The translations under genes were made by a program, and so were the position numbers. DNA of 64,000 bases from Candidatus Bathyarchaeum sp. (GTDB lineage: Archaea > Thermoproteota > Bathyarchaeia > Bathyarchaeales > Bathyarchaeaceae), in NCBI GenBank assembly GCA_020344315.1, contig CP070820.1, positions 237,763 through 301,762 of the forward strand. Reading direction: 5' to 3'. Every line of letters starts with the position of its first letter. Position 1 is the stretch's first letter. A model generated the notes under the pieces. That model saw nothing but the letters and a program-made list of their open reading frames with translations, did no database searches and had not been told where the DNA came from. Below are positions 1 to 64,000 of this stretch, one piece after another.

Positions 1-91
1 TACTAGCTAACAAAAGTACAGAATATAGAACTACCAACGCTAATCTTGATTTATTTAGGTGCAACCTAGTTGTATCCCCTCTTTTCACCAT
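1..91 (-). CDS. 5' end of a secreted/membrane protein running off the window (MVKRGDTTRLHLNKSRLALVVLYSVLLLAS...)
   Basis: ATG at 91 on the minus strand, open to the window edge; basic N-terminus then a hydrophobic stretch; directly downstream of the DUF4956 gene. Confidence 0.5.
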   Translation of the reverse strand, partial: MVKRGDTTRLHLNKSRLALVVLYSVLLLAS

Positions 92-131
92 CTAACCTAC
101 CGTCCACACCCAATTGAGGAAACAGCAGCAG

Positions 132-803
132 CTAAGCAACGTCAGCGTTGTAGCTGACAAGCGCTGCGTCCCTTACACCCTTAATCTTCAGCAGATCATC
201 CACTTTCGATGCATCTTTTGCTTTCATTCGAACCTCAAGCATCAGCTCCACTCCAGCAGAGGTTACAGTTCGAGATCTAAGCTTGTTTTTTGGAAGGGCT
301 TCTTGGATAGCTGCTTCAGCTTCAGTTGCATAGTGGATCACCAGCAGATATGGGTCGTTGCTACGTAGGTTTGCTCGGTTCAACACGAACAAAAATAATC
401 CGATTATCGGGGAACCCACTATGGCTACCATGTATAGTCCTGCACCACTGATAATTCCGACTGCGATAGCCCAGAACGTGAACACGATATCGGCTGGGTC
501 TTTGATTGCTGTTCGGAAGCGCACTATGCTTAGGGCACCTACCATTCCTAAGGAGAGAGCGATGTTGGAGCTGATTGGCAAGGTGATGAGTGTTACCACA
601 AGTGAGGTTAGCACTAGCCCAACGTTGAAGTTTCGGGTGTAGATTACTCCTCTAAAGCATTTACGGTACATGTAGAAGATGAACAGGGTCACCATGAAGG
701 AGACAATCAGGCTCAACAATACACGCTCGACTGTGAGTGCTTGGTATGCGTTGGGTGGATTCAAGAAGTCGGACAGCAAATCGTTTAAATCGTTTAAATC
801 CAT
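132..803 (-). CDS. DUF4956 family membrane protein
   Basis: Signature SLGMVGALSIVRFRTAIKDP, several TM helices and a soluble C-terminal domain. Confidence 0.85.
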   Translation of the reverse strand: MDLNDLNDLLSDFLNPPNAYQALTVERVLLSLIVSFMVTLFIFYMYRKCFRGVIYTRNFNVGLVLTSLVVTLITLPISSNIALSLGMVGALSIVRFRTAIKDPADIVFTFWAIAVGIISGAGLYMVAIVGSPIIGLFLFVLNRANLRSNDPYLLVIHYATEAEAAIQEALPKNKLRSRTVTSAGVELMLEVRMKAKDASKVDDLLKIKGVRDAALVSYNADVA

Positions 804-1051
804 TTATCTCATCCAATTGTTGTTTTATATAGTTCTATTTATTAATAGTTTTTCATAAATAGACTATATTTGCATTTAGCCAGTTCGCAGAATACACTAT
901 TCAAAGATGCAGCATAAATGCTGTCCACTGTACATTTCTACATGCGCCTCATTTTTGTCCTTTAATCTCCCTTCATCTTTGATAAATTCAAATCCACAAG
1001 AATTGAATTTTGCAGCTCAAAATATATTCAAGGAAACTATGGTTACTGCGT

Positions 1052-1792
1052 CTAACTGCTCCATTTCAGTTGCCACCAGAGTTTTATCACTTGCCAAGCC
1101 ATGTCGAAAGAATCTTCGATGAGTCTTACTTTCGTTTCATGTCCACTCGTCCATTCCACAGGAATCTCCTTTATCGTGTAGCCTTTGCGAAATGCTCTGA
1201 CAATGAGTTCTGTGTCCCAGAACCAGTGGCTAGCTGCTACTTCGTCAAGTAATTGCATGAGAGGTTCTCGCCTGAAAGCTTTAAACCCGCACTGATGATC
1301 CTTAACTTTAGAGCCTAACATTGCCCGAACCATAAAGTTGTAGATTATTGAAAACAGATGCCTCGTGCGACTTCTTTCAACTCTGCTTTTAGAGAGCATC
1401 CTCGAACCAACAGCCAAATCATATTCTTCCTCTTCAATAGCCTTGACAAGAGATTCCAATTGTCCCACGTTTGTGGCTAAATCCACATCCATGTAAACGA
1501 GGATTTTGCCACTAGCTTTTTTGAAGGCATTTTTTAGGGCTGCTCCTCTTCCAAGCCGTTTTTCTATATGCAGGTGCTTTACGAGTGGGTACCTTTCAGA
1601 AAGCAGGGCTGCAACTTTGTCGGTTCCATCCGTACTACCATCCTCGGCAATTATTATTTCATACGAATGCGCAAATTCCTCGAGGGCTTTCATTACTTTT
1701 GTCACTGCATTCTCTAACGTGTTCGCTTCATTGTAAGCTGGAAGCCCTATTGAAAACTCCACCATATGCCTCTGACTCGTCTCATCTTTCAT
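1052..1792 (-). CDS. GT2 polyprenol-phosphate glycosyltransferase (Dol-P-Man/Glc synthase-like)
   Basis: PAYNE, EDGSTDGT, DVD (DxD) and DHQCGFK motifs; start overlaps the PMT stop. Confidence 0.9.
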   Translation of the reverse strand: MKDETSQRHMVEFSIGLPAYNEANTLENAVTKVMKALEEFAHSYEIIIAEDGSTDGTDKVAALLSERYPLVKHLHIEKRLGRGAALKNAFKKASGKILVYMDVDLATNVGQLESLVKAIEEEEYDLAVGSRMLSKSRVERSRTRHLFSIIYNFMVRAMLGSKVKDHQCGFKAFRREPLMQLLDEVAASHWFWDTELIVRAFRKGYTIKEIPVEWTSGHETKVRLIEDSFDMAWQVIKLWWQLKWSS

Positions 1793-3480
1793 TAATGAAA
1801 CACCCAGCTTTCAAGCCACTTTATACTTTCCATCCACGAGGAAGACACCGGCATCCCAGAGGTGACAGGATAAAAAAGCCCGAAAAGAACCACAACTACT
1901 GCAAAATAGGCTAACGTTGCTGCTTTTCCCCATTTGCTGCTCCAATATTTGTTCAGAAAATACGCTGTAGCCAAACAGAGAAAGGCTACACTAGCATAAA
2001 AGTGGTAGAGCAAGGTGTATCTCGAAATTAATGCGTAAGGCAGCCACTGGGAAAAGAACAAGACCGTGATGAAAATGCAGGCGAAATCCTTTCTTCTTAT
2101 GGCGCGTTCAACAGCCAAGAATACGAACGCGAAACCGACCCACCAAACCGCAGGATTCCCCATAGCCACGATTATCGACACAATATTGCCAGGCAAGTGT
2201 GCTCGATAAAGCAGCACAGGCCTTAGAGTAAAAGGCCAAGTCCACCATCCAGACGCAAAAGGATGAGTAGCTTTCAGCCCTGAATGATAACCAAACATGG
2301 ATCCCTGCAAATTAAACACATTCACCAAGCTGCGCCCTGCAAGCATGTCTGGAATATAGGTCAAGAAGTAAACAAACACAGCCAGCGCTATGAAACAAAA
2401 CAGCAGAAAAAATGGGCGTGCAAAGAACGCGTTAATCTTGGCTGATAATATATCTTTTAGCTTTATAACCTCTCTAAGCCTGAGCACTAGAAGAATGGCT
2501 AGCTGACCTAGGAAACAAAAGAGTACAATCCATTTTGTTGAAATCCCGAACGCGAAGAACAATATTGCCAGAAACAATGGAAGAGCTGGAGCTTTCCATC
2601 CGTTCTTGAGTACGCCTTTAACGTAGATCAAGAAAAAGAGTTGCGATGCTAACGAGAAGAAGGCTACATAAACATCAACAGTTGCCATTCGCCCCATCGC
2701 AAAATTCATGAAATCGAATGTCAATAGAAAAGATGAAGTGAAAGCGCCGATCCACGTTCCAAACAACTCTTTTCCTACGAGATAAATTAAAGCTATCATC
2801 ATCGTGGCGAATACAACGCCCATTATACGCCATCCAAACGGGTTATAGCCAAAAATCAAAATCCCCGATGTAAGGATCAATTTTCCAAGAGGCGGGTGAG
2901 TCCATTCATAAGGGCGCTGAGAGTTCACGTAGTTCTCCGCTGTTCTGACAAAGTATTTTTCATCGAAATGTATTTCCGACATATAAGTTGGGGGACACTG
3001 AACCAAGCTCTGTTCATCAATCAACTTAGACAAGTTTGGGTCAGTAGTTCCTTCACCCATAACCGCATTGATTGCAATTTTCTGGTTATCTAAGCTTAGA
3101 ACCGCCACCTCAGCGACTTCGATAGAAGCCTGCTGGAAGTTAAACCGTATATAGCGGGCGTCTCTGTTGATGTTGAATTTACTCCAACGATAGTAGGCGA
3201 ACGAACCATGGGTCGGAATCTCAAGCTTTCGGGGATAACTCCAGTTTTCAGGAGAGCCAGTGTAAACCGTAACGTTAGCAGAGCCAAATTTAACCAAGAG
3301 GTAAACGCTGTGGACGCTCTCAAATCCGCCGAGGTCAATGTAAAAGCTTCTATCTTCGGTTGCCTGCCAAGTAGTAAGCGGAGTTTTGGTCATTCCCAGA
3401 TTCCATGTTGCGACTGAGAAGAAAACTATAGAAAGCACAATTATCGTCAACAAGTCTCGCTTATCAATCTGCATTTTCAC
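1792..3480 (-). CDS. Dolichyl-phosphate-mannose:protein O-mannosyltransferase-like glycosyltransferase (GT39/PMT)
   Basis: FDEKYF, HPPLGK, FGWR, TKW, HPFASGWWTWP, GNPAVWW and LYHFY motifs; many TM helices. Confidence 0.85.
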   Translation of the reverse strand: MKMQIDKRDLLTIIVLSIVFFSVATWNLGMTKTPLTTWQATEDRSFYIDLGGFESVHSVYLLVKFGSANVTVYTGSPENWSYPRKLEIPTHGSFAYYRWSKFNINRDARYIRFNFQQASIEVAEVAVLSLDNQKIAINAVMGEGTTDPNLSKLIDEQSLVQCPPTYMSEIHFDEKYFVRTAENYVNSQRPYEWTHPPLGKLILTSGILIFGYNPFGWRIMGVVFATMMIALIYLVGKELFGTWIGAFTSSFLLTFDFMNFAMGRMATVDVYVAFFSLASQLFFLIYVKGVLKNGWKAPALPLFLAILFFAFGISTKWIVLFCFLGQLAILLVLRLREVIKLKDILSAKINAFFARPFFLLFCFIALAVFVYFLTYIPDMLAGRSLVNVFNLQGSMFGYHSGLKATHPFASGWWTWPFTLRPVLLYRAHLPGNIVSIIVAMGNPAVWWVGFAFVFLAVERAIRRKDFACIFITVLFFSQWLPYALISRYTLLYHFYASVAFLCLATAYFLNKYWSSKWGKAATLAYFAVVVVLFGLFYPVTSGMPVSSSWMESIKWLESWVFH

Positions 3481-3710
3481 TCAAACCTTCCAACCAGCAT
3501 TCGATAGGGCTTCGACTGGCTTGAACTCGACCCAATTCTTGCCCTCGCAAATCCTTAATCATCAGCGTCAAAGCGTATAGGAATCCCATTAAATTAATCA
3601 AGGTTACTATCCAAACGGAATCGGTGTGTGTCAGCCAAACATGAATAATACCATTTCATAAAAACAATTCTAAAAATTGTAGAGTCAAACACACAATCTT
3701 CTTCTGTTAA

Positions 3711-4088
3711 CTATTCCTTGGGAACCTTGAAGTGAGAACTTTTTCCAGCGCTGATGTACTCTCCACCAACGTTGCGGACAACGGATGCAATTTTAGCGAA
3801 ATTGTCAGAACCTAGGAATCTCCGTGGTCTCACAACGATGTAATTTTCACTCTCTTCAAAAGTTAACATACCCTGAAGTTCTGAAGAAAAGGCTTGCTTA
3901 ACATCTTTAATGCTGCGCATTTTTTCAGTTGCGGAAACAGAGATAGTAGGAGCAGCAGCTGGTCCGCTTACCGCTTTAAGGGACTTGGAAACTTCAGCGA
4001 GGTCCCCCGAGATCACGTTCAAGACACTGAGGAGTTCATCAATTTTTCGGGACAATTCTTCGATGCTTACTTTTTCTTCCCCCATCAA
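3711..4088 (-). CDS. Hypothetical protein (N-terminal coiled coil, small alpha/beta C-terminal domain)
   Basis: 125 aa ORF with plausible composition and an upstream GAGGT RBS. Confidence 0.7.
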   Translation of the reverse strand: MMGEEKVSIEELSRKIDELLSVLNVISGDLAEVSKSLKAVSGPAAAPTISVSATEKMRSIKDVKQAFSSELQGMLTFEESENYIVVRPRRFLGSDNFAKIASVVRNVGGEYISAGKSSHFKVPKE

Positions 4089-4201
4089 TCATTACCTCTG
4101 CACAAAATTATTTTACCATAAGTTACTCATTTGTTTTGTCCCATCCTGTTGTTATCTGGAACATTAATTAAATCTGGGAAGGATTATTCAGTAGAACAGA
4201 A

Positions 4202-5236
4202 ATGTTGGAGATTGACGGCAGCCAGAAGAGCGGCAGCGGAACAATATTACGGTTATCCATCGCCCTCGCAGGTATACTAGAGGAGCCGTTGTACATTTAC
4301 AATATCCGCCATAGACGTCGTCAACCGGGACTGCGCCCCCAGCACTTAGAGTCAGTGAATACAGCGGCGAAGCTCTGTAATGCTGAGATTGAAGGAGCAA
4401 AGCTTGGTTCTCGGGAACTGTGGTTCAAGCCAAGCGGCATTATAAGTGGTGAGGTGCGGGCTGAGATAGGCACTGCAGGAAGCATATCCATGCTGCTCTT
4501 GACAGTTCTGCCCCTCTGCGCCTATGCCAAGGGCGACATTAAAGTTCACGTCGTCAATGGTGGTACAGACGTTCGCTACGCTCCCACCATAAACTACATG
4601 AAATACGTGCTCTTGCCCATCCTTGACCGGATGGGTTTGAAGGCTTCGTTGGCTGTCAAAAAGTATGGTTATTATCCTAAGGGTATGGGCGAAGTCCTCT
4701 TAACTATCGGCTCTATATCTAGGCTTACTTCAATCCGTCTAAAGGAGTTTGGGGGAGTAGAAGAGATTGGAGGCGTTTCTGTCTGTACTTTCTTGGAGGA
4801 TCGAAGGGTGGCGGAGCGGCAAGCTGAAGCAGCTAAGAGTGTTCTTAGAAACAACGGTTACGCGGCAAAGATTCGTGTCATAAATGATAGGTCTAATCCT
4901 CTTCAGAAAGGTAGTTCTCTGGTGTTATGGGCAAAAACAAGCAAGGGCGCACTATTGGGAGGAGACGCTATAGGAGAACTGCGTAAGTCCAGCGAGGTTG
5001 TGGGCAGGGATGCAGCTGAAAGTCTCTTGAGAGAAATTGACGCTGGGGCAACGGGGGATATTCATTTGGCTGATATGCTTGTACCCTACGTTGCATTGGC
5101 AGATGGCACCTCAAGCTATCTAACTCGCGAGATGACGGACCATTTAGACACTAACATCTGGTTGGTTGAAAAGATTTTAGGCGTGAAATTTCAAGTTTCA
5201 AAGGTTAGGAATCTGTATAGAATCGAGAAGAGCTAA
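4202..5236 (+). CDS. rtcA: RNA 3'-terminal phosphate cyclase
   Basis: MLEIDGS..GSG.ILR, PGLRPQH, GGTDV, GYYPKG, HLAD and catalytic HLDTN motifs. Confidence 0.95.
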   Translation: MLEIDGSQKSGSGTILRLSIALAGILEEPLYIYNIRHRRRQPGLRPQHLESVNTAAKLCNAEIEGAKLGSRELWFKPSGIISGEVRAEIGTAGSISMLLLTVLPLCAYAKGDIKVHVVNGGTDVRYAPTINYMKYVLLPILDRMGLKASLAVKKYGYYPKGMGEVLLTIGSISRLTSIRLKEFGGVEEIGGVSVCTFLEDRRVAERQAEAAKSVLRNNGYAAKIRVINDRSNPLQKGSSLVLWAKTSKGALLGGDAIGELRKSSEVVGRDAAESLLREIDAGATGDIHLADMLVPYVALADGTSSYLTREMTDHLDTNIWLVEKILGVKFQVSKVRNLYRIEKS

Positions 5237-5277
5237 AACAGTAAAAAGGATGCAGGAACCTGCGAATGTGTTTCCTA

Positions 5278-5466
5278 TCACTCAGTTCTCATAAGATAAA
5301 TTGATTCATCCAATCCACATGTTCTTCCACAAGATTGCAGAAGTCTGTAATAAGCCCTTTTTGCTCTTGCCCGTCTCTTTCCTTTCAAGTAGAGAATTTC
5401 CTTCTCCATTATTTCTATCTCAATTTTCATTGCCTCTTTTCTTATCTGATCGGACAATCCATGCAC
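5278..5466 (-). CDS. Small basic CxxxC protein, copy 1 of 3 (likely TTG start at MSDQIRKE)
   Basis: Clear paralog of 26702-26911 and 44706-44882 (MEKEILY.KG...KRAY.RLL..CG..C.LD..IYL.R.E). Confidence 0.75.
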   Translation of the reverse strand: MHGLSDQIRKEAMKIEIEIMEKEILYLKGKRRARAKRAYYRLLQSCGRTCGLDESIYLMRTE

Positions 5467-5636
5467 CCCTTGAAAATCAATTAATTACTGGTTTGCTTGT
5501 GAAATATAATTAAGGGTAACGTATACAAAGCAAGACAATGCACGTTCTATTCAGTCACCCGTAGAGTTAACAGAACCGAAAAGAGTAAAGGATATAAGTG
5601 GCTTTTCTTGCTCTGCAATAGTGAGAGGATAGTTTC

Positions 5637-6599
5637 GTGAGTTTATGGAAACTTCGTTTTTCCCTTCTAGGAACATTAGCCCTCATCATCGGCTTATCCA
5701 CCCTCTTCTTCACAGTTATCCTGTCCTTAGCAGGAGTCAGTTTACTACTATTACCCTTCATAGTAATCATCCTAAACATCATCCAGTGGCTCATAGCCCC
5801 CTACCTCATAAACGCCATGTACCGAGCCAAAGAAGTCAAACCGACCGAAGACCCAGCCTTACACGAGATGGTTGAGAGACTCAGCAAAAAGAGCCACATT
5901 AAAAAACCGAAAGTCATGAAAGCCAAAATTCCAATACCTAACGCCTTCGCCTACGGTTCCCCCATCGCCGGAAGCAGAGTTGCAGTAACAACTGGACTTC
6001 TGGAAACCCTTGAGACCGAAGAGGTAGAAGCAGTAATAGGCCATGAGCTGGGTCATCTGAAGCACAGAGACGTCCAAGTTATGATGTTCGTCTCCATCCT
6101 ACCCGCAATCTTCTACTACATCGGTTTCTCAATGATCCTTTCCTCCTCGTTCAGAAGTAGAGATAGCAGAGACAGTGGGGGAGCCGCAATTATCGGCATC
6201 GCAAGCATCGCCATATACTGGGTCCTCACCCTCTTCACCCTGTACCTAAGCCGAATACGCGAATACTTCGCTGACCGCCACAGCGCCTCCATCGTCGAAG
6301 ACGGTCCTCGCAAACTCTCTGAAGGATTAGCCAAGATAGTGAACTCAACCAACAAAGTGAAACGAAAACGCCGCGACGCAAGCGGTTTCAACTCTTTCAA
6401 GGCTCTCTTCATCTCTGACCCCGATCGCGCGGAGTCCGATTCTGCATCCTTGACACAGTTTGGGAGAAGAATGGGAGATCGGGGGCTTGTTGAGGATGTT
6501 CTGCGAAGAAGGGTAACAACTTTCGACAGGGTCATGGAAGTCTTTTCCACTCACCCTAACATAGTGAAACGGTTGAAAGCCCTCCAAAAACTCGATTGA
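5637..6599 (+). CDS. htpX: Zinc metalloprotease HtpX (M48)
   Basis: PNAFAYG, HELGH, SRIREYFAD and STHP motifs with TM helices. Confidence 0.93.
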   Translation: MSLWKLRFSLLGTLALIIGLSTLFFTVILSLAGVSLLLLPFIVIILNIIQWLIAPYLINAMYRAKEVKPTEDPALHEMVERLSKKSHIKKPKVMKAKIPIPNAFAYGSPIAGSRVAVTTGLLETLETEEVEAVIGHELGHLKHRDVQVMMFVSILPAIFYYIGFSMILSSSFRSRDSRDSGGAAIIGIASIAIYWVLTLFTLYLSRIREYFADRHSASIVEDGPRKLSEGLAKIVNSTNKVKRKRRDASGFNSFKALFISDPDRAESDSASLTQFGRRMGDRGLVEDVLRRRVTTFDRVMEVFSTHPNIVKRLKALQKLD

Positions 6600-6705
6600 T
6601 CATCCCCTTTATGCTTAGATTTTCCTCTCTTTTCAACCTTAAGGAGCCCATTCTTCGCAAATTAAATAAGTGAAACATACTAAATGAAGTGGCTGTGGAT
6701 GGAAA

Positions 6706-7164
6706 ATGAGGTTGACCATTCTTAAGAAGAAGAGTTATTATGCTCTAGGTCTTACACTCGCTATTCTTGGAATCATAGTACTGCTTGTCGTGGTTTGGAG
6801 ATGGTGGGCCACGGATGTTTTTTCATCCCCAGACATCATTTCAGCAATAAACTCCAGCTTTGGAAATGAGGATGAACTTTTAGGTTTAGGATTGGGATTA
6901 TCACTCCTTCCCTACACTATAATAGGAATTATATGTCTTGTAGTTGGTTCTGTTATTCTAGTTCTTCGAAGAGAAAGAGTTACTGTGACCGAAGAAGTTA
7001 CCACGCTGCTTGAGTGCCCCCTCTGCAAACATCGATGGGAAGAATCCAAGTCCAGAACACATTTGGAGTCGATAGGCTATCCTACTGTGCGAACCCTCTC
7101 CAGACACAGATGTCCAAAATGCGCCAAATTCATTCGCCCAAAAATTGTGGCAACAAAAAAGTGA
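6706..7164 (+). CDS. Two-TM membrane protein with C-terminal Zn ribbon
   Basis: Two hydrophobic segments followed by CPLC...CPKC. Confidence 0.75.
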   Translation: MRLTILKKKSYYALGLTLAILGIIVLLVVVWRWWATDVFSSPDIISAINSSFGNEDELLGLGLGLSLLPYTIIGIICLVVGSVILVLRRERVTVTEEVTTLLECPLCKHRWEESKSRTHLESIGYPTVRTLSRHRCPKCAKFIRPKIVATKK

Positions 7165-7243
7165 AACCTATCTCAATGACTAAAAAGAAACAAGCATTTT
7201 AACCGCTTAACTTTGTCGGGGTTATCGCCTTATTGAGGATGAA

Positions 7244-7315
7244 GGGGTTTCTGAGGCGTACCACGGGGCGAATTTAAGGAGAAAGACACTGAAAATCCCA
7301 AGCGGCTGATATCGC
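7244..7315. repeat. ~70 bp non-coding repeat, copy A
   Basis: Aligns in direct orientation with 12247-12319; exact 16 nt core GCGTACCACGGGGCGA plus shared GGGTTTC and TGAAAATCCC. Confidence 0.8.
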
Positions 7316-7429
7316 TTTTGGTAATTTTCATCTCTTACCCGTGATGACGCCTTTTCAGTCCCTTGTTTTCCTCTGATGCTTTACTCCCCATAAAAAAAGG
7401 GAGGGAAATTTCTTTGTTTTTTAGTGTTT

Positions 7430-10057
7430 CTATTTGCGAGGTTTGAGCACCGAATATAGTGCGATTATCAGTGCGATGATGACTATCACTAGGATCACTA
7501 TGACGTATGTTGTTAGGCTGCTAATTGACTCTTCAACGTTGCTGACCGAACCCTCTACAGGTTCCAAATTAACTGCTTCTGGTGCTGGACCCACTGTAAC
7601 ATAGGTTGTGGCGCCTGAACTGCCATAAGAGTCGTCTCCCGCAAAAGCGGCAAGGATCTCGTACTTGCCCTCGTCTGGCGGAGTCCACTCATAGCCGAAG
7701 GTGCCATAATATCCGTTAGTTGTTGCTGTGCCAATGTCAGTGTAACCGCCGTCTTCACTCATAGCCGTCAAAGTAACTGGAACACCAGTTATCGTCTCAT
7801 TTTCCCAGATTCCGCCGATTGGTCTCTGCAGATGCAAGTATTCCATTTGTAATGTCATTGAGTCTTTGGATACGCATGGTGTGCCTGGTTGAGCTGGAGA
7901 CATGTCAAGCACTGTGCCTTTTATTGTGATGGCGGTTCCTTTTGGTACTGCAGCGTCAGGGGCTGTAACTGTTGTTTCGCTTTTGCCCTTGCCGAAGACG
8001 TATTGAGATCCGTCCCATGAGTTGGCGGCTGTGAGATATCCATCTGCGACAGCACCAAAAGCCATAGGATTGCCTATTTTCCAGACAAGTTCGCCTGTGA
8101 AGATGTCAATGCAGTGGAGACCCCAACCTCTGGTCATGGGCCAACTAGCAGTGTGCTCAGTATTGTATACGTACATCTTTCCGTCAGCAATCATGGCGCC
8201 GCCGTTGAATGGATAAACTCCTTCACCATCTTCGTTGATGTAGGGAGATTCATACACTGCAAGCGAAGGCGCTTGATAGTGCCATTCTATGGTTCCGTCG
8301 TCCCAGTTAAATGCGTAGACGCCGTCGTAGGCTTGCCGGAAGAACATTCCGTAAGCTGACTCTATAGAGTAAGCTCCGAAGCCAGCCTCTGACCATGGAT
8401 GGTCCATCGTCTCGCTCTTCCATGCCAAGGTCCCATCATCTAGATTGTATGCATAGAAGTAGCCGTTTTGCGTCAGCACCGCGATTTTTCCGTGGTCAGC
8501 GACATAGCACGATCTGCTGTATATCGGTTCGTCAACATTTACATTCCAGAGTATTTCGCCTGTTTCCAGATCGTAACCTTGTAGCTTAAATGCTTCATAT
8601 ACTCGTGTTGGACCATTCCAGCCATAAGCAGCTACAGTAACACCTATGCCTACATTGAAATCGATGTGCGGGTAGGTATGATAACGATATCCCGCTGTAG
8701 CAGAATCCGGATAGGTCGTGCTGACCCAGCTGGACTTGGCATAAGTTGTGTTGCTTATCACCCTGCTGGCAAAGTTGTTGCTGGATCCGGATGTTCTCCA
8801 TTCAATCAAACGGTACTCGCCGCCACCAAGGTTCTGTATTGACTTGACTCGCTGGTTTGTGTAGTAGACGGATGTGCCTGATGACCACGATATTGGTGAA
8901 ATATCGTATTCACTCGCAGCTCCTGTAAGTGGATTGAATTTAAACAGAGTGCTGCCGCTTATCGCCAAAAGCTCTACTGAAAAGGTTGTCTGTGCCTCAG
9001 CGCCGGGCACTGATCCCGCGCCTGGGTCATTATATGAGATGATGTTGGGTGAGACAGCTGTAACCTGTGGTCCAAAAAATCCCATCGTAGTAACTGTCGC
9101 TAGTGGGTATGATTCAAAATACACTTCTCCGGTACGTATGTCGTAGCACTGTAATACCGTCATCGCCGTACCATTCACAACTCTTGTAAGGGCATCGTAG
9201 CATCTTCCAGCATAGACCAGGCTTGGATTACCCGGATTGCTAGTTGTGCCGTAATGATATGCGTATCCTCCTATGATGCCTGCTATGGTTTCTTGTCGTT
9301 TCCATGCTATGTGTGCAGTGTTTGGCCCTTGGACCCATGGGTGGAAGTCATAGATTGGACTCCAGCTTGGATTCGTGTCAGGGTAGAGTTCGTCCCATAC
9401 GGGACCGCCTCCGACATAGCCGGTGCCTGGCCAGCCTCCTAGGATCGGCCACCACTCTCTGTGTTCGAGAGAGGCGGGTCGTTCCCAGTAGTCTGTTGGA
9501 AGCCCCAAGTCAGGCCAAGAATACACAATGTCTTCCTGTACCGTGAGTGATAGTACTTCAGTAGAGCTGGGCTCATAGTACGTTGAGCCAAGCGTGACCG
9601 TTGGTCCTTCACCGAAACCGCCAGGAACGTCTCCTCCAGGGAAGTATGTTCCGTGGAATACAAATTGGAGCGTCCAATCGCCAACTTGGTCGGGTGTGAA
9701 CTCGAACCATGCTGTTGTATCCGCTTCATAAGAATCAATAAAGGTGCTTTCTGCGTTGCCGTCGGGGTCTGTGATAATCACCTCATAATCCGGATGATAT
9801 CGACTTCGATGAGTTGCGGGGTTAAGCCATAGGTTAACCAGTATTGGCTGGTTAACGCCTACGGTGGTAGGTCTAAAGCTAAGAAAGGCTCTTGTAGCTT
9901 CTGTAACCTCAGGAGTAACTCCGGATGGTAGTGGTCCGCTAACTGGTTCATCTACAGCTTGCACTGGCACACTAGTCATTACCATGAAAGCAGAAATCAT
10001 TAAAAGAACTATAGCGATTGTAGCCGTCAATTTAGCTTTGCTTGTTGAATGTTTCAT
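7430..10057 (-). CDS. Large secreted PQQ-like beta-propeller surface protein with C-terminal membrane anchor
   Basis: Signal peptide after an AGGAGA RBS (ATG 10057); repeats such as YDLETGEILWN, YNLDDGTLAWK and IDIFTGELVWK; Ig-like ends; C-terminal TM then KPRK. Confidence 0.85.
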   Translation of the reverse strand: MKHSTSKAKLTATIAIVLLMISAFMVMTSVPVQAVDEPVSGPLPSGVTPEVTEATRAFLSFRPTTVGVNQPILVNLWLNPATHRSRYHPDYEVIITDPDGNAESTFIDSYEADTTAWFEFTPDQVGDWTLQFVFHGTYFPGGDVPGGFGEGPTVTLGSTYYEPSSTEVLSLTVQEDIVYSWPDLGLPTDYWERPASLEHREWWPILGGWPGTGYVGGGPVWDELYPDTNPSWSPIYDFHPWVQGPNTAHIAWKRQETIAGIIGGYAYHYGTTSNPGNPSLVYAGRCYDALTRVVNGTAMTVLQCYDIRTGEVYFESYPLATVTTMGFFGPQVTAVSPNIISYNDPGAGSVPGAEAQTTFSVELLAISGSTLFKFNPLTGAASEYDISPISWSSGTSVYYTNQRVKSIQNLGGGEYRLIEWRTSGSSNNFASRVISNTTYAKSSWVSTTYPDSATAGYRYHTYPHIDFNVGIGVTVAAYGWNGPTRVYEAFKLQGYDLETGEILWNVNVDEPIYSRSCYVADHGKIAVLTQNGYFYAYNLDDGTLAWKSETMDHPWSEAGFGAYSIESAYGMFFRQAYDGVYAFNWDDGTIEWHYQAPSLAVYESPYINEDGEGVYPFNGGAMIADGKMYVYNTEHTASWPMTRGWGLHCIDIFTGELVWKIGNPMAFGAVADGYLTAANSWDGSQYVFGKGKSETTVTAPDAAVPKGTAITIKGTVLDMSPAQPGTPCVSKDSMTLQMEYLHLQRPIGGIWENETITGVPVTLTAMSEDGGYTDIGTATTNGYYGTFGYEWTPPDEGKYEILAAFAGDDSYGSSGATTYVTVGPAPEAVNLEPVEGSVSNVEESISSLTTYVIVILVIVIIALIIALYSVLKPRK

Positions 10058-10210
10058 TTTTTTATCTCCTAATAGACAGAAAACACCTTGATTGGCTTGT
10101 ATATTTAATACTTTCTCCATATTGCATTAACTTTATTGCACAAAATAAAATTCTTATGTGTTTTTAGTTTTAAATGTGCAAAAGATATTTATGGGGTTGA
10201 ATAAATATCG

Positions 10211-11296
10211 TTGCTAAACTCGTTTGAGAAGGACCCCAAAGAAATGAGCGCTGGACCAAAAATTGACGAAATTAATGCTAAAATTTTAAAGGCATTACTT
10301 AAGGAGCCGAGAACCAGTTTTACGGAAATCGCTAAAGAATGTGGGCTATCGAATACTTCTATAAAAAACAGATTTGATCGTATGAAGAAATCGGGGATAA
10401 TTAACGGTGCAATCATGCAAATAAACCCAAGAAGTTTTGGGTATGATTGTATTGCATTTGCAAATATCGAAGTAGATCCCAGAGAAAAGGTAAGAGTTTA
10501 TGAATTCCTTAAAAAGCAACAATTCGCCATTTATCCCGCCCAGTTAACTGGCAGAAACGTCATCCTAGGATTTGTAGTTTCTAAAAATACAGATGATCTG
10601 TCCCGAATCGTAAAACAAATCCAAAGTCACCCTAACATTAGATCTGTTTCTACAGCAATCTGGATTGACATAACAAACATGGATCACCCCGAAAACCTGA
10701 TTGTTGAAGCAACTGATACAATGCCGAATCCAAACATGGTGCAGTCCAAGGAGAAAGTGAGCCATGCCATCACACCTAAGCAGACAGACATTGATTTGGA
10801 GGCAAAAGGGAAAAAAATCAACAAAGCACGTCAATTAGACAAAATTGATATTGCACTGATCAAGTTGCTGTCGAAAGATGCTCGTCTTTCTTTCAGAAGC
10901 ATCGCGAAAAAGCTGGGTATTTCTCCTAATAATGTCATCAAAAGATACAAAGAATTAAGGAAAAATGTTCTTCCTTTTTCTTCAATAACTGTAAACCTGC
11001 AAAACTTGGGGTACATGGGCACAGGCGTTATGTTGATTAATGTCTCAAGCAAGCACTCGGTGGATCAGACGTTTGACAGATTATTGCGGATTCCAAATGT
11101 AATAGTGACCATAAAGCTTTTCGATTATTATGATATCTTGGCGATAGCGCCTTTTAGAGTTCTTGAGGATTTGCACGATTTGAAAGAAGAAATTTCCAAT
11201 ATTTCAGGTGTTAATGAAATTAACCTAATGGTAGATAAGCCCTATAAGAAATGGCCCTTAAACATGATTTCCGAGCTAATAATAAAGAACCTTTAG
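10211..11296 (+). CDS. Tandem (double) Lrp/AsnC transcriptional regulator
   Basis: Two wHTH+RAM units (IDEINAKILKAL..EPR.SFTEIA and LDKIDIALIKLL..DAR.SFRSIA); divergent from the propeller gene. Confidence 0.9.
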   Translation: MLNSFEKDPKEMSAGPKIDEINAKILKALLKEPRTSFTEIAKECGLSNTSIKNRFDRMKKSGIINGAIMQINPRSFGYDCIAFANIEVDPREKVRVYEFLKKQQFAIYPAQLTGRNVILGFVVSKNTDDLSRIVKQIQSHPNIRSVSTAIWIDITNMDHPENLIVEATDTMPNPNMVQSKEKVSHAITPKQTDIDLEAKGKKINKARQLDKIDIALIKLLSKDARLSFRSIAKKLGISPNNVIKRYKELRKNVLPFSSITVNLQNLGYMGTGVMLINVSSKHSVDQTFDRLLRIPNVIVTIKLFDYYDILAIAPFRVLEDLHDLKEEISNISGVNEINLMVDKPYKKWPLNMISELIIKNL

Positions 11297-11367
11297 GCGA
11301 TTGAAAATTTTTCTGTAAACAACATACTCGAGAAATTGTTTCTATGATGCTGAAGCATTTTTTAAAA

Positions 11368-11946
11368 CTAAGATGGGTTAACCGCTGAATGGAAAACTTT
11401 CACTCTTTCAAATATTTTGTATCCTAAATGTCCGCCAACTATGCTTTCAATTATTATTATTGGAAGCATAAATGACATCAGACTAAGGAAACCTGAGAGA
11501 GCTTGTGGAGCATATAATAAGTAGTATAGGATTGTGAAGATTTGATTGATTGGATGAAATATCAACGAAAACATGATGGACAACAAAAGCAATTTATTAT
11601 GCGTTTTAAAGAATCCATAAATGCTGTTGAATAGCATGTCACCAAAAATGGCGGTAACTACTAGTGGTACACGAGCCAGTATATCATAGGGCGGCCCAAT
11701 GAAATATGTGGGAAGGGTGAGGAGAACGAATAATATTGTTGAGAATAAAAATCTCCATCTTCCTCCATAATATAAGAGCAATTGAGCACTGATGAATATT
11801 ACATGACCAACAATGAAAAGGTACCCTGCTCCCCGTATTCCAGTCAGGGGAGCTATTTGAGCCACAAAGAGGGTGTACACTAGACCTAACACAGCAAAAA
11901 TAACTACTGTAGTTAAATCTTTGCTTGTCCACAAGAACATGCACAA
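11368..11946 (-). CDS. Multi-TM membrane protein, possibly ECF S-component-like
   Basis: About 6 TM helices; the N-terminal WTSKDL..VVIFAVL resembles S-component starts. Confidence 0.55.
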   Translation of the reverse strand: MCMFLWTSKDLTTVVIFAVLGLVYTLFVAQIAPLTGIRGAGYLFIVGHVIFISAQLLLYYGGRWRFLFSTILFVLLTLPTYFIGPPYDILARVPLVVTAIFGDMLFNSIYGFFKTHNKLLLLSIMFSLIFHPINQIFTILYYLLYAPQALSGFLSLMSFMLPIIIIESIVGGHLGYKIFERVKVFHSAVNPS

Positions 11947-12246
11947 TCCTGCTTTTGTTGCGCACTTATTCCCTTTTCATCATTTAAATGCCTTACGATG
12001 GTGCCTAAAAAATTAGGCTAGTGATAAAATTGCACATAACCTGTGCTAATTTGAAAGCTAATTCACGTTAACATTAGAGACATCTTACGCAACTCCTTTT
12101 TTATCCAGAATCTATGTTTTGGTTTGCTTTTTGAGATGCTACGAAGAAACATCAGCTACCTACTTATTAAACAAAAAGTTGAAAAAGGAGCAAATTTAAC
12201 AAGATTTCGATAAAAAGCTTAAAATGCAGATAAACAAGAGGAAGAG

Positions 12247-12319
12247 AGGGTTTCCTGAAGCGTACCACGGGGCGATTCAAGGGAGATAAAAAATGAAAAT
12301 CCCCAGCTGCTACAATCGC
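12247..12319. repeat. ~70 bp non-coding repeat, copy B
   Basis: See copy A; preceded about 25 nt upstream by BRE/TATA-like AAAAAGCTTAAAA. Confidence 0.8.
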
Positions 12320-12330
12320 GCGCTAATACA

Positions 12331-12975
12331 ATGAGAGAATTAAACAAAAGAAACCAAAAAACCCCAGTCCCTAGCTTAGGGAACAATCTGGAGTTTGAGA
12401 TTCCCTCATGGGATCAAATTTACAGTCTTCTCCTGAATCTAGCTGGAGCAATTCAAAAAAGTGAATTTGAATCGGACGTAATCGTCGGCATTTCCAGAGG
12501 CGGCTGGCTTCCAGCTCGAATAATATCAGACCTACTGGAAAATCCTAAACTAGCGAACGTAGCAGCAAAGTTTTATGTGGGAGTAGCCGAAACCAAAGGT
12601 AAACCTGCCATCACGCAGCCAGTCTCTATTCCAGTTAAAAACAAAAAAGTTCTTGTTGTTGACGATGTTGCAGATACGGGTGAGAGCCTCAAACTCGTAC
12701 ACTCCCATCTGAAGAAGCAAGGTGCATCAGAAATTAAGATTGCAACCATCTACTATAAACCATGGAGCACCATGGTTCCAGACTACTACGAAAAAGAAAC
12801 GCGCTGCTGGATCGTTTTCCCTTGGGAGAGAAAAGAAACCGTTAGAAAAACTGTGGAAAAGTTCAGAGGCGAAGGAAAAACAGTGGAAGATGCAAAAGAA
12901 AAGCTGATTAGTTCCGGATTAAACAAGAGACTCGTGGAACAGTTCATCAAAGAAATCTTCGGGGAAACACCTTGA
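12331..12975 (+). CDS. Type I phosphoribosyltransferase (purine salvage, Hpt/Gpt-like)
   Basis: GISRGG, VLVVDDVADTGESL (PRPP-binding motif) and WIVFPWE. Confidence 0.9.
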   Translation: MRELNKRNQKTPVPSLGNNLEFEIPSWDQIYSLLLNLAGAIQKSEFESDVIVGISRGGWLPARIISDLLENPKLANVAAKFYVGVAETKGKPAITQPVSIPVKNKKVLVVDDVADTGESLKLVHSHLKKQGASEIKIATIYYKPWSTMVPDYYEKETRCWIVFPWERKETVRKTVEKFRGEGKTVEDAKEKLISSGLNKRLVEQFIKEIFGETP

Positions 12976-13538
12976 CCGAAAATCCGGAAGAAGCCAGCAA
13001 ACACATCACCATAATTGGTTTCAGGAACGTTAAGATACAGAACATCAACAGTTTTCTTCAACACTTCAGAAGCGAAAAAGTAGGAGCCTCTGTTCAGTTT
13101 TTTGACGCTAAACTGGTGGCAAGCCCCCAACACCTGTATTTTGCCGCCTTGAATGCGCTGAAAGCTTTCAAAAAAAAGACAAATATATCAAACAGTCTAG
13201 CTGTTGAGGCTCTCCTTTATGCTTCTGCCCAGAGACAGATAAAAAAAGCTGTGGAGATGCTGGGAATCAAGCAAGACTCTTCAGAAGTGGCAGTCTTGAT
13301 AATGGCAGAAAATAGGCGAGAAAATGATGCTTGCTTAAGTCTAGTTTCTAACCTGATTCCCGGTGAACGCAACGACAGCGTTCTAGAACTGACAAATAAA
13401 AAAATCAAAACAATCAAAAAGTTGTTCAAGATTTCTGGCCTTGAATTCGAGGCTAAGCTGAAAAGAGAAGGATTAGAAAAGGAAGCGTTAACAGATCTTG
13501 TAATCGAGCGCATGGCCTTATTGGTCACTAAGAGCTAG
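12972..13538 (+). CDS. cgi121: KEOPS complex subunit Cgi121
   Basis: HL.FAA.NAL.AF...TNIS.SL.VE.LLYASAQRQI..A...GI and a terminal VIERMAL. Confidence 0.9.
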   Translation: MTENPEEASKHITIIGFRNVKIQNINSFLQHFRSEKVGASVQFFDAKLVASPQHLYFAALNALKAFKKKTNISNSLAVEALLYASAQRQIKKAVEMLGIKQDSSEVAVLIMAENRRENDACLSLVSNLIPGERNDSVLELTNKKIKTIKKLFKISGLEFEAKLKREGLEKEALTDLVIERMALLVTKS

Positions 13539-14138
13539 AGCAGTTAAAATTTCTTTAAGGCTTATAGGACCATCTCGAAGAATTCTCGGTTTTTCTGAAG
13601 TTAAATCAGCTACTGTTGAAGGTCTTCCCTGAGCCGGAGTTTCCCCATCGAGAACAACGTCCACCATTTCCTTCAACTCATCTGTTATTTCCTGAACTGT
13701 TCTCGGAGGCTCTCCCCCGGTTCTATTGGCACTTGACCCTATAAGAAGGCCTCCACACAAGCTGATGAGATGAAGAGCAACATCGTTGTCGGGTATCCTC
13801 AAGCCTACAGAATCCCCGCTGAAAGTAACAACATCCGGAAGAGTAGGTTTCTTGTGAAAAACTAGTGTAAGAGGTCCAGGCCAAAATTTTGCAGCCACTC
13901 TCTTCCCGTTCTGTGAGATGAAGGCTATCTTATCTGCGTCACTGATACTTGCTGCCAATACAGGTAGAGGCTTTTTTCTGGCGCCCTTCAATTTCAGAAT
14001 TCGCTTCACGGCTTGAACGTCGAATGGATTGCATCCTAACCCGTATACTGTTTCGGTTGGATAGATTACCAATCCACCCCTCTTAACAATCCGAGAGGCT
14101 ACCATAATGTTGTTTCTAGTTGCTCTTAATACAGTCAT
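13518..14138 (-). CDS. L-threonylcarbamoyladenylate synthase (YrdC-only, TsaC-type)
   Basis: YPTETVYGLG, FWPGPLT, SSAN and PSTV motifs; 206 aa with no SUA5 domain. Confidence 0.92.
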   Translation of the reverse strand: MTVLRATRNNIMVASRIVKRGGLVIYPTETVYGLGCNPFDVQAVKRILKLKGARKKPLPVLAASISDADKIAFISQNGKRVAAKFWPGPLTLVFHKKPTLPDVVTFSGDSVGLRIPDNDVALHLISLCGGLLIGSSANRTGGEPPRTVQEITDELKEMVDVVLDGETPAQGRPSTVADLTSEKPRILRDGPISLKEILTALALSDQ

Positions 14139-14269
14139 TTTTTTTGTCGAATCAAATAAGGAGAAGTGATTATTAAGGTTCTACCTACCCCTATGATTTT
14201 GCTTTAAACGGCTACAAGAATAGGTGAAGAAAAAAAGAGTGGGTTGTTCAGTTGTTTATTTTGTTGTTT

Positions 14270-14965
14270 CTATCTTGCTCTTGACCTCACTCTGGGTCCT
14301 AGGAGTGTCCAGAGCCATTCCACGAATTCTCTCAGGTTTTTCGTTTGTATGTACACGTCGCCGGGGCCTCTTACCTCTGTGACTAGTCCTTCACCGCCAA
14401 GGAGAGTCGACTTCAGGCCTCCAAATTTTCTGACCTTATAGTCGCAACTATCGCTGAAGGCTACGAGATGAAAGTTGTCAACGATCAAGGATTTACCAGC
14501 GTCTATGGTGTGTTTGTCGATGGCCCCAAAAGTATTTATGAAGAGTGTGCCGTCTCCTGTAACTTTTATCATGAAGAGTCCCTGTCCAAAGAGTCCCTTT
14601 GTGAATCCCTGCCATTTCACGTCCAAGTCCACATTTTGGGTGGATGCGATGTAGGAGGCGCTTTGGATGATGTAGCCTTGGTTTGGTTTAACTTCCAGTG
14701 TTTCGATATCGCCAACTGGAGCAGAGACGAAAGCAACTTCACCTGAACCTTCTTGTGCTCTATAATCATTCACAAAAAAGGATTGACGTCCCAAGAAGGT
14801 GAGTCCCAGAGTGCCTAAGAGGCTCTTTTCTCTCATCCGTGTCTTTACATCTATGTTGGGTTCCATATAGGTCATCGCGCCAGCTTCTGCAGTTATAGAT
14901 TCGTTAGGTTCTAGCTTAACAACAAGCATCGAATACGAAGGCTTGTACTTAATTTCATACTCCAA
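14270..14965 (-). CDS. TIGR00266/AIM24 family protein
   Basis: AEAGAM, GQGLF, VDNFHLVAF and GGEGLV...GPG.VYIQT motifs. Confidence 0.88.
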   Translation of the reverse strand: MEYEIKYKPSYSMLVVKLEPNESITAEAGAMTYMEPNIDVKTRMREKSLLGTLGLTFLGRQSFFVNDYRAQEGSGEVAFVSAPVGDIETLEVKPNQGYIIQSASYIASTQNVDLDVKWQGFTKGLFGQGLFMIKVTGDGTLFINTFGAIDKHTIDAGKSLIVDNFHLVAFSDSCDYKVRKFGGLKSTLLGGEGLVTEVRGPGDVYIQTKNLREFVEWLWTLLGPRVRSRAR

Positions 14966-15121
14966 GTTTTATTTCACTTCCATGTTTTCATATCGGGTTT
15001 TCTCAGATGATAGCTAAATAGATGAACTTGAAATTTAAAATTATCCTGAATCTGAGCAGCAAGAGATTTAAGTTATTATTCTCCGTCCATTATTCTACGT
15101 TAACAGGTGTAGCGATAGAAG

Positions 15122-16906
15122 ATGGTTCGGATAGCAGTTCTAGACGAGGAGCGATGCGACTCCAAACGTTGCGGTAGACCATGTTATCGCTTCTGCCCAC
15201 CAGTGAGAAACAAGATTGAAGCCATTATATTCGAGTCCAACAAACCTCAAATCGTGGAAAGCCTCTGCGTAGGATGCGGAATCTGCGTCAGAAAATGCCC
15301 CTTCAAAGCAATCTCCATCGTCAATCTGGCAGACGAACTGGAAGAGGAATGCAGCCACCGCTTCGGCCCTAACACCTTCAAACTCTTTCGCCTCCCAACC
15401 CCCTCCGCAGGCGTAGTCTTAGGCCTCCTAGGACAAAACGGCATAGGAAAAACCACAGCCCTCCACATTCTCTCCGGAGAAATCAAACCGAACCTAGGAA
15501 AATATGGTGAGCCCCCAGAGTGGAGGCAGCTGATTCAACATTTCCGAGGCTCAACCCTCCAAGAATATTTTCAGAGACTGAGCGAAGGAAACCTGAAGGT
15601 TGTGCACAAACCCCAGTATGTAGACCGGATTTCCCGAGTAATCTCAGGCAAGGTTGGAGAGCTTCTCGAGAAAGTCGACGAGCGGGACAAGCTGAGTCAG
15701 CTTACTGAACAGCTTCAACTCGAGACCATTTGGGATCGAGACCTGAAGGTTTTGAGCGGGGGAGAACTTCAGCGGGTGGCTGTCGTCGCCTCTATCTGTC
15801 GAGAAGCAGATGTCTACCTCTTCGACGAGCCATCCAGCTATCTAGATGTGAAGCAGCGACTGCAGGCTGCCAAGGCCATTCAAACCCTCAAACAGGATGG
15901 AAAGACCGTGATTGTGGCTGAGCACGACCTAGCGATTCTCGATTACCTATCCGATCAAATATGCATCTTTTACGGTGACCCCGGCGTCTATGGAGTAGTC
16001 TCTCATGTTCACGGCGTGAGGGTGGGAATAAACATCTACCTTGAAGGCTTCATTCCTGACGAGAACATCCGATTCAGAAAAGACCCAATAATCTTTCACG
16101 TTAAACCTCCAGCCGCCGGATTAACAGGGGGTGAACCCGTATTGGAGTGGAGTGAACTGAAGAAGTCTTATGGCGAATTTAAGTTTCAAGCGGTGCCTGG
16201 GGAGGTGAAACGGGGAGAGGTAGTTGGAATATTTGGACCAAATGGGATTGGAAAGACCACATTCATTAAGGTACTTGCAGGAATTGAGGAAGCAGATTCT
16301 GGAGAAACGTCAACCCCGAGTGAAATGAAAGTAAGCTATAAGCCCCAATACATTTCGCCGCAGTACAAGGGAAGCGTTGAAGATTTGCTGAAGGAGACGG
16401 CTGAAAAAACTTTTGAAACCAGTTTGTATCATAGCCAGATTCTGCAGCCCCTCAAAATGCAACTCCTTCTCGATAGAGACGTAACTGAGCTTAGCGGAGG
16501 AGAACTTCAGAGAGTTGCCATCGCCGCCTGCCTGTCTCGAGAGGCGGAGCTGTATCTTCTCGACGAACCGAGTGCCTATCTGGATGTTGAAGAGAGACTC
16601 TCTGTGGCTCGGACGATCCGACGGGTAATCGAAAACCGAAAAGTAACGGCTTTCGTGGTGGAACATGATGTGGTGGCACAAGATTTCATAGCTGATCGCC
16701 TCATGATACTTACTGGAGAACCCGGATTACACGGCTTTGCGAATCCGCCAACAGATCTTCGTGATGGCATGAACAGTTTTCTCAAAGATATGGCGATTAC
16801 ATTCCGAAGAGACCCTCAAACGAAGAGGCCAAGAGTAAACAAGGAAGATTCCAAGCTGGATAGACATCAGAAGAAGATAGGCGAATACTACTACATACGC
16901 GACTAA
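15122..16906 (+). CDS. rli: Ribosome recycling ATPase ABCE1/RLI
   Basis: N-terminal Fe-S domain, two Walker A motifs (GQNGIGKT, GPNGIGKT), LSGGELQR twice, C-terminal RPRVNK. Confidence 0.97.
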   Translation: MVRIAVLDEERCDSKRCGRPCYRFCPPVRNKIEAIIFESNKPQIVESLCVGCGICVRKCPFKAISIVNLADELEEECSHRFGPNTFKLFRLPTPSAGVVLGLLGQNGIGKTTALHILSGEIKPNLGKYGEPPEWRQLIQHFRGSTLQEYFQRLSEGNLKVVHKPQYVDRISRVISGKVGELLEKVDERDKLSQLTEQLQLETIWDRDLKVLSGGELQRVAVVASICREADVYLFDEPSSYLDVKQRLQAAKAIQTLKQDGKTVIVAEHDLAILDYLSDQICIFYGDPGVYGVVSHVHGVRVGINIYLEGFIPDENIRFRKDPIIFHVKPPAAGLTGGEPVLEWSELKKSYGEFKFQAVPGEVKRGEVVGIFGPNGIGKTTFIKVLAGIEEADSGETSTPSEMKVSYKPQYISPQYKGSVEDLLKETAEKTFETSLYHSQILQPLKMQLLLDRDVTELSGGELQRVAIAACLSREAELYLLDEPSAYLDVEERLSVARTIRRVIENRKVTAFVVEHDVVAQDFIADRLMILTGEPGLHGFANPPTDLRDGMNSFLKDMAITFRRDPQTKRPRVNKEDSKLDRHQKKIGEYYYIRD

Positions 16907-17030
16907 TATTTGTAGATTGGAGTTTCTGGAACAACATTCAAAATGAGTTTTAACGAAGCATAAGATATAGGCGAAACTGTAATATTAGAAACCTAATGAA
17001 GTAATCAGAAATAGGAGGGGCAATTCTCTC

Positions 17031-17690
17031 ATGTCTGCAGATTGTTTCGAATGTGAAGTCATGGACTGGAACCTGTTTTACAAGTTAGCTAGGCAAGTGG
17101 CAAAGAAGGTCAACGGTTCAGGCTACAAACCTGACCTGATAGTTGGATTAGCCCGGGGAGGCTGGGTTCTAGCCCGGATTCTCTGCGATTTGGTAGGCGT
17201 CAAGGACCTCGTAAGCCTAAAGGTTGAGCACTGGGGCATAACGGCAACACCAGACGGAAAAGCTAAGCTAAAGTATCCTTTCAAAGTCGACTTAACTGGA
17301 AAAAAGGTGCTAGTTGTAGACGATATTACCGATACTGGCGAGAGCATGCGCGTAGCAGTTGAGTACATTCAATCTCTGAAACCTTCCGAGATTAGAACAG
17401 CTGCCCTGAGACATATAACGAGTTCAAAGTTTATGCCAGACTACTTTGGCGAGGAGATAACTTGGCGGTGGGTGATATTTCCTTGGAACTTCACAGAGGA
17501 CATGTGCAACATTGTTCCGAAAGTCTGCGCTCGCCTCTCAGTGAGCCCTGATGGCGACGTTGATGTTGCACAGCTCAGGAATGAACTGAAACAATTCTAC
17601 AAAATTGACACAACTGAAGAAACGATAGCTGAGATTCTTGGAGAACTTAAACGCCGTGGGCTCATAGATAAAAATGCAGAAAAGAGTTGA
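17031..17690 (+). CDS. Type I phosphoribosyltransferase (second Gpt-like paralog)
   Basis: GLARGG, VEHWG, VLVVDDITDTGES and WVIFPW motifs. Confidence 0.9.
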   Translation: MSADCFECEVMDWNLFYKLARQVAKKVNGSGYKPDLIVGLARGGWVLARILCDLVGVKDLVSLKVEHWGITATPDGKAKLKYPFKVDLTGKKVLVVDDITDTGESMRVAVEYIQSLKPSEIRTAALRHITSSKFMPDYFGEEITWRWVIFPWNFTEDMCNIVPKVCARLSVSPDGDVDVAQLRNELKQFYKIDTTEETIAEILGELKRRGLIDKNAEKS

Positions 17691-18488
17691 TTAGATTAAG
17701 GCATCTTTCAGGGCACAGCCACAATCGCAATCCACATCTTTAGGTATCTGTGGAATAGCCTCTAGAATTAATTTCTTGAAATTCTCATCATTCTTGCGCA
17801 TTGTCTCTATTACCTCCTTCGTAGACACAGGCTTTTCAGCCCACACATCATAGTCAGTAACCATCGATATTGGGACGTAACACAATTCGGCTTCCTTAGC
17901 CAAGACGCACTCGGGATATATGGTCATTCCTATGATATCCGCCTTCCACATCCGAAAAAGTCTGGACTCAGCTTTCGTTGAAAACCTTGGACCTTCAATA
18001 CAAACGTAGGTTCCGCTTTTCTTAACGTTTAAGCCTAGCTTCTGAGCGAAGTCGATAAAGAAAAGCCGGAGCTGTTGACAGAATGGGTCAGCAGTAGATA
18101 TGTGGCATATCTCTCCTCCTTCGTAGAAAGTGTCTAACCGTTTCTTTGTTCTATCAATAAGCTGATCTGGGATAACAAAATTACCTGGCTCGTAATCCTC
18201 TCGTAAACTTCCCACCGCTGAAGAAGCAACAATTTTTTTGACGCCTAACTGCTTTAGCGCCCACACGTTAGCGCGATAGTTGACTCTATGAGGAGGAATC
18301 GTGTGGTTTCTACCATGTCTAGGTATAAACGCTACCCTAACGTTCTTGTAAATGCCAACGGAGACAAGATCTGATGTTTCACCAAAAGGGGTGAAGACCT
18401 TAATCTCTTTTACATCCTCGAAATTTTCTTGATCATAGACGCCTGTTCCACCTATGATCCCTATCTCAGCAGTGTTTGCCTTAGCCAT
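17691..18488 (-). CDS. mtnP: S-methyl-5'-thioadenosine phosphorylase
   Basis: IGIIGGTG, PRHG..H..PP..VNYRAN, EGPRFST.AES, GMT and TDYD motifs. Confidence 0.93.
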   Translation of the reverse strand: MAKANTAEIGIIGGTGVYDQENFEDVKEIKVFTPFGETSDLVSVGIYKNVRVAFIPRHGRNHTIPPHRVNYRANVWALKQLGVKKIVASSAVGSLREDYEPGNFVIPDQLIDRTKKRLDTFYEGGEICHISTADPFCQQLRLFFIDFAQKLGLNVKKSGTYVCIEGPRFSTKAESRLFRMWKADIIGMTIYPECVLAKEAELCYVPISMVTDYDVWAEKPVSTKEVIETMRKNDENFKKLILEAIPQIPKDVDCDCGCALKDALI

Positions 18489-18629
18489 ACCCTTCCCACC
18501 GTGTTCAACGTAATAACATCACGAGATCATTTAATAATAATTGTGGGACGCGAAACTTCTGTTTTGGTTACCGCGTACGTAAAAGTTATCTTGGTTCATT
18601 TACATTTAACTTATTTGAGGGATTAAAAG

Positions 18630-19097
18630 TTGGCGAAGATGCTTAAAGTGCTTATTGTCTACTACAGCCAAACTGGTAACACTGAGAAGATGGCTAGGGC
18701 AGTTGAAGAAGGAGCGAAGTCAGTTGTCGGGATTAATGTAGAGGTGAAGTATTTTGCTAGACCCGAAGAATTGGCAGAGGCAGACGCCATAATTCTTGGG
18801 ATGCCCACATATTACCATGATATGGGCATAGATATGAAGAACCTGCTGGAAGCGGTGTCCAAGGAAGAGATAGACCTAAAGGGCAAGGTGGGAGCAGCTT
18901 TCGGGTCTTATGGTTGGAGCGGAGAAGCTCCTATCATGCTCGTGGAGATTATGAAACACAAGTTTGGAATGGATGTCATCGAACCTCCTATACGGATTAA
19001 GTATAATCCAGACGGCGAAGGTCTAGACGAGTGTCGCAAACTTGGAAAAACCGTTGCCGAAAAGATTGTGAAGTCAGCTTTGGATTCTAGCGGGTGA
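18630..19097 (+). CDS. Flavodoxin-domain protein (FprA C-terminal-like)
   Basis: YYSQTGNTEKMA and AFGSYGWSGEA motifs. Confidence 0.88.
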   Translation: MAKMLKVLIVYYSQTGNTEKMARAVEEGAKSVVGINVEVKYFARPEELAEADAIILGMPTYYHDMGIDMKNLLEAVSKEEIDLKGKVGAAFGSYGWSGEAPIMLVEIMKHKFGMDVIEPPIRIKYNPDGEGLDECRKLGKTVAEKIVKSALDSSG

Positions 19098-19336
19098 TAT
19101 TATCCCTGATTTTAAGAGGCATGGTCGTCTGGAGGAGAGTGTGATGGCTTCACACATAGTCTCTATATAGACTCAATATAAATAAATATATTATTTTAAT
19201 AAAATATATATTGACAGGTGAAGAATATAGACGCGTATAGAATGCGAAAGGTAAGAAAGAGTGGACCTAACCTGTGACAGCACAAAAGGCATATTTTTTT
19301 GTTAGTTTCAAAGGTTAGTGGAGGTGAAAAAAGAAT

Positions 19337-20287
19337 ATGGAAAATGAAGAGAGATTCCGGTTTAAGACTACCATTGGATTAGCTCTAATTATAATATTAG
19401 TATTGGCAGCGGTTTTCGCAGCAGTCTTCTTCTTAACCATGTGGGTCAACGTTCCAGTAGGCAATGCAGTCGTATTGGTCGACCCATTAGGAGGCAAAAT
19501 CAGCGAACCGATTCTGGGTCCGACCTGGGTAACCAAGGCTCCTTGGGTACGACCCGTCCAGATCACTGTTGCGGTGGATACTTTGGGAATGTGGGGTGAC
19601 GGAACTGACCGCACAGCAGACTTTCCAACAGTGAAGAGTTTTTCAAGGGACCAGCTGGAGATGGAAATTGACATCATGATACGGTGGAGGCTTGACTCTG
19701 GGAAGGTTAAGCAACTATATGAGAATCTGCCCCAAAAGAACTGGAAAAACGATGTTATAGCATCTATCGCAAGAGAACAGATCAGAATAGTCACGAAGGA
19801 CTTTAATACAATTGAAACAATCGAGCAAAGAGATTTTGTGGCTCAAACCATGCGAGATGCCATCTGGAACAAACTTAGCACATCAACCCCTCTCGCCGGA
19901 GCTGTAATAGACTTTGAATTCGAACTCAGAAACATAGGATACCCAGTAAGGTACACGTCAGCCATCGAGGACAAATCGATTGCAGAACAGCAGAAAATTG
20001 AAGCAGAATTCCAGAGACAAATAGTAGTCATTAACGCCACCGCGAATGCTGAGAAAATCACGATTGAAGCAACAGCGAGAGCAAATGCCACAGTTATCGA
20101 AGCCAATGCAACTAGGGAGGCTATAGAGCTTGTTCTTGAGGCTGCAGGAGTAGATTCAAGTAACGAGACTAGGGTTGCAGAACTTTACCTTGTAGTGCAG
20201 ACTCTCCGGCAGATAGCTCCAGACATTGACATGCTGATAATGGCTCCTGACGGAACTCCTATACTGTTGCCATCACCAACATCCTAA
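19337..20287 (+). CDS. SPFH/prohibitin family protein
   Basis: N-terminal TM, band-7 domain, AIEDK.IAEQ coiled coil and A..EA repeats. Confidence 0.85.
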   Translation: MENEERFRFKTTIGLALIIILVLAAVFAAVFFLTMWVNVPVGNAVVLVDPLGGKISEPILGPTWVTKAPWVRPVQITVAVDTLGMWGDGTDRTADFPTVKSFSRDQLEMEIDIMIRWRLDSGKVKQLYENLPQKNWKNDVIASIAREQIRIVTKDFNTIETIEQRDFVAQTMRDAIWNKLSTSTPLAGAVIDFEFELRNIGYPVRYTSAIEDKSIAEQQKIEAEFQRQIVVINATANAEKITIEATARANATVIEANATREAIELVLEAAGVDSSNETRVAELYLVVQTLRQIAPDIDMLIMAPDGTPILLPSPTS

Positions 20288-20401
20288 AAATAAACCACAA
20301 ACCACCCCCCTCTATTTTTCTCACACCAAGACTTTTTTGCGATTGGAAAACTAGAAAGAGAGAACAAAAGCATCCACTGCTATACTCGAACTGGTTAAGG
20401 A

Positions 20402-20932
20402 TCATGTTTTATTTGTTTGTTCACTGGTGAATAGCCCAGGACGTTTGATGTAAGGAATTAGAATCGCAACCAAAGCCGAAGCAATAAGCGCTTCAACTGT
20501 AAGCTTCACAAGGATGGTTGTAACTGTTGTCAGAGCCACTGGAGGAGGCATTGGTCTGGAAAGAACGAACCAGATGTAATCGGTAACAAAAACGTAAGGA
20601 GCTTGGATGCCCCATGCTAGAATGCCAGCGAAAAGGGGCCTAAGCTTTAGTTTCTTAGCGAAAAATCCTGCGGCTGCTCCTAGGATGGCTAATCCGCCGA
20701 TGATAAAGGGGATTTCAACTGAAAAACTCATGTATAATCCGCCTATAGCTCCTGTCAGCAGGCCTGCCCATGGTCCTGCGATGATGCCGCTTATGAGTAT
20801 GGGTATTTGGGTGAAGTGGATGCTTGAGCTGAAGGATCCGATGGCGATTGGGACGGCAAAGGGTGTAATTGATAGAATGTTTGATAGGGCTGCCATCACA
20901 GCTACAAAAGTTAGGGTTTTTGTCCTGTTCAC
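20402..20932 (-). CDS. ECF transporter S component
   Basis: A.MAAL motif and P.LISG.IAGP..G.L.GA.G; about 6 TM helices. Confidence 0.85.
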   Translation of the reverse strand: MNRTKTLTFVAVMAALSNILSITPFAVPIAIGSFSSSIHFTQIPILISGIIAGPWAGLLTGAIGGLYMSFSVEIPFIIGGLAILGAAAGFFAKKLKLRPLFAGILAWGIQAPYVFVTDYIWFVLSRPMPPPVALTTVTTILVKLTVEALIASALVAILIPYIKRPGLFTSEQTNKT

Positions 20933-20948
20933 TTAGAGCAGCACTCCA

Positions 20949-20976
20949 GTAACACTTTTTTCTTAAATAGTAATAC
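20949..20976. promoter_or_regulatory. Putative NikR-type operator GTAACA-N16-TAATAC
   Basis: 28 bp pseudo-palindrome between a TATA-like sequence and the ECF gene start; twin site at 21999-22026. Confidence 0.6.
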
Positions 20977-21007
20977 TAATATTTAACATTTACCACACGT
21001 TCAAATG

Positions 21008-21463
21008 CTATGATTCTTTGCTTTTGCCCATAATTTGGTTCGCGCAAGACTTCAACTTAACATAGGCTTCCTCTGAGTTTCCAGAAGTCATAGCGAGTTT
21101 TTCAAAGGGACACACATCCTTTTTGTTGCGGTTCAGGATGTTTGGAGCTGTCTTTTCGAACCGATATGCAATATTGTTGTCTCTAAGCACCTTGATTCCT
21201 TCCTCGCTGATAGTAAGTGCAAACACGGAAGTCACTCCAGCATAGACACAGAGCATAGCTGCTGCCACCCCAACAATCTTATCAGCTGCTGAGGCCGCGA
21301 TCAAATTCTTATCCAGTCTCTCGATGGCTTCTAGAAAACCCTTTATTCCCTGTTTTTGTGTTTTAAAGAGGACCTTTCTCTTCTTCACGATCACGAGGCT
21401 AAGGTCTTCCTCTATAAGCTTCAGCCTGGCAAGTTCTAAGTCTTGGTCCTGCACTTTCATCAC
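21008..21463 (-). CDS. DUF1893 (TM1506-like) protein
   Basis: ADKIVG.AAA, IS..G and ILNR...D.CPFE motifs. Confidence 0.85.
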   Translation of the reverse strand: MMKVQDQDLELARLKLIEEDLSLVIVKKRKVLFKTQKQGIKGFLEAIERLDKNLIAASAADKIVGVAAAMLCVYAGVTSVFALTISEEGIKVLRDNNIAYRFEKTAPNILNRNKKDVCPFEKLAMTSGNSEEAYVKLKSCANQIMGKSKES

Positions 21464-21494
21464 TGAAATAACCGTGAAGACCTTAGAAAAACGT

Positions 21495-21953
21495 TTACCC
21501 TCTACTTATGGTGAAGAGCTCCTCTTCAGGTGTGGAGGCAACGATTCGAGCCAGTTCCCTAATCTCTTCACTGGGAACATTTCCGGAAGGTAGCTCTCTC
21601 TTCAGCGTGTCGAAGAGGGCAGAGTTGACTGCCACAGTTACTTGTTTTCCGCCTTCAATTTCGAACTTCGCTTCGATTCCAGAATAGTTCCGTATCCTCA
21701 GTTTCTTGTTTCCCATGGTGCATTTGGTTGCTATCTGTAGACCATCCACGACACAAGAGAAGGGGATTGAATATTTCAGCTTCGCTGTTACCCGCAGTTT
21801 CTTTTCTCTTCTTTTGGCATTCAGCTCTCGGAGGCCTATGAGTCCCATTCTAAGGCCCAGCACAAGAAAGGGACCTAGATGTCCATGGAACTCTACGGCT
21901 CTCTTTAGCAAGACATCCATTTCTTCCGCTTTAACTGGACTCGATGTTGACAT
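21495..21953 (-). CDS. FmdE-family protein
   Basis: FHGHLGPFLVLG.RMG and SC.VDGLQ..T.CT.G motifs. Confidence 0.88.
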   Translation of the reverse strand: MSTSSPVKAEEMDVLLKRAVEFHGHLGPFLVLGLRMGLIGLRELNAKRREKKLRVTAKLKYSIPFSCVVDGLQIATKCTMGNKKLRIRNYSGIEAKFEIEGGKQVTVAVNSALFDTLKRELPSGNVPSEEIRELARIVASTPEEELFTISRG

Positions 21954-21998
21954 TTGACATCACTGACCTCATTAACCTTGGAATTTTTGGGTAGCAAA

Positions 21999-22026
21999 GT
22001 AACACTCTTTTAAGGTGTAGTATTAC
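21999..22026. promoter_or_regulatory. Putative NikR-type operator GTAACA-N16-TATTAC
   Basis: Same half-sites and spacing as 20949-20976; lies upstream of the FmdE-family gene. Confidence 0.6.
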
Positions 22027-22103
22027 TGGCTTCGATAAAAATCTTACTTCTCTTCCCCATGCTTGTCCAACAGAAATGCGCACATTTTTGTAGTAGGTTG
22101 CTG

Positions 22104-22325
22104 CTATTTGATCTGCTTAATAAAAACCATATTTCTCTTGGGTCTAGATTTGAGACGCGCTGTTGAACCAAATTTTGAGGGACCACGGTTCCCATGGCTA
22201 TGACTCGCCGGACATCGAATTCCCACTTGTTTTTTATCCTTCGAAACCCAAACAACAATTCCATCTTTGTTACATCGTGGACATTTCATTTGGTCACGTT
22301 TTTCTATTATCTCCTTTTCCTCCAC
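22104..22325 (-). CDS. Small basic Zn-ribbon-like protein
   Basis: CPRC...CPASH; 73 aa. Confidence 0.6.
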   Translation of the reverse strand: MEEKEIIEKRDQMKCPRCNKDGIVVWVSKDKKQVGIRCPASHSHGNRGPSKFGSTARLKSRPKRNMVFIKQIK

Positions 22326-22393
22326 ATTTTTTTTCTAGACCACGCGTGCGGACCGCGTAGAAATTTTGGGAATATACACTATTTTATCACCAA

Positions 22394-22957
22394 TTAATTG
22401 GTACTTTTTTCAATCGCCAAAAGCTTCATTAAATCCTTCTCTAAGAACCTTGTCCAACCACGTCTAAAATGAAAATCAGCATTGTCACTTGTTAGCCTAA
22501 TGTCGCAAGAGTAATGCCCATCGGCATGTCCCTTGCAATCAGAATCCTTTAAAGCAATCTGACCGCATTTCGCCTTACATAATTTCTGTGTATATTCGTT
22601 TATTATCGAGAAAAGCTTAATCGCCTCAAAATGAGGTTTAACTATTTCTGAAATCATCTCAATCCTGTCCTTTTTCATCTCATTTTTTGCTGCTTCAGTA
22701 AACCGCTTTCCAACAAGAACGCCTTTATCATAATTCCCTTTCTCCAATAAATCACTCATCTCCCTCACGGAATCCACTCCAATATATCCTGTTTTTGATA
22801 GTGTTTCAATTATTACACGTACCAATATCTTATCATCTGACTTTTGAGGCGAAACCGTAAAATCCACCAGTCTTTCCTTCTTTCGAACATCTACTGTCTC
22901 ATAGCCTCTAACGGCTAAAACAACCTCAGCCTTATCAACAAAGCTTTCTACATTCAC
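22394..22957 (-). CDS. Mrr-like (PD-(D/E)xK fold) domain protein with Cys-rich C-terminus
   Basis: IGVDSVREM...GVLVG.RFT.AA...IEMI pattern typical of Mrr_cat; CKAKC..C..C tail. Confidence 0.65.
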   Translation of the reverse strand: MNVESFVDKAEVVLAVRGYETVDVRKKERLVDFTVSPQKSDDKILVRVIIETLSKTGYIGVDSVREMSDLLEKGNYDKGVLVGKRFTEAAKNEMKKDRIEMISEIVKPHFEAIKLFSIINEYTQKLCKAKCGQIALKDSDCKGHADGHYSCDIRLTSDNADFHFRRGWTRFLEKDLMKLLAIEKSTN

Positions 22958-23269
22958 AACTCATCTTCTCCAGCAACAAAGAATTACAGAAACAGATAGC
23001 TGAACAATAAATCACTGTTGCTGGCAATATACTCTCACGGAACCTTATATAACCACCTGTACCAACGCGCATTTCATCCTGACCTTGATTAAGATTTTCC
23101 GTCCTTTTTTATGCCTTTTTTGAACATGCTGAGCGCCCACGCTCTTGTTCCCCTATCCTTTATAAGGGTGCAAACAGCAGTATGGCTGAAGAGCTTTCTC
23201 TTATCGCACGGGCTCGTCCTATCGAATAACTGGAATCTTTTCTATTCAAGTATACAGAGGTGAGTTTAC

Positions 23270-23515
23270 ATGTCCCAAAAAAGGATATTTGAAGTTAAAT
23301 GTACTGATTGCGGCAAATCTGCCACTGTGCCTTTTAGACCCACAAAAGGCAAGCCAGTTTACTGTAAAACATGTTTCTCAAAGCACGGGCAAAAACAGCG
23401 GAAAGGGTCGTGCGTAAAACGTAACTTTGATATGAAAAATGCATGGGCAATACGAGGAGATAACTGGCAAGGAACAAGAAACGAAGAGCACCGCAGCGTT
23501 TTTCAAAAGTTCTAG
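23270..23515 (+). CDS. CxxC-x17-CxxC domain protein
   Basis: CTDCG..ATVPFRP..GKPVYCKTCF; GAGGTGA RBS. Confidence 0.88.
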   Translation: MSQKRIFEVKCTDCGKSATVPFRPTKGKPVYCKTCFSKHGQKQRKGSCVKRNFDMKNAWAIRGDNWQGTRNEEHRSVFQKF

Positions 23516-23769
23516 TCATGCTCCTGCATTTGCCTACGTTTTTTACGTTAATGTATTATCGAGGCGGTACGGGGATTCTTCCACCGATAAGGGAAAGGAG
23601 ATTCGGAGAGAAGATAGAGATAATTGTTCTATCTTCTAATTTTTCCTTTTTTTGCAATTCGCGCAAGCAGAACTAACTGTTCCGTGATTTCTATTCCTTC
23701 CTGTTTCTATATGCTTAAAATTGCCAATTTCAGGGTTTGACATTGCTCTTATGTTTTAATGTGAGATGG

Positions 23770-24237
23770 TTATAAACTGCCTATTATGATGATGTCAACG
23801 TTAAGGTTTGTAAAATCAGTTTTGTCAGATACCGACAGCGTTAATGTAACTTGAATTATCTCGGCAGAATTAAGAGACTGCCCACCATAATCCCAGTCTA
23901 TGGTTATGTCTTTGAAGGCAGTTCTCGGTTTCCAGTTTGACGTTTTCAGGGATAAAAACAAAACCGTGTTCCCTTCGTTTTTAATGTAACAAATTATGTT
24001 TTTGCTCGACCCTGGTTCAAGCATTCCCCAGCTAATAGATGACATTGGGTTGGTGCACTGATTATCGCTGTAGATGCCAATTATAACTCTATCCGTTGCT
24101 CCCTTACCTTGTCCTTTCCCCTCTTTTTCTTTTCCGTTTGGATTGTTAGAAGCTAATACCGAGAGGGTACAAACTTGAATGATGAGCACGAGCAAGGTAA
24201 TTATGATGATGGCTTTTGTTCTGTTATGCATTCCCAA
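23770..24237 (-). CDS. Secreted hypothetical protein
   Basis: Signal peptide, then a beta-rich domain (SISWG.L.PG, YIKNEGN). Confidence 0.75.
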   Translation of the reverse strand: MGMHNRTKAIIIITLLVLIIQVCTLSVLASNNPNGKEKEGKGQGKGATDRVIIGIYSDNQCTNPMSSISWGMLEPGSSKNIICYIKNEGNTVLFLSLKTSNWKPRTAFKDITIDWDYGGQSLNSAEIIQVTLTLSVSDKTDFTNLNVDIIIIGSL

Positions 24238-24314
24238 TCCATATTTGTAGTATGTATTAAGACTTAAATAATCTTTCCATGATTACGAACAACAGACATA
24301 CACATCCTCTATTA

Positions 24315-24384
24315 CCACAAAAAGGCAAGCCAGTTTACTGCAAACTCTGTTTCTCTAAGCACGGCAAAAACATCGAAAAGGGTT
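24315..24384 (+). pseudogene. Duplicated fragment of the CxxC-x17-CxxC gene
   Basis: Near-identical to 23339-23408 (AAAAGGCAAGCCAGTTTACTG); encodes KGKPVYCKLCFSKHG and lacks the first CxxC. Confidence 0.75.
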
Positions 24385-24526
24385 TAAGGTGTTCTTCCTA
24401 CAACATAGGAGAGGGGCTCCAGAGAGAGCCAATAATCCTCTTTCTTCTTATCTGCTAAAAAAGACGCATAAATCATAAATAGTCTCTTTATTCTTTTGGA
24501 TAACATCCAACTGGAGATAGGTCCCC

Positions 24527-25093
24527 TTGGGCTTCTTCAAAATGTTCAGGAAACCAAAAACTAAAGTTGCATTCAAAATTCCAAAACCTACAATCGCTTT
24601 GGGAGCAAATATAGACGGTACAATCACTGTCTCTTCCAAGGAAGAATTTGACGCGACAGAAGTAAGAGCAGAACTCCGTTGTATCGAAAAACGTAGACGA
24701 GAAAGATGGGTATACAACGAACGCCTTAGACGCAACATCAGACACGAATACTGGGATTCAGCTACTTTACATACAGAAGATTTGAGGGCAAGCGGCCCAA
24801 TACACATTGTACCGGGATTCAAGAAGACTTTTTCCATCAAAGTTAATATTCCCGCTGGTGGACGTGAGACCCTAGATGGCATGGATGCAAACGTCACATG
24901 GTTCATCAAGGGAGTGGTAGGCGTAGAAGGTCGTCCTGATCCTACTAGCGAAACAATAGAGCTTCAGGTGGTCAGGTCTGCAACACTTCCAGCTAGGGAA
25001 GAGGTAGAGATGGTGCCCTGCGAGTATTGCAAAGCTCTGATGCCTTCAAATTCAAGCGCATGTCCCATCTGCGGGGCACCAAGAAAGAACTGA
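24527..25093 (+). CDS. Arrestin/SpoOM-like beta-sandwich protein with C-terminal Zn ribbon
   Basis: G.I.V......VRAELRC.E and W.IKG.V...GRPD patterns; CEYC...CPIC. Confidence 0.7.
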   Translation: MGFFKMFRKPKTKVAFKIPKPTIALGANIDGTITVSSKEEFDATEVRAELRCIEKRRRERWVYNERLRRNIRHEYWDSATLHTEDLRASGPIHIVPGFKKTFSIKVNIPAGGRETLDGMDANVTWFIKGVVGVEGRPDPTSETIELQVVRSATLPAREEVEMVPCEYCKALMPSNSSACPICGAPRKN

Positions 25094-25200
25094 ATCTCCA
25101 CTCTTTTTCTATTAAGCAAAATAGAAATACAGAAACAAATTGTAGGAGATTAACAAACAGTTGAAAATTAAATGTAGCCAAAAGAATTGTAAAAACAATC

Positions 25201-25350
25201 TGGACAGCTATTGCAGGTCACGAACTAAAGCATGGCTCGGAATATGTAGATATAAAAAACGGTTGACCTAGAAGAGTTCCGTTTATAATTTGGGATGATT
25301 TTGGCGCACACTCGAATAAGGCGAAAACGCAGCATGAAAGAGGCTGGTGT
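25201..25350 (+). pseudogene. Possible remnant of a P-loop ATPase gene
   Basis: Frame reads ...KNG*PRRVPFIIWDDFGAHSNKA..., a Walker B-like hhhhDD with an internal TGA. Confidence 0.3.
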
Positions 25351-25492
25351 CCTACATATCACACTAAAATCAGAGATAAGATAGGGGAAGGCTCAAAGGA
25401 GGCTCTCATTAGATTGAAGGCGAGGGTTTTTATCAGTAGTTCAAGGATATTTTTAAATTGAAGCAAAATCAAGGAATTTGTGGTGAGTATAT

Positions 25493-25786
25493 TTGGGATG
25501 GGGGAAGTGGTGGTCACTCACCAAAAGAATCGTATCTATTGATCCTGATAAACTGGGCGTTTATGAACTAGAAGACTCCCTACATAACACAGTTTATTAT
25601 GGGAGCGGCAAAATTAAAACTCGATTAATGGATCATGTCAATAAACAAGATTGTCCTATTGCAAAAAATTATCGTTTTGAGTTATTTAATACCGAAGCGG
25701 AATGTAGGGCAAGAGAGAAAGCACTCTTGGAAGAGTATCAGAAAAAACGTGATAAACTTCCGATGTATAATGAAAAGATTCTTTAA
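25493..25786 (+). CDS. Minimal GIY-YIG-like domain protein
   Basis: GVYEL...VYYG.G.IKTRL.DH...RE..LL...LP.YN pattern. Confidence 0.7.
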   Translation: MGWGKWWSLTKRIVSIDPDKLGVYELEDSLHNTVYYGSGKIKTRLMDHVNKQDCPIAKNYRFELFNTEAECRAREKALLEEYQKKRDKLPMYNEKIL

Positions 25787-25880
25787 GAGAGACGGAAATA
25801 GTTAGTGCGCGATTGAAGATTATATATATTTTTTGAATAATAGCTAATTAGCTGTTATCTTCAGAGGGAGGAACATTTGT

Positions 25881-26681
25881 TTGCCTAATAATTCGGGTTT
25901 TCAAAAGATGAGAAAAAGGGTTGGTAAAGAGAACGGCGTTGCCATTTGGGGACCTGTGGACCCACCTAAGAAACTTGGTATTCGTGGAAGTAACGTTGCG
26001 GTTGACCGGGATGTATGCACGGGATGTGGAATATGCCTCAAAGTCTGTCCGGTGCAATTATATGACTGGAAGGAAACTACTGGCCATCCCACCTCTGAGA
26101 AAAAGGCTTTTCCCGCCAGAGAATCAGAATGCGCATGTTGCTATCAATGGTAAGTTCAGTGTCCAGTTCAAGCGATTAGAGTGATTTTTTACCCGCCCAA
26201 AACATTTAACGTGGCGGTTCCTTTAATGTTCGCACAAATCATAGGTAGCGTCATTTATGGAATCGTATTTGGACCTTGGTTAAGTCTAATAATTCTGTTT
26301 TATGTTGGATGGATACTCTCAGCTTTTAGTCTACCATTCTTCTTTTCTCCATTTCTATACTTTCCAAAAATGCAACAAGAAGGAAAAAGCGTGATGGATA
26401 CTTCAGTTATCGTTGAACGCGGAACCTATGCAATTGTTAGACACCCACAAATTCTAGGATGTATACTGTTGATGTCTGCTGCAATTTTAATCTCCCAACA
26501 TTGGGTGAGCGCAATTATTGCCGTTCCAATATTCGTTTTGTTTTATCAATATGTGCTAAAGGAGGAAAGAAACCTCATCGTAAAATTTGGCGATGATTAC
26601 AGACACTATATGCAAAGAGTGCCAAGCATGAATCCTTTGTTGGGAGTCATAGATCTAGTAAGACGTAAAATTGGAGATTAA
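25881..26681 (+). pseudogene. Dicluster ferredoxin fused in frame to an ICMT/PEMT-family methyltransferase domain, interrupted by one TAA (26151-26153)
   Basis: CTGCGICLKVCP...CACCYQW*VQCPVQAIRV continues in frame into ORF 26181-26681 (YAIVRHPQ, EE..L..KFG..Y..Y...VP). Confidence 0.75.
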
Positions 26682-26701
26682 AAAAGAGAGGGGCTATCCG
26701 A

Positions 26702-26911
26702 TTACTCAGACCTTTTGAGATAAATTGGTTCGTCTAACGCACATTGTTTACCACAGGATTGCAGAAGTCTGTAATAGGCCCTTTTTGCTCTTATTCGTCT
26801 CTTGCCTTTGAAGTAAAGAATCTCCTTTTCCATTAGTTCTATTTCAATTTTTATTGCTTCTTTCCTTTCTGAGAGGATGGTCCACTCCGGAACTAAATTA
26901 CTGAAAATCAA
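26702..26911 (-). CDS. Small basic CxxxC protein, copy 2 of 3 (true start uncertain, near 26879)
   Basis: Paralog of 5278-5466 and 44706-44882; flanks also conserved. Confidence 0.75.
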   Translation of the reverse strand: MIFSNLVPEWTILSERKEAIKIEIELMEKEILYFKGKRRIRAKRAYYRLLQSCGKQCALDEPIYLKRSE

Positions 26912-27101
26912 ATATTAATTTTTTATTGGTAAAATTATTCCTAAATGAATAACTACTTCTACGAAAAACCTGAAAGTTGTTCCATAATAAGAATACCTTG
27001 ATGCCACAACGTTTTGGTTTGGGCGGTGTCCCAGCAGGGGAGGATATCGAGAGAGATAAAGGTTTTATGACTAGTTTGCTAACGATCTACGGGAGACAAA
27101 T

Positions 27102-27509
27102 ATGACGAAGATTGTTCGTGTTGGCGTCACTTTTCCTCCAGAGCTGCTGAGGGAGCTGGATGTAACAATCGAAGAATTGGGTTACAATAGTAGATCCAAG
27201 GCTATACAAGATGCGGTTACAGCCTTCATTACAGAGCAACGGTTACTTAAGAAACAGAAGGGAAAAAAGGCGGGCGTTCTAGTGATGGTTTATAACCATC
27301 AAGTTAGGGGCTTAGAGGATGATCTCATTCAAGCCCAGCATAACCATCGCCAAGTTATCTGTTCTGTTCTCCACGTTCATCTTAGCGATAGAGAATGTCT
27401 TGAGGCTGTTGCGGTTAAGGGCAACGCCGAAGAGATAAGAAAACTTGCTCAAGAGCTGGCAACAAAGAAGGGAGTAAAACAGGTCAGGTCAACCATAATT
27501 ACCCCATAA
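27102..27509 (+). CDS. nikR: Nickel-responsive regulator NikR
   Basis: RHH N-terminus (RVGVTF...RSKAI.DA); Ni-site residues QH, HVHL and CLE. Confidence 0.92.
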   Translation: MTKIVRVGVTFPPELLRELDVTIEELGYNSRSKAIQDAVTAFITEQRLLKKQKGKKAGVLVMVYNHQVRGLEDDLIQAQHNHRQVICSVLHVHLSDRECLEAVAVKGNAEEIRKLAQELATKKGVKQVRSTIITP

Positions 27510-27584
27510 TTTTTCATGCCGTCCATTAGGATAAAAGAACTTAAGGCGCTAATAACATCTACTTGTTTAGAAAGTGAGTGAAGG

Positions 27585-28292
27585 TTGGAGATAAAAGGAT
27601 TCGTTGATGTCAGTTTCGTGGATTGGGACGGTAAACTTTCTTCCGTCATTTTCCTCCCAACCTGCAACTTTCGCTGTCCCTTCTGTCACAATGTAAATCT
27701 TGTTCTTTACCCTGAAAAGTTGGATACGATTTCCTTCGAAGACGTGGAAGATCAGCTCAAAAAGCAGATAGGCTGGACTGACGGAGTGTGCATCACGGGT
27801 GGGGAGCCAACCCTCCACAGTGATTTGCCAGAGCTATGCTCCAGATTAAAGAAGATCGGTTTCTTGGTCAAAGTGGACACGAACGGGACCAACCCTACTA
27901 TGCTGAAAGAACTTATGGACCGAGGGCTCGTGGACTACGTAGCCATGGACATAAAGGCACCATTGACTGAGGAAAAATACTCCAAGGCAACTGGCATCAA
28001 AGCAGAAAAATTGCTGGAAAAGGTGAAGGAAAGCATTAAACTCTTGTTAGGGTCCAACATGGATTATGAGTTCAGAACCACGGTGGTTCCTACGCTTCAT
28101 GACGAAGATGACATAAAACAGATATGTCGTAGCTTAAGGGGATGCAAAAAATACGTTTTACAGAGGTTTGAAGTCAGCCTTGGAAAGACAACCATAGACC
28201 CAGACTTCATGGCGAAATCCCTAACCGAAGAAGAAATGCAAAAATTTCTAACCATAGCAGAAAAGTTTCTTCCTATTGCAAAATTGAGGTAA
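27585..28292 (+). CDS. nrdG: Anaerobic ribonucleotide reductase activating radical SAM protein
   Basis: CNFRCPFCHN, ITGGEPT, DTNG, AMDIKAP and EFRTT motifs. Confidence 0.88.
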   Translation: MEIKGFVDVSFVDWDGKLSSVIFLPTCNFRCPFCHNVNLVLYPEKLDTISFEDVEDQLKKQIGWTDGVCITGGEPTLHSDLPELCSRLKKIGFLVKVDTNGTNPTMLKELMDRGLVDYVAMDIKAPLTEEKYSKATGIKAEKLLEKVKESIKLLLGSNMDYEFRTTVVPTLHDEDDIKQICRSLRGCKKYVLQRFEVSLGKTTIDPDFMAKSLTEEEMQKFLTIAEKFLPIAKLR

Positions 28293-28481
28293 ATCCTGCT
28301 GATAAGTGGAAGATTAAAGAAAATCTATCAATCCCATGAATTCATGCGCTAAGGCAACTTTTTTGGAATCTAGAATAGGAAAGCAAAATTTTGGAAGCAG
28401 CTTGAGTATTGTCAGATCCATCACCAGAAACGAAGTGGCTATATACAGGAAACGTAAATGAAGAAAGACGTGTTGCTTAAG

Positions 28482-28559
28482 GCTCCGGTAGTATAGTCCG
28501 GCTAAGTATGACGGCCTCTCGAGCCGCCGACCCGGGTTCGAATCCCGGCCGGAGCACCA
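28482..28559 (+). tRNA. tRNA-Glu (anticodon CTC), CCA encoded, no intron
   Basis: Acceptor stem GCTCCGG/CCGGAGC, anticodon arm CGGC-CT-CTC-GA-GCCG, T-loop GGTTCGAATCC, 3' ACCA. Confidence 0.96.
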
Positions 28560-29165
28560 ATCTCTTTTGAAAGGTTGCTCTGTAAGACAATTTAGAGGAA
28601 GCAAGTGGCTTGTTGAGTTAATTATTTCATGTAGCTGGCAATTTCAGATTCAGAGTAGTCCTTTAAGAGCAGGCGGCACAACAGCCATTTACCCAGAGAA
28701 GGATTCCCCTTGCTACCCATGCCAGTTCACTCAAGAAACCTATCTTAACCGTTAATATAGTATTTGTTTCAGAGCATGTATTATATCAAAAATCAGCATG
28801 TACCGGTTGCCTAGGGCTCCCTCTGCAACCGCTTGGGGGGCTCATAGTACATTGCTGGTCCTTCAGTAGTCTATTGAAAATTTTGAAATGATATCTTTTC
28901 TAGTTTTAAAAAACTTAGAAAACACCAGTAGCATTCTTCTGTTTGTCAACTTTTCTTTAGAAAAAAGCTGTTTTCAACAATCTGCTGTTATTAGTCTCCT
29001 AATATGCTCGGAGATTTGGACAGCAAATCATATTCTTGCATGGAAAAACAGAAAAAACACTGTTTGCAACAATGAAGTATTATTAGTATACTAATACAAA
29101 AAAGAACCATTAGTCGCCACGCGCCCAATTCGAGGGATGAAATTCTTTTCTTTAAGACTTTCTAG

Positions 29166-30140
29166 TCATCGGAGAAAAATTATGATTAAAGTTTTCATGA
29201 CTAAGATTGGTAAAATTATGAAGATGCTGAAAAGAATGGCTGTCAGCAGCATTACCCGTAAGGCTCTTATGATATGTGTCGACGAAACATCCGCATTGTC
29301 TCCTATTCTGTAGAAACCTGGTTTTTCCAGCTGGATGCTTAATGTTCCAGCCATGGCTGATAGGGTCCACCCAGCGTTAAGGCTTTCAGTATTTTTCTTG
29401 TCCCTCTGCAAGATTCTCCAAGATTTTCTCCAATTCTCTTTCAAGAGAAGTGCAGCCAGTACCATCAAGATTGCGGTCAGCCTAGCTGGAATGTAATTGG
29501 CTATTGTATCCATTTTCGCTGAAAACCAGCCGATGTTGACGTGCTCTTGATCCTTGTATCCAACCATCGAATCTAGCGTGTTAATGACCCGGAATGCAAT
29601 CGCACCTGGAACACCGAATAAGGCAAAATAGAAAAAAGGTGAAGTTATTCCATCCGTGGTTCCCTCTGCTATTGTTTCAACTGCCGCAGAGATTATGTGC
29701 CGTTTATTCAGTCCATTTGGGTCCCGTCTTACAATAAAGGGCAACAATTTCTTCACTTTCTCATAATCTTGGTTTTCCACAGATTCTGCGATGGGCAGAG
29801 TATACTGTCTCATGCATTTGATAGCAATGGCAGTATAAAGCATGAACGCCGATACAACAATATACGGTATCCAGCCTAAAAATTCACGAACCAAAAAAAT
29901 CATAAAGTAGACTGGAACTGCAAAAAGCATGATGACAAATATGCCAAGAAGGACACCACTCATCTTCTCAACCCTTGAATTTTCACTTGCGATCTTGGGC
30001 TTCAAATAAGCTATGACCTTTCCCATCCACCAAGTTGGATGAATACTGTCTGGTAACTCGCCAAAAACTAGATCAAATACGAATGCTAAACAAAAGATTA
30101 ACAAAGAATCGAAGAAGAGAGAAACATCTATTACGAACAT
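29166..30140 (-). CDS. cbiB: Adenosylcobinamide-phosphate synthase
   Basis: D..FGE....HP..W.G, IVRRD, AAVE..AE...DG..SP.FY, NTLDSMVGY and PARL motifs. Confidence 0.92.
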   Translation of the reverse strand: MFVIDVSLFFDSLLIFCLAFVFDLVFGELPDSIHPTWWMGKVIAYLKPKIASENSRVEKMSGVLLGIFVIMLFAVPVYFMIFLVREFLGWIPYIVVSAFMLYTAIAIKCMRQYTLPIAESVENQDYEKVKKLLPFIVRRDPNGLNKRHIISAAVETIAEGTTDGITSPFFYFALFGVPGAIAFRVINTLDSMVGYKDQEHVNIGWFSAKMDTIANYIPARLTAILMVLAALLLKENWRKSWRILQRDKKNTESLNAGWTLSAMAGTLSIQLEKPGFYRIGDNADVSSTHIIRALRVMLLTAILFSIFIILPILVMKTLIIIFLR

Positions 30141-30209
30141 TTTTGCGTTCCATAATAGTTCTTTAAATTAAGTGGAGAGGTTGACCTAATATCATTACTG
30201 TCTCTTCTC

Positions 30210-30480
30210 CTAGGCGTTGTTTCCCACAACTTCAGTGAAGGCCTCCAATAACCGTTCATTCTCTTTTCGCGTTTAAAACGTTATCCGAATGTAGTAATCC
30301 AGTCCCCTGAAAGAATTGTAGTTCCGTCTACATACTCTGCTTTAATGTCTTCTCATCGAGTTGAGCCGCTGTGAAACCAGATTGCATGATATCCCTGAGG
30401 ATATAGTCAGCATCAGCTGGATATAGCCTGAAAGCATTTATCTGCCTTAGTTCATGAGTCAAATATGCTCTTTCACCTCT
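30210..30480 (-). pseudogene. Decayed C-terminal fragment of a PLP aminotransferase (CobD/HisC-like threonine-phosphate decarboxylase)
   Basis: Reads ERAYL..EL...YPADADYIL...*..RNYNSFRGLD.YIRITF*TRKENERLLEAF, with stops and a frameshift; directly upstream of cbiB. Confidence 0.7.
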
Positions 30481-30597
30481 AAAACGTTAGCGACTTTCTT
30501 TCACACTTGCGCACCTAAGAAAAGAATATTTGGGACTTTGGATTCGTAAATAAAAATAAAGAGGGCGGATGCGGGTGCATGCGGTGATGCTGATTTT

Positions 30598-31293
30598 ATG
30601 GATCCTACAGTAATTCTAATAATTTCCGCTGCCTTATCCGCAATCTTTCACACCTTGGTTCCAGACCACGAGATTCCTTTGGCAATGATCGGACGGACAC
30701 AAAACTGGACATTAAAGAAAACGGCTGGAATCACATTTATCGCAGGGATAATTCACATCTCTGTTTCAATGGGGATCGGAGCAATCGCTCTAATAGCAAG
30801 TGCAACACTATCACGTTTCATTGCCAATTCAGCGCAGCAGATATCAGGATTTCTGCTTATTGCTTTTGGTTCAGTTTACGCATTTATATCTTGGAAACGA
30901 AAACAGGGAGGCCATAGGCATTCTCATGAACCTAACCAAACAGAACATTCCCATAATCCTGTTCATTCTGAACAAAGTGTAGTTTCCATGAAAAACTCTA
31001 AAGTGGGCTGGGGTGCTTGGATTGTGGCAATAGTTGGAATAGCCCCCTGTTTCACTCTTATCCCTGTCTTGATTGCTGCTGTTCCATACGGAGCAACTAC
31101 GACCCTGTTGGTTATGCTTTCTTATGCTGTTGCCACGATTGGAATGATGGTAATCTTAACCTCGATTGCGCTCAAAACAATTCAGTATGTCACAAAACTC
31201 CACCGAATAGAGAAACACATGGAAATACTGGCAGGATTTGTAATACTCATTGTTGGGGTATGGCTAATACTGGAAATTGGCCTAGGATTCTGA
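30598..31293 (+). CDS. Ni/Co transporter-like membrane protein (NiCoT/UreH/RcnA-like)
   Basis: H..vPDH motif, His-rich loop (HRHSH...HSH) and G..PC; about 6 TM helices. Confidence 0.8.
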   Translation: MDPTVILIISAALSAIFHTLVPDHEIPLAMIGRTQNWTLKKTAGITFIAGIIHISVSMGIGAIALIASATLSRFIANSAQQISGFLLIAFGSVYAFISWKRKQGGHRHSHEPNQTEHSHNPVHSEQSVVSMKNSKVGWGAWIVAIVGIAPCFTLIPVLIAAVPYGATTTLLVMLSYAVATIGMMVILTSIALKTIQYVTKLHRIEKHMEILAGFVILIVGVWLILEIGLGF

Positions 31294-31573
31294 AAACTCG
31301 AGGGGACTCAGAAGCGAAATCTTACAGAAGACTGCTGTAAAATCGAATTCATTGATAATAGATTTTGATGTGTTTGTCAGTCAAAGGCCTTGTTAAGAGA
31401 AGATTTAAAAAAGCAGCAAGACATTAAAAACCGGAAAAAATTTGCGAGAGACAGCAAGGTGATTCTAATAATAGCATCGAGAAAATTCGATCACCAGTCT
31501 TTCTATCCGAAAGGGTTATGCCCCTTCACTACTATTGTTTTAAAAAATAAGATCGTGGAGATATCCTAGGAGA

Positions 31574-32860
31574 ATGACAAGTAAACACACTGAAACTTCA
31601 TTTACGTACGAAAAAGCCGAGCATTGGCCACCTTACACATATCGTGACTATCCCAATGTGACACCTGAGAGCCTCCAAGCCTTCATAAACTTTTTAGCAA
31701 CCGAGAATACCAGCAGTGAGCGGAAAGGGTTGCAACCTTGGATACCCTTCTGCACCATAAAATGCAACTTCTGTTATTTTCCCACAGAACTGCTCTCAAA
31801 CAGTGAGATGGGAAGATATCTCTTGGCATTAAAGAAATGTCTAAACATCTACGCAGAGACAAGATACGCTAGAACAAGTGAGTTCTCCGAGGTATATCTG
31901 GCCGGTGGAACCCCAAGCATAATGTCAACCCAGCAGACAATTGATCTTTTGTCGTTCTGTGAACAGAAGTTTAATGTAAGGGAGGATCGGGAAATCAAGA
32001 TAACAGGTTGTACTCACGATTTCGACTACAAGAGACTAAAGGCGCTCTCCGAATATGGCGTGGATCAATTAGACTTGGGAGTACAGACCTTTGATGATGA
32101 CTTAAGGAGAATGTTTAATCTGCGAGATACGGCAAGGATGGCTGAGGAAACTATCAAGACCGCCCATAAGGTAGGGATTCGTGTAAGTATTGACCTGATG
32201 TATAACCTTCCCGGACAGACCTTGAACGCTTGGAATAACGATATTCGAAGAGCATTAGAGTTGAATGTCGAAAGCGCCGATTGTTATGCTTTGGACGTAT
32301 ATCCAGGAACGAAACTCTCCGAACAACTTCAGTCTGGTATTTTGCCCCCGAGGGGAGACCAAGAAGCTGAAACAGAGATGTATCTTTGGGCATATAGCAC
32401 ATTCCAAAAGGCAGGGTATAAGCCAACGTGCCACAACCGCTTCTCAAGAATAGCCGAAGACTTCAAAGACCCCTGCTTTGAGACCCTTGGCACTGGTGCA
32501 GGGTTCTTTATGGGAACTCTAGGAAGGTTCTCTTATGTGGATGTTGAGCCTGCAGAGGCGTATATTGATGCGGTTAACCGTGGAAAGTTACCCATAGCAA
32601 AACTCTCGATTGGATCAATTGAGGATGAGATGAGAAAGATGATGATGCGACTATATATCCGTCTACCCGTTAACAAACAGGAGTTTCGAAGACGCTTCGG
32701 AATGTTGCCAGAAGAAGCATTTGAAACTGTAATCAGCAGATTAATGAAAAATGGTCTAATCGAGGTTGACGAACGAGAGATAAGATTGACCAAATTGGGC
32801 GATGTGTGGAGATACAATGTCTGTTGGGAATTCTCCCGCCTAGATGCAGATGCTCTATGA
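31574..32860 (+). CDS. HemN/HemW-like radical SAM protein
   Basis: IPFCTIKCNFC, GGTPS, GVQTFD, IDLMY.LPGQT, G.GAG and a HemN_C tail. Confidence 0.85.
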   Translation: MTSKHTETSFTYEKAEHWPPYTYRDYPNVTPESLQAFINFLATENTSSERKGLQPWIPFCTIKCNFCYFPTELLSNSEMGRYLLALKKCLNIYAETRYARTSEFSEVYLAGGTPSIMSTQQTIDLLSFCEQKFNVREDREIKITGCTHDFDYKRLKALSEYGVDQLDLGVQTFDDDLRRMFNLRDTARMAEETIKTAHKVGIRVSIDLMYNLPGQTLNAWNNDIRRALELNVESADCYALDVYPGTKLSEQLQSGILPPRGDQEAETEMYLWAYSTFQKAGYKPTCHNRFSRIAEDFKDPCFETLGTGAGFFMGTLGRFSYVDVEPAEAYIDAVNRGKLPIAKLSIGSIEDEMRKMMMRLYIRLPVNKQEFRRRFGMLPEEAFETVISRLMKNGLIEVDEREIRLTKLGDVWRYNVCWEFSRLDADAL

Positions 32861-32964
32861 CTTCAACAATTAAAGATTAAGGGATTAAAGCTTCAATATC
32901 GTGCGCGCAATCACTAGCTTTCTGGACGCAGGATCAAAAATTTTTGGTTACGAGTGCAACCTGT

Positions 32965-33573
32965 TCAACTTTCTGTTTTGAAGTGTTTTTGGAAGACATG
33001 CTGGATTTCTTCGGTTTTTTCCAGTATAACGACACCGTCCATGGCGGCTAGTTTTTTGACGTTTTCAACATCTTCTTTTCTCACTCGTATTTTCATTTCT
33101 CGTCCGTCGGGAAGTTGCGTGGCTGCTGTTCCTTCCTTGAGGTCGCAGGGCAGTATGTATACGGGTATGAAGGATTTCAGAGCCATTATCACTGAGTTAG
33201 TTAGTAAAGTGTCCGCTATTCCCGTTGCGATCTTGGCAACGGTATTTCCTGTAGCTGGAGCAATTAGCAAAAATTTTATTTTTTCGCTCTGCAACTGAAC
33301 CGCAAGGGTGGGTACATTCGAGTTAATTTCCACCCGAATTTTATCAAAATTTTCCTTCAAATCCTCAAGGAGCCGGTAAAAGTTTAATATTTGGTTTCCT
33401 GCTTTCGAGAGATATATTGTTATTCTAACTTCATTTTGATATTGCTCCCTGATCTGTTTCATGGTCTCAATTACTTCGTGTAGCCGGTCTCCGCTACCTG
33501 TGATTCCCCAAGCAACCCTCTTCTTCTTCCCCTTTTTTTCGAGTTGCACGGTTCCAACAGCCATTTTCCACAA
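32965..33573 (-). CDS. afpA: Archaeoflavoprotein AfpA (HFCD family)
   Basis: VAWGITGSG, APATGNTVAKIA.GIADTL and R.EDVENV.KL motifs. Confidence 0.85.
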   Translation of the reverse strand: MWKMAVGTVQLEKKGKKKRVAWGITGSGDRLHEVIETMKQIREQYQNEVRITIYLSKAGNQILNFYRLLEDLKENFDKIRVEINSNVPTLAVQLQSEKIKFLLIAPATGNTVAKIATGIADTLLTNSVIMALKSFIPVYILPCDLKEGTAATQLPDGREMKIRVRKEDVENVKKLAAMDGVVILEKTEEIQHVFQKHFKTES

Positions 33574-33575
33574 CT

Positions 33576-34172
33576 CTACTTCTGCTTTTTAATCTCGATT
33601 TTCTTAAGGGCTCCGGCAAATTTTTTAATTGTTTTCTTTAAACTTCTGAAGCCTTCCTTGTCTTCTTTTACGCTTTCAAGAGTATCTTTTGACCAGAAGT
33701 TTGCTCCGAGGTTTGCTCCGAAGGAGCCACCGCTTACGGGTATGATCCCGTTTAGGATGTAAAACGTTAGGATTTGCTGGATTGCCAGTTCCTGTCCTCC
33801 AATTCTGTCTCCCCCAACCGCGACTGCCATGCCTATCTTGTATTTGAGGATGTTGGGGTCTGCGGCTAAGAGGGCTCTGCATCTGTCCATGATGGCTTTT
33901 GTTTGGGCGCTGACTCCTCCATTGTATACTGGGGTGGCAAAAATTATTCCCTCAGCCTCCCTTAGCAGAGCATAAACGGTGTTCATGTCATCCACTATTA
34001 TACATTCATTATGTGTTAGACAGTGGTCGCAGTGGGTGCAGAATCCGATTTTTTTGCCTCTGACAGTGAAAAATTCTGTTTCGAACCCCATCTCCTTCAG
34101 CTTGTTTAGGGCTTCTCTCAAAACGTGTTCTGTTGCACCTTTTCTTGGGCTCCCACATATGCCAACAATCAT
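33576..34172 (-). CDS. Iron-sulfur flavoprotein (Isf) / FMN reductase family
   Basis: GSPR..., C.HCDHC....C...DD, TPVY, K..MDR and GGQE motifs. Confidence 0.88.
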   Translation of the reverse strand: MIVGICGSPRKGATEHVLREALNKLKEMGFETEFFTVRGKKIGFCTHCDHCLTHNECIIVDDMNTVYALLREAEGIIFATPVYNGGVSAQTKAIMDRCRALLAADPNILKYKIGMAVAVGGDRIGGQELAIQQILTFYILNGIIPVSGGSFGANLGANFWSKDTLESVKEDKEGFRSLKKTIKKFAGALKKIEIKKQK

Positions 34173-34336
34173 AGTTTTTCATCGACTTTTATGTTCACTA
34201 GAATCAATAAATGTTGCTGAAGATGGGCTCTTCACTTTCACCTAAGTGTCCCCTTTTCCCCAGTTTGCTTCTGCTTAATGCTTAATAGCCTAAAACTCAA
34301 CGTCACTAACCCCATATTGAAAGGAAGGCGAGAAAC

Positions 34337-35056
34337 TTGCTGCAAAAAACAATCTTGAAAAGTGATCTATCCAAACCACATCTACCCTTCAATATAAAGA
34401 ATATAGATGGTTCGTTTCCAGGTTTCATGTTTGGCGATTTTGCAGTCCTTCACGGTTCACCAACAATACGGTTTCTCTCATCCCTTCTCTGCGTCAGGGC
34501 TCAACTTCCCCATCAGCTTGGGGGTCTAGGAACAAATGTAGTGTTTGTTGACGGAGGTAACACCTTCAGGTTGTATGAGATTTCCACTTTAGCTCAACTT
34601 CACGAGCTTGACCCTAGTGAAGTCTTAGGAAGAATATTCATTTCTAGAGCATTTACAGCCTATCAGATTACTTCCTTGCTTCTTGACAGACTAGAGGCAG
34701 CGATAGACCGGTGCGATGCGAAACTTGTAATAATTTCAGACATTGCGAGACTATACCTAGACAAGGATGTCCCAAAAAAAGAATCTAAAGAAATCTTTAA
34801 TCAGGTGACAACTCATCTCTCAAAATTCGCGGAAGAAAATCAGGTCATATTGATTGCAACTTATCTTCCCAATCACTCAGCAAGGCGTAATCTCTTCTTC
34901 AAGACAGCAGTTTGTGGACGTAGCAAGGTTGTAGCCTCAATCAAACCATCTAGGTATGGTCAGCGATTTGTTTTAGAAAAACATCCGCATCTCAAGTTAG
35001 GAAGCATGGATTTTCCCTCCAAGAACGTTATACTCTCCAATTTCGTGGGGGCTTGA
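34337..35056 (+). CDS. Inactivated RadA/Rad51-like protein of the PolB2 operon
   Basis: GGLG..VVFVDGGNTF and I.ISRAFTAYQ motifs; Walker A degenerate (HGSPTIRF). Confidence 0.85.
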   Translation: MLQKTILKSDLSKPHLPFNIKNIDGSFPGFMFGDFAVLHGSPTIRFLSSLLCVRAQLPHQLGGLGTNVVFVDGGNTFRLYEISTLAQLHELDPSEVLGRIFISRAFTAYQITSLLLDRLEAAIDRCDAKLVIISDIARLYLDKDVPKKESKEIFNQVTTHLSKFAEENQVILIATYLPNHSARRNLFFKTAVCGRSKVVASIKPSRYGQRFVLEKHPHLKLGSMDFPSKNVILSNFVGA

Positions 35057-35322
35057 ATGTGGGGAGAACCATTGAATCTTACAGAATGGCTCTGGATCGG
35101 GAACTGCAGAAATGGAGTAGCTTTGCAAGAGCTCTACGCAGAGACGAGAGAATAGCTTTCGAGCAGCTGATAGATATATGCAGAAACTATGCGTCTGCGG
35201 GAAGTAACGCCACACGTCCTATACTGTTTGAGCCAATGGTGATGTCGATTCTTTTGCATCAACAACAGATGCTGAACAGATTAGAGAAGATGCTGGATGC
35301 AAAAAGAAAGCAACCCACCTAA
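35053..35322 (+). CDS. Small PolB2-associated protein (arCOG07300-like)
   Basis: GRT..SYR.AL..E...W..F.RALR motif; overlaps both neighbours. Confidence 0.8.
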   Translation: MNVGRTIESYRMALDRELQKWSSFARALRRDERIAFEQLIDICRNYASAGSNATRPILFEPMVMSILLHQQQMLNRLEKMLDAKRKQPT

Positions 35323-37597
35323 CCTTAAGCGTGTTAAAGGTTGGATTTTCGATATTTATCCTTCAGCAATCGGACAGATGAGCGTCTGGATTATCGCAGA
35401 GAACGGTCAAAGAATACGGTTACTAGACGAATTTGATCCAAGAATCTATGTCTCGGGCAGAGAAGAGGATTTGAAGAAACTTCTATCCCAACTCTTCTCG
35501 AATAAGCCCATGCTTTCTTGCAGGTTTGTTTACAAGTACATCATCCCAATCACTAACCGAAAAGCGAAAGTTCTTGAGGTCACGCTGAAAGATTATCAGC
35601 AAAAGCCCTTCTTTGTTCGCAGAATCTTACAAATTGGGCGCCACCGACATTTTCAGGTGCACAACTGCGATTTAAAGCCCGCTCAAGCCTACCTCTATGA
35701 GCGAGACCTTTTTCCTTTAGCCTTTATGGAAGCAGAAGTTGAAGAATACCGCTTGAGAATCCGTCTTCTGGACTCCGTTGAAAGTACTAATTACCTGATT
35801 CCATCTCTAAGAATAACCCGAGCCAGCTTAGAGATCAATAAGAAAAAAAGAATAGCCCGTTTTTCCGATCCGTTAAAAGCAATAGTTCTTTCCAGCGACG
35901 AAAAAGAGGTATTGATAGATTCTGGTGATGAGAAGGATAAACTATTACAGCTGGTCAAGAAAGTTAGAAGACTTGACCCAGACATATTATTAACGAAGGG
36001 TGGCGACTCATTCATTTTTCCTTATCTTGCCAAAAGAGCATTGGTTAACAATGTGTTGAACGAGTTCATTCTGAGCCGAGAAGAAGTTCCCCTTGTTGCT
36101 AAGTACAGGCGAGGCAGATCATATTTCTCGTATGGTAGAACCTATTATCGTTCTCCCACGCGAAGGCTGTACGGCAGAATCCACATCGACGAGAACAACA
36201 CTTTCATCCTGAGAGAAAGCGGCATTTACGGATTAATCGAGATTGCCAGAACCTGCAGAGTGCCCCTGCATAGAGCTTCACGGTCTTCAATTGGAACTAG
36301 TATGTCATCTCTTCAGTATTATCAGGCAATGAAAGACGAGTTTCTGATTCCACGAAACAAACTTGTTGCGGAAGCCTTCAAATCGGCATATGACCTTCTT
36401 GTTGGAGACCGTGGAGGTTTTGTCTATGAGCCTAGAATGGGCATCCACGAAAAGGTTGGTGAAGTTGATTTTTCTTCAATGTATCCGTCATTAATGGCCA
36501 AGTACAACATATCTGCCGAAACTGTTCTTTGTGATTGCTGTCCAGATTCGAAGCTGCGGATTCCTGAGCTTGATTACCACATCTGCGAGAAGAGAAACGG
36601 AATTGTTGCTAAGGTCTTGAGTTTTGCAGTGAAGAAGCGGCTATGTTACAAAAGGCTGGCTAAAGAAACGTCGAATGATGCGTTGCGAGAGGTCTATAAT
36701 AGCCGTCAAGGTGCCTTAAAATGGATATTGGTGACGTGTTTTGGCTATTTGGGGTATAGAAATGCTAAGTTCGGCACTGTTGACGGTCACATGGGTGTCT
36801 GCGCCTTCGGTAGACAAGCACTATTGAAAGCTGCTCATATTGCCGAGAAGAGGGGATTTAGCGTAATTCATGGCATCGTCGATTCTTTATGGTTGAAGAA
36901 TGAGGAGGTGGACCTAAACGATTATGTTAGTTTATGTGATGAGGTGAGTGAAGAGGTTGGGGTGCCTTTAGATTTTGGAGGCTGTTACAAATGGATAGTG
37001 TTTCTTCCCTCTAAAATACATCCAAACGTTCCAGTGCTGAACAGATATTACGGCGTCAAAGAAGACGGCAGTATCAAAGTTAGGGGACTTGAGGTGAGGA
37101 GAAGAGACACTCCTAAATTCGTTTATGCTGCTCAGATGGATATGATTAAGGTGTTATCTTCTGCAGACGATTCTGTGGCCTTTGTTGAGAAAATACCTGA
37201 TGCCTTGAAAGTAATACGAGAGTACCGAAGAAGACTGCTGGATGGAAAAGTGCCAGTCTGGGATTTAATCGTTACAAAGCGACTTTCCAAAGAGCCAGAA
37301 AACTATACCCAGAAGGTCAGTCAATTGATTGCTGCTGAGCAGCTATTGAAAGAGGGGGTTGAAGTCTCAGCTGGAAAAAGTGTCCGTTTTCTATTTACTA
37401 GTGCAGAGAACAGACGTTACGAAAGAAGAGTTAAAGCGAAAGAGTTGATTGAAGAGCAAACCAGTGCGGATGTCAAAAAGTACCTTTCGCTTCTATATTC
37501 AGCGGCTTCAAACATCCTAAGTCCCTTCGGATATTCTCCCAAAGAAGTTTACGACTACGTACGCGGCTATCAGCATGTGAAACTAACTTCATTCTGA
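35297..37597 (+). CDS. polB2: Family B DNA polymerase, PolB2 subfamily
   Basis: DFSSMYPS, RQ.ALK...FGYLGY, motif C HGIVDS instead of YGDTDS, and RG.E.RRRD. Confidence 0.92.
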   Translation: MQKESNPPNLKRVKGWIFDIYPSAIGQMSVWIIAENGQRIRLLDEFDPRIYVSGREEDLKKLLSQLFSNKPMLSCRFVYKYIIPITNRKAKVLEVTLKDYQQKPFFVRRILQIGRHRHFQVHNCDLKPAQAYLYERDLFPLAFMEAEVEEYRLRIRLLDSVESTNYLIPSLRITRASLEINKKKRIARFSDPLKAIVLSSDEKEVLIDSGDEKDKLLQLVKKVRRLDPDILLTKGGDSFIFPYLAKRALVNNVLNEFILSREEVPLVAKYRRGRSYFSYGRTYYRSPTRRLYGRIHIDENNTFILRESGIYGLIEIARTCRVPLHRASRSSIGTSMSSLQYYQAMKDEFLIPRNKLVAEAFKSAYDLLVGDRGGFVYEPRMGIHEKVGEVDFSSMYPSLMAKYNISAETVLCDCCPDSKLRIPELDYHICEKRNGIVAKVLSFAVKKRLCYKRLAKETSNDALREVYNSRQGALKWILVTCFGYLGYRNAKFGTVDGHMGVCAFGRQALLKAAHIAEKRGFSVIHGIVDSLWLKNEEVDLNDYVSLCDEVSEEVGVPLDFGGCYKWIVFLPSKIHPNVPVLNRYYGVKEDGSIKVRGLEVRRRDTPKFVYAAQMDMIKVLSSADDSVAFVEKIPDALKVIREYRRRLLDGKVPVWDLIVTKRLSKEPENYTQKVSQLIAAEQLLKEGVEVSAGKSVRFLFTSAENRRYERRVKAKELIEEQTSADVKKYLSLLYSAASNILSPFGYSPKEVYDYVRGYQHVKLTSF

Positions 37598-37662
37598 TGT
37601 CTTACAGCAGATCAGGGCTTCTTGTTCCAAGTCAAATCGTTGAGACCACATACACATGTTGT

Positions 37663-38412
37663 TTATCGCTTCAATTCTTCAACAAGTTTTACGATTTGTT
37701 CTATTATGTACTCGTTTATTCGTTGTCCTTTCTCAGCCGATGCTATTGTCGGGTCGCCCATCACTCCACTTGGGAAGTATCGCTCAGGATCTGGAATTAT
37801 CTCGAACCTTGGCAGGTTTGGAAAGCTTCGTTTTCCCTTTCCTTTTATCAGGTCTGATCGAATGGCCATTACTCTTGAAGTCTCGATTGTGCCAGCGTGG
37901 GAATCTCTTTCATCAAATTCTTTGCCTTTAAGGTCGAATGCGAAGTCGTAATCTGAGCAGACTATGATTCGGGATTTTCCGGCTTCGTTCTTATGCTTAG
38001 TTACGACCTCTTTGGCTGCAAGTTTGAGCGCAGTCATATGTGATCTACCCGCATGGCCGGTTATGATCAGCAATCTCTTGAAGCCATTGCGGATGAGTTC
38101 CTCTAGAATATCAGTCATTATGCTGCGCAATGAATCAAAGCTTAGCGTAAGAGTGCCGGGAAAGTTTCTTGTGGAATTGCAGACACCGTACCTTAAGGGC
38201 GGCGCAACTAGGCAGTCAGCTTTCTGGGCGACTTCTAGAGCAACATACTCTGCTTGAAGACTGTCTGTGCAAAGCGGTAGATGAGTGCCATGTTCTTCGA
38301 CGCTTCCACAAGGAATAATAACAACTTTGCCCTCTTCAGCCGCTTTCTCTGCTTCTTTCATACTGAGTTCGTCAAACCACAAATTCTTGTTTTCGCCTGA
38401 ATTTGTACACAT
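37663..38412 (-). CDS. Creatininase / amidohydrolase family protein
   Basis: GSVEEHG.HLP..TD, GH.G, HAG..ETS and SGV.GDP..AS.EKG motifs. Confidence 0.9.
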   Translation of the reverse strand: MCTNSGENKNLWFDELSMKEAEKAAEEGKVVIIPCGSVEEHGTHLPLCTDSLQAEYVALEVAQKADCLVAPPLRYGVCNSTRNFPGTLTLSFDSLRSIMTDILEELIRNGFKRLLIITGHAGRSHMTALKLAAKEVVTKHKNEAGKSRIIVCSDYDFAFDLKGKEFDERDSHAGTIETSRVMAIRSDLIKGKGKRSFPNLPRFEIIPDPERYFPSGVMGDPTIASAEKGQRINEYIIEQIVKLVEELKR

Positions 38413-38464
38413 GTGAATTCTTCTCCTTTTCCTCACAATCAAATGAAATAGAACGTACGTTATT

Positions 38465-39547
38465 TCAGTTTTTGATGACCTTTACGGTTTGTTCGTAGTA
38501 GCGAGGACCATAAGTTAGCGTGATTTGATGGAACACCTTGGTTCGGGTAACTACTTTTTCAAGATTTCCCTCAACCAGAACCTGCTCACCCCGTTTCGCC
38601 TGCATCCTGAACTCCTCCATATACGAGAATATCCGCTTAATCTCGTCAACTTTCGGTCCTTCTATGACATCGCGAACCTCAATCTGGTAAATCGATGGAA
38701 TAAATGGAGCATCGGCATCGTCACTTATCTCGGCTACTGCCTTGATCCAGCCTACATTGATTATCCGCGTATCCTTGTTGTATTCATTGCAGATTTCATT
38801 CCACTCCTTCACTGGCTCAAACTCTGCCTTAACAACTCTCCTTCCAGCTTTAGGTTTGAAAAGACTGTAGATCATTTTTCTTTGTTGATGCCAAAGATAC
38901 TCTCTCGGACTGTAATTCACGAACTGCCAATTCTTTCCCTGAATAGCCTTTTTGCTAGAAAACTCATTTCGCAGAGAGTCGTCTTCCAGATAAAGGTCCT
39001 CTAACGTCCCACAAAGTTTTTTCAGTTTTTTTCTGCTGTAAACGATGAGGTCCAAGTCTGAAAAGTTGGGGTGATAGAAACCGTGAAGGAGAGACCCGAA
39101 GACTCCGAAATCTATTTCCGATAATCCTGACTTGGATGAAACCAGTGCAAAGAGGTCCTCTAACGCTCTGTGAAGAGCGTCCTCAGGTTCTTTTGCAATC
39201 TGCTTTCGCAATCCGACGTCTGGTTTCCGGGCTTCCATTATATCTTCTTCATTTACTCCCACTAGACATTTCTGCAAGGGTTCATGAAAAATTGTGTATT
39301 GTGGATATTTTTCGCGAACTAAGTTTAGTCCCTCGTCTGCGAAGAATTTGTAGTAGAGTGGTTGTTTTTTTCCTCTACGAGCTCTGGGGTTCGGGGACTG
39401 GAAGATGTTTGCTGACGCGTATTCTGGGTCACAGACATAAGCGTTAGAAGGGTGGATGTAGCCGTAAACCCGAAAAATTATCCCGTCCTCAGTAACTATA
39501 GCGTCACGGTCTCTAAGCTTCAACAACTTATTCGTCTCCACAATCAA
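38465..39547 (-). CDS. COG1665-like Pol-beta-superfamily nucleotidyltransferase (paralog 1)
   Basis: RDRD..., F.V.GY.HP, GVFGS.L.G....SDLDL.VY and PSIY motifs; OB-like C-terminus. Confidence 0.8.
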   Translation of the reverse strand: MIVETNKLLKLRDRDAIVTEDGIIFRVYGYIHPSNAYVCDPEYASANIFQSPNPRARRGKKQPLYYKFFADEGLNLVREKYPQYTIFHEPLQKCLVGVNEEDIMEARKPDVGLRKQIAKEPEDALHRALEDLFALVSSKSGLSEIDFGVFGSLLHGFYHPNFSDLDLIVYSRKKLKKLCGTLEDLYLEDDSLRNEFSSKKAIQGKNWQFVNYSPREYLWHQQRKMIYSLFKPKAGRRVVKAEFEPVKEWNEICNEYNKDTRIINVGWIKAVAEISDDADAPFIPSIYQIEVRDVIEGPKVDEIKRIFSYMEEFRMQAKRGEQVLVEGNLEKVVTRTKVFHQITLTYGPRYYEQTVKVIKN

Positions 39548-40584
39548 CGTAAAAGGGGTTCAATATACTCTTTCTCGCGTGTGGCAGTTCCCACCACAAC
39601 CTGATGGTATGCTTCGCCTGTTTCAACGTTTTCTACACATTCCAGCGTTCCCGAAACCTTGATGCCTTCTCTCTGACGAGCCACATTTCTGTAGTATCCA
39701 ATCATCGAGAGAACCTTTGTTGGAACTTGCTCTTCCGTAAGTTCTGACGCTGGGTCGTCTGGTTGGTAGTTCCTGATCTGGTAGATTGCAGGTCTAAACA
39801 TGTTCTCGCTGTCATCAACAACCATGCAACTGAATGTGACATTCTTAATGGGCATATATCTGAATCGTCCATACTGGGCATTGATCTCCTCAGGCTTTCT
39901 CACCGCATTATACACGAAACGCCTATCTTCATAGCGTCCACGATGCTTCCTTGCCCTATCAATCTTCTTAGTGAAAACATACTTCAACCGGCCTTCCCCA
40001 ACAAGCCTATCAACAGTTCTCTCTAATTTCCTGAAGTTCTGAGAACCGTAAACCACAAGGTCAATGTCAGAATATACTGAATGCATATTTAGCCCAACAG
40101 ACCCGTGGATTCCGAAATCTTCGAGGGCCACCTGCGATTCGTTGGAGAGAAGCGAGACAAGCTCAACAGCTTCTTTTTGCAGCCTATCTTTCTTATCTCT
40201 TTTGACGAGCTTCTGTAGACACTCGTTTGGCAGATAAACTCTTTCTATATTTTCATATGGAACGCTCAAAACTTCCTTGTTCAGATATGGACAAGAATAC
40301 AGGTAATTAGGAAATCTGCGTCGAAAAGTTTCCGAGAACGTTTGATAGTTCTTGGCTGTGTAGAGTTTCTCTGGTCTGGCTAGTTCTATGTTTCCAAGTT
40401 TCCACTTCTGTCTGAGAAAACGTATTGGAAAAATGGACTTCAAGTTGGAGGGAATGTATTTCAGAAAAGCGAATACGCGATTGTCCGGATGCTTATACCC
40501 AAAAACGTAGAAGATATGGCTCTCTCTCGTGAGAAGGGTTTCTCCGTCTCTAGGAATCCAATCTTTTGCATCCAAATTGTCCAT
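39544..40584 (-). CDS. COG1665-like nucleotidyltransferase (paralog 2)
   Basis: F.V.GY.HP, LKY.P, GIHGS......SDIDLVVYG, PAIY and G.LE.V motifs; stop overlaps the paralog 1 start. Confidence 0.8.
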   Translation of the reverse strand: MDNLDAKDWIPRDGETLLTRESHIFYVFGYKHPDNRVFAFLKYIPSNLKSIFPIRFLRQKWKLGNIELARPEKLYTAKNYQTFSETFRRRFPNYLYSCPYLNKEVLSVPYENIERVYLPNECLQKLVKRDKKDRLQKEAVELVSLLSNESQVALEDFGIHGSVGLNMHSVYSDIDLVVYGSQNFRKLERTVDRLVGEGRLKYVFTKKIDRARKHRGRYEDRRFVYNAVRKPEEINAQYGRFRYMPIKNVTFSCMVVDDSENMFRPAIYQIRNYQPDDPASELTEEQVPTKVLSMIGYYRNVARQREGIKVSGTLECVENVETGEAYHQVVVGTATREKEYIEPLLR

Positions 40585-40793
40585 CTCCACGGTGAAATGA
40601 AGTAACTTCGATGAGTATATTCCTCTCCCAATCTTCCATCCCTTATTATCTTTAAGTTTTCCTGAATGAACATTAAAAATAGACAATTACGTTCCCAGAT
40701 TGACAACTTGACAAAGGGCTGTTTCTGGAAAGGAAGAGAGGTAACTGTTAATAGAAATCTCGACTAATTGAAATTTGCTGTGGAGGAACGCAG

Positions 40794-41498
40794 ATGGAGA
40801 ATCAATCGGGTTGGAAGGCGAAAATAGCATTCTTTTGTTATCTTGCATTGGCTGGCGGAATTCTTCTGGGGGGAATTATTGTGGCTTTCATTTTGCTTGG
40901 CATGGGACTCGACTATCAAGAATTGACTTTTCCAATTGCTCTCATATCTCTTCCAATCAATGAAGGCATAATCCTCGGAATCACACTAATATTTGCTAAA
41001 CATAAAGGTGCGAGTTTGAAAGATCTGGGTTTGAAAAAGCCAAAACTCAACATCCTGTTGCTTGTATCGGTTGCTGCAGTGTTCCTTATTCTGCTTGCTG
41101 TCACCATTTCTGTCATTGAAGAATTTATTCTTGGTCCAGACCCGATGGCGGAAGACCTTGTGCAGGTTCTGCTGCCTCGTAACTTGCTTCAACTGGTTGC
41201 CATAGTTGGTCTCTCACTGGCTCTAGTTGGGCCAGCTGAAGAATTAGCTTTTAGAGGTTTCGTTCAGAGAGGGTTCGAAAATTCGTTTGGGAAAGCAGGG
41301 GGATTGTTGATTGCCTCGATCTTATTTGGGCTCTTGCATGGACTCAATTCTTTGCGTGCTATAATTCCCGTATTTGTTGTTAGTTTGGTTTTGGGTTATA
41401 TATGGCAGAAAACTGATGGAAATACCACCACCACAGCTTGGATGCATGGACTGTACGATGCAATAACCATATCAATAGCCTATTTTGCTTCTGTCTAA
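40794..41498 (+). CDS. CPBP/Abi (CAAX type II) intramembrane metalloprotease
   Basis: EELAFRG, FG.LH and H..YD motifs. Confidence 0.9.
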   Translation: MENQSGWKAKIAFFCYLALAGGILLGGIIVAFILLGMGLDYQELTFPIALISLPINEGIILGITLIFAKHKGASLKDLGLKKPKLNILLLVSVAAVFLILLAVTISVIEEFILGPDPMAEDLVQVLLPRNLLQLVAIVGLSLALVGPAEELAFRGFVQRGFENSFGKAGGLLIASILFGLLHGLNSLRAIIPVFVVSLVLGYIWQKTDGNTTTTAWMHGLYDAITISIAYFASV

Positions 41499-41536
41499 AG
41501 ACCAAATATAATAATTGCCTTAGGGCTAATGAGAGT

Positions 41537-42583
41537 ATGCAAGGTTTCAGGGACCGGGATTTCCTTCAAACCAACGAAGGATTTTTCTTCTGTGTAGTTG
41601 GACCATTGCACCCACCAAAACGAGTCATCTCCTACCTTAAATATGTCCCATCAGAATCCGGAGTCTGGGGAAAAGGCGAAAAAAAATTCAGCCGAATATT
41701 ACAGAAATATACGATTCCAAACCTGCTGAAAACCTTCAATTTTCTAGAGCGAAACTATCCTCATTACCTGTTTCATTCCCACGTAGACAACATTACGCTA
41801 ACCGCTGTTCCCCACAAGAACATAGAAACGCATTTCAAACCAGAACCAAAACTTTCTCAACTGAGACTAGCTTCACAGTCAGATTCGCTGCAGAGAAAAC
41901 TGATTAGATTCACAAAGTTTTTGGAGGAGATAAGTGGTGTGCCAAGCGGCTCTTTCGGGGTAACCGGCTCTCTTCTTCTCGATATTCATCAACCCACATT
42001 TTCGGATCTCGACATAACAGTATATGGCATAAAGAACAGCTGGGCACTAAGAAATACCTTAACCGAAAACCGCAACTCTGAAATGCCTATTAAACGTGTC
42101 GTGGGAAAACCTCTTGAATGGTGGTGTGCCAAGAAATCTAGGCAATATCCGTTGACGGCTGCGGAAGCATCGAAGATATATGAACGGAAGTGGAACCTCG
42201 GATTTTTTGAGGATACATGGTTCTCTATTCATCCAGTTAAGCTGGAAAGCGAGGTTGCGGAAAGATATGGACAAAAGATTCACTATCCCTGTAGTCAAGT
42301 AACGATCCGCGCGGTTGTATGCAACAATAGAGACTCGCTGTTTCTTCCCGCAATCTATCAACTAGAAGAAGTGAATGTTATGGAGGGTCCTCGGTTAGGG
42401 AAGATAACTGAGGTGGTTTCTTACGAGAGTCTCTATGACAGTCTAGCTGAAACCGGCGACGTAATCATAGCTATGGGCAAACTTGAGCGTGTCTTGGACA
42501 AGGGAACCAGCCGAGAATCGTACCGTGTCTTGGTTGGTTCTCCTGAAGGCAAAGGTAAAGAATACATAAAATTGCAGGATTAG
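41537..42583 (+). CDS. COG1665-like nucleotidyltransferase (paralog 3)
   Basis: RDRDF, V.G..HP, LKY.P, GVTGS.LL......SDLDI.VYG, PAIY and GKLERV motifs. Confidence 0.8.
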   Translation: MQGFRDRDFLQTNEGFFFCVVGPLHPPKRVISYLKYVPSESGVWGKGEKKFSRILQKYTIPNLLKTFNFLERNYPHYLFHSHVDNITLTAVPHKNIETHFKPEPKLSQLRLASQSDSLQRKLIRFTKFLEEISGVPSGSFGVTGSLLLDIHQPTFSDLDITVYGIKNSWALRNTLTENRNSEMPIKRVVGKPLEWWCAKKSRQYPLTAAEASKIYERKWNLGFFEDTWFSIHPVKLESEVAERYGQKIHYPCSQVTIRAVVCNNRDSLFLPAIYQLEEVNVMEGPRLGKITEVVSYESLYDSLAETGDVIIAMGKLERVLDKGTSRESYRVLVGSPEGKGKEYIKLQD

Positions 42584-42594
42584 CCTCTGGCGGG

Positions 42595-43560
42595 CTACTC
42601 CAGCTCCAGTATCTCTTTTAGATAAGCTCGGAACGGACCAAGCTTGCCTCCGTAGTTTCCAGCTGTAATCTTTACAACGCCTGGAACTTTAACTGCCGCC
42701 TTTATTCCTTCAGCCATAGCCTTTTTCACAACCTTCTGGTTCAAGCCATTTATCACTATCTCGTAGACACTTTCAACGTCCTCAGGAACCACGGTGTCTG
42801 GTACAAGCTTCTTCACTGTCGGACAGTACGGATGATTGGTGGATGCGGGAAGCTTGTAATTCACGGATCCAACCTTAGAGCCTGATCCGCAGATCCCGCC
42901 TGGGAAGGGCATGATTACCCCCCGAACATTCTTGCTAATTGCCGCTTTAGCATCCTCTGACGCTTTGAGACCGGCCTTCCAGTCTTTCGCCAAGATTATG
43001 ATGTTTCCGCTGGCAACAGCCTTCATGGCGCCGAAGTTGTCTTCAACCATGAATTCGCCTTCCATGATTGGGATGCGCCAAACTTTCCTTCCCGCAATCT
43101 CGTCGCTCTTCTGGAAGCCGTCGGCGAAGAGGCGCAGGCTTCTTCCCACTTTCAGTCTTCTTTTTGCCTTAGGTAGAGCGTCGAAGGCTGCTGTGGTTGG
43201 GCATGTCATGATGCTTTGTCCGATTCTCAGGCTCATCTGGGCCTTGAGACCGCTCCTTGTTGTGTGGTAGATTTGGATAATTGCTCCTGGGCGTCCATCC
43301 GGGGTTTCTTTGGGCGACACTGTGCCTTCTAATGCCGCTTCTGCTGGTGACATAATAATTGAGGATGCAAATCCAGTTGCGGTTCTTGCCGCAATTAAAG
43401 CCCACTTCTCATTGGCAGCAGTTATCAATATCCTGCCTGCCCACATGGGGAACATTTCAGCGAATGTATCATCTATTATTGTTCCAGTTTTTAGAATGTA
43501 TCCCCTTTCGTCTTTTTTGACTACAGGGATACCGGCTACTTCTCCTAACTTGGTTGCCAT
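42595..43560 (-). CDS. ftr: Formylmethanofuran:H4MPT formyltransferase (start uncertain)
   Basis: IDDTFAE.F, TPDGRPG, RIGQ...TCPT, PFPGG..SGSKVGS, ASTN..YCPT and AGNYGGKLG motifs. Confidence 0.95.
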   Translation of the reverse strand: MATKLGEVAGIPVVKKDERGYILKTGTIIDDTFAEMFPMWAGRILITAANEKWALIAARTATGFASSIIMSPAEAALEGTVSPKETPDGRPGAIIQIYHTTRSGLKAQMSLRIGQSIMTCPTTAAFDALPKAKRRLKVGRSLRLFADGFQKSDEIAGRKVWRIPIMEGEFMVEDNFGAMKAVASGNIIILAKDWKAGLKASEDAKAAISKNVRGVIMPFPGGICGSGSKVGSVNYKLPASTNHPYCPTVKKLVPDTVVPEDVESVYEIVINGLNQKVVKKAMAEGIKAAVKVPGVVKITAGNYGGKLGPFRAYLKEILELE

Positions 43561-43778
43561 AGTTTCTTCTTCCTGAACAGTTTATAGGTTGTTTCTCCGA
43601 TTTTGGTATCTGTCACATATTCAAAGCCTTGCTCTATAAGTTTTTTCATCTCATCAAGGTTCATGATGGTTGCTGCGTGCCACTCGTCGCTTTCAAAGTT
43701 GAGTAAATAAGTGTAGAGTTCGATGGCTTCGAGTTTCTTATTCTCTAAAAATCTTTTGACGTGAAATATGTCTATGGG
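43545..43778 (-). pseudogene. C-terminal remnant of a tyrosine recombinase/integrase
   Basis: Startless frame DIFHVKRFLENKKLEAIELYTYLLNFESDEW...LIEQGFEYV...KLFRKKK; box II-like with LGH replaced by LEN and the Tyr retained. Confidence 0.7.
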
Positions 43779-43789
43779 TTAATAGTTGC

Positions 43790-44379
43790 TTATCTGGGAT
43801 TACTCCATGCATAATGAACGTAAATTTCGTAATAGGCTATGTCTCTGCTTTCGGTTGCTAAAGGTATCTCAACAGTTCTTGTTTTATTAACTCCTAATTT
43901 GAACACGTAACCAATCATTCCTTTACGGGCATCAGTGTTTACGGATGGGATTTCAGTTCCATTCTCACAGAATACATTGGCATCTAAAGAAACATAAGAA
44001 TAACTTTCGTTGGTGAAAACATCGTTACAAACCCTAGAATTCTCTGGGGGATAATCGTTTCTAACTGTTGCATTTATTATGAACATGGGGTCGCCTGTTT
44101 TAACGACAGGGTTTATAGGCTCTACACCGGGTGGTGGCGGTTCATAAATATAGGCTATAATTGTATCGTTTTCTCTCCAAAAACTATAGCTTGCAGAAGC
44201 ATTAACCAAAAAAATCTTCGTTACGACTCCGTCAGCACTAGTGAGCTAATCGGGGGTAACTGGCTTAACATTCGTAGCTAACCAATCCTCCTTAGACCCC
44301 GAAGCAAGATACCAAACAACTCCAACAACAGACAACAAAACAACCAAAACAATCAAAAAAAAACAATAAACTTATTCAA
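43790..44379 (-). pseudogene. Membrane-anchored extracellular protein, disrupted
   Basis: ORF 43790-44209 extends upstream through a TAG into a TM segment (LIVLVVLLSVVGVVWYL) that is itself frameshifted at a T9 run. Confidence 0.6.
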
Positions 44380-44461
44380 TCTTGACAATCACAACACCCC
44401 TTGAGACATCTCTTATTCAGTTCATCATATTATTTGTTTTTTAACAAGAAATACCTTTTGT

Positions 44462-44600
44462 TTTCTCCTTTGCGTAGTGCCGAAAGCAGACATGGAGTCA
44501 ATTGAGAATTTTGGAGATGGATACAAACGTTACTTACAAAAGGTGTCGAGCATGAATCATAATGGGCTTAATTAGATTGATCAGGTTAGAAAAAGTTCTA
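44462..44600 (+). pseudogene. C-terminal remnant of an ICMT/PEMT-family gene
   Basis: KADMESIENFGDGYKRYLQKVSSMN matches EERNLIVKFGDDYRHYMQRVPSMN of 26181-26681. Confidence 0.6.
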
Positions 44601-44705
44601 AGTCTAGGTAAATCGGGTTTTTCGGAAGTGCTTATTCCTAAAGGAATAATTTTACCAGTAAAAAATTAATATTTGACACTCATTAGTTTGGTTTGGGGGT
44701 AGACC

Positions 44706-44882
44706 ATCCTCTCAGATAGGAATGAAAAAATTAAATTCGAAATAGAAATGATGGAAAAGGAGATTCTTTACTTCAAAGGCGAGAAACGGACAAGTGAAAA
44801 AAGGGCATATAACAGACTTTTACTAGTCTGTGGAAACAAATGTGGATTAGACAAACCAATCTATCTCAAAAGGTTTGAGTAA
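44706..44882 (+). CDS. Small basic CxxxC protein, copy 3 of 3 (absent from the ORF track)
   Basis: ILSDRNEKIKFEIEMMEKEILYFKGEKRTSEKRAYNRLLLVCGNKCGLDKPIYLKRFE*; ATC at the RBS-spaced position, first ATG at 44748. Confidence 0.65.
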   Translation: MLSDRNEKIKFEIEMMEKEILYFKGEKRTSEKRAYNRLLLVCGNKCGLDKPIYLKRFE

Positions 44883-44908
44883 TCGGATGCCCCATCTCTT
44901 TTTTTTAT

Positions 44909-45217
44909 TTAGATATTAATCATTTCTTCTTCATGGACTTTCTTTTCTAATTCGTCCCAGGTGATCACTTCGAAGCATATCTGGCTTTCCGTCTTGCGTA
45001 TATATGGAGATTTTCTCATCTCCATAATTCTTCGATCTACATCTTTCATTTTTCCATTGAACGCAATAATGAAATCATAAGATCCGTGAACAAAATCCAA
45101 CCGTTCCACTTTAGAGTCTAAGATCAACCCTTTAGACAATAGTTCCTCAGCGAACTCTCTCTCTTTCCCTGGTTGAAGCTCAATGAGTACATAGACACGG
45201 ATATCTTCAGAACTCAT
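44909..45217 (-). CDS. Stand-alone Lrp/AsnC ligand-binding (RAM) domain protein
   Basis: YVLIE..PGKE, V.GSYD.I and I.KTE motifs; no HTH. Confidence 0.75.
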   Translation of the reverse strand: MSSEDIRVYVLIELQPGKEREFAEELLSKGLILDSKVERLDFVHGSYDFIIAFNGKMKDVDRRIMEMRKSPYIRKTESQICFEVITWDELEKKVHEEEMINI

Positions 45218-45283
45218 AATTACTATTCTCATCAAGTACCGCATATTATTTCTCGTGTGCACCAACATTTACACGTGTAACAA

Positions 45284-45575
45284 GTCACACCAGATATTAC
45301 CAATTAATATCGTCTAAAAATGTAATTTTTCGGGTTCTAAATAGTAGTTACCTAAATTGTAACTCATTTCCACAAAAAATGAGGAGAAAGTCACTAAGAC
45401 ACATGACCTAAAGTGTCAAGATTAAAGTGATAGGTGAACGATTTGTTAATTGAACACTTGTAAAATAGACGTTTTGCTGCTTTCATTGTGGAAATAAGTC
45501 ACAATTTGTGTTACTCACAATCCAATACGTAAAACATTGTTATAACCATGCTAATCGGTAACACTTCATGTGACT
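45284..45575. promoter_or_regulatory. Array of GTNAC-N7-GTNAC palindromic operators
   Basis: Sites at 45347-45363, 45498-45514 and 45558-45574, plus a near-match at 45284-45300. Confidence 0.6.
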
Positions 45576-45687
45576 CTTTCCTAAATTATCTCCTATATCT
45601 AACCCTAAATCTTACCTCCCACCACACAATAACTAATTCATAATAACAAATTTACGCAGGACCAGAAATGCTAAAACGGAGTGATTC

Positions 45688-45906
45688 ATGATGATGAAAT
45701 GCCCCTTCGGATGCAGTCACCATACTTTTCCGAACCACTTCAATTTTTGTCCTTATTGCGGATCAAAATTAGAAAATGAACCCAACAGAATAGGTGTGCA
45801 CACAAAGAATGTTTCAAAATACGAGAATCATGGAAAGAAACACGGGTGCAAAAAAGACCTCGGTGAGCCATTCCCTGAACTAACAGCTTTATTGAAAGGA
45901 GACTAG
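45688..45906 (+). CDS. Small Zn-ribbon protein
   Basis: CP..C.H...FCPYCG; GGAGTGA RBS; first gene of the operon. Confidence 0.65.
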   Translation: MMMKCPFGCSHHTFPNHFNFCPYCGSKLENEPNRIGVHTKNVSKYENHGKKHGCKKDLGEPFPELTALLKGD

Positions 45907-45908
45907 AA

Positions 45909-46715
45909 ATGCAGATCTTAAAGAAATCGGCAGAAAATGAAAGGAAATTTGTTGCAGCCGATCTAGAGAAATGTACTGGTTGTGGAGTCTGTGAGCTCAT
46001 ATGCGCATTAAAAAGAGAAAACGTGTACAATCCTCGCTGCTCAAGAATAAAGATACTTCGACTGTATCGGCTCATTAACATGGCAGTAGTATGTAGGCTA
46101 TGCGAAAACACCCCATGCGTAATTGCTTGTCCCCAAGACTGTCTCACTCAATCTGAGAAGACCGGCGTTATAATGGTAAATGAAGAAAAGTGCGACTGCT
46201 GCGGATGGTGCATAGAAGCCTGTCCTTATGGTGCCATTACTCTGAACCCAGAAAAAGAAACAGTAATGATATGCGATCTCTGTGACGGCGACCCACAATG
46301 CGTTGAATGGTGCCCAGAAGGAGCCTTGGATATAGTTACACAAAAAGAGTTTGATAAAAACCTTCGAAAAACCACAGTAAACAAGCTGATTAAAGAAAAC
46401 TTGAGACTATCAGAAGCTGCAAACGATTTATCACACATTGAAAATGAACCAGCGAAAAAAAATGGCGTCCTCCAAGAGTTCCACGAGAAACCAAAAATAG
46501 AAAAATCATTAAACCTTCTCCTTGAGGCCTTTTCTGAACCCAACCCAATAGAGATTCTCATCTATGGCATGTTTGTAAAAAAGAATCTGGCCTCATTAGT
46601 CCCCAGATCGAGAGCAAAAATCGAAAAAACCTTGAAATGGCTAGACGAAGCCATCAAACTTGCCGAGAAAAACAGGCTCACAGAAGCATCGACAGCCAGT
46701 TACTCCGCTGGGTGA
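45909..46715 (+). CDS. 4x[4Fe-4S] electron-transfer subunit (CooF/HydN/DmsB-like) with C-terminal extension
   Basis: CTGCGVCELIC, CRLCE.TPC..ACP, CDCCGWCIEACP and CDLC....CVEWCP. Confidence 0.85.
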   Translation: MQILKKSAENERKFVAADLEKCTGCGVCELICALKRENVYNPRCSRIKILRLYRLINMAVVCRLCENTPCVIACPQDCLTQSEKTGVIMVNEEKCDCCGWCIEACPYGAITLNPEKETVMICDLCDGDPQCVEWCPEGALDIVTQKEFDKNLRKTTVNKLIKENLRLSEAANDLSHIENEPAKKNGVLQEFHEKPKIEKSLNLLLEAFSEPNPIEILIYGMFVKKNLASLVPRSRAKIEKTLKWLDEAIKLAEKNRLTEASTASYSAG

Positions 46716-46753
46716 GCACCAAGAAATTCTATAGCAAAAAGGATGGAAAGAAC

Positions 46754-48283
46754 ATGTTGGTCCCGACTAGCGCGCAGAAATTGAAAATAATTACAGACAA
46801 GTTGCAAAAAAGCGAAAAAACTCTAAGTCTAGAGACAGTCCTAAATAAGATTCTCGACTTTGAAAAACTGAAGAACTGCTACGGATGCGGCATTTGTACT
46901 GCAAGTTGTCCAGTTGCAAAATTACTCCCAGAACATTACAATCCGAGGACATTACTTCAAAGTCTACCTACAGGCGATGAAAAAATCCTAAAATCAGCCG
47001 AATTATGGCTGTGTGCTTGGTGTTACCGTTGTTATAGACGGTGCCCACAAAGCCTAAACCTCCCCGAAATTTTTCAAGCCCTCAGAAGATTTGCTGTCGA
47101 ATGCGGCTACATGGAAGGATTTCACAAAGCTTTGGAAATAGTTAGAGATAGACTTCCACTCCTAGGTTCATGCTGCTATGTCGGTTTTCATCCAGAACGT
47201 GTAATAACCAACAAACAATTAATCAAGGAGGCTATTCAACACACTATTTTCACCTATAAAGCTGTAAAAAGGAAAGCGCAACCCATCACTCCAGCGTATC
47301 GAGACAAAGTCGCAATCATCGGCTCAGGTCCTGCCGGACTTTCGGCAGCTCACGATCTTGCCAAAAAGGGATATTCTGTAACGATCTTCGAGGCATTATC
47401 CTCAGCTGGCGGGATGCTAAGAAGATGCATTCCAGAATATCGACTTCCTAAGAAAATTGTTGATTTTGACATTATGTGCATAAAAGATTTAGGAGTTGAA
47501 ATTAAGACCAACATGGCTATTGGCGGAAACCTAAAGGTAAACAAGCTTCTTGAAGGAGGATACGATGCCATATTCGTAGCTACAGGCGCTCATGAAGAAC
47601 AAAATGGCAGAATTGAAGGCGAAGAACTAAACGGTGTCTTTCATGCCCTTGAGTTTCTGGAAAAAGCTAATATGAAAGAAGTCGAGTTGCCAAATAAGGT
47701 CTCAATAATTGGCGGAGGCAACGTTGCTGTTGATTCAGCCAGAACTGCCCTGAGACTTGGAGCCAAAGAAGCCACTATCTTATACAGAAGGTCCAAAGGG
47801 GAGATGCCCGCGAGCCCTTGGGAAATTAAAGAAGCTGAAGAAGAAGGAGTAAAAATCGAATTCTTGGTTGCTCCTAAAAGAATTTTAGGCGAAAATGATA
47901 AGGTAACTGCAATTGAATGTGCGCAAATGGAGCTAGGCAAGCCTGATGCAACTGGTCGTAGACATCCAGTTCCAATTCAAGGTTCCGATTTCGTAATAAA
48001 AACTGACAGCGTAATCATAGCAATAGGTCAATTTCCCAATACAGGTTTTCTTCCAGAAATAATTGAGATCACAAAACAGAGAACAATAGCAACAGACCCA
48101 TTTACCTTAGAGACAAGTTCGCCTAGCATCTTTGCTGGAGGAGACGCGGTATTAGGGTCAGGAACCCTTATGGAAGCCATACTAGCTGGAAAACAAGCAG
48201 CATTCTCCATAGACTGTTACCTGAAAGGGGTCACGCTGGGCCCTCTTAAGTTTGCTGAAAGAACTTTTGGGGGGAGAAAATGA
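46754..48283 (+). CDS. HdrC-like 2x[4Fe-4S] domain fused to a GltD/NfnB-like FAD/NAD(P)H oxidoreductase
   Basis: CYGCGICTASCP and LWLCAWCYRCYRRCP, then GSGPAG, IPEYRLP, GGGNVA, YRR and FAGGD. Confidence 0.8.
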   Translation: MLVPTSAQKLKIITDKLQKSEKTLSLETVLNKILDFEKLKNCYGCGICTASCPVAKLLPEHYNPRTLLQSLPTGDEKILKSAELWLCAWCYRCYRRCPQSLNLPEIFQALRRFAVECGYMEGFHKALEIVRDRLPLLGSCCYVGFHPERVITNKQLIKEAIQHTIFTYKAVKRKAQPITPAYRDKVAIIGSGPAGLSAAHDLAKKGYSVTIFEALSSAGGMLRRCIPEYRLPKKIVDFDIMCIKDLGVEIKTNMAIGGNLKVNKLLEGGYDAIFVATGAHEEQNGRIEGEELNGVFHALEFLEKANMKEVELPNKVSIIGGGNVAVDSARTALRLGAKEATILYRRSKGEMPASPWEIKEAEEEGVKIEFLVAPKRILGENDKVTAIECAQMELGKPDATGRRHPVPIQGSDFVIKTDSVIIAIGQFPNTGFLPEIIEITKQRTIATDPFTLETSSPSIFAGGDAVLGSGTLMEAILAGKQAAFSIDCYLKGVTLGPLKFAERTFGGRK

Positions 48284-50715
48284 AAGCTTCTAAACTTTCG
48301 CCTAAATCCAACGAGGATATCCGCATTGGAGTTTATGTTTGTCACTGCGGAAAAAACATAGCCGGCTCAGTGGACTGTGCGGATGTAGCGGAATACGCTT
48401 CCACGCTTCCCCATGTAGTGCTTTCGAAGCACAACCTTTACACCTGCTCGGATCCAGGACAAGAAACAATCAAGAAAGACGTCAAGGAACATAACCTCAA
48501 CCGAGTTGTAGTAGCATCCTGCACTCCCCGACTTCACGAACCAACTTTCAGACGGACCTGCGAAGAGGCAGGGCTGAACAAGTATCTTTTCGAGATGGCT
48601 AACATTAGAGAACACTGCAGTTGGGTACACCTGTATGAACCAGAAAAGGCTACAGCGAAAGCCAAAGACCTAGTTCGCATGGCCGTCGCGAGGTCAGCCC
48701 TGATGGAACCACAGGAAGAGGCCGTTGTCCCGGTGACAAGAAAGGCGTTAGTCATTGGAGGAGGAGTTGCCGGTATTCAGGCCGCTCTTGATTTGGCAGA
48801 TACTGGCTACAAAGTCTACCTTGTGGAGAAGAGCCCCAGCATTGGTGGGAAAATGGCTCAGATCGATAAGACTTTCCCAACTATGGACTGTTCCATATGT
48901 ATCCTAGCGCCAAAAATGTCGGATGTAGGAAAACATCCAAACATCGAACTATTGACAAACAGTGAGGTTACCGAGGTTGGCGGATACATTGGAAACTTCA
49001 AAGTTAAGGTTCTGAAAAAGCCAACATATGTTACAAAGGATTGCACAGCCTGTGGCGATTGCGTTGACGTGTGCCCAGTGGAAATTCCCAACGAATTTGA
49101 GGTAGGACTTACGTGGCGAAAAGCAATCTACATCCCTTTTCCTCAGAGCGTTCCCGCACGTTATCTAATTGACGAGAAATGTTGTATTGGTCTCGGTGAG
49201 AATACTTGTGCAAAGTGTAAGGAAGTTTGTGGCCCTGATGCCATAATTTTCAATGACAAGGCGGAAGAAGTTGAGCTGAAAGTTGGGACAATTATTGTAG
49301 CCACTGGGTTAGATGTATTTGATCCAGTCTCCTTGATGGAGTATGGTTATCTTAGGTTTCCTAATACAATAACCTCGTTGGAATTTGAGCGGCTTATAAA
49401 CGCGGGGGGACCTACTGGAGGTCGTCTAGTCCGACCTAGTAATTTGCGTATTCCAAAAAAAGTTGCTTTCATACAATGTATAGGTTCTCGTTCTGAGAAG
49501 AGAGGCAACCCATACTGTAGCAACGTATGCTGCATGAATACTATAAAGGATGCATTACTCATCAAAGAACATTGGCCAGACGTCAAAATCTATGTTTTTT
49601 ACATAGACATACGAGCAATTGGAAAAGGCTTCGAAGACCTTTTTAGAAGAGCAAAAGAAGCAGGCGTCATCTTCATACGTGGATTGCCAGCTGAAATAAT
49701 TGAGGATAGAAAATCTAAGAACTTGTGGTTGGTTGGAGAAAATACTCTCGAGAAAGAAATATACACTATAAATGTGGGCATGGTGGTTCTATCCATCGGT
49801 CTTCGACCTAGAGATGACAGCGGAAAAGTTCAGCAGCTTTTAAGATTGTCAAAGACTTCAGATGGTTTCTTCATGGAAGCTCACCCGAAATTGAGGCCAG
49901 TAGATACCCCAACAGGAGGAGTCTTCCTTGCTGGTTGCGCAGAAGGTCCTAAAGACATCAAAGATAGCGTGACACAAGCAAGCGCCGCAGCAGCCCGTGC
50001 AGGCATTCTAATGGCTAAAGGAAAAGTTACTGTCGAAGCACTAACACCTAAGATGCTACCGGAAAAATGCATGGGATGCGGTTTGTGCGCCAGAGTCTGC
50101 CCCTATAACGCCATCACTGTGGATAAGGAGAAGAAAATTGCCAAAGTAGTTGAAGCGGCCTGTGCAGGATGCGGTACTTGTGGTGCAGAATGTTCCTTCA
50201 ACGCAATAGAGATGCGACACTTCACTGACGAGCAGATATATGCGCAGATAAACGCAGCAACAGAAAAAGATGCTGACAAGAAGATAATAGCTTTCTGTTG
50301 CAACTGGTGCTCCTATGCAGGAGCGGATTTTGCTGGAGTAAGTAGGATGCAGTATCCTCCGAGCGTCCGAATCATCCGAACCATGTGCTCAGGCAGGGTA
50401 TCAACAAAGTTTGTTGAAAGAGCTTTCTCCAGAGGAGCTGCAGCAGTGCTAGTTGCAGGCTGTCACCTCAATGATTGCCACTACATTAATGCCAATTACC
50501 AAACCAAGAAGCGGGTTGAAAAATTGTGGAAAAAAATGGAAAGGTTGGGTTTGGACAAAAATCGCCTCCAATTGGCATGGATAAGTGCAGCAGAAGGGGC
50601 GAAGTTTGCCTCAAAAATAAAGGAGATGCAAAGAATCGTTGAGGGCGCTACCAAAGAAGAAATCGAAAAAACTGTTGACCGTATGACCCCCAAAAAGTTG
50701 CAGGTAACAGCCTAG
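48280..50715 (+). CDS. hdrA: Heterodisulfide reductase subunit A fused to MvhD
   Basis: GVYVCHCG, CTPRLHE, ANIREHCSW, GGGVAG, KTFPTMDC, CSNVCC and PKDI motifs; C-terminal CCNWCSY.GAD, MCSGR and GCH..DCHY. Confidence 0.93.
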   Translation: MKASKLSPKSNEDIRIGVYVCHCGKNIAGSVDCADVAEYASTLPHVVLSKHNLYTCSDPGQETIKKDVKEHNLNRVVVASCTPRLHEPTFRRTCEEAGLNKYLFEMANIREHCSWVHLYEPEKATAKAKDLVRMAVARSALMEPQEEAVVPVTRKALVIGGGVAGIQAALDLADTGYKVYLVEKSPSIGGKMAQIDKTFPTMDCSICILAPKMSDVGKHPNIELLTNSEVTEVGGYIGNFKVKVLKKPTYVTKDCTACGDCVDVCPVEIPNEFEVGLTWRKAIYIPFPQSVPARYLIDEKCCIGLGENTCAKCKEVCGPDAIIFNDKAEEVELKVGTIIVATGLDVFDPVSLMEYGYLRFPNTITSLEFERLINAGGPTGGRLVRPSNLRIPKKVAFIQCIGSRSEKRGNPYCSNVCCMNTIKDALLIKEHWPDVKIYVFYIDIRAIGKGFEDLFRRAKEAGVIFIRGLPAEIIEDRKSKNLWLVGENTLEKEIYTINVGMVVLSIGLRPRDDSGKVQQLLRLSKTSDGFFMEAHPKLRPVDTPTGGVFLAGCAEGPKDIKDSVTQASAAAARAGILMAKGKVTVEALTPKMLPEKCMGCGLCARVCPYNAITVDKEKKIAKVVEAACAGCGTCGAECSFNAIEMRHFTDEQIYAQINAATEKDADKKIIAFCCNWCSYAGADFAGVSRMQYPPSVRIIRTMCSGRVSTKFVERAFSRGAAAVLVAGCHLNDCHYINANYQTKKRVEKLWKKMERLGLDKNRLQLAWISAAEGAKFASKIKEMQRIVEGATKEEIEKTVDRMTPKKLQVTA

Positions 50716-50744
50716 TTAGGAGGACATGACAACACCCAAGAAAG

Positions 50745-51719
50745 ATGTGGAAACAATGGTTGGTGAATAATTTGCGCGGGAATCCAATTAAATACGAAAA
50801 TTCACAAGAAATCAGGATAGAGAGAGAGTTTCTCACAAGAAAGTATCTTTTGCGCCTTAACAAGAACCTCTGCAATGGTTGTGGTTTATGCAGTAAAATC
50901 TGTCCCGAAGAGGCGATAAAGGAGGAACCACCCTTAGTTGTTAATGGGCATTTAGAAAAGAAGCCAACAATCGATTTTGACATCGATTCCTGTATCCTCT
51001 GTGGCGAATGTGCAGTACTGTGTCCCTTAAACGCCTTAGATATGGAGGTTGATGGAAAAGAAATCTCCACCTTTGTAAAAAATGAGGCATTTCCAGTCTT
51101 GTTGAAAGAAATTAACATTACAAAGGAAAAATGTGATCCAGAATGCGATGCCAAATGCCAAGAAGAGTGCCCTACAGAAGCAATCAGAGTAACCAAAAAA
51201 TCAGAGAAGGGACAAGACCGAATAACAAACGTGCAGATCACAGAATCACTTTGCTTTTATTGCAAACGCTGTGAGTTAGCCTGTGATCATGACGCAATAC
51301 AGGTTAGAAAACCCTTTAGGGGCAGCATTGAGTTGAATACAGATCTCTGTCCTGAAGGATGCATGGCTTGTGCCGAAATATGTCCCACTCACACGATTCA
51401 AATTGAAAATGACAAACCTCAGGTCTTCAGTGAGTTTTGCATCTTCTGTTCTGCATGCCAAAAAGTCTGTCCAAATCAAGCAATCGATGTAAGCAGAGAT
51501 TGGATATTTCACACTGATGTCACAGCGGCAGCTTGGCTAACAGCCTTAAAGAAACTGACCTCTGTTAAGACTGTTGCAAAGGAACTCAGGATCAAATCTG
51601 GACAGAGAAGAACATCGACTGTTCGAGGGAGAGAGAGACAATTACATTTAAAGTCTGAGCAACCTAACTCCGACCAAGCGGAAGCGTTTCTAAAAATTCT
51701 AAACAAGTATAAGAAATGA
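50745..51719 (+). CDS. Polyferredoxin (FwdF/MvhB-like)
   Basis: Six CxxCxxCxxxC-type motifs; CILCGECAVLCP..AL as in FwdF. Confidence 0.85.
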   Translation: MWKQWLVNNLRGNPIKYENSQEIRIEREFLTRKYLLRLNKNLCNGCGLCSKICPEEAIKEEPPLVVNGHLEKKPTIDFDIDSCILCGECAVLCPLNALDMEVDGKEISTFVKNEAFPVLLKEINITKEKCDPECDAKCQEECPTEAIRVTKKSEKGQDRITNVQITESLCFYCKRCELACDHDAIQVRKPFRGSIELNTDLCPEGCMACAEICPTHTIQIENDKPQVFSEFCIFCSACQKVCPNQAIDVSRDWIFHTDVTAAAWLTALKKLTSVKTVAKELRIKSGQRRTSTVRGRERQLHLKSEQPNSDQAEAFLKILNKYKK

Positions 51720-51933
51720 CACTATCCTGCAAAATCTAATATGTGTGTACACAGGATTTCTTAGCAGGATCAACCTACAATTTACCCAAATCGCGTAATG
51801 AGATGCTCTTTGTTACTTATCGTTTTCGCGTGCATTAAAGGGGGAATGTTTTTTATGTGTTTAGGTTAGGGTAAACTGTGCAGAAATAGTGAGTGCTGAT
51901 TGTAGCCTCTGGAACATAAAGGTTAAAATCAGC

Positions 51934-52470
51934 TTAATTTTCTCGCCTTTTCGCAAAACCGGATCTTCTGTATTCCAAGATTTTAAGTGAAGCAGAAATA
52001 ATTAGGACCAATAAAGACAAGGAGATAGCTATGTAATTAATAGTAGAAGCTGGAAATGGTAATCCCCTTGGTCTCCCTTGTAGATATGAAATTAACATAA
52101 AAAGATCAGTGGCCATATCAAGAAAACCTGATGAAAGAACAAAAACTGCATAAGCTTCAATTAAAGGCCAGACTAAGATAATCATCAAATTAACGATGGA
52201 TGCATGCGTGTCATCCTCTATTTTACTCATTAGAAATAGTAGAATTAATGGAAAGATGATTACACCGATGAAGTGCATTAAGCCGATTATTGCTCCTCCC
52301 CAAAGTAGACCGTACGTCTCGAAGATTTCTCGTGTTAACTTTACTGTTTCACCAACATCCCAGTGTGTCATCCCAAAAACTGTGAAGATTACTGCAAGCA
52401 GTGAAAAGATGAAGGCTAAGATGCAGATCGCTATTATGAACTTTTCCCGGCGGGTTTTTAAGAATTTCAA
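51934..52470 (-). CDS. Hypothetical membrane protein (about 4 TM)
   Basis: Hydrophobic segments over 178 aa. Confidence 0.65.
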   Translation of the reverse strand: MKFLKTRREKFIIAICILAFIFSLLAVIFTVFGMTHWDVGETVKLTREIFETYGLLWGGAIIGLMHFIGVIIFPLILLFLMSKIEDDTHASIVNLMIILVWPLIEAYAVFVLSSGFLDMATDLFMLISYLQGRPRGLPFPASTINYIAISLSLLVLIISASLKILEYRRSGFAKRREN

Positions 52471-52600
52471 GTCATCTTAGAATAGTCGAAATATAATAAG
52501 ACTTTAACTCAATTTCCTGAAAACTTACTATATCAAAATTTAAGTGACCTTTGCAGTAAAGTTGACTTAGAATTTAGCAGTCTACAACAGAAAGGGTAGG

Positions 52601-53061
52601 CTAGAGACTAGCTGTTTCTTTAACTATTAATACTGGGCATGGTGCTTCATCAGCAACTCTATCACTGATGCTTCCCAAAACGAATCCTTTAATTCCACCT
52701 AAGCCTCTGCTTCCAATAACTATAAGATCAAATGCGCCTTCTTTAGCAGTTTCAACTATCCTTTCAGCTGCCCTCCCTTGCACCAGTTTTTTGAAACTTT
52801 CACTCCTGCTTCAACGTTCTTCACCTTCTTGAGAGCTTCAGAAAGGACCTTCTCATGAAAAACCCTGAGCTCCTCTAGATATTTGACTGTGCTAGTAGGA
52901 GCAAATACAATTCCCGGAGCTACTAAAGAAACTGATGGAGCATCAAACACGCTTATTAGCACAATCTCTGCCGAATATTTTGTAGCCAAATCGAGAGCAA
53001 AATCCAAAGTCCTATCTGCCAACTTGGAACCATCAAGAGCTACAAGAATTTTTTTAAACAA
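52601..53061 (-). pseudogene. Universal stress protein split by a -1 frameshift at TCA-AAA-AAC
   Basis: The N-half (KKILVALDGS) and C-half (DLIVIGSRG.G......LGS.S..V...A.CPVLIV) join with one extra A. Confidence 0.85.
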
Positions 53062-53140
53062 CCGCCTTCACCGCTTAAAGTATCTTAATCTACTCGTATA
53101 TGGCTTTTGAAAAAGCAGTCGGGTGTCCTCTACCAAGTTG

Positions 53141-54241
53141 CTATGGCAGTTCTGGTTGTGTTGGTTTTGTGGGGGGTTGTTTTGGCCTTCGTAAGCTGCT
53201 AATCTTGCCGATGAGCCATGTTTCGGATATGAAGACTAGAGACAGGTAGATGAACATCCAAGCGATAAAAAAGAATTCTCCGTAAAACTCATGGAACAGT
53301 TTAGCTGGTGAGCCTCCACCATTGATTCCTATTACATAAATCGCTACTATCCGCAGGATGTTAACGAAAAATGTTCCAGCCGCACCTACCACAACATAGA
53401 TTACCTTTCTCATGCGGGATATGCTGGTGCCTCTGAGGAACAGCATAATCATAAATGAATATAAGAAGAGACTGTGGCTCCCTGCACAAGACCATGCAAT
53501 AACAGCCGAATAGGGTTCTCCGCTTGCCCCCGTGACCGTGAGCTGTAGTCCCGTGTCGCCAGCGGGGAATGTTTGCGTATTATACCCAAGAAAATTCAAG
53601 ATGACAACAACTCCAGATGTGGTAATCGGAACAAGGAACTGCAGAGCCGTGAAGGTGCCGTTTGGATAGAATGTGTCAATCATATAGAAGAGGCCTACAC
53701 CCCCAATAAAGACTGACGAGACGGAGAAACTCTTTAGCCCCCGAAACCCATACAAAAGCCAAATCGAGGTTATGAAGAATGCTGTGAAGAGTATATACTC
53801 AAAGGAGAAAGGCCAAGAATGTGTCAAATACCATGTATCGCCATTTATAATGGGCACGCCAACGGCTTCTCCAAGCTTCACTATTCCGGCATGTAAACCG
53901 AAACTCAAACCCACTGCGTACAATGTGGGCAAAATCATTATTACTGCAGTTAGCACTCTTTTTTTGGTCCAACCTGTGGGGCGTTCTGTTTTGAGTTTTT
54001 TCCATCCGAGGATTGCCTCCAAGAAAAGCAACCAAATAAAGAGAAAGTACGGCGCTCTGCCCTTCCAGAGAGCGTTGAAAGAGATGTCACCATAAGGAAC
54101 GAAGCAATAAATTATCAAAAGCGGCGCAACGAAAGCCGAAAAAATGAGGATGTTCAGCATAAGAAAAGAACGGTCAATTCCGGAAAGAAACCTCTTTATC
54201 TGTTCTATTGAAGGAATGACCATGTTGGTTGCGCCTTGCAA
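53141..54241 (-). CDS. Archaeosortase/exosortase family protein (thaumarchaeosortase-like)
   Basis: Catalytic WSCAG, N.LRI and FHE residues; WKGR, EY..F and IDT.YP motifs; multi-TM. Confidence 0.82.
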   Translation of the reverse strand: MQGATNMVIPSIEQIKRFLSGIDRSFLMLNILIFSAFVAPLLIIYCFVPYGDISFNALWKGRAPYFLFIWLLFLEAILGWKKLKTERPTGWTKKRVLTAVIMILPTLYAVGLSFGLHAGIVKLGEAVGVPIINGDTWYLTHSWPFSFEYILFTAFFITSIWLLYGFRGLKSFSVSSVFIGGVGLFYMIDTFYPNGTFTALQFLVPITTSGVVVILNFLGYNTQTFPAGDTGLQLTVTGASGEPYSAVIAWSCAGSHSLFLYSFMIMLFLRGTSISRMRKVIYVVVGAAGTFFVNILRIVAIYVIGINGGGSPAKLFHEFYGEFFFIAWMFIYLSLVFISETWLIGKISSLRRPKQPPTKPTQPELP

Positions 54242-54331
54242 ATCAATTGACTAGTTATTTACCGTTACAAAGGACACCCTTAAACTTTGCCAATTCGAAA
54301 TAACTTAAACACGGCACTATTCACTAAAAGC

Positions 54332-54748
54332 TTACTTTTTCGACTTCTCTACAGAATCTTCGTTCTCCTTGAAACTGAGAGATATCGAATTTAAGCAAAA
54401 ACGTTGACCCGTAGGTTTTGGTCCGTCGTTGAAAACGTGCCCAAGGTGCCCACCACACTTCTTGCATAATACTTCGGTTCTACGCATTCCGAAGCGGTTA
54501 TCAGGTTTTTCTTCGATGTTGTCCTTGGAAACTGGAGCCCAGAAACTGGGCCATCCTGTGCCAGAATCAAACTTTGTATCTGAAGAAAACAATTTGCTTC
54601 CGCAACCAGCGCATACATAGGTCCCTTTTTTCTTGTTTTTCAGATATTTTCCGGTAAAAGCTGGTTCGGTTCCCTTTTCCCTCAGCACATGGAACTCTTC
54701 TGAGGAAAGAATCTCCTTCCACTCCTCTTCTGATTTAATTGCTTTCAC
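54332..54748 (-). CDS. msrB: Peptide-methionine (R)-S-oxide reductase
   Basis: GTE.AF.G, KFDSG.GWPSF, HLGHVF.DGP and RFCLNS motifs. Confidence 0.96.
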
Positions 54749-54881
54749 ATCCTCCCTAAAAATTCAATTTTAAAAACTGAGATATCTCACAGATTGTTTT
54801 TCTCTGAAAATCTTATATCAACTGTTTCCTAAAAACCTATATCAAAATTCGATTGATTAAGAACCTACAAACATCGGATCT

Positions 54882-55301
54882 GTGATAATAATGGCTGCGA
54901 GAGGATTTGATTTGCCTGCTTCTTTCAAAGGAAGATATCTCGGCGTTCTAATCTTGGTACTTGCACAATTTTTGGTGGGTGCAGTTCACGCAGTCATAGG
55001 TTTGGGTCTCATCTTTGGCATGCCTGGCGAATTTGGTTATAGCATTTACACATTTCTCTATGGAATCATTACCGTAATTTTCGGATATGGCATATGGGGA
55101 GGCAGAAGATCGGGGTGGGTAGGCACCATCTTTGTAGCCCTCTTCGTTATTGTTGTGGATGTTTTCACAGTTCTGAATGTGTCCCTAATAGCTGGGGTCC
55201 CAAGAAGTGCCGCATTTGGTGAAATCTTCTACAGCCTTGTGGTTTTACTATATCTCCTTCAACCAAAAATCATACACGAATTCCTAAATTTTCGAAATTA
55301 G
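54882..55301 (+). CDS. Hypothetical four-TM membrane protein
   Basis: Four hydrophobic helices; YGIW...R.GW and YL..P motifs. Confidence 0.7.
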   Translation: MIIMAARGFDLPASFKGRYLGVLILVLAQFLVGAVHAVIGLGLIFGMPGEFGYSIYTFLYGIITVIFGYGIWGGRRSGWVGTIFVALFVIVVDVFTVLNVSLIAGVPRSAAFGEIFYSLVVLLYLLQPKIIHEFLNFRN

Positions 55302-55339
55302 ATAAGTTTAAATTGGGGGAATAGGGTTTTTACGAACAG

Positions 55340-57151
55340 ATGAATTTCAAGTATTTCAAAACACTACTCTTGGTTATCAACGTTCTGTTGCTGATTTTGA
55401 TCTTACCCCCCAAATCGTTTTCAAGCGACTATAGCCCTGTTTATACATTTCACATTAAATTTGGACCTATACCATTTAGCCACAAATTGCATACTTCGGT
55501 ACCCCCTTCGCTCTACAATCACTATCAAACTCAAAATCACAACACGTATGCCTATAGGGATTATTCAAAATTTGTAACGCCCAATGTAGTCAAATCCATT
55601 GCTGAAAACATACAAAACATTACACGTAATAAGCCATACAGTGATGAAGTTTTCGCCAACGCCGTATTGGAAATTGTTCATCAAATCCCTTACAACAAAA
55701 GCAAAGCAAAGTATCCGGCAGAGACTATAGTAGAAAACTCAGGAGATTGCGATGGGCTATCACTTGTAGCTGCCTCAATAATGAAAGCGGGAGACCTAGA
55801 TGTTGTCTTATTTATCTACCCGACTTATCCTGTCAGCCACATGAACATTGGAGTCCATTTATCACATGAACCCATCTATCACACGCGTGGAATTGAACCC
55901 ACCAATTATGAATACAACGGCAAAAAATACTATACAGCTGAAACAACCTCCGGAACAGATTGGAAAGTGGGCGATCAACCTAAGTGTTACAGGAGTATTG
56001 AACCGTGTATAATTTCCCTTGAGAATTGTGAAACAGCATCACCTGGAGAAGTCTCATCAAGTCTGGGCAGTCCCTTAATTCCCTCTTCTATATCACTCAG
56101 TCTAATTCCAGAAACTTCAAATGCCAGCGAAGAAGGAAACACAATCAAGATTTCAGGTTCAATTCTACCAGTATACGCAGAACAACAAGTCACAATATAC
56201 ATAAATCATCAAGAATCGTCTCGACACGATGTCTTCATGACAGTTACTACAGATCATTTAGGTAACTACTCGTTGACTTGGAACTTCAACACAACAGGAA
56301 CTTATACTATCCAATCAAGCTGGAATGGTGTCCATAATTACGCGGGTTCAGACAGCGAAAAACTCACAGTTCATGTTGGGTTAAATCAGCTGTTGGATCA
56401 ATATGAGGTTGTTAACTCTTGGTGGGTTGGATCTGAAGTCATACAAACAACCGCCTTGAGTAAAGCGGGTGCCTGCATCCTTAGTAATTATGGGGTCATA
56501 GAATTTCTTGAAAAGAATTTTACTGAAACAGGGGTCTTGCTTAGCAGCGAATTTATTATACTGGGGAACGAAGAAGATATATCGAGAAGTGAGCAAATAA
56601 TTACAATACCCGAGCAAACAACAGTAATACCGAGCTATGAGGAAAAAATGGATAATCACCTCGAATTTATGCTGAGACGAAACGGCCATAATAATTATAG
56701 TGCAAGCGTAAGATTGTTGGACGACTCAGATATATCTCAAATATCCAATAAATCTGGTCCTATGTTTGTTAATGCTTCCGAGTATGTGAGAGAAAACACG
56801 TGGTATAACCTTGAAACAAAAATATCTGAGGATCTGATAATAGCCAATTTATTCGAGGAAAACATAACTCATCTAAGCGAGACAGTGCCCATAAGTAACA
56901 ATACAGGCATCTGCGAATTTAGAATTCTGATGAAATATGACCCAGACTCGCTAATAGTCTTTAAAAGCTTAGAAGCCGAAATCCCTGATCAGCCTACCCA
57001 ATTAGTAGAAGGCAACAATCCAAACATTCTCGAATTGTTGGCGCCTCACATTGGAATGTACTTGTTTGAATTGGCAATAATTTTGGCTGTGGCTATTCCA
57101 ATATTAATCTGCGCTAGAAAAAGAAGAAAATTGGATGCTTGTAGAACGTAA
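55340..57151 (+). CDS. Secreted transglutaminase-like protein with Ig-like domain and C-terminal anchor
   Basis: Signal peptide; YP.ET....GDCD (Cys), HM..G (His), Y..AETT; C-terminal TM then RKRRK. Confidence 0.75.
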   Translation: MNFKYFKTLLLVINVLLLILILPPKSFSSDYSPVYTFHIKFGPIPFSHKLHTSVPPSLYNHYQTQNHNTYAYRDYSKFVTPNVVKSIAENIQNITRNKPYSDEVFANAVLEIVHQIPYNKSKAKYPAETIVENSGDCDGLSLVAASIMKAGDLDVVLFIYPTYPVSHMNIGVHLSHEPIYHTRGIEPTNYEYNGKKYYTAETTSGTDWKVGDQPKCYRSIEPCIISLENCETASPGEVSSSLGSPLIPSSISLSLIPETSNASEEGNTIKISGSILPVYAEQQVTIYINHQESSRHDVFMTVTTDHLGNYSLTWNFNTTGTYTIQSSWNGVHNYAGSDSEKLTVHVGLNQLLDQYEVVNSWWVGSEVIQTTALSKAGACILSNYGVIEFLEKNFTETGVLLSSEFIILGNEEDISRSEQIITIPEQTTVIPSYEEKMDNHLEFMLRRNGHNNYSASVRLLDDSDISQISNKSGPMFVNASEYVRENTWYNLETKISEDLIIANLFEENITHLSETVPISNNTGICEFRILMKYDPDSLIVFKSLEAEIPDQPTQLVEGNNPNILELLAPHIGMYLFELAIILAVAIPILICARKRRKLDACRT

Positions 57152-57339
57152 AGCTAACAGTTCAGAAAGTAGAGCTTGAAATAAGCTGATGATGCACTAT
57201 TTTCTCAATTGTTTTCGTCAAATCGGTAAACACGTATTTATTTCTGTTGGAACATTAATTATTGTGCCGGATGACGAGAAGGCATTAGGTTGACGCATTA
57301 GGATGAAATCTCAGAGTTACTCCGACGGCACACTAACTT

Positions 57340-57510
57340 CTAAAAAGTATCTCGGGGTATCATTGTCCACACTAGAATTAACCCGGTTAACAATTGCACG
57401 CCTACAAAGCCGAAGTTGAGCGGAAAGGGAGTTACTGCAAATATCCAGATGGAAAAGATTATCCACATGAACGCGAGCCACATCAACAGAATCTTATTTG
57501 AAACTCTCAT
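57340..57510 (-). CDS. 56 aa two-TM small membrane protein (absent from the ORF track)
   Basis: MRVSNKILLMWLAFMWIIFSIWIFAVTPFPLNFGFVGVQLLTGLILVWTMIPRDTF*; AGGTGA upstream. Confidence 0.55.
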   Translation of the reverse strand: MRVSNKILLMWLAFMWIIFSIWIFAVTPFPLNFGFVGVQLLTGLILVWTMIPRDTF

Positions 57511-57722
57511 TTTTCATCCGTTGTCACCTTGTCTATGTTGAATAAAAAAAGCCTATGACCAGAGAATATTGACTCTGAATATTGACTAGAAAAAAGCAGA
57601 GTTGGGTCTTCTGGAAATTTATGTCCCTTCGTTGTATTTATCCAAACAGTTTTTCAAGAAATATATATTTGATGATCTCATATATACGTAACTCGCTTAA
57701 GGATTAGTTGAAGGGATGAAAT

Positions 57723-58739
57723 ATGGATCAACGCAAAATCATGTCTCTCGGAAGATCCTCACTAGTTATCTCTCTGCCCAAACACTGGACGAAACTGAAC
57801 GAATTAAAGCAAGGTGATGTTGTTTCTTTAGCCATTCAACGAGACCGTTCTTTAGCCATTTTCCCGGGAACAGGAAGTAAAAAAGGTGCCAAAGAAATAA
57901 GTCTTCATATAGATCCAGCTGAGAAAGCAAAAACCATTAAGCGGAATATCATTGCGTGCTACTTGAATGGATACTCAAGCATCAAACTTTTTTCAAAAGA
58001 CATCTTTCCTATTTTCCAGCAAAAGGCGATCCGCAACATAGTACGGATACTTTATATGCGAATAATGGCGTGCGACGCTAAGAGCATGCATATAGTAACG
58101 TTTATGGATGAAACCCAAGCCTCTGTGACTTCAGGAATACAGCGGATGCATATTCTCTCAACTTCGTTGTTTCAAGACGTGTTAACTGCATTAAGGAATC
58201 AAGATCCGCTATTAGCAAAGACAGCCTTCCAATTAGATGACGATGTCGATCACTTCTCTTTTTTCATGCTACGTTTAGTCAAAAGAGCAGCCCTAGATCC
58301 AGCATTGGCAAATAAACTGGATATAGAGATAGGTGACTGTCTTGATTATCAAACTTTTATCCACCGAATCGAACAAGTAGCCGATTACGCCACCAAAATA
58401 GCAAAAAACCTAGTGCAGCTAAGCGCAGAAAAACTAAAAATCTCTGAACCACTGATTAAACTAATGGTAACTGCAGGCAAGAATGCAAATGCACTCTATG
58501 ACCAAGCAGTTCAGGGTTTTTTTTCGAATGACGCTGAAACAGCTAAAGAAATAATTGAACGCGGAAAATTCATTGACAAATCTGATAAAGAAATTGCGAC
58601 TTGGGCTTTTTTACATGAAAAGAGAAACCCAGTCATAATCTGTACAACATGTTCCATACGTGAAAGTATAAAAAGAATAGCGGAAATTGGACGTGAGATA
58701 GCACTCTATACGATCCATCGTTCTTTTAAGCCAAAATAG
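57723..58739 (+). CDS. Archaeal PhoU-family regulator with N-terminal AbrB domain
   Basis: RK....G.SS..ISLPK.W, I.A.YL.GY, DD.VD and IE..AD.A..IA motifs. Confidence 0.88.
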   Translation: MDQRKIMSLGRSSLVISLPKHWTKLNELKQGDVVSLAIQRDRSLAIFPGTGSKKGAKEISLHIDPAEKAKTIKRNIIACYLNGYSSIKLFSKDIFPIFQQKAIRNIVRILYMRIMACDAKSMHIVTFMDETQASVTSGIQRMHILSTSLFQDVLTALRNQDPLLAKTAFQLDDDVDHFSFFMLRLVKRAALDPALANKLDIEIGDCLDYQTFIHRIEQVADYATKIAKNLVQLSAEKLKISEPLIKLMVTAGKNANALYDQAVQGFFSNDAETAKEIIERGKFIDKSDKEIATWAFLHEKRNPVIICTTCSIRESIKRIAEIGREIALYTIHRSFKPK

Positions 58740-58787
58740 GGTTTTGTAGCCCCTAACCTTTAGGGGCTAACTTCTCTTAACTCAAAG

Positions 58788-60527
58788 CTACTTCTTTTTA
58801 TCTGCGTAACTAAGAGTTAATTCAAGTGCGGCTGGACGAATCGTTTTCTGTAGTAGTTTTTTTGCAAGTTCCATAGCAAAGTTGTAGTTGTATGTGCCTT
58901 TTCCGATTCTTCGCACTTCTTTCAGCATCTCGATCTCTACTTCATGTTTCAGTCGTCCTATCGCTAGTGCACCAGCACCGTAGATTCCAGGCATAATTTC
59001 GCGCATATCATCGTGTGGCTTTATTCCCTCAACTCCTAGGGGTGGAATGGCATTGATGTCAGCCAGAACTTTGAGGAGTTTTACTTTTTGCAGCATCGCT
59101 TTTTCTATGATTTGGACTCCACGGGTTCCTGCGCAGAATATTACTTCGGCTTTTTTGAAGAGTTCAAATTTTTTCTCAGGTGTAGGCGCAAAGAATCCTT
59201 GCACTCTCGCTCCGTATTGTGTGTTTAGTTGTTCTGCGAGTTCAGTTGCGTATTCGTCACCGTTCTTACGGTTTGGATTCAAACTTGCGATCGTGACATC
59301 GCAGCCAAGCTTTGTCAATAAAACTGCTATTATTCTACCGACGGAACCTGTTCCAAAGACAGCACATGTTTTATCGCCTAAACTTCCGAGTTTTTGAAAG
59401 GATATTGCTTCTTGAACCTTTGCTACGGCTGCTGCTGCTGTTGTGTATGCTCCGGCAGGATCTACTATTACACTAGCGTTGAAGGGGGGAAACATGGCTT
59501 TTGTTATGACCTTTGTTATTTCTTCCGCTTTAACGATGTCTTTTCCTCCTATGAAGAAGGTGGTGCGCTTCACTCCCTTTGGGCCTCTTGAGAAAACGGC
59601 GTCTTCAACTATTTTCTTAGCGTCTCTGCAGTTTACGTTCTCGTAAGGTATTACTACGTTGTATCCTGCGTCGTAAGCCATGCAAACGTCGAATGGACTA
59701 GCAATTGGGTCTGAGTCTAGGAAAAATAGTAGATACGGCAATTCTATTGAAGTCTTTCTGATTGTTGGTTTTACTTTGATTTGCATAGCCTGTAATAGTT
59801 CACCAATCCCTTTTAAATCGGAGGTTTCTCTGATTGGTAAAATCACTTCTTTTGTAACTTTGATCGTTTCAACAGTCACGTTAAATGATTCTAAAAGCTT
59901 AGCTACACCTTTGATGTGTTCGGGGCTACTTATGTGAAGGCATGTGATTTCTCCATTTGATTTCATGTTTCTCGCGTTATCCAAGATTTTCATGGCTATC
60001 CAACTTTCCCTTACCGCGAAATTGGCTTCCTTTTCTTGTTTCTCAAGTTCGCTTTGTAGATATTGACCATAGGCGATCAGATATTCCTCTTCGGTGCTAG
60101 ACTCCTTGCCCTGCCCTTTTTTCTTGAGCTGTTCATTTAGCGCTTGGATTATTCGGTCTCTTAGTTGTTTATTCTCATCCATAAGTTGAGCTATGTATGA
60201 TCTGGCATTTTCCTCAATGTCAACTGGGTGAAACGGTATTTCGTTTCTCTTAAAGAGCTTTGATAGTTCATTGTTTTCGTTGAACTCTTCTAGTGAGCGT
60301 AAACCAAGTTCTTCGGTTGCGTAGTCTGGTTTTATTTTTTTAATCAGCTTCTCTAGGAAACTTGTGAGAGCTATTGATGGTTTATGGAGTGCGCTGAGGT
60401 CACTGGTGGGTTTGGTTGTTGGTTCTATCAGCCAAAAAGGTTCGTTGTACTCTTTTTCAACTATTAAGACTACTAGTTTTGTGTCTTTCAAGGGTTTAAT
60501 TGTTAATGTTTCCAATTTACTCACCAT
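58788..60527 (-). CDS. NAD(P)-dependent methylene-H4MPT dehydrogenase (MtdA/MtdB-like) with ~260 aa N-terminal extra domain
   Basis: SPFDV.MAYDAG, DA.FSRGP.G, DP.GA.TTAAA, GTGSVG, D.NA.PP.G.EG and GALAIG.LK motifs. Confidence 0.85.
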   Translation of the reverse strand: MVSKLETLTIKPLKDTKLVVLIVEKEYNEPFWLIEPTTKPTSDLSALHKPSIALTSFLEKLIKKIKPDYATEELGLRSLEEFNENNELSKLFKRNEIPFHPVDIEENARSYIAQLMDENKQLRDRIIQALNEQLKKKGQGKESSTEEEYLIAYGQYLQSELEKQEKEANFAVRESWIAMKILDNARNMKSNGEITCLHISSPEHIKGVAKLLESFNVTVETIKVTKEVILPIRETSDLKGIGELLQAMQIKVKPTIRKTSIELPYLLFFLDSDPIASPFDVCMAYDAGYNVVIPYENVNCRDAKKIVEDAVFSRGPKGVKRTTFFIGGKDIVKAEEITKVITKAMFPPFNASVIVDPAGAYTTAAAAVAKVQEAISFQKLGSLGDKTCAVFGTGSVGRIIAVLLTKLGCDVTIASLNPNRKNGDEYATELAEQLNTQYGARVQGFFAPTPEKKFELFKKAEVIFCAGTRGVQIIEKAMLQKVKLLKVLADINAIPPLGVEGIKPHDDMREIMPGIYGAGALAIGRLKHEVEIEMLKEVRRIGKGTYNYNFAMELAKKLLQKTIRPAALELTLSYADKKK

Positions 60528-60690
60528 TATTTTTGTTTATTAGCTTTCGGTTTGAGGTCATGTTTTCTTAGAAAAATATATACTTTTTGCCTATATTGTA
60601 TGTAAACATTAATAAGGTATATACAAGACTTTGGGATACGAGCCAAATTATATAAGTCTCTTCATTGCTTGATGCTAAATACATGATCAG

Positions 60691-61593
60691 GTGTTTCGAA
60701 TGGACGAACCTTCAACAAAAATAAAGATAGGTGTCTTCAAGTGTGGCAACGTCGGCACAGCTCCCATCTTTGAACTTCTTCTCGACGAACTTGCACAACG
60801 CAAAGACATCACCGTTCGCACAGTAACTTCAGGTGCAAAAATGACTTTAGAAGAAGTCAAAGACGCTCTTCCTAAGATTTTCGAATTCGAACTTGATCTT
60901 CTAGTTCTAATCTCTCCAAACCCTTCAGTTTCTGGTCCTGCTACAGCTAGAAATATGGCTTTAGAAAAGGGAGTACACACAATTGTGATGTCAGACGCTG
61001 TCGCAAAGCGAATGACAAAAGAACTTGAAAAGCAGGGAGTAGGCTACATAGTTGTTCTCGGCGATCCCCTGATCGGAGCACGAAGACAATTCTTGGACCC
61101 TGTGGAAATGGCACTCTTCAACTCAAACATAATCAAAGTACTCGCAGTCACCGGAGTTTTCAGACTGATACATCAAGAGATCGACAGGGTAATAGCTGTT
61201 CTAAAAGAGGAACTAGCCGTCCGTCTACCGAGATTAGTGATTGATACAGAAACAATTCGTGATAATTCAGACTTTAAAAATCCTTATGCAAAAGCCAAAG
61301 CTATGGCTGCCTATCACATAGCATCTAAGATCCCAGAGATCAACACAAAAGCTTGTTTTATGGAGAAAGAAAGCGAAAAATTCATTCCTCTAGTTACTTG
61401 TGCACACGAAATGGCTCAGGTAGCAGCTAAATTGGCCGAAGAAGCAAGAGAGATCGAGAAATATTCTGACAGTTTGGTAAGAAAACCCCACTCAAAGAAA
61501 GGAGAACCCTTAACAAAAACCAAATTAATGCAGTCACCAGAGTTTGACGATGAACTATACAAGAAATGGCTCAAAACTTTGCCAAACAACTGA
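60691..61593 (+). CDS. mtd: F420-dependent methylene-H4MPT dehydrogenase
   Basis: K.GN.GT..LLLDE.A.R, SGAKM, SPNP..GP, D..IGARR.FLDP.EMA.FN, NPYAKAKA.AA and AHE motifs. Confidence 0.93.
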   Translation: MFRMDEPSTKIKIGVFKCGNVGTAPIFELLLDELAQRKDITVRTVTSGAKMTLEEVKDALPKIFEFELDLLVLISPNPSVSGPATARNMALEKGVHTIVMSDAVAKRMTKELEKQGVGYIVVLGDPLIGARRQFLDPVEMALFNSNIIKVLAVTGVFRLIHQEIDRVIAVLKEELAVRLPRLVIDTETIRDNSDFKNPYAKAKAMAAYHIASKIPEINTKACFMEKESEKFIPLVTCAHEMAQVAAKLAEEAREIEKYSDSLVRKPHSKKGEPLTKTKLMQSPEFDDELYKKWLKTLPNN

Positions 61594-61734
61594 ACACACT
61601 TATTTTAGCAGAAAATCTTTCGGGTAAAGTATGCAGGATTTGTTTTGTAATGAAACGTTCCGAACTTCAATAAAACAGTGAAAACCAAACGAAATATAAC
61701 ACACAATTAATCCCAAGTAATTGTCAGAAACTGG

Positions 61735-62994
61735 GTGACATTTTTGCTCAGACTCTACAACACGCTGACAAAAAAAAGCGAGATTTTCAAGCCCTTAGAC
61801 GAGGGAAGAGTTAGGCTGGTCAGCTGTGGACCGTCTATCTATCAGTTGCCTCACATAGGCAACTATCGAACCTTTCTCTTTGAAGACATCGTACAACGTT
61901 ACCTCGAATACCTCGGCTACCGAGTGGAGAGAGTATTAAACATCACTGACGTGGAGGACAAAGCTTTAGAAGCGGCTGAGAATCAAAACATAACTCTAAA
62001 GGAACTGACCGATAACAACATTGAAACCTTCATGAATGAACTGAAGAATCTGAAAGTTAAGATTCCCGACTACTTACCGCAGTCTTCAACCACCGTTGAT
62101 CAAGCCGTGCATCTCATAGAAATTCTGCTGGAGAAAGGCTACGCATACCATTACACCCATCGGGGTCGAAGAAATATCTACTATGATCCATTGAAGTTTG
62201 ATGGGTTCGGTAAGCTCTTCGGTTTAGACATGAGTAAGTGGCCTAAGAAAAAGAGACGCTTCCACAAGGACACTTACGCCAATGACCGATGGAACAGAGG
62301 AGACTTCATCCTATGGCATGGATACAAAGAAGGGGACAAAGTTTTTTGGGAGACAAAAATAGGCAAAGGAAGACCCTCATGGAACATTCAAGACCCTGCT
62401 ATGGTGCCAAAATCGTTCGGTTTCGAGGCTGATATGTGGTGCAGCGGAATCGACAGCACCCATCGTCACCACGACTACATCATTGCAGTGGTTGAAGCCG
62501 TAACAGGCAAACCTTTCGTTCGCTACTGGCTCCACGCAGCCCATCTCTTTCTTGAGGGAGAAAAGATGTCGAAGAGCAGAGGCAACATAGAATATCCAAG
62601 GGACCTCTTGGAGACCGAATGCATCTGGAACCATATTCGATTCTTTTTTATTTACGGTCACTATAGACGAAACATGAACTTCACCTTCACAAAGTACAAT
62701 CAAGTCTGCAATCGACTCAAACGTTTTCGGGAGATGGTGAAGAACCTAAGAGTTGAAGAAGGAGCTAAACAAACATCCAGCGTGAGAGCAGAGAAACTGG
62801 TGAAAAAATTAACGACAGACTTTGAAGAGAACATGAACAATGACCTTCAGGTTAAGGCTGCCTTCGATTCGCTGTATAAAACGGTTTCAAAACTGATTAA
62901 ACTCAAGGAGAATCAGATGTTAAGTGCGGAGGATTCTGTGGAGGCGTTAGCGAAACTAAAAGCCATCGATTATGTGTTGCAGGTTATATTCTAA
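61735..62994 (+). CDS. Cysteinyl-tRNA synthetase-like protein (atypical paralog)
   Basis: CGP..Y...HIGN.R, NITD..DK, DF.LW, GRP.W and KMSKS.GN motifs; DALR-like helix but no anticodon-binding domain. Confidence 0.8.
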   Translation: MTFLLRLYNTLTKKSEIFKPLDEGRVRLVSCGPSIYQLPHIGNYRTFLFEDIVQRYLEYLGYRVERVLNITDVEDKALEAAENQNITLKELTDNNIETFMNELKNLKVKIPDYLPQSSTTVDQAVHLIEILLEKGYAYHYTHRGRRNIYYDPLKFDGFGKLFGLDMSKWPKKKRRFHKDTYANDRWNRGDFILWHGYKEGDKVFWETKIGKGRPSWNIQDPAMVPKSFGFEADMWCSGIDSTHRHHDYIIAVVEAVTGKPFVRYWLHAAHLFLEGEKMSKSRGNIEYPRDLLETECIWNHIRFFFIYGHYRRNMNFTFTKYNQVCNRLKRFREMVKNLRVEEGAKQTSSVRAEKLVKKLTTDFEENMNNDLQVKAAFDSLYKTVSKLIKLKENQMLSAEDSVEALAKLKAIDYVLQVIF

Positions 62995-63015
62995 CAATAG
63001 GGGGAGTTCTTGAGA

Positions 63016-64000
63016 TTGGCGAAAAAGAGGCAGCGAATAATCCTTCACGTTGACATGGATCAATTTTTCGCTGCCGTAGAAGAGAAGGAACGTCCTGAAA
63101 TTCGAGGCAAACCCGTTGTTGTGGGAGCCGACCCAAAAGAAGGTATGGGAAGGGGTGTTGTCAGCACCTGCAATTATGAAGCCCGCAAGTACGGTGTCAA
63201 GTCCGGTATTCCCATAACGAGAGCTTGGAGGCTATGTCCGAACGCTGTCTACCTCCCAATTAACTACAGTCTTTACCAGAAAGTGTCTGCCCGAATCATG
63301 ACGATCCTGCGAAGTTACGCTGACAAGTTTGAGCGCTGGGGCCTAGATGAAGCTTTCTTGGATGTATCATCTAGGGTCAAAAATTTTAGAGAAGCGGAGA
63401 AACTGGCGCAGAAAATCAAGAAGCAGATTTATGAGAAGGAGGGGCTGACCTGTTCTATAGGTGTTGGACCGAACAAGCTTGTAGCCAAGATAGGCAGCGA
63501 CTTCAAGAAACCGGACGGTCTCACCGTTGTCAGAGGAGAGGATGTGAAAGCGTTTCTGTCGCTTCTAAGAGTGAGTAAGTTGCTTTGGGTTGGCAGAAAG
63601 ACTGAGAACAAACTCAACAGTATGGGAATCAAGACTATAGGTGATCTGGCAAGCTACGACACATCCATTCTGGTGGAGAAATTCGGTGCTGCAGGCACTC
63701 AGTTATATCTTTCAGCTCAGGGAATCGACAATAGCGAGATTCAAGAACGATGGACAAGGAAGTCGATGAGTAGAGAAATAACTTTCGAAGAGGACACATC
63801 CGACTCTAACCTCATCCTCGAGACCTTGGATGCCATCTCAGAAGATCTGCATAGAGAACTCACAGCATCCAACTTCACTTTTAAGACAACTACCGTGAAA
63901 GTAAGATACGCAAACTTCGAAACCCACACCCATGGCAAGACATTGCTCTTCTTCACAGACCGGCTTAGGGATATACAGAAGATTGCCAGAGACCTCGTGC
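63016..64000 (+). CDS. dinB: DNA polymerase IV (Y family), runs off the window end
   Basis: Read directly from TTG 63016: IILHVDMDQFFAAVE, STCNYEARKYGV, LDEAFLD, AKIGSDFKKPDG. Confidence 0.93.
   Translation, partial: MAKKRQRIILHVDMDQFFAAVEEKERPEIRGKPVVVGADPKEGMGRGVVSTCNYEARKYGVKSGIPITRAWRLCPNAVYLPINYSLYQKVSARIMTILRSYADKFERWGLDEAFLDVSSRVKNFREAEKLAQKIKKQIYEKEGLTCSIGVGPNKLVAKIGSDFKKPDGLTVVRGEDVKAFLSLLRVSKLLWVGRKTENKLNSMGIKTIGDLASYDTSILVEKFGAAGTQLYLSAQGIDNSEIQERWTRKSMSREITFEEDTSDSNLILETLDAISEDLHRELTASNFTFKTTTVKVRYANFETHTHGKTLLFFTDRLRDIQKIARDLV

Follow-up and report, generated by a model that had tools for sequence, protein, structure and literature searches.

The CitG/CitX and MdcB/MdcG systems are the closest described counterparts of the locus analysed here, since in them, as in the present family, a gene of the CitG family accompanies one of the nucleotidyltransferase type. 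To our knowledge, CitG/CitX chemistry is established for carrier-protein prosthetic groups only. By analogy, the two systems would share a chemistry in which a triphosphoribosyl compound is made and then moved onto a hydroxyl, with pyrophosphate as the leaving group. They differ in architecture and acceptor: the proteins described here have three domains (barrel, palm and OB) in 300-360 aa, whereas CitX has 183 aa, and they occur as up to four paralogs with a presumed small-molecule acceptor, whereas CitG/CitX-type systems use the carrier protein CitD or MdcC. The minimal or Pol-beta nucleotidyltransferases (MenT, Pol X, TUTases and CD-NTases) are a second group of counterparts, sharing hG[GS] and DxD and a palm at Z ~7. 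However, only this palm of ~130 residues matches them, and both the domains around it and the neighbouring genes differ from theirs.

The window, which is the whole stretch of 64,000 nucleotides that was analysed, contains the following genes at the locus.

37663..38442, (-) strand: creatininase-family metal hydrolase, the final gene of the C-B unit (PF02633, E 4.4e-62)
38465..39547, (-) strand: nucleotidyltransferase paralog B, an ORF of 360 aa (PF01909, 26.9 bits, cut-off 21)
39544..40575, (-) strand: nucleotidyltransferase paralog C, 343 aa from Met38
40794..41498, (+) strand: CPBP (Rce1-like) intramembrane protease, with E immediately downstream (PF02517, E 4.2e-18)
41537..42583, (+) strand: nucleotidyltransferase paralog E, 348 aa from the ATG at 41537
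42595..43560, (-) strand: Ftr, formylmethanofuran:tetrahydromethanopterin formyltransferase (PF01913, PF02741; NF002554 402 bits, cut-off 297)

An earlier sequence-only reading had described the first five of these genes, three of them as divergent nucleotidyltransferases, and all five ORFs were found at the coordinates it gave. The open frame of C covers 39544-40686(-); its start was placed at 40575 because the homologues of C in databases begin at Met38. The open frame of E covers 41438-42583(+), with the conserved portion running from the ATG at 41537. In the Pfam scan, the PF01909 score of C was below the cut-off, and E gave no PF01909 match. Pairwise identity among B, C and E was 24-28%, with BLASTP E values of 1e-20 to 6e-36. 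The coupling of two of the nucleotidyltransferase genes, with the creatininase gene next, was confirmed: the stop codon of C shares TTGA with the start of B, and the creatininase gene lies 22 nt beyond the end of B. E follows the CPBP gene, as had been proposed, at a distance of 38 nt, or overlaps it if the longer open frame of E is taken. Of the 71 loci holding both genes, 65 have B after C at a distance of no more than 30 nt. The repeats flanking the PolB insertion were short and at chance level only.

The structure model of B (pLDDT 95.2) showed an N-terminal small beta-barrel (residues 1-118), a Pol-beta palm (~121-252) and a C-terminal OB fold (262-360), the last of which agrees with the OB-like tail noted previously. 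In the numbering of B, G151, S152, D164 and D166 were invariant across the four paralog groups in an alignment of 68 sequences, so that the catalytic Asp residues are indeed kept. G151 S152 followed by D164 x D166 on the next strand corresponds to the Pol-beta pattern hG[GS] then [DE]x[DE]. The shared GS...SD[LI]D motif was thus recovered, but its spacing is GS-x(9-10)-SD[LI]D and not x(10-11) as first given. E251, a candidate for the third catalytic carboxylate, was almost invariant in the same alignment. The palm (121-252) of B matched 8an4_A with a Z of 7.5 (rmsd 2.8, 90 aligned) and 4p4m_A with a Z of 7.4, both middling values; the best palm matches were MenT1, Pol beta, TdT, Trf4 and TUT7, again at a middling Z of ~7. 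The tail (262-360) matched the OB folds of SSB, MCM-N and RPA at Z ~7 (3ulp_A, Z 7.1). Folded alone, the N-domain gave weak matches to small Sm/KOW/Tudor-type barrels at Z values up to 4.1, none of them usable. Each of the three domains resembles a nucleic-acid-binding module, which speaks against the CitX-like role proposed below. Prediction of a B + C complex gave a score of 0.13 and a mark of 0.32, values that are uninformative in either direction.

The sequence-only reading had matched the proteins to no described system, and sequence-based searches likewise gave none. A PDB sequence search returned a chance match only (E 0.24), Foldseek against the PDB gave no match at E ≤0.001, and the full-text literature search for COG1665 yielded no relevant paper. 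A defence role of the CD-NTase kind was rejected, as a PADLOC scan of six proteins (the four paralogs, the creatininase-family protein and the CPBP protein) gave 0 matches.

The modelled folds raise an alternative in which the nucleotidyltransferases have RNA or DNA as their substrate, as in tRNA or RNA 3'-end tagging or repair, with the OB fold and the barrel binding nucleic acid and the linkage to CitG reflecting some other shared regulation. The palm resembles MenT1 (a tRNA nucleotidyltransferase toxin), Trf4, TUT7, GLD-2, the CCA-adding enzyme and Pol X, and the tail and N-domain resemble the SSB, RPA and MCM OB folds and Sm/KOW-type barrels. However, every Z was 7.5 or lower, which is a common range, and no RNA-processing genes were seen to recur beside the family in the neighbourhoods examined. 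We consider this alternative unlikely, also in view of the distribution and the gene fusion described below.

A fourth paralog, NT4 (G000:C1:351608-352633(-)), which had been missed previously, lies outside the window, 72 kb from B, C and E, and adjoins an ECF S-component-like membrane protein. This genome therefore has four paralogs in total. In a quick IQ-TREE tree of 68 rows, in which a group was judged as one side of a branch, each paralog group formed one side of a branch, with support of 100, 100, 99 and 60; clade support was 100 for B, 100 for C and a weak 60 for E. A FastTree tree of 393 rows agreed with the split into four groups. The four groups are separate clades spanning many Bathyarchaeia families, which bears out the suggestion that they are old and separately conserved and speaks against a recent lineage-specific expansion. 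Judged from their sequences, B, C and E are old members of a four-member, three-domain Pol-beta nucleotidyltransferase family.

For the gene neighbourhood, 80 loci were analysed, taken at species level and each centred on a B orthologue. C, NT4, CitG (within 8 kb) and MobB were present in 71, 55, 48 and 33 of these loci, respectively, and the S component in 34, or in 38 by HMM. In the subset of 33 loci whose 8-kb flanks were complete, CitG, NT4, the S component and MobB were found in 24, 23, 21 and 18, respectively. The genomic coupling expected of a two-enzyme system of the CitG/CitX type was therefore observed, in 48/80 of all loci and 24/33 of those with full flanks. The best match of the S-component profile was the folate transporter FolT (4z7f_A, E 8.5e-6). 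The family thus has three conserved partners: a CitG homologue, an ECF S component resembling a folate transporter, and MobB. In the present genome the parts lie apart from one another, with CitG at 323.6 kb and NT4 at 351.6 kb.

The same association was seen across the phylum. Among 251 genomes, which are related and hence give non-independent counts, 114 had both the family and CitG, 7 had the family alone, 7 had CitG alone and 123 had neither, so that the two were jointly present or absent in 237. For some entire taxonomic families of the phylum, no genome was found to hold a member (e.g., 0/37 and 0/22). Both the concordance with CitG and these absences argue against action on RNA or DNA, the absences being odd for a core RNA function. 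In 14 control genomes, CitG matched E. coli and four archaea, the latter being those positive for RFAP synthase, and CitD matched E. coli alone.

At the sequence level no relationship to CitX was detected, which weighs against the phosphoribosyl-transfer reading set out below. The models of CitX (PF03802) and MdcG gave no Pfam match even at E values up to 10, and a 68-row profile of the family aligned to E. coli CitX with an hhalign probability of 0.56%, a comparison of low power with a single-sequence template. Searches of this genome (88% complete) for the carriers CitD and MdcC (TIGR01608, TIGR03130) found neither, and for this genome a canonical role of CitG in citrate lyase or malonate decarboxylase was rejected on this ground. 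Their absence also weighs against the proposal that CitG and the nucleotidyltransferases make a different phosphoribosyl-linked product, either a protein-bound prosthetic group on a carrier or the side chain of a different cofactor, e.g. a molybdopterin dinucleotide. MobB in 33/80 loci, the 31 family-positive genomes without RFAP synthase and the established use of CitG/CitX chemistry for carrier proteins are in keeping with such a product. However, links to HPPK, Ftr, the FolT-like transporter and RFAP synthase favour a pterin C1 carrier, and we regard a different product as quite improbable.

These links were as follows. Ftr is a methanopterin-dependent enzyme; its gene is convergent with E at a distance of 12 nt, and ftr was within 1.5 kb of an E-type gene in 13/23 rows from other genomes. 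An exosortase-like gene adjoins ftr in same-genus relatives. RFAP synthase (TIGR00144) is the enzyme of the committed step of methanopterin biosynthesis, and 90/96 of the genomes that encode it held the family, with 6 lacking it. RFAP synthase was missing in 31/121 family-positive genomes, including this one, so that the occurrence of the family appears not to depend on de novo synthesis. This genome has Ftr and Mch, and the four core pterin/arylamine step families that were searched for were not found in it. In P0208, a pterin kinase domain (HPPK; PF01288, E 3e-40) is fused to a member of the family (E 2.2e-71), which also counts against action on RNA or DNA. This fusion is a lone one-member cluster found on two contigs. 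A metagenome scan with P0208 gave two loci only, both matching the HPPK part alone, and a search for longer, fused forms of the family found none, which is weak evidence.

Both Sulfolobaceae genomes examined (G241 and G075) had one homologue directly adjoining citG. In G241 (L111), the homologue overlaps citG in a run of DUF1464-NTase-CitG-phosphoesterase, and this order of nucleotidyltransferase then citG is that of citX and citG in E. coli. In methylotrophs, the CitG-like orf7 is required for methanopterin synthesis. We know of no enzymes assigned to the attachment of ribose 5-phosphate and of hydroxyglutarate in the methanopterin side chain, and a full-text literature search found no paper that assigns them. 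An account of methanotrophs gives an mch-orf5-orf7 island (PMC3615186), and in a gene table for Methylomonas the gene that follows mch and the glutamate ligase bears the name triphosphoribosyl-dephospho-CoA synthase (PMC11533326). Dephospho-H4MPT, a form made by methylotrophs, has neither the phosphate nor the hydroxyglutarate (PMC8141765).

Taking the evidence together, we put the probability at roughly 0.5 that the family carries out a phosphoribosyl transfer like that of CitG/CitX, by which a methanopterin-type side chain is either built or restored, and this is the best reading by analogy. The CitG-like enzyme would use ATP to place a 5-triphosphoribosyl group onto a hydroxyl of a pterin-arylamine-ribitol intermediate, a step modelled on the action of CitG and MdcB on dephospho-CoA. 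The nucleotidyltransferases would then act like CitX and MdcG, with an acceptor hydroxyl, possibly that of 2-hydroxyglutarate, attacking the alpha-phosphate and pyrophosphate being released. The product would be the phosphodiester link or links of the methanopterin-type side chain, and the multiple paralogs may point to multiple acceptors or to a hetero-oligomer. The presence of an S component resembling a folate transporter, and of the module in many genomes without RFAP synthase, suggests that the module can also put a new tail on an imported pterin core.

A more elaborate form of the phosphoribosyl-transfer reading is speculative, and we doubt that it holds as a whole. Bathyarchaeia would make a methanopterin analogue with several phosphodiester links in its side chain, or restore it after import via the folate-transporter-like S component; the CitG-like enzyme would supply the triphosphoribosyl donor and each of the four nucleotidyltransferase paralogs a different unit. 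The pterin core would be scavenged and re-tailed where core steps are missing, as in this genome, and in this genus the creatininase-type amidohydrolase would trim the imported form.

The linkage to CitG in gene order and co-occurrence, together with the HPPK fusion, makes the family a candidate for the side chain and would provide concrete gene candidates for its unassigned steps. The single copy beside citG in Sulfolobaceae, which are cultured and genetically tractable, makes a direct test of the idea possible. Furthermore, the pattern hints that many uncultured Bathyarchaeia live on a salvaged C1 cofactor, a dependence that would be relevant to their ecology and to attempts at bringing them into culture.

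The creatininase-family and CPBP genes, which had been put forward as pathway partners, did not show this conservation. The creatininase-family protein matched PF02633 over its full length (210 bits, cut-off 31.3), but fell below the cut-offs of all four NCBIfam equivalogs (creatininase, MftE, IolN and ArfB), its scores being 138 for a cut-off of 235, 110 for 172, 75 for 245 and 24 for 180, and its linkage to the nucleotidyltransferases was seen in one genus. Its orthologue (73-85% identity) was found in that genus only, in 20/24 genomes; the creatininase copies of other families had at most 36% identity and were on other contigs. The CPBP protein scored 65.9 bits against PF02517 (cut-off 22.4). 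In the B-centred loci, creatininase and CPBP genes were each present in 1/80, both in the same-genus locus L028. The 14 loci L008-L020, which represent other families of the order, had neither. The two are genus-level neighbours and not core parts. The linkage is therefore absent beyond the genus, as was anticipated for the case that the proposal is wrong, even though the paralogs themselves are no recent expansion.

In this genus, the nucleotidyltransferases, the creatininase-family hydrolase and the CPBP protease could still form one dedicated multi-step pathway or complex, as the sequence-only reading proposed. The order CREAT-B-C ... CPBP-E is kept in L005, L006 and L021-L024, and both the tight spacing of the genes and the frequency of the creatininase orthologue within the genus fit this proposal. 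However, the same-genus genome G006 lacks a CPBP gene at the corresponding place (L007), and the nucleotidyltransferases cluster without either gene elsewhere, so we judge it very unlikely. The CPBP protein gave weak myxosortase-type matches, below their cut-offs, and these matches together with the exosortase-like gene beside ftr offer another reason for the presence of a CPBP protease.

The gene set described in the sequence-only reading, namely three Pol-beta nucleotidyltransferase (NTase) paralogs (B, C and E), a creatininase-family gene and a CPBP protease gene, was recovered in the ORF listing and by Pfam/NCBIfam matches, as listed below with the neighbouring genes and the fourth NTase copy of this genome.

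Features of the NTase locus and of NT4 (bare coordinates refer to the window)
32965-34172, flavoprotein and FMN-reductase genes (such genes in loci of relatives: L010:10231-10812 and L008:9881-10603)
37663-38442, minus strand, creatininase-family gene, ORF (Pfam/NCBIfam, E 4.4e-62)
38465-39547, minus strand, NTase B, ORF
39544-40686 (open frame), minus strand, NTase C, ORF on the same strand as B
40794-41498, plus strand, CPBP protease gene, Rce1-like/CPBP family, ORF (Pfam, E 4.2e-18)
41438-42583, plus strand, NTase E, ORF in the divergent unit with the CPBP gene
42595-43560, minus strand, ftr, convergent to E (Ftr NCBIfam, 402 bits vs a cut-off of 297)
G000:C1:351608-352633 (this genome, outside the window), minus strand, NT4, fourth NTase copy, adjoining a 239-aa membrane protein gene and a DUF763 gene

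The stop of C and the start of B share an overlapping TTGA and the creatininase gene follows them, in agreement with the proposed translational coupling and gene order. The start of C was judged from database homologues to be Met38 at position 40575, and the conserved part of E begins at the ATG at 41537. Pairwise identity among B, C and E was 24-28%. The creatininase-family protein scored under the NCBIfam cut-offs of creatininase, MftE, IolN and ArfB.

The Pol-beta motif was present in all three proteins, but its spacing, previously read as x(10-11), was corrected to GS-x(9-10)-SD[LI]D. In an alignment that sampled the four paralog groups equally (17 sequences each, 68 in all), H32, P33, P109, G148, G151, S152, D164, D166, Y170, P284, Y287, G327 and E330 (numbering of B) were invariant. 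Since these include the GS and DxD residues, all paralogs keep the Pol-beta signature, and with D164 and D166 the catalytic aspartates claimed for them. The AlphaFold model of B (pLDDT 95.2) contained three domains. Its palm (residues 121-252) resembled MenT1, Pol beta, TdT, a cGAS-like receptor, Trf4 and TUT7 at Z 7.2-7.5, and its tail (residues 262-360) resembled the OB folds of SSB, MCM-N and RPA at Z about 7, as expected for the OB-like tail proposed earlier. Folding the N-terminal domain by itself (pLDDT 92.5) yielded only weak similarity to small barrels (Z ≤4.1). By motif and modelled fold, the family belongs to the Pol-beta NTases. Foldseek with the B model gave no match at E ≤0.001, a PDB sequence search found no relative of the NTases, and no PADLOC model matched.

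A profile search of 1.84 billion representative proteins returned 1468 relatives at E ≤0.001, of which 465 reached E ≤1e-30, and clusters of three or four copies were found in 37/41 relatives from 12 families of the order. Four paralog groups were recovered both by FastTree (393 rows) and in an IQ-TREE quick tree (68 rows, LG+C20+F+G4), where each group formed one side of a branch (support: B 100, C 100, NT4 99, E 60). The group labels had been assigned by best phmmer hit to the four copies of this genome and so depend on the sequences themselves; what the tree tests is solely whether each label holds together. These groupings indicate that the paralogs are old, separate clades.

The creatininase and CPBP genes behaved differently from what had been proposed. 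Six same-genus loci shared the order flavoprotein, FMN reductase, creatininase, B, C, AsnB-like PP-loop, CPBP, E and Ftr, and a seventh (L007) had no CPBP gene. Neither creatininase nor CPBP was found in 14 loci of other families of the order (L008-L020). Among 80 species-level loci centred on B orthologues, each occurred once, both at L028, which lies on the same contig as the same-genus locus L005. A creatininase orthologue (73-85% identity) was present in 20/24 genomes of the genus, the four misses being 58-94% complete genomes; the copies found beyond the genus were all at ≤36% identity and on other contigs. Creatininase and CPBP are local neighbours of the NTases, and the expected synteny across Bathyarchaeia was not seen. 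As both are tied to the NTases in one genus only, a single dedicated pathway of NTases, creatininase and CPBP is not upheld; at most, such a pathway may be something added locally within the genus.

Other partners were conserved more widely. Within 8 kb of B, the 80 loci contained C (71), NT4 (55), CitG (PF01874; 48), the membrane protein beside NT4 (34, or 38 with an HMM), MobB (33), E (9) and Ftr (5). In the 33 loci with full flanks, CitG was found in 24, NT4 in 23, the membrane protein in 21 and MobB in 18. The usual order was MobB, C, B, NT4, membrane protein and CitG, with C followed by B at a gap of ≤30 nt in 65/71 loci. The membrane protein is predicted to be an ECF S component: Pfam S-component models matched 14 and 11 of its 24 members, and the solved structure best matched by the 24-member profile was that of FolT, the folate S component (4z7f_A, E 8.5e-6), with RibU next. 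For E, ftr lay ≤1.5 kb away in 13/23 rows, two pairs of which were the same contig counted twice.

RFAP synthase is the committed enzyme of methanopterin synthesis, and CitD is the citrate-lyase carrier. In 251 evenly sampled genomes of the phylum, each at least 85% complete, the NTase family and CitG were each found in 121. The two occurred together in 114 genomes and neither was found in 123; 7 had the family without CitG, and 7 had CitG without the family. RFAP synthase was present in 96/251, and 90 of these 96 also held the NTase family. The family was found without RFAP synthase in 31 genomes; these included whole taxonomic families with no RFAP synthase (0/4, 0/6, 0/3) in which every genome had NTases (4/4, 6/6, 3/3). 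Shared ancestry makes the genomes non-independent data points, so the counts are descriptive and do not amount to a statistical test. In the set of 14 named controls, CitG was matched in E. coli and in the same four archaea that matched RFAP synthase (M. jannaschii, H. volcanii, S. acidocaldarius and M. acetivorans), and CitD in E. coli alone. An RNA-directed role of the NTases would fit their folds but does not fit these gene neighbours and this phyletic pattern, and we consider it unlikely. A different phosphoribosyl product made by CitG and the NTases is a further alternative of low probability.

CitG and MdcB form 2'-(5''-triphosphoribosyl)-3'-dephospho-CoA from ATP, which CitX and MdcG attach to the hydroxyl of a serine, releasing pyrophosphate. 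By analogy, the archaeal CitG homologue would place a triphosphoribosyl group onto the ribitol of a pterin-arylamine intermediate, and the NTases would join the alpha-phosphate of this group to an acceptor hydroxyl, e.g. of 2-hydroxyglutarate. We give a probability of about 0.5 to this CitG/CitX-like phosphoribosyl transfer, which would build or rebuild a methanopterin-type side chain. The NTase family belonged to neither CitX nor MdcG by any sequence test run, so the proposal is that the NTases work like these enzymes, not that they are members. The methanopterin link is drawn from the Ftr and RFAP-synthase patterns, the FolT-like transporter, an HPPK fusion and the literature. In the 505-aa fusion protein P0208, residues 8-134 form an HPPK pterin pyrophosphokinase domain (PF01288, E 3e-40) and residues 173-496 a member of the NTase family (E 2.2e-71). 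The protein is the sole member of its cluster, was found on two contigs, and had NT4 as its nearest labelled tree rows. Mutants in orf7 are reportedly without the cofactor. In the literature, methanotrophs have an mch-orf5-orf7 island (PMC3615186), a Methylomonas gene table places triphosphoribosyl-dephospho-CoA synthase behind mch and a glutamate ligase (PMC11533326), and the dephospho-H4MPT of M. extorquens is without the phosphate and hydroxyglutarate (PMC8141765).

Sulfolobaceae carried one NTase copy of about 300 aa (Sulfurisphaera, Sulfolobus acidocaldarius, Acidianus and Metallosphaera, as named in the source listing), directly adjoined by citG in both genomes examined. In one of them (G241, L111:173-3230), four overlapping genes on one strand encoded DUF1464, NTase, CitG and a metallophosphoesterase, with the NTase gene overlapping citG. 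The order is the same as citX-then-citG in E. coli, and this run represents the module in condensed form, in archaea that are cultured and tractable.

This genome contains Ftr (in the window), Mch, CitG (genome positions 323586-324467) and four NTases. RFAP synthase, MptD (PF04038), MptE-like (PF01973) and GCHY-1 (PF02649) were not found in its single contig of 1.56 Mb; because it is 88% complete and RFAP synthase was present in two same-genus genomes, this absence is a lead, not an established loss. Such an absence may mean that the pterin core is obtained from outside.

In same-genus relatives, ftr is adjoined by a gene for a membrane protein resembling exosortase (EpsH) (L005:13253-14521 and L007:4086-5105), and the ORF listing of the window has no such ORF after ftr. 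With the weak myxosortase-type matches of the CPBP protein, this gene means that the protease may belong with it instead, which suggests a protein-sorting pair. In same-genus relatives, the stretch between C and CPBP holds a further gene (L005:9202-10269), a PP-loop gene of the AsnB type that encodes a zinc ribbon but lacks a glutaminase domain. This gene is missing between 40686 and 40794 of the window, and the closest copy in this genome (G000:C1:816786-817754, 53% identical) lies 540 kb off with one in-frame TAG. C and B are separated in one other family by a gene for an HD-domain phosphohydrolase (HD_3/YfbR-like; L008:5007-5564).

Between the FMN-reductase and creatininase genes, positions 34337-37597 encode a RadA/Rad51-like ATPase (239 aa), an 89-aa ORF and a family-B DNA polymerase (766 aa) whose NCBIfam matches were under their cut-offs. 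This block was in none of the relatives' loci compared, and the two flanking genes are adjacent in the same-genus genome G014 (L005). No repeats flanking the block were found; it may be an inserted element. Genes for a flavoprotein (PF02441) and an FMN reductase (PF03358) were found repeatedly close to the NTase cluster, both within this genus and in two further families.
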